The translations under genes were made by a program, and so were the position numbers. Of a stretch of 15,013 bases of DNA, positions 1 through 15,013 are shown piece after piece (position 1 is the stretch's first letter; every line of letters begins with the position of its first letter). The notes under the pieces were generated by a model. It was given only the letters and a program-made list of their open reading frames with translations. It was not told the DNA's origin and searched no databases. Source of the DNA: a bacterium (GTDB lineage: Bacteria; SZUA-182; DTGQ01); contig JBFMGO010000050.1 in assembly GCA_040752695.1 (NCBI GenBank), positions 21,964-36,976 of the forward strand, written 5' to 3'.

Positions 1-2400
1 GCTAATACTGATCCAGTGGCTTACTGCAAGCCTTACTGCCCCGTGCCTGCCGGTACAACGCCTGATCAAATCTGCAGGCCTTGTCCGTATGCTCAAAAAC
101 TGCCGACCGGCGAAATCAAATACTGCTGTCCGGTTGCGACCGCAACCACTGCCAATGTCCAGCTCTGGTGCCGGCCATGCCCTGTGGCTGAGACCGGCAA
201 AGGTGGCCCCGCTCAGTACTGCTGTCCTGTGCCTCAGGTCACGGCAGCCGGTGAAGCCCTCTGGTGCAGGCCCTGCCCATTGGCCACCGGTGTTGACGAT
301 CAGGTCCAGATGTGGTGCTGTCCCCTGCCTGACGTAACCGTGCAAGGGAATCATCTCTGGTGCAGGCCCTGTCCTCTGGCTGTTCAGGTGGATGAAAATG
401 TCCAGCGATGGTGCTGTCCGATAGCCCAGGCAGAGGCAGCAGGTCAGTCCTTATGGTGCAAACCCTGTCCTTATGCAGTGGAAAAGAATGGCCAGCTTAC
501 TCTCTACTGCTGCCCAGTGGCAAGTGATGTCGATAACGTACTCTGGTGCAGGCCCTGCCCCTATCCGAAAGCTACGGACCGGGAGTTAACTCCTTACTGC
601 TGTCCCATCGCCACCAATACAGGTCAGGATTTATGGTGCAAGCCCTGTCCTCTGGCCAATGGCGTGGATGATATTCTCAAACAGTGGTGCTGCCCATTGC
701 CAACCGTGCAGGTCGATTCGGATATTCTCTGGTGCCGTCCCTGCCCCTTTGCCCAAAATGTCGATGGTGGAATTATCCGCTACTGCTGCCCTGTCGCCCA
801 GATGCCCGACAGCGACCTGACCCTGTGGTGCAAGCCCTGCCCATTGGCCACCAACAGCCAGCCAGCTCAGGTTTGCTGCCCCATATCAACCGCAGAGGCT
901 GCCGGAGACCGTTTATGGTGCTGCCCGGTATCACACAGCAGTCCTGTAGCCTGGTGCAGGCCGTATGTCACTCTTGATAGCGGTGTCAGAAACGGCAAAA
1001 TTTACTACCCGTATTCCTTCATACCGCAAAAGGGATGTGTACAAGGTGATTCAGGGGCGCTGGATATCGAAGATGCCCAGGGTATGACCCAAGATGAGGT
1101 AAAAATCCCCGTAAGGATTCAAACCGCACCCGGCAGTGTCTATGCCATTGGCTTTGAAGTAATCTATAATCCGGATGTTCTCGAGTACCTGGGTTTTGAA
1201 AGAGGTAATCTGGTCACCTCTTTCACGATGGTTGATGTCAATCCTGACGGATCAGACAGAGTAAGAGTAGGAGGAATGACTATCGGTAACGGTATCCCGC
1301 AGGGAGCAACCGGTTATGTCGTCTGGTTGAAATTCAAAGTGACCGGTGATATAGAGAGCGGATGCACTCCTGTACTGCTGGAAAACCTGACGGACGACCT
1401 CGCGCAATTCTCTCAGACCGGTGGGTGTTTCTGCATGAAGGACAACATTCCGCCTGAAATTGCCTGCCCTAAGGATAGAATCATTGCCCAGACAAGTCTT
1501 GAGGGTACACCCGCCGACGATCCTGACGTGCTCGATTTTCTGGCAGAGGCCAGCGCCTGGGATAACCTGGATGGTGAGGTCGAGGTGACCTATAATATCC
1601 TGCTGGCATCCCAAAGCGGTGTACCGGCTTCCACATCGGCGAAACCATACAGTATTAACGAAAAAGGGATAAAGGCTTCCTTCCCGGCCATACTTCCACC
1701 CGGAACAACCAACGTTATCTTTACAGCCGTTGACAGTTCAGGCAACAGCGCTTCTTGCGTATCCACGATCACTGTTCAGCCGATAGCCTGTGAGGAGGAT
1801 GAATCAGGAGAACTGGACATTGAAGGCACTACAGGAAAAATGGGAAAAGAAGTTGTCATCCCGGTAAGAATCCAGTCCGCTCTCGGTACCGTCTCCGCCT
1901 TCGGCTTCGAAGTAACCTACAAGCCATCTGTTCTCGAATATACAGGCTATGAACGTGGGAACCTGGTAACTTCCTTCCCCATGTTTGAGGTCAACTCCAT
2001 TGGTTCCGGAAGGCTTATCGTCGGAGGATTCTCTGCTGTCCAGGGTATCTCGCAGGGAGCAAGCGGCACTGTGGTTTTACTCAAGTTTATGGTTAAAGGC
2101 GGCATGGAAGGTGGTTGTTACCCCTTGATGCTGGAAAACCTGACGGACGATCTGGCTCAATTCTTCCCGACTCCGGGCTGCATCTGCATCAATAGCTGCA
2201 ACGGAGATCTGAACGGCGATGGTAAAATTACCCCGAAAGATGCTCTGATCGCCTTCCAGTGCTATCTCGGATCAGGCCCCTGTGACGACTGTACCGATGT
2301 GAACGGGGATGGCAAGACGACTCCGTCCGATGCCCTCTGCTTGTTCAAAAAATATTTAGGGCAGCCTTCCTGCCTGGACGATCTGACAAATCTGCCGTGA
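1..2400 (+). CDS. 5'-partial large, probably extracellular protein: Cys/Pro-rich repeat region + cohesin + HYR-like Ig domain + cohesin + C-terminal dockerin
   Basis: The frame is open from base 1 (gct aat act gat cca gtg), so the true start is probably upstream of the window. There are two similar cohesin-like domains (~1054-1437 and ~1807-2193; G.LDIE...IPVRIQ...GFEV.Y.P.VLEY.G.ERGNLVTSF...LKF.V...LENLTDDLAQF). A HYR-like domain lies at ~1441-1779 (DNIPPEIACP...AWDNLDG...PGTTNVIFTAVDSSGNSASC). A dockerin at ~2203-2361 has two Ca-loop repeats (GDLNGDGKITPKDAL / DVNGDGKTTPSDAL). Stop TGA is at 2398-2400. Confidence 0.88.
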   Translation, partial: ANTDPVAYCKPYCPVPAGTTPDQICRPCPYAQKLPTGEIKYCCPVATATTANVQLWCRPCPVAETGKGGPAQYCCPVPQVTAAGEALWCRPCPLATGVDDQVQMWCCPLPDVTVQGNHLWCRPCPLAVQVDENVQRWCCPIAQAEAAGQSLWCKPCPYAVEKNGQLTLYCCPVASDVDNVLWCRPCPYPKATDRELTPYCCPIATNTGQDLWCKPCPLANGVDDILKQWCCPLPTVQVDSDILWCRPCPFAQNVDGGIIRYCCPVAQMPDSDLTLWCKPCPLATNSQPAQVCCPISTAEAAGDRLWCCPVSHSSPVAWCRPYVTLDSGVRNGKIYYPYSFIPQKGCVQGDSGALDIEDAQGMTQDEVKIPVRIQTAPGSVYAIGFEVIYNPDVLEYLGFERGNLVTSFTMVDVNPDGSDRVRVGGMTIGNGIPQGATGYVVWLKFKVTGDIESGCTPVLLENLTDDLAQFSQTGGCFCMKDNIPPEIACPKDRIIAQTSLEGTPADDPDVLDFLAEASAWDNLDGEVEVTYNILLASQSGVPASTSAKPYSINEKGIKASFPAILPPGTTNVIFTAVDSSGNSASCVSTITVQPIACEEDESGELDIEGTTGKMGKEVVIPVRIQSALGTVSAFGFEVTYKPSVLEYTGYERGNLVTSFPMFEVNSIGSGRLIVGGFSAVQGISQGASGTVVLLKFMVKGGMEGGCYPLMLENLTDDLAQFFPTPGCICINSCNGDLNGDGKITPKDALIAFQCYLGSGPCDDCTDVNGDGKTTPSDALCLFKKYLGQPSCLDDLTNLP
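22..966 (+). repeat. Coding tandem repeat, ~32 aa (~96 nt) period: WC[RK]PCP-x11/9-[YW]CCP-x11/9
   Basis: Nine full four-Cys units plus partial units at both ends, 41 Cys in this stretch by my count. The DNA core (e.g. ctctggtgcaggccctg) recurs with mostly synonymous variation. Confidence 0.95.
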
Positions 2401-2469
2401 TAACCCGCGATAATTATCGATAACCATTATGATTATCGATAGCCGTTGATCTTAAAATCATTACCGATC

Positions 2470-2506
2470 AGGGGCGACTCCACATAGGGAGTCGCCCCTT
2501 TCGTTA
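2470..2506 (+). terminator. Intrinsic terminator of the cohesin/dockerin gene (copy 1)
   Basis: Perfect 12-bp stem aggggcgactcc/ggagtcgcccct with a 6-nt loop, followed by ttcgtt; about 70 nt after the stop codon. Confidence 0.8.
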
Positions 2507-2584
2507 CCCCTTTTATTGTGAATGGCACTTATCGATAACCATTATGATTATCGATAGCCGTTGATCTTAAAATCATTACCGATC

Positions 2585-2621
2585 AGGGGCGACTCCACAT
2601 AGGGAGTCGCCCCTTTCGTTA
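2585..2621 (+). terminator. Intrinsic terminator (duplicated copy 2)
   Basis: Identical to 2470-2506; part of the 115-bp duplication. Confidence 0.75.
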
Positions 2622-3626
2622 CCCCTTTTATTGTGAATGGCACTTACAGAACAAATCTATCAGCTAACCATAAATCCAATAATTTTAAGGACACGGACAC
2701 GAAGAGCACGAACGAGCACGAATAGAGAAATCATTATAGAGTTCAGCTTCGATCTAAAAAGCCAGCTTCTGTAGGTTTAGTATTTCAAGCAAGTCTTCAA
2801 CTAACGCTTTTTCTATCTTTATTTGCTTTTCAGCCGGGATTCGATGAGAACTGATCTGTCACTACCCACCAATTGCCCTCTTCTTTGACAAGCTCTCCCT
2901 GATTATTTTTTGGTTTTGTTACATTTCCCATTCTATATACAGGCGCAGTAAGAATGCATATTTGCACATATGCCTCCGAAAATTGTAAATAATCCCCAGA
3001 ATAACGGCTTTGCCAGAATACTGGTAAAAATAGGCTCACTTACAGGCAGGAGATATATGCCCCAGGTAACAAGGTACAACCGACAATGATTAGCACATGG
3101 CCAATCAGTGCCTTTTTTCCTGTCTATCATTCTATCACCTCGATTGAAGATCAAGCTTTAACCTGTATAAATATTTTACTCACTGCAGTTAATCAACTCA
3201 AGGTATTCCTGCCAAAGGGTTTCTCTGTGTTTACAAACCCTATTCAATAATATATGATAAAGCAGAAATAATTAACAATCAAAGAGGGGGCATATCATGT
3301 AATGGAAAACAGTACTTAGGCCAGGATACTACAGGATACAGAAAAGCTCTGCCACTCACTTGCAGGATATTGCGATAAGGAGAGTAATTTTCAGGCGGGG
3401 CTGGAAGTTTCAGGGCAAGGAACTGATTCAGATACGGAGGTTCTGATACTGGGGAAAGAAGCTCAGCCCGGCCAGAGTGCCTTTCCATATCCCTGAGATG
3501 ATTTTCAAGCCGCACTTCAGGGGATGGTGGGATGATAATACTATCGAAGATTTTTACCAATCGAACAAAGTGGTTCAGGTAAGGGGATGAGAGTTTTCCT
3601 TTAAGAAAAAAATTTGAACGTATCCG

Positions 3627-3671
3627 AGAATTCGGATGAGAAAGGGAAAGAATTCGGATGAGAAAGGGAAA
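3627..3671. repeat. 22-bp exact tandem repeat x2 (agaattcggatgagaaagggaa)
   Basis: Copies at 3627-3648 and 3649-3670, just upstream of the RBS of the next gene. Confidence 0.93.
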
Positions 3672-3689
3672 TGGGAGAGGTGATTGATG

Positions 3690-5219
3690 ATGAGTTTTCA
3701 AATACACAGGCCAAAGGGATATAAAAAAGGGGGAGACAGGTATCTTCCGGAAATAGTAAAAGAGCTTAAGCGTGTGCTGAAGAAAGCACAAAGCTCTTTT
3801 GCTTATGATGCCCTCTATCTGCGAGACAGGCAGATTGGAGAGCTGGCAGGTGTTTTGGTCGAATTTGCTGAAGATATCCATAATGACATTGGTATCTGGA
3901 AAAGCTATGAGCAATACAACCGGGAACTTTTTCATACTTCACTGCCCATTACTGTGCGGCCAGGTGTGGAATTAGAAGAGAAGGAGTTGTTTAAGCGCCG
4001 TATCCATCATCTGACATGGGTATGGTATTCGGTACTGTGGTCAGGGTTTATCTTTGAGCCGGAGCACAAGGATTTAATCCTCCTGACAGGCATGGCTGCT
4101 GATTTCCTGGAAGAGCGGTTTGCGAAGATCCCCCTGGGTTCCGGGATAAAAGAATTCCTTTCCCAGCCCAATGAATATGGCTGGGATGCAAAGAGAAAAC
4201 TGGTCTGGTTAGGCCAGCATTCATACCTGTTCCGCGACAGCTTTCAAAATTATGCTCTTGAAGAATATGCTGGAAAAGTGAATATCTCTATCATTGATGA
4301 TTTTATCTGCCAGGAAAATACCTGCTGGTCAGGGCTTGGCGTTATCGATATCCTGGCTGCAACACTGGATATCACCGAAAAGCAAAGATCACAGGTAAGA
4401 AGCTGGTATGAGAGGCATATGGCCTATTATAGAGTTTTGGCTGTCAAAGGCCCTCTCATAGAAGTGATAAATCTGATCAACGATAAACTATATACGGTTA
4501 TGGTAGGAGAGCCTAATCCGTTCAAGGTCCAGCAGGGAATCTTTGGAAGTCTGATTCCCTGGGATAATGAATGGTACTGGTCTGGTGAACAAAAAATCTT
4601 TCCTGAATTGCCAGAAAGTATTATCCAGGACGCAAAGGATCAGTTTTTCAGAGAACTCTCAGCAGTAGCTTACCGCTATTGTGAGGATCGCGCTCAAAAA
4701 GCCAGGGAGAAGGTAAGTGTTTATTACCGCAGGTTTGTTGAATGCAACGGTGATGATCTCGTTATCTATCCTGATGGTGCTTCCATGTCTGCTGACATGA
4801 AAAAGAAATATCCGTTAATATACAAGCCTGATGTCCCTTCCAGAGAGCTGGAAAAGATGAAAATACCTGAGATATCTCTTCCTCCCGAGATTACACAAAG
4901 CAGAAACGGGATAGGTGTCTATTTTAATCCGGATGAGGGGGAGGAGATTATGTTGGGATTCAACGATGTTGTCAGCGGTCTTGAGAAAAAGGGGATTGAC
5001 CTGAATGAGTATGAGGAAGAAAGCATCACTGGGTTTATCCGCTCTGATTCGATCAGTCCCGGATTTGTTAAAAAACTGGTTGAGAAATATGGCGATGAGT
5101 CCATAGCAGCAGTATTCTTTATTGACAGGCTTCAGCATACATATTATCTGGACTATCTGCTTCACCGCTATAAAGGGCATTTCTACAGGAAAAGGTATCC
5201 AGGTATTTCTTTTTCCTGA
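3690..5219 (+). CDS. Conserved hypothetical protein, probably DUF3843 family
   Basis: ~509-aa ORF with RBS gaggtga at 3677-3683 (alternative starts 3684/3687). The motifs EDIHNDIGIWKSYEQYNRELF..SLP, WLGQHSYLFR, SLIPWDNEWYWSG and C-terminal LLHRYKGHFYRKRYP resemble DUF3843 proteins as I recall them; not verified by search. Confidence 0.75.
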   Translation: MSFQIHRPKGYKKGGDRYLPEIVKELKRVLKKAQSSFAYDALYLRDRQIGELAGVLVEFAEDIHNDIGIWKSYEQYNRELFHTSLPITVRPGVELEEKELFKRRIHHLTWVWYSVLWSGFIFEPEHKDLILLTGMAADFLEERFAKIPLGSGIKEFLSQPNEYGWDAKRKLVWLGQHSYLFRDSFQNYALEEYAGKVNISIIDDFICQENTCWSGLGVIDILAATLDITEKQRSQVRSWYERHMAYYRVLAVKGPLIEVINLINDKLYTVMVGEPNPFKVQQGIFGSLIPWDNEWYWSGEQKIFPELPESIIQDAKDQFFRELSAVAYRYCEDRAQKAREKVSVYYRRFVECNGDDLVIYPDGASMSADMKKKYPLIYKPDVPSRELEKMKIPEISLPPEITQSRNGIGVYFNPDEGEEIMLGFNDVVSGLEKKGIDLNEYEEESITGFIRSDSISPGFVKKLVEKYGDESIAAVFFIDRLQHTYYLDYLLHRYKGHFYRKRYPGISFS

Positions 5220-5252
5220 GAAAATCTGCATAAGGGCTATATGGGCTTATCT

Positions 5253-5444
5253 TCAGGATACTTCCTTCTCCTCAGATAAACACCTTTTATCCCCCTTGCC
5301 TTTCATCAACCGTTTGTATCTTACCATGTTGTATATTCCCATAAAACGCTGCTGATAAAAGGAGGTGAGGCCAAGTGAAGGCATTATTGCCTCTATGCCC
5401 AAATACCCCATTGAACAGCGGGGATACTTGACCTTCGGGTTCAT
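5253..5444 (-). CDS. Possible small protein or gene remnant (63 aa, MNPKVKYPRCSMG...)
   Basis: Strong SD AAGGAGG 5 nt before the ATG at 5444, same strand as the upstream ars-type operon. No recognisable domain. Confidence 0.35.
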   Translation of the reverse strand: MNPKVKYPRCSMGYLGIEAIMPSLGLTSFYQQRFMGIYNMVRYKRLMKGKGDKRCLSEEKEVS

Positions 5445-5559
5445 ATATGCCTCCTTAGTAAACAAAAAAAATCCACTCATCTGCTGACAAGGCACTAGCC
5501 GGTCGCATATTTAACGTGATGTGTACTTAGGGATATTTTCCCCCTTATATAGTAACTCG

Positions 5560-6351
5560 CTAAAAAAGTGTTCCATAGATCATGCCGGTAATCGTGGCCA
5601 TGGTGATTACAAGTAAAACAAAAACTATCGCTTTCCTGGTTCCCATAATACTGCGAATGACCAGCATGGAGGGAAGAGACAGGGCTGGTCCGGCCAGAAG
5701 AAGGGCCAGAGCCGGACCTTTGCCCATCCCACTGCCGATGAGGCCCTGCAGGATCGGGACCTCGGTCAAGGTGGCAAAATACATAAATGCTCCTACTACT
5801 GAGGCGAAGAGATTAGCGGAAAGTGAATTTCCGCCTACAGCTTTACTGATCCAGGTCGAGGGAATGAGTCCCTCATGGCCAGGTCGGCCAAGCAAAGCAC
5901 CGGCGATGAGGACTCCAAAGAGGAGAAGATGCAAAATCTGTTTGGTAAATCCCCATGCTGAACTGAACCATTCCCCCATCTCGCCGTCATGGGTACTGGT
6001 AATGGTCGATAGTCCGATGACTCCTGCAGCAAAGGGGATCATCGGTTCGGAGGGAAAAGCAAACGCCAAAAGGATGACCGGGACTGTCGCTAATAATACC
6101 TTTGGCCACTCCAGATTGAACCAGGAAATAAGCATCATGCCAAAGATGAGAGCGCTGACGGCAGTTATGGTCCATTTGACTGAATAGATGGCCTGCCAAA
6201 GGCCGGTCGGCACGGCTGGTTTGCCCCAGTTTGCAAAGACCAGAATGGCCACCATGGCTGCAAACCAGGCTGCATTTTGCCAAAGGGGTCTGGTTACTTC
6301 AGCAATATCAGCACAGATGGCAAGCTGCTGTGAACGCTTTCCATTTTTTGC
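5560..6351 (-). pseudogene. 5'-truncated DUF318/ArsP-type permease (long type), C-terminal half only
   Basis: Motifs RPLWQNAAWFAAMVAILVFANW, GAFMYFATLTEVPILQGL and GKGPALALLLAGPALSLPSMLVI are typical of the C-terminal part of ~400+ aa DUF318 permeases. The frame is closed upstream by the TAA at 6354-6352, and there is no RBS before the internal ATG at 6255. Confidence 0.8.
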
Positions 6352-6576
6352 TTACTTACTCTTGCCTGGGGCAGCGAATGCACCTTGAGGGTCACGTTCT
6401 CCATCCAGATGAGACTTCAGCCTGTTCTCCTGAGATGAAAGAAGTTTTCGCCAGATGCACTTCTTAAGGAACAAATAAGCGCTCTCCTTATCCTCATCAG
6501 TTACGATCCGCTCCAATTCCATGACCTCTTCCGGCTCTAAAGTTACCACTTTTCGGGTAATCTCTAACAGAGCCAA
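6352..6576 (-). CDS. Small hypothetical protein (74 aa) within the ars-type operon
   Basis: TTG start preceded by aaggagaaagg; helical, charged, protein-like composition (VTLEPEEVMELERIVTDEDKESAYLFLKK). Confidence 0.7.
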   Translation of the reverse strand: MALLEITRKVVTLEPEEVMELERIVTDEDKESAYLFLKKCIWRKLLSSQENRLKSHLDGERDPQGAFAAPGKSK

Positions 6577-6643
6577 TTAACCTTTCTCCTTAATTTTTCC
6601 TTGACTTCTCCTTGGTTGTGAAAGCGGTTGACTCTTGAAGACC

Positions 6644-6871
6644 TTATTCAAGCCAGCATTTTTTAAGTTCGGCAACAGAGGGTACCCTGCCGGTGACCTT
6701 GACCTCTCCATTAACGGCCAGGGCCGGAGTCATCATTACCCCAAAGCTCATAATGGCCGTAATATCGGTGACTTTTTCAAGCTCGTACTCCAATCTAAGC
6801 TCTTTGGCCGCAGCTTCCGTGCTCTCAGCCAGTTTCTTGCATTTTGGACAACCCTTGCCCAGGATTCGGAT
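6644..6871 (-). pseudogene. Small thioredoxin-like redox protein (MTH895/Thioredoxin_3 type) lacking its own start
   Basis: IRILGKGCPKCKKL...EKVTDITAIMSFGVMMTPALAVNGEVKVTGRVPS is the family signature. The natural Met/RBS is replaced by arsR-like sequence in another frame. Confidence 0.82.
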
Positions 6872-6932
6872 GCGACAGTGCCTTGATAACCCTGGCCCTG
6901 GCTTCACATCGGGCTTTTGTCTTGGCGTCCAC
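6825..6932 (-). pseudogene. N-terminal fragment (22 codons) of an ArsR/SmtB regulator running out of frame into the thioredoxin
   Basis: SD AAAGGAGG, 8 nt, then GTG at 6932 gives MDAKTKARCEARARVIKALSHP (ArsR helix-1 KAL.HP motif). Then 13 unrelated codons follow to TGA at 6827-6825. Confidence 0.78.
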
Positions 6933-6992
6933 TCAAAAAACCTCCTTTAGTCATAATGATCAGATCTCAGACGGTCATTATTATCGGCATCA

Positions 6993-7601
6993 TCAGAGAA
7001 TCAGATTAAACAGATAGCCCGTGAAGATAATGCCTGTTCCAACTATACTGGCAAAGATAATCAGGAGCCTTACCTTCATTACCTTTCGCAAGATCATAAA
7101 TGCGGGCAATGATAACCCTACCACAGCCATCATAAAGGCCAGACTTGTTCCCATACTGACACCCTTTTCGGTTAAAACGCTGATGAGCGGAATAATACCG
7201 GCAGCGTTAGAATAGAGAGGTATGCCGATCAAGGTGGCAAAGGGAACAGCATACCAGTTGTTTCTCCCTGCATACCGGACGAGAAAGTCGGTCGGCACAT
7301 AGCCGTGTATCCATGCTCCAATGCCGATGCCGATGACAACATGGGGCCAGATCTGCTTTATAATATCAAAGGCATAGGTTGTCGCATAGTTTACCCTCTC
7401 AGCCCAGCCCATTTTGAGTGGATCTGCGGCTTTACCGGTCTTGCTTTGGTAAACAAAATCTTCCACCAGACTTTCCACCTTGAGCCGGCCAATAATTATT
7501 CCCGAAATAATAGAGATGACCAGCCCGCTGAAGGCATAGACCAAAGCGACTCTCCATCCGAATAATCCCAAAAGCAGAACGAGGGCCACTTCGTTAATCA
7601 C
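6993..7601 (-). pseudogene. 5'-truncated DUF318/ArsP-type permease (~300-aa type)
   Basis: Begins at the normally internal motif (SP)MINEVALVLLLGLFGW. Contains GIPLYSNAAGIIPLISVLTEKGVSMGTSLAFMMAVVGLSLP. The N-terminal ~100+ aa are absent. Confidence 0.8.
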
Positions 7602-7672
7602 TTGATTAACACTATTCCGGTAAAACTACAAAAGAGCAATAGGGACACTATCTTCTTGCTGTTTCGTCTCAT
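7598..7672 (-). pseudogene. 24-aa signal-peptide-like ORF (MRRNSKKIVSLLLFCSFTGIVLIK*), probable remnant of the first gene of the operon
   Basis: First ATG after the sigma70 promoter, with a basic N-region and hydrophobic core. It ends at the permease truncation point with a GTGA stop/start overlap. RBS is weak. Confidence 0.35.
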
Positions 7673-7697
7673 TTTTTGTCTATTAAATGTTGCTTTG

Positions 7698-7731
7698 TTG
7701 GTAATATAACCAAATAGCCAAAAATTGTCAA
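7698..7731 (-). promoter_or_regulatory. Sigma70 promoter TTGACA-N17-TATATT with an overlapping dyad TTGGT-aatata-ACCAA (putative ArsR-family operator)
   Basis: -35 at 7731-7726 and -10 at 7708-7703. The inverted repeat at 7698-7713 is centred on the -10, upstream of the permease/thioredoxin cluster. Confidence 0.7.
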
Positions 7732-7815
7732 CTATTTCGTTGGTCGTAATATTAGGTTTTATAGGCAATTAGGTAATAATGAGGGGATGCCTGACGCTTT
7801 ATATATTCTTTTTGG

Positions 7816-10632
7816 TTATATGCTCTTCTGGCTCAGTCCGTACTTTTTCATCTTTCGCCAGATGGTGGGTCTGCTGATGTTCAGCTTTTGCATGACCATG
7901 CCAAGATTCCAGCCGTATTCCTCCAGAGCGTTCAGCAGGATGTCCTTTTCGATCTCATCCCTGCAGAGGCCGCTCTTTACTCCGGCCCTGATGATATCAC
8001 TGGTCTTATGCTCAGTTATATTGCAGGGAAGATGCTTGGGCAGAATAGAGGTTTTATTGCATCTGACAAAGGCATGCTCGATAACATGCTCTAACTCCCG
8101 CACATTTCCCGGCCAAGGGTAGTGAGTCAGAATGCTCATGGCATCCCTGGACAAATCGGTAATTCCCTTGTTGGTTTGCTGGTTAAATTTCTCAATGAAG
8201 TGAGTCACCAAAAGGGGAAGATCGTCCATTCGCTCGCGCAAGGGAGGGAGCCTGATCTCAACTACATTCAGGCGGTAAAAAAGATCCTCCCGGAACTTTC
8301 CTTTGAAAGCCTCCTCTTTCAGGTCTTTATTGGTGGCAGCGATGATCCGCACATCCACCTTAATGGTTTTCTCTCCGCCGACCTTCTCAAATTCCCGCTC
8401 CTGCAATACCCGCAGAAGCTTGGTCTGGATATTGAGGCTCATGTCACCCACTTCATCCAGAAAGAGGGTACCTCCATTGGCCAATTCAAACCGACCGGTC
8501 TTGTCCTTGACAGCACCGGTAAAAGCTCCCTTTACATGTCCAAACAGCTCACTTTCCAGAAGATTTTCGGAAAGTACAGAGCAACTGATGCCAATAAAAG
8601 GTCCTTTAGCCCACGGTCCCTGGTAATGAATAGCCCTGGCTGCCAGTTCTTTCCCTGTCCCGCTCTCACCCTGGATCAGGACAGTGGCTTTACTCTGGGA
8701 TACTGCCTCAATCAATTCGTAGATTTCCTGCATCTTCTGGTTCCTGCCGATAATCTCCCCAAATCTGAAGCGCTTGGTCAGGGAGAGCATCCGCAGCCGC
8801 TCCGATTCCAGCAGTTGCTCTTCCAGTCTTTTTCTCTCGGTAATATCCCGGTAGACGCCCATGATCTGCGTTTCCTGTCCTTCCCGGTCAAATACCGCCG
8901 ATTCATTAGCCTCCAGCAGGATCTTATCCCCCTGCCTGGTTTCACATTCAAGCAAGTGGGGTCGCAGGCGGCTCTGCAAGTCTCCCTGACCCCCGATTTC
9001 CTTTCGCCAGGGATCATTGGCCGGGCTCTCGGTAAGAAATTGCTGAAATGGTCGCTGGCAGAACTCTTCCGCCCGGTATCCCAAAAGGTTTTCAACCGAT
9101 TCGCTCACAAATAAAACCGTACCCTGAAAATCCTGCACCATGATCAGGTCCTTGGTGTGGCTTACCAGAGTGCGATACTTTTTTTCCGAGGCTACCAGCT
9201 TTTCCTCCAGTTCCTTTTCCTTGGTAACATCCCTGATAATTTCCACGATGGACTTTGTTTTATCATGCTTGATCAGAGGAGCTGCACTGATCTCATACCA
9301 CCGGTTTCTGTGGCAGTCATGACAGTGAAAAAGTATCTGTTCCGAGGAAGATCGCCCCTGATCCGATAGCTGGCAAGAGGAACAGGGGCGGTCGCAGCCG
9401 CACAATACCTGAAAGCATCGCCTCCCGATCTGCTTGCCGAAACGGGAGATGGCGGGCTGGTTCATAAACTCCACCTGATAATCACCGTTAATGACCAAAA
9501 CAGCATCAGCCATGCTGTCAAAGAGGTTGTGAAGACTGTCTCTCTCCCTTTTGATCTCCTCTTCGAGCTCCACCCGCTTTTTCAAAAACTTGGTTTCAGC
9601 CTCCAGGAGACTCCGCTTCTTGTTAGAGTAATGGAGAAGATATCCGCCCAAGCCAAAAATACCGAAGATGGCCAGGGTAAGGAAAAACATATTCCGGTGA
9701 TTATTTTTGATCGGAGAATAGAGGGAAAGATAAGGGGTGGTTATCCCTACCAGCCACTTTTTGGAACCGATCAGAAAAGGGGTGAAGGCATAGAGTTCCT
9801 GTTCACTGCCCCAGAAGGGAGAGATCCCCGTGGTCTCCAGCCCTTTTTTGATAGCCGAATCAGGGATCTTTTGACCTGCCGATGGCTGACCTCCTCCCTC
9901 CAATCGGGTTTTCCCCATAATATCTCGGTAATTTTTTAGAATCAGACTCCGATCATGATGGTAGATAATTAATCCGTCCTGATCAATAATCCAGATGTTC
10001 TCCTTTTTTCCTTGCATCTTTTCTTCCAGACCCAGAGGTTGGAGAAACAATCCCGTCAGGGTGTCCATGCGGATAATGCAGCGAAGCACTCCCACCACTT
10101 CCTTCTCCTGGCCGATTCGGAAGATGGGCTGATTTATGGCCAGAACATAATCCCCATACCCCGTAGTAAAACACTGACCGATGGTGGTCTTTTTGCTCTG
10201 GCAAGCCTCTCTCACGCACTGGACATTTTCCATGTCTTTTCCAATCTCCTCTTCAGCGAATGGGAAGATATATTGAATCTTCCCATTCCGGTCAATCTTG
10301 CAGATTGAATTTATCCTGCCGCCGAAGATGCGATAGAAATCCTGGCATGGTTCCGCATAGGCCGAAGTCTCATCCTGACGTAAAGCGTTCAGGCTGCTCA
10401 GATGGACAATCTCCCGATTCAGTTGATTAACAATCTGCTGCATGCCGGCGGCTACCGTTTTGACCAGGTAGAGCTGATCCTGATGGAATGACCGGATTAT
10501 AGTCTCTGAAAAGTGATGGCTCATCCTGAGGAAAAGAATGATTATGATTATCAAAAGGACAAGAAAGATAGATACAACCAGAAAATGGAACCTGGTCTGA
10601 GATAGATTGATCCGAGATAGAAAGGGCTTCAT
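7816..10632 (-). CDS. Membrane-anchored sigma54-dependent activator: TM-Cache-TM-PAS-PAS-AAA+-Fis-type HTH
   Basis: Two hydrophobic helices flank a Cache-like region (IWIIDQDGLIIYHHD...KWLVGITTPY). Two PAS domains end in IIRDVT and VYRDITERK. AAA+ motifs are intact: GESGTGKE, ESELFGHVKGAFTGA, FLDEV, FREDLFYRLNV, WPGNVREL. HTH reads LNISRPTIWRKMKKYGL. RBS is aggggggt. Confidence 0.95.
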   Translation of the reverse strand: MKPFLSRINLSQTRFHFLVVSIFLVLLIIIIILFLRMSHHFSETIIRSFHQDQLYLVKTVAAGMQQIVNQLNREIVHLSSLNALRQDETSAYAEPCQDFYRIFGGRINSICKIDRNGKIQYIFPFAEEEIGKDMENVQCVREACQSKKTTIGQCFTTGYGDYVLAINQPIFRIGQEKEVVGVLRCIIRMDTLTGLFLQPLGLEEKMQGKKENIWIIDQDGLIIYHHDRSLILKNYRDIMGKTRLEGGGQPSAGQKIPDSAIKKGLETTGISPFWGSEQELYAFTPFLIGSKKWLVGITTPYLSLYSPIKNNHRNMFFLTLAIFGIFGLGGYLLHYSNKKRSLLEAETKFLKKRVELEEEIKRERDSLHNLFDSMADAVLVINGDYQVEFMNQPAISRFGKQIGRRCFQVLCGCDRPCSSCQLSDQGRSSSEQILFHCHDCHRNRWYEISAAPLIKHDKTKSIVEIIRDVTKEKELEEKLVASEKKYRTLVSHTKDLIMVQDFQGTVLFVSESVENLLGYRAEEFCQRPFQQFLTESPANDPWRKEIGGQGDLQSRLRPHLLECETRQGDKILLEANESAVFDREGQETQIMGVYRDITERKRLEEQLLESERLRMLSLTKRFRFGEIIGRNQKMQEIYELIEAVSQSKATVLIQGESGTGKELAARAIHYQGPWAKGPFIGISCSVLSENLLESELFGHVKGAFTGAVKDKTGRFELANGGTLFLDEVGDMSLNIQTKLLRVLQEREFEKVGGEKTIKVDVRIIAATNKDLKEEAFKGKFREDLFYRLNVVEIRLPPLRERMDDLPLLVTHFIEKFNQQTNKGITDLSRDAMSILTHYPWPGNVRELEHVIEHAFVRCNKTSILPKHLPCNITEHKTSDIIRAGVKSGLCRDEIEKDILLNALEEYGWNLGMVMQKLNISRPTIWRKMKKYGLSQKSI

Positions 10633-10716
10633 TTTTTACCCCCCTGTTTTCGAAGAGGTGAAACTCCTTATTCCATCAGCGGCCCTAAGCGGAGAAATAC
10701 CTTGAATACCGATCGG

Positions 10717-11097
10717 TTAAGAGAGCGAACTGAGGGAAGATATTTTAGCCCTTTTCGTACAAAGGGTATCCCGGTTCACACTCTTCATGAGTTCCCTGTC
10801 CATTTGTGTCTGGGTGTGATCCTCGAGCCAGGAATCAAGGTGATGAAGCATAACCGATGTATAAGGATTTTTATTTCCATCTGTAATAAGCTGATAGTTT
10901 ACCCACTGGCCGCATTTTTCACGCTCGACCAGGCCCGCATCTTCCAGAATCTTCAAGTGACGGGAGACACTGGACTGGGCAATCCCTAATATCTCCTGAA
11001 GCTCGCAAACACACAGGCTTTTCTTTTGCAGCATCTTGATGATTCGTACCCTGGTCGTATCCGCCAGTGCCTTAAAGGTCCTCATTAATTCTTTCAA
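10717..11097 (-). CDS. arsR: ArsR/SmtB-family metalloregulatory repressor
   Basis: FKALADTTRVRIIKML..KSLCVCEL..ILGIAQSSVSRHLKILEDAGLV. LCVCEL matches the ELCVCDL As(III)/Sb(III) site. TTG start with gaggt RBS. Confidence 0.9.
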   Translation of the reverse strand: MKELMRTFKALADTTRVRIIKMLQKKSLCVCELQEILGIAQSSVSRHLKILEDAGLVEREKCGQWVNYQLITDGNKNPYTSVMLHHLDSWLEDHTQTQMDRELMKSVNRDTLCTKRAKISSLSSLS

Positions 11098-11151
11098 GTG
11101 ACTTACCTCGCAACTGACTGCTCTCCTTATTTACCAGAAAAAACACGGGGG

Positions 11152-11213
11152 GATAAATCGATTTATCTAGATATCTAAATATAAGTATAGAGCACTGTCC
11201 CTGATGGAGTCAA
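11152..11213 (-). promoter_or_regulatory. arsR sigma70 promoter TTGACT-N18-TATACT with downstream dyads (putative autorepression operator)
   Basis: -35 at 11213-11208 and -10 at 11189-11184. An 8/9 dyad TATCTAGAT/ATCTAAATA at 11164-11181 covers the expected start site, and a perfect 16-bp palindrome GATAAATCGATTTATC lies at 11152-11167. Confidence 0.7.
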
Positions 11214-11243
11214 GCTTATAACATGCATTAAAAAATAAGGGGG

Positions 11244-11285
11244 AACAAATGATAGAGGCTACCAATACAAAGGTAGCCTCTATCA
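11244..11285 (-). terminator. Strong hairpin, likely minus-strand intrinsic terminator upstream of the arsR promoter
   Basis: Perfect 14-bp stem tgatagaggctacc/ggtagcctctatca with an 8-nt loop, followed on the minus strand by TTTGTT. Confidence 0.65.
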
Positions 11286-11494
11286 CCAATACGCTTTTTG
11301 GCGCAAACATTCCATAACCATCAAGAAAGCATGAGGAAGATAATGAGTAAGATAATGAAGGAGTCTTTCCGATGACAAAGGGGTATGGTTATCTGCCGAC
11401 CGGAAAAACAGGAGAAGAATTGACATACTCAAATTTCTTTGGCGGTTATGACTTTCGTTGTATGAGAGTGATTATTCATGTTTTTTCATTGATA

Positions 11495-11526
11495 TTTCAA
11501 TAATGAAAATGGTTTTAACTCTGAAA
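11495..11526. promoter_or_regulatory. Putative enhancer (UAS) for sigma54 promoter 1: TTTCA-ataa-TGAAA-atgg-TTTTA-actc-TGAAA
   Basis: Two dyads with an 18-bp period; 28/33 identical to 13931-13963; ends ~114 bp upstream of the -24 GG. Confidence 0.7.
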
Positions 11527-11638
11527 TCAAATTCGGACAATGTCTTATCTCCTTGTAGAACAGATAGACGAATTTGTTAACATCATCTATCAGATATCTA
11601 TATACCTGACTGGCTTCATCAGGATTTGCTTACTATTT

Positions 11639-11654
11639 TGGCATCTAAATTGCT
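11639..11654 (+). promoter_or_regulatory. Sigma54 (-24/-12) promoter TGGCATCTAAATTGCT
   Basis: GG-N10-GC matching TGGCAC-N5-TTGCW at all but one conserved position; predicted +1 ~11665. Confidence 0.8.
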
Positions 11655-11738
11655 TTTCTTTATTATAGAGCTCGCTATAAGAGTTCATAACTTAAACTTA
11701 TTGAATCTTATTTGAGCTATTTGAAAGGGGTGATGAAA

Positions 11739-11936
11739 ATGTTTATTGCATTTATAACATTTCTCATGGTTTCTATTCTTTTGATCGCACTGTGCCTACT
11801 CTGCGTCTCACTTGCCAATTTCAGCCTCAAGGAGGAGGATAACATTCCGGAAAAGGACCGGTTAATATATCATGGGATGGAGGACCAATTAATAAGTCCC
11901 GTGATAGCTGATAACCTTGTCTACCATACTTGTTGA
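11739..11936 (+). CDS. Small single-pass membrane protein (65 aa)
   Basis: RBS aaaggggtga before the ATG at 11739 (alternative 11733). N-terminal hydrophobic helix FIAFITFLMVSILLIALCLLCVSL and an acidic tail. It lies just downstream of the sigma54 promoter. Confidence 0.65.
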   Translation: MFIAFITFLMVSILLIALCLLCVSLANFSLKEEDNIPEKDRLIYHGMEDQLISPVIADNLVYHTC

Positions 11937-12162
11937 GAGTGGGAAAAAGTACATAAAGCCATTTGCCTTGTGATTCCGATAGATTAACACCCAGTAATCA
12001 TAGCCGTAACCGCAATAATTCTCCTGATATCAAGATAACATAGTGCAATATCTAACGATGCAATATCTCACAAAGTCAAAAATTGGAAGGGGAAACCAAG
12101 GTGTTGAATTATTTAATAAGTATAAAAAATTTAGACAGTTGAATAATGGGTGAGGGTTCTTC

Positions 12163-13743
12163 ATGTTCAGCTTCACGATAAGACCAAGGGTATTGATCGT
12201 CCAGCCGGGAAAAGACATTGACGGCCATATAGGAAAACTCTTGGCAGAGAAAAATTGCCAGGTAGAGGAAACTGATGGTCTGGACACAGGAGCAAGGATA
12301 ATCAAGACCTTGTCATTTGACGCCGTAATTTTAGACCTAGATCCATCTTATGAAGATCATTTTTCCCAATTCATCAGGGAGTATGAAACAGGACCTCCCT
12401 TAATCTTGATTAGCGATTCCTCCCAAAAGCTGGTCAATGAAAAAAGGCTGGGTTACCCAATTTATGACTGCCTTGTCCGTCCGGTATCAGACCTTGATAT
12501 CAGTAAAATAGCCCAAGAGCTCACAGATCGGAAACTCCTCTTAGAAGAAAACAGACTCCTGAAAGAGCGCTTAAAGGCTTTAGAGAAACATACTAACCGG
12601 CTCTTTACCGAACTGGAAGATAAGGTTATGAGAAATACCAGGGAGATAGCTGAAAAGAAGGAGGTTTTACAAAAAATATTTAACCGGACTGATGGAGAAA
12701 TTATCTTAGTTGATAAAAACAATCATATTATCCAGACCAATAACCATACGGTTGGTCAGCCTATAGAGATGACGTCGGATCAGATCACTGATGAAAAACC
12801 AATCATGGCCGCGGATCTTCAAAATGACTCCGAGGACTGGCCGGGGTATCGGGCCATGAAAACAGGAAAGACTATAAGTATTGAGAAGACTGCGGCTGAA
12901 GGTAAAGACAGGATTATCCGGCAAACAGCCTTTCCCGTGTTTGATAGCAATATGGAAGAAATCTGGGGATTTGTTCAGTTTAACCAGGATGTGACTGAGG
13001 AAAGGATTGAGCAGGATCGATTGATTCAGTTAGAGAAGATAAAAGTTATCGAAAAGCTGGCAACGTTTTTCTCCTGCAATCTTCAAACTCTGCCTGTGGT
13101 CGCTCATGATATGATCAATAAGCTCGCCAAAAGGCTGAAGAAAAAGGATGCCGAACTTAAAGATTTTCTTCAGTTGCTCGATCATCAGGTAATCCGGGCT
13201 GAGGATTATATGGCAGATCTGTTTTATGTTTTAAACCAGGGACCTGATGGCGCAGCTTTAATAAATGTAAACGATCTCCTTCAGGTAATTCTGAGCCAGA
13301 ATAAACAAGCCAAAACAACGCCTGAAAGGATAAATGTCGTGTTTGAGCCGGTGAAGGGCATTCCCCCCCTGGTCAGAGTAAACCGGTCTCAACTGGCCAG
13401 GGTTTTTGCCCATCTTATCGATAACGCCTTTGATAGTATGCAGACAGGCGGTGAATTGAAGGTCGTTACCCGAAAAAAGGATTCTGAAAAGGATTCTGAA
13501 GTTGAAATTGAATTTTCCGATACCGGAACCGGCATACCTGAAGAGATAAGGGATAAAATCTTTGAGCCATTCTTTACGACTAAAGCAAAGAGACTCGGCC
13601 TTGGTCTCTACGTATGTAAATCTATCCTTGAAAAATATTATGGCAGGCTTATTCTTCGCCATAACCAGACACCTGACCGCCCTACCTCCTTTATCGTCAA
13701 CATACCTGTCAGTCGTCTTGACTGCCATGCCTGCAAGAGATGA
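12163..13743 (+). CDS. Hybrid sensor kinase-like protein: atypical REC - coiled coil - PAS - degenerate HisKA - HATPase_c
   Basis: REC-like RVLIV...FDAVILDL...PLILIS...LVRP; PAS ending FNQDVTE; ATPase boxes HLIDNAFDSM, FSDTGTGI, IFEPFFTTK, LGLGL. Confidence 0.88.
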   Translation: MFSFTIRPRVLIVQPGKDIDGHIGKLLAEKNCQVEETDGLDTGARIIKTLSFDAVILDLDPSYEDHFSQFIREYETGPPLILISDSSQKLVNEKRLGYPIYDCLVRPVSDLDISKIAQELTDRKLLLEENRLLKERLKALEKHTNRLFTELEDKVMRNTREIAEKKEVLQKIFNRTDGEIILVDKNNHIIQTNNHTVGQPIEMTSDQITDEKPIMAADLQNDSEDWPGYRAMKTGKTISIEKTAAEGKDRIIRQTAFPVFDSNMEEIWGFVQFNQDVTEERIEQDRLIQLEKIKVIEKLATFFSCNLQTLPVVAHDMINKLAKRLKKKDAELKDFLQLLDHQVIRAEDYMADLFYVLNQGPDGAALINVNDLLQVILSQNKQAKTTPERINVVFEPVKGIPPLVRVNRSQLARVFAHLIDNAFDSMQTGGELKVVTRKKDSEKDSEVEIEFSDTGTGIPEEIRDKIFEPFFTTKAKRLGLGLYVCKSILEKYYGRLILRHNQTPDRPTSFIVNIPVSRLDCHACKR

Positions 13744-13773
13744 ATCCCTTGCCGATCACATCTATATCTCTGA

Positions 13774-13829
13774 TATCTTTACCTTTGATCAGATGCTCTA
13801 TCTTTACCTTGACCTTTGATCAGATGTTC
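13774..13829. repeat. Imperfect 25-bp tandem repeat, second copy with a 6-nt internal duplication
   Basis: tatctttacctttgatcagatgctc (13774-13798) versus tatctttacctt[gacctt]tgatcagatgttc (13799-13829). Confidence 0.85.
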
Positions 13830-13930
13830 CGATCTTTTTCCGCAATGCCTTGGTGGGGTGAGATAGCAAGCCAGGATATGCCCTGAAAAATACTCTTCCT
13901 ACTACTAATGGGTGAAAGCTTTTATAAACT

Positions 13931-13962
13931 TTTCAAAGTTGAAAATGGTTTCACCTCTGAAA
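13931..13962. promoter_or_regulatory. Putative enhancer (UAS) for sigma54 promoter 2: TTTCA-aagt-TGAAA-atgg-TTTCA-cctc-TGAAA
   Basis: Two perfect 5-4-5 dyads with an 18-bp period; matches 11495-11526; ends ~148 bp upstream of the -24 GG. Confidence 0.72.
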
Positions 13963-14108
13963 TAAAGAAAACTTATATAAAATCAATCAATAGGTTTTGG
14001 TTATAGTCTCTATCATGAATTACAATACAGCCCATTTTTCAAGGAGAGCTTTGTGGTTCATCTTTATTCGAACTGTCGAGATAAGCTGTCATTTCTTGAT
14101 TCCCAATA

Positions 14109-14124
14109 TGGCACATAAGTTGCT
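14109..14124 (+). promoter_or_regulatory. Sigma54 (-24/-12) promoter TGGCACATAAGTTGCT
   Basis: Exact TGGCAC-N5-TTGCT consensus; predicted +1 ~14135. Confidence 0.85.
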
Positions 14125-14134
14125 GTAGCAGTGA

Positions 14135-14520
14135 GCTATAGAGATTGAGTAGTTGCTCAATAATTATTGAGAGAAGAGATTTACAGATATGCTGCTCATG
14201 CTGCTTCTTGAGCGGCTGAGCAAAAATTATCAGATACGGGACCACTTGCTAATAGGCCGGAAGGTAGCTGAATATCGCAGGGAACGAAGCCATTTTGAGA
14301 TGGAAGGAGGTGAAAGGAACTGAGGATATCTAATGCCTTAGCAAGTCACTCAGATCGTGGAAGGAAGTACATGAGTCGAGGTTAGTGTGTGGAATGAACA
14401 AATCGGCTTTTATGGATGGCTTATCAGACTGTATTTTGACGAAATCATCTGAACGTTTCCCTAACGCAACTTTTTCAATAATTCTCTGAAAAGTCAAGGC
14501 ATCGGGAACTGCTCTTGAGA
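14135..14520 (+). ncRNA. Candidate sigma54-dependent structured, GGA-rich RNA (CsrB/RsmY-like sponge or long leader); 3' end uncertain
   Basis: No plus-strand ORF >=60 aa lies between the promoter and the Tyr-Gly gene. Hairpins occur at ~14144-14161 and 14193-14222. There are 11 GGA triplets in 14239-14416 and another in a loop at 14505. Confidence 0.4.
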
Positions 14521-14670
14521 TTGATTCTTTCCAGGTAATTCCCAATCATAATCAGTACAAGGCTAACTATTCGACTTGATGAGGTTCATTTTTCCCAGTA
14601 ATACAATACCATTTAGCAACATCTCTCAACAGTTTTTATTTTACAGGCTATTTTGTTTTGGGAGGGTAAG

Positions 14671-14919
14671 ATGATGAAAAATTTAAAATTTAATCTTATG
14701 TTAAAGATATTGGTATTGTTAATAACCATCTCTTTTTCAACCTTAATGCCGAATTATGGCCATGCCTATTATGGTGCTCTGTATGGCGGCATATATGGCC
14801 TGTATGGCATGGGCGGACTGTACGGCATGTACGGTGGGATATATGGCTTGTACGGTATGTATGGCCTCTATGGCATGTATGGCGGACGTGTGCTTCCGGT
14901 AAGCGTGCATGAAAATTAG
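14671..14919 (+). CDS. Secreted Tyr/Gly-rich repeat peptide (82 aa)
   Basis: RBS gggagggt before the ATG. Signal-peptide-like N-terminus ends ...NYGHA. The mature part is YYGALYGGIYGLYGMGGLYGMYGGIYGLYGMYGLYGMYGG, with synonymous codon variation among repeats. Confidence 0.8.
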   Translation: MMKNLKFNLMLKILVLLITISFSTLMPNYGHAYYGALYGGIYGLYGMGGLYGMYGGIYGLYGMYGLYGMYGGRVLPVSVHEN

Positions 14920-14974
14920 ATAAGAAAGCATTATCATAGGTTATCCAAGAGAATAAGATAAGGGAGGATAATCT

Positions 14975-15013
14975 ATGAATCAAGAAAGCCTACCAGTAGT
15001 TAAGCCAACCATA
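14975..15013 (+). CDS. Probable start of a gene running off the window (MNQESLPVVKPTI...)
   Basis: SD GGAGG at 14963-14967, 7 nt before the ATG; open to the window edge; too short to identify. Confidence 0.5.
   Translation, partial: MNQESLPVVKPTI

Follow-up and report, generated by a model that had tools for sequence, protein, structure and literature searches.

A new, lineage-restricted Cys-Pro repeat, probably a stalk of tied hairpins, in an exported bacterial cohesin-dockerin protein

The keratin-associated high-sulfur proteins are structural proteins in which CC-x-P and C-x-P motifs are abundant. In designed disulfide-cyclised, Trp-stabilised beta-hairpin peptides, a Cys pair closes a ring of about 10-15 residues that has a turn at its centre and aromatic residues beside the disulfide. 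To our knowledge, metallothioneins have a Cys content of about 30% and lack aromatic residues, and the Pro/Thr-rich linkers of scaffoldins have no Cys and no fixed period. The cysteines of the IgG3 hinge link two heavy chains by interchain bonds. The human hinge is described as carrying the Cys-Pro motif CPRCPEPKSCDTPPP repeated three times (PMC4891372). Granulin is presented as a stack of four hairpins with the disulfide connectivity I-III, II-V, IV-VII, VI-IX (PMC7463432). Its 12 Cys are arranged in the order C, C, CC, CC, CC, CC, C, C, so that either end has two single Cys.

The repeat considered here lies at the beginning of a stretch of bacterial DNA of 15,013 nucleotides (the window). 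The array occupies positions 25..966 of the forward strand (residues 9-322) and consists of 21 nodes separated by 20 linkers: a variant CKPYCP node comes first, followed by nine C[RK]PCP and ten CCP nodes, and the last is a half node, W-C-R-P-Y (952..966, forward strand), which has the first Cys of a node but not the second, as do 9/9 final arrays of the relatives. A preliminary description had reported about 20 Cys motifs alternating through nine units, with linkers of 11, 9 or 8 residues and D/G/N near their middle. This is borne out. The two node types alternate without exception over residues 25-294, the sole break being a CCP to CCP step at the end; the linkers measure 12 (15/20), 10 (4/20) or 9 (1/20) residues once the aromatic residue is counted, and turn-forming residues (G/N/D/P/S) are most frequent at linker positions 6-8 where the linker follows CxPCP and at 7-9 where it follows CCP. 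Nine double units of 30-32 residues each (70..915, forward strand), from which the profile A1 was built, follow the consensus WCRPCP-x-A-...-D-...-YCCP-x-A-...-L, and the columns C2, P4, C5, P6, C19, C20, P21, and L32 of their alignment are invariant. The 315 residues encoded by nucleotides 22-966 include 41 Cys (13.0%), 43 Pro (13.7%), and 4.1% Trp. In 10,000 shuffles of these residues, C.PCP occurred 0.09 times on average (maximum 2) and CCP 0.72 times (maximum 5), against nine and ten in the protein. At the DNA level, the mean identity among six 96-nt units is 0.51 and Tandem Repeats Finder reported nothing in the array region. Thus, the periodicity is held at the protein level.

The array belongs to the 3′ part of a large gene (1..2400, forward strand; 799 codons and a stop at 2398-2400), whose reading frame 1 is open from the first base. 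Base 1 of the window is directly preceded by a scaffold gap of 100 N, so that the repeat region is cut at its 5′ end. Recovery of the upstream sequence, which had been proposed earlier, brought to light a hydrophobic signal anchor and further repeat arrays before the gap (upstream ORF, G000:C50:18701-21863, outside the window). This upstream piece and the window part make up a single gene, for one exported protein of about 1,900 residues. From a comparison with protein P0004, the gap is predicted to hide about 58 residues, comprising the remainder of the small domain mentioned below and the first node. In order, the protein is composed of the signal anchor, an Msarc-type beta-propeller, two unassigned domains, the repeat arrays, a cohesin, an HYR-like segment, a second cohesin, and a dockerin; a small domain of some 75 residues breaks up the arrays. 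The same order is found in full-length relatives (1723-1952 aa). The propeller, in the N-terminal piece, belongs to beta_prop_Msarc (TIGR04275; 256.8 bits for a cut-off of 85, in seven stretches). Both cohesins belong to PF00963 (73.4 bits for a cut-off of 24.1, in two stretches); the first is at 1060..1386 (whole-protein E 2.7e-20, best stretch residues 354-462) and the second at 1810..2115 (G000:C50:23773-24078), both on the forward strand. Between them, the HYR-like segment (1693..1776, forward strand) scores slightly under the Pfam cut-off of PF02494 (21.3 bits for 21.7), and the type I dockerin (PF00404, E 1.3e-07, 32.2 bits for a cut-off of 22.9) lies at 2203..2349 on the same strand. 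The hydrophobic N-terminus, the propeller, the cohesins, and the dockerin together define an exported context. In the cohesin-dockerin half, 16 Cys columns are invariant in 7/7 orthologues.

As had been surmised, the repeat is an unrecognised one. With Pfam at E values up to 1, the window protein matched only cohesin, dockerin, HYR, and noise, with nothing credible on residues 1-322. NCBIfam gave no match on the repeat, and the upstream arrays matched nothing in either collection. Profile A3, run against the sequences of the PDB at E values up to 10, returned 0 matches, and a search of the ESM Atlas with the repeat no usable one. Literature searches yielded only metallothionein-3 work for Cys-Pro repeats and CPCP or CXPCP motifs, nothing relevant for a cysteine-rich repeat accompanied by cohesin, dockerin, or beta-propeller, and nothing usable for YTV/Rhodopirellula. 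The suggested search of protein sets with a profile of the repeat was carried out exhaustively with A1 on 1.84 billion proteins and found five clusters, that of the protein itself included. Within the class, 6/20 genomes have the repeat; all belong to one order and carry it always in this one gene. A scan of genome contigs found three bacterial MAG records and two distant archaeal propeller matches when alignment A4 was used, and no relative with the window protein as query. The repeat is new and lineage-restricted. The only other CCP-rich ORF of the genome, on contig C44, resembles an off-frame read of a DNA repeat. PF26549 is a Pfam accession listed for relatives of the protein.

Among relatives, the grammar of the motifs was examined on six ORF pieces, comprising 312 nodes and 293 node-to-node transitions. 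Transitions alternate in 261/293 cases, and runs of CxPCP only and of CCP only are also found, which makes the two node types interchangeable joints. Linkers of 12 residues account for 183/293. The odd lengths 9, 11, and 13 are common (73/293) and as frequent as 10; hence one fixed hairpin register cannot suit all loops, and the earlier idea that two-residue deletions keep the beta register is not supported. W precedes the CxPCP node in 122/159 cases and W or Y the CCP node in 93/153, and nearly every C-P is followed by a hydrophobic residue, then by Ala or Pro. Within the linkers, hydrophobic residues are found at positions 1, 5, 9, and 12 or 1, 6, 11, and 12, and covariation is strongest for 6-9, 5-10, and 7-8, pairs that lie symmetrically on either side of the turn. 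The arrays are positioned between globular parts of the protein, and their copy number varies widely, from 21 to 128 nodes per protein and from 3 to 43 per array. In one relative (G002), two blocks are 100% identical across 810 nt. This behaviour is stalk-like.

The way in which arrays begin and end is informative on cysteine pairing. Twenty-four array ends were examined, three of which are cut by the sequence end and four run into a complex junction. The 17 remaining ends all finish as a linker of 9-12 residues followed by one Cys, with the form W/V-C-x-P-notCys in the nine preceding cohesin or the C-terminal part and ...[N/E]-C in the eight preceding the small domain. At the N-terminal side, six arrays open with a single x-C-P and nine with N-C-x5 before the first node; a further six follow immediately on the small domain, whose own Cys lies 30 residues upstream. 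Linkers are free of Cys in 421/438 cases; the extra linker Cys number 0 (17 arrays), 2 (one array), or 4 (seven arrays), that is, an even number in 25/25, which amounts to about three independent cases. Because the orthologues are few and closely related, neither the counts of ends nor those of parity are independent. The half nodes and the even extra Cys fit a sequential pairing in which each linker would be closed by its two flanking Cys. Models with two bonds on one linker (CC and CxPC as a double staple) or with bonds within a node (vicinal CC or a CxPC ring) are contradicted by the one-Cys half nodes. Selection was estimated by comparing two genomes (G000 and G002): dN/dS is 0.02 for nodes, 0.27 for linkers, and 0.42 and 0.18 for the cohesins, as rough values with dS near saturation.

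Taken together, and as judged from sequence patterns, the repeat probably forms a chain of tied hairpins that serves as a stalk. The loop unit would be Cys-Pro-hydrophobic-[Ala/Pro]-x(6-9, with a central D/G/N/P turn)-hydrophobic-[Trp/Tyr]-Cys, and each short loop appears to be closed off by its cysteines. At a CCP node, loops would be joined directly head to tail (...W-C|C-P...), and at a CxPCP node via a two-residue spacer (...W-C-[R/K]-P-C-P...). Each loop would most likely be a short beta-hairpin, its base being tied, most probably by a disulfide, between the second Cys of one node (i) and the first of the next (i+1). Since each pair would then consist of Cys that neighbour each other in the sequence, the protein could do without an isomerase. 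Such a chain of tied, Trp-capped hairpins could form a stiff, protease-resistant stalk, which would keep the propeller and the unassigned domains at a distance from the cohesin-dockerin end and whose length may be tuned as units are gained or lost. The sequences themselves show the grammar of the motifs, the exported context, the narrowness of the family, the variation in copy number, the half nodes, and the selection on nodes and linkers; we infer from them the hairpin fold, the chemistry of the disulfides, and the role as a stalk. To the explanation as a whole, that of lineage-specific arrays of disulfide-tied hairpin loops serving as a stalk in one exported multidomain protein, we give about an even chance of being right.

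Structure prediction bears on the fold to some extent. For 38 residues (1.5 units) and an alignment of 54 in-register rows, AlphaFold2 gave a mean pLDDT of 69 (81 for residues 21-30) and placed, with moderate confidence, a hairpin in the CCP-to-CxPCP linker, with strands 24-27 and 30-33 about a two-residue turn and with bridge residues 3-4 to 18-19. Extrapolated from the DSSP strands, the register of this model would set Cys20 opposite Cys37, not Cys34. For four units and a staggered alignment of 47 rows, the mean pLDDT fell to 33 and the model was unusable. Comparison of the 38-residue model with 48,161 PDB chains using VIA-align gave no match with Z >=2, a result that carries no information for a model of this size. 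Each C-P-linker-[W/Y]-C segment had been proposed at the outset to be a closed hairpin. Its closure is in keeping with the array ends, the parity, and the mid-linker turns, whereas for the hairpin the AlphaFold2 signal is only moderate.

How does the repeat compare with the systems outlined above? With granulin, it would share short beta-hairpins between CC doublets, the two Cys of a doublet bonding in different directions, and a disulfide-pinned rod. However, granulin is a closed module of 12 Cys whose bonds pass over a doublet, whereas the arrays are open-ended and terminate in one single Cys instead of two, as fits nearest-neighbour pairing; moreover, the linkers of the repeat are longer (9-13 residues), Pro and Trp occur at every joint, and granulin gave no Pfam match at E 1. 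The repeat is therefore not counted as a granulin. The IgG3 hinge resembles the repeat in being a Cys-Pro motif that recurs in tandem about every 15 residues and in forming a stiff spacer between globular domains, but its motif order is C-P-x-C-P instead of C-x-P-C-P or C-C-P, its bonds are interchain whereas half nodes point to intrachain sequential pairs in the repeat, and Pfam and PDB sequence searches detected no homology. Kinship with eukaryotic high-sulfur proteins, the closest analogy originally put forward, finds no support, as the repeat matches no Pfam family at E values up to 1, the keratin high-sulfur models included; unlike the keratin-associated proteins, the repeat is bacterial and exported and has a fixed linker length and a conserved aromatic residue before each node. 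The designed hairpins are single synthetic peptides, whereas up to 128 joints are concatenated here in a natural protein. As with the linkers of scaffoldins, the arrays are found between cohesin-dockerin modules and vary in length among relatives but, unlike them, their nodes are under very strong purifying selection. Dense CC, CxxC, and C-P motifs recall metallothioneins, of which MT-3 has a CPCP motif. Yet the much lower Cys content of the repeat, its Trp, its conserved Trp/Tyr, and its loops of 9-13 residues between doublets set it apart from this family.

Several features of the genome speak against disulfides. Neither DsbB nor VKOR was found in the 96.6%-complete genome, and the sole DsbA-like match is weak (22-23.5 bits) and corresponds to an ORF with CPFA in place of CxxC, hence to no canonical DsbA. 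COX1 was not found in the genome either, so that the organism is probably an anaerobe. Nor did a bias towards even Cys numbers emerge: of the signal-peptide-like ORFs, 324 have an even and 435 an odd number of Cys (43% even, versus 47% in the rest), in a crude test that used a home-made signal-peptide rule and no positive control. All this would suit cysteines kept reduced as thiolate ligands of soft metals or metalloids, either in structural metal bridges that replace disulfides or in a high-capacity extracellular sorbent or mineral-binding tether. Pairs of the CxxC and CC type are well-known ligands of metals. The version of this protein found in the order's other family closes with 'putative metal-binding' motifs (Cu-binding_MopE; three stretches, E 1.4e-20), and the downstream neighbour of the gene carries eight such motifs there; a multihaem cytochrome operon runs divergently upstream of the gene in two of the genomes of the genus. 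We nevertheless regard thiolate ligation as rather unlikely. One-Cys half nodes and even extra Cys fit pairs, not four-Cys sites, the nearly invariant Trp/Tyr beside Cys and the Cys content are unlike metallothioneins, and the N-terminus, as read off the sequence, has no twin-arginine motif, so that no pre-assembled cofactor is expected. A link to the nearby ars-type genes had also been raised, but ArsP and ArsR are absent beside the gene in the two relatives checked, one of the same genus and one of the other family, and are not conserved neighbours. A redox-active thiol/disulfide relay or buffer working with neighbouring extracellular multihaem cytochromes has, in our opinion, a very slight chance. 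The W-C-x-P-C motif does resemble the thioredoxin active site, W-C-G-P-C. In two genomes of the genus, the upstream order of NHL, multihaem cytochrome (Paired_CXXCH, MtrC-like), NHL, and sigma-54 activator is conserved, and each of them has sigma-54-like -24/-12 sites some 520-530 nt ahead of the gene. However, counts of such sites are not above chance (7 for a shuffle mean of 6.0, and 12 for 14.35), the cytochrome synteny was not observed in the other family, CCP-only arrays have no CxxC, and half nodes speak against pairs within a node. A thioredoxin-like CxxC oxidoreductase was likewise rejected, the motif alone being shared and no thioredoxin family being detected by Pfam or NCBIfam on the repeat or elsewhere in the protein. 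One may also imagine that the arrays are no passive stalk but an extracellular thiol or thiolate polymer, with up to about 250 repeat Cys per chain, that would transport electrons or soft metals over the cell surface and, in this genus, would be co-regulated with the NHL and multihaem-cytochrome operon via the divergent sigma-54 activator. It would be a Cys-based counterpart of cytochrome 'wires' in an anaerobe that has neither DsbB nor VKOR nor a canonical DsbA, and we hold it to be highly improbable.

Disulfides might also form between chains, in parallel as in an antibody hinge or with other surface proteins, giving a covalent stalk bundle or a surface lattice. The three copies of the hinge motif and their similar period lend this idea some appeal, and the very low confidence of the four-unit monomer model would be expected of an obligate multimer, but it has many other possible causes. 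Pairing of the same residue between chains predicts neither half nodes nor even Cys parity and, together with the different motif order, this renders interchain bonding quite unlikely. A homodimer prediction for a piece of 70 residues (2.5 units) scored 0.00 in a run without controls, which speaks neither for nor against self-association. Finally, the location of the array between domains of a cohesin-dockerin protein and the pLDDT of the four-unit model could be taken to mean that it is a mere flexible, Pro-rich interdomain linker, like the Pro/Thr linkers of cellulosomal scaffoldins, whose cysteines would have no structural role. Against this stand the invariant Cys, Pro, and Trp positions, the narrow spread of linker lengths, the very low dN/dS of the nodes, and a linker dN/dS that falls within the cohesin range; we consider this reading very unlikely.

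If the model of tied hairpins holds, the arrays would represent a natural, modular, length-tunable rod made of the smallest possible cross-linked units, with about 15 residues per tied hairpin. Such a rod would have no structural precedent and is beyond what current structure predictors can model. More than 100 exported Cys in one protein of a probable anaerobe lacking DsbB, VKOR, and a canonical DsbA raise a biochemical question, namely whether they are engaged in disulfides, bind metals, or are free thiols. For protein engineers, the variable loops tolerated on a fixed Cys-Pro-Trp frame make the repeat a candidate display scaffold. The general biological reach is limited by the narrow distribution, one gene family in one order.

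Reading frame 1, already open at the first base of the window, meets its stop codon at 2398-2400. Its residues 9-322 (nt 25-966, plus strand) form a Cys-Pro array made of a variant node CKPYCP, nine C[RK]PCP nodes, ten CCP nodes and a terminal W-C-R-P-Y, the C[RK]PCP and CCP nodes alternating strictly over residues 25-294. Of the 20 linkers of this array, 15 are 12 residues long, four are 10 and one is 9, lengths that include the aromatic residue before the next Cys. When the nine double units (CxPCP, linker, CCP, linker) are aligned, C2, P4, C5, P6, C19, C20, P21 and L32 are invariant, and each C-P is followed by a hydrophobic residue and then by Ala or Pro. The node pattern is far above chance expectation: in 10,000 shuffles, C.PCP was obtained 0.09 times on average (maximum 2) against 9 in the protein, and CCP 0.72 times (maximum 5) against 10. 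Node counts, linker lengths and shuffles thus bear out the reality of the alternating repeat noticed in the preliminary description. At the DNA level the repeat units are old; six 96-nt units share a mean identity of 0.51, and Tandem Repeats Finder reported no repeat over the array region.

A 100-N scaffold gap (G000:C50:21864-21963, G000 being the source genome) directly precedes window base 1 and splits the gene. Upstream of the gap, a 1,054-codon ORF on the same strand runs open into it. In the product, P0002, the N-terminus is hydrophobic and is followed by seven beta_prop_Msarc repeats (TIGR04275, 256.8 bits), a Ser/Gly/Asn-rich stretch, two domains without family match, a short Cys-Pro junction and, ahead of the gap, a second Cys-Pro array of shorter period with 9-residue linkers. 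The window array is followed by two cohesins with a sub-threshold HYR-like segment between them, and then by a type I dockerin. In full-length relatives (1,723-1,952 residues), the identical domain order is found within one chain. From this order and from comparison with the closest relative, P0004 (65% identity over the repeat), it follows that the window array closes the series of arrays in a single exported protein about 1,900 residues long. About 58 residues, corresponding to the remainder of a small domain and to the first node of the window array, would be hidden in the gap. As a lead only, the unassigned domain before the short array (P0002 residues 645-868) has ESM Atlas look-alikes of the galactose-binding-like or CBM_4_9 type, with scores of only 0.88-0.89.

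A genome-wide look for other carriers confined the repeat to this one protein in G000. The 40 cohesin matches of the genome, spread over about 30 ORFs, constitute a large non-cellulosomal cohesin-dockerin network in a host that is diderm, as deduced from four Omp85 matches, and apparently anaerobic; no COX1 was found in this 96.6% complete genome. Elsewhere in G000, at about 39.1 kb of contig C44, an open frame of 170 residues is rich in CCP, with repeating R-T-C-C-P-I-type units; it appears to be a DNA tandem repeat read out of frame.

Neither Pfam nor NCBIfam has a model over the repeat, in the window protein or in the upstream piece. A 32-column profile of the nine units, searched against 1.84 billion representative proteins, gave 9 matches at E up to 0.001, of which 5, including the query protein, at E up to 1e-10; four weak matches (E 3.8e-6 to 9e-5) proved on inspection to be unrelated low-complexity repeats. 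Among 41 genomes of relatives, the profile matched six (6 of 20 in the class), namely G000, the two further genomes of its genus and three of the six genomes of a second family, and none of the 29 outside these two families. Each positive genome has one locus, represented in the sixth, G008, by a contig-end fragment only. The N-terminal propeller part (E up to 1e-20) was found only in five repeat-positive genomes, apart from distant propeller matches in another genome, G007. PDB sequences, the ESM Atlas and the literature yielded no match to the repeat. We conclude that the repeat is a new family, with a joint grammar not described before; as a kind, Cys-rich tandem repeats that make up stalks of exported proteins have precedents.

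The grammar was further examined on 312 nodes from six ORF pieces of five genomes, these pieces not being independent. Alternation holds for 261 of 293 node-to-node transitions, the others being CxPCP-to-CxPCP (22) or CCP-to-CCP (10), which makes CxPCP and CCP interchangeable joints. Linker lengths are 12 (183), 13 (33), 9 (31), 10 (29), 11 (9) and 14-17 (8), and the earlier argument that two-residue deletions keep beta register found no support. Trp directly precedes 122 of the 159 CxPCP nodes. The consensus is hydrophobic-A-x-x-[V/M/L]-D-[D/G/N]-G-[L/I/V]-x-x-[Y/W] for linkers following CxPCP and [V/L/I]-[A/P]-x-x-x-V-x-G-x-x-L-W for those following CCP, with turn formers peaking at positions 6-8 and 7-9, respectively. 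In post-CxPCP linkers, the strongest covarying pairs (6-9, 5-10 and 7-8) are symmetric about the turn, a weak signal confounded by relatedness. Proteins carry between 21 and 128 nodes, the highest number being that of the 3,604-residue ORF of G010 (locus L019, G010:C2; 315 Cys), a version from the second family. In G002 (locus L020, G002:C22), two repeat blocks within ORF residues 847-1441, spaced 297 residues apart, show 100% identity over the 810 nt compared; they stem either from a very recent duplication or from an artefact of assembly. A third block there has 88% nucleotide identity. Between G000 and G002, dN/dS is 0.02 for nodes, 0.27 for linkers and 0.42 and 0.18 for the two cohesins, rough values as dS is near saturation.

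The array ends are the most informative feature on pairing topology. Out of 24 ends, three are truncated by sequence and four run into a complex junction. All 17 scorable ends show one further linker and then a single Cys, either within W/V-C-x-P-notCys (nine) or within ...[N/E]-C where a small domain starts (eight). At the array starts, a lone x-C-P occurs in six cases and N-C-x5 ahead of the first node in nine, while six follow a small domain whose own Cys lies 30 residues upstream. These half nodes imply that the first Cys of a node faces backward and the Cys before Pro faces forward. Internal Cys are rare, being found in 17 of 438 linkers; added up per array, they number 0, 2 or 4 in each of the 25 arrays, which amounts to some three independent cases. 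Array ends and parity fit nearest-neighbour pairs closing each linker, the second Cys of a node being paired with the first Cys of the following one. Bonds within nodes, a double staple of CC with CxPC and a granulin-type ladder all fail to fit single-Cys ends and even extra Cys; in the connectivity given in PMC7463432, each end of granulin bears two single Cys, whereas the repeat arrays have one. Loop closure by flanking Cys, as put forward in the preliminary description, is the best-supported model on grounds of sequence logic, and we would give it roughly an even chance. Structure prediction on four units, aligned in staggered fashion, reached a mean pLDDT of 33; on one and a half units, with 54 rows aligned in register, the mean was 69 (81 for residues 21-30). 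The latter model folds the CCP-to-CxPCP linker into a hairpin with a two-residue turn and has a short bridge from the first node to the second. Extension of its predicted strands brings Cys20 to face Cys37 instead of Cys34, so that the model supports a hairpin and does not confirm the exact Cys pair.

As to disulfides or metal thiolates at the repeat Cys, neither DsbB nor VKOR was found in G000, and the sole DsbA-like match is weak (22-23.5 bits), in a 379-residue ORF on the minus strand (G000:C1:111900-112091; L023:1489-2628) having CPFA where CxxC is expected; generic thioredoxin-fold proteins are present. In a crude test, run with a home-made rule for signal peptides and without a control genome, signal-peptide-like ORFs had 324 even and 435 odd Cys counts (43% even, versus 47% for the rest), and 113 of 872 had no Cys. 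Of the patterns of Daniels et al. (PMC2823432), these counts resemble 'exclusion' rather than 'even bias'. Missing enzymes and parity counts weigh against routine enzymatic disulfide formation and keep the metal-thiolate reading alive. Two points speak the other way: strictly consecutive Cys pairs would need no isomerase, and the Cys columns of the cohesin-dockerin half that are invariant in 7 of 7 orthologues, 16 in all, are even in number as well.

Downstream of the gene in G000 are ArsP_1 fragments and an ArsR-type regulator, to which the repeat had initially been linked. These genes do not adjoin the repeat-coding gene in the relative from the same genus, nor in the second family, which leaves the link unsupported. 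Two separate minus-strand ORFs (window 5560-6255 and 6993-7601) have matches limited to C-terminal positions of the ArsP_1 profile (163-293 and 95-293 of 294) and may correspond to a split or duplicated permease. Upstream, a divergently oriented gene for a GAF-domain sigma-54 activator and an operon encoding an NHL propeller, a multihaem cytochrome (Paired_CXXCH, MtrC-like) and an NHL propeller (minus strand, L008:248-7620, that is G000:C50:10248-17620) are kept within the genus, in the same order in the relative (L025); this order was not seen in the second family. In both genomes, a sigma-54-like -24/-12 site precedes the gene start by about 520-530 nt (L008:8165-8180, L025:9416-9431), with a conserved RBS and a small hydrophobic ORF between site and gene. 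Further such sites precede the NHL-cytochrome operon (L008:5628-5643, L025:7210-7225), site counts overall not being above chance. Finally, the second-family protein ends with Cu-binding_MopE motifs and an unassigned C-terminal domain in place of cohesin and dockerin, and the gene that follows it (L027:21623-23695) carries eight Cu-binding_MopE motifs.
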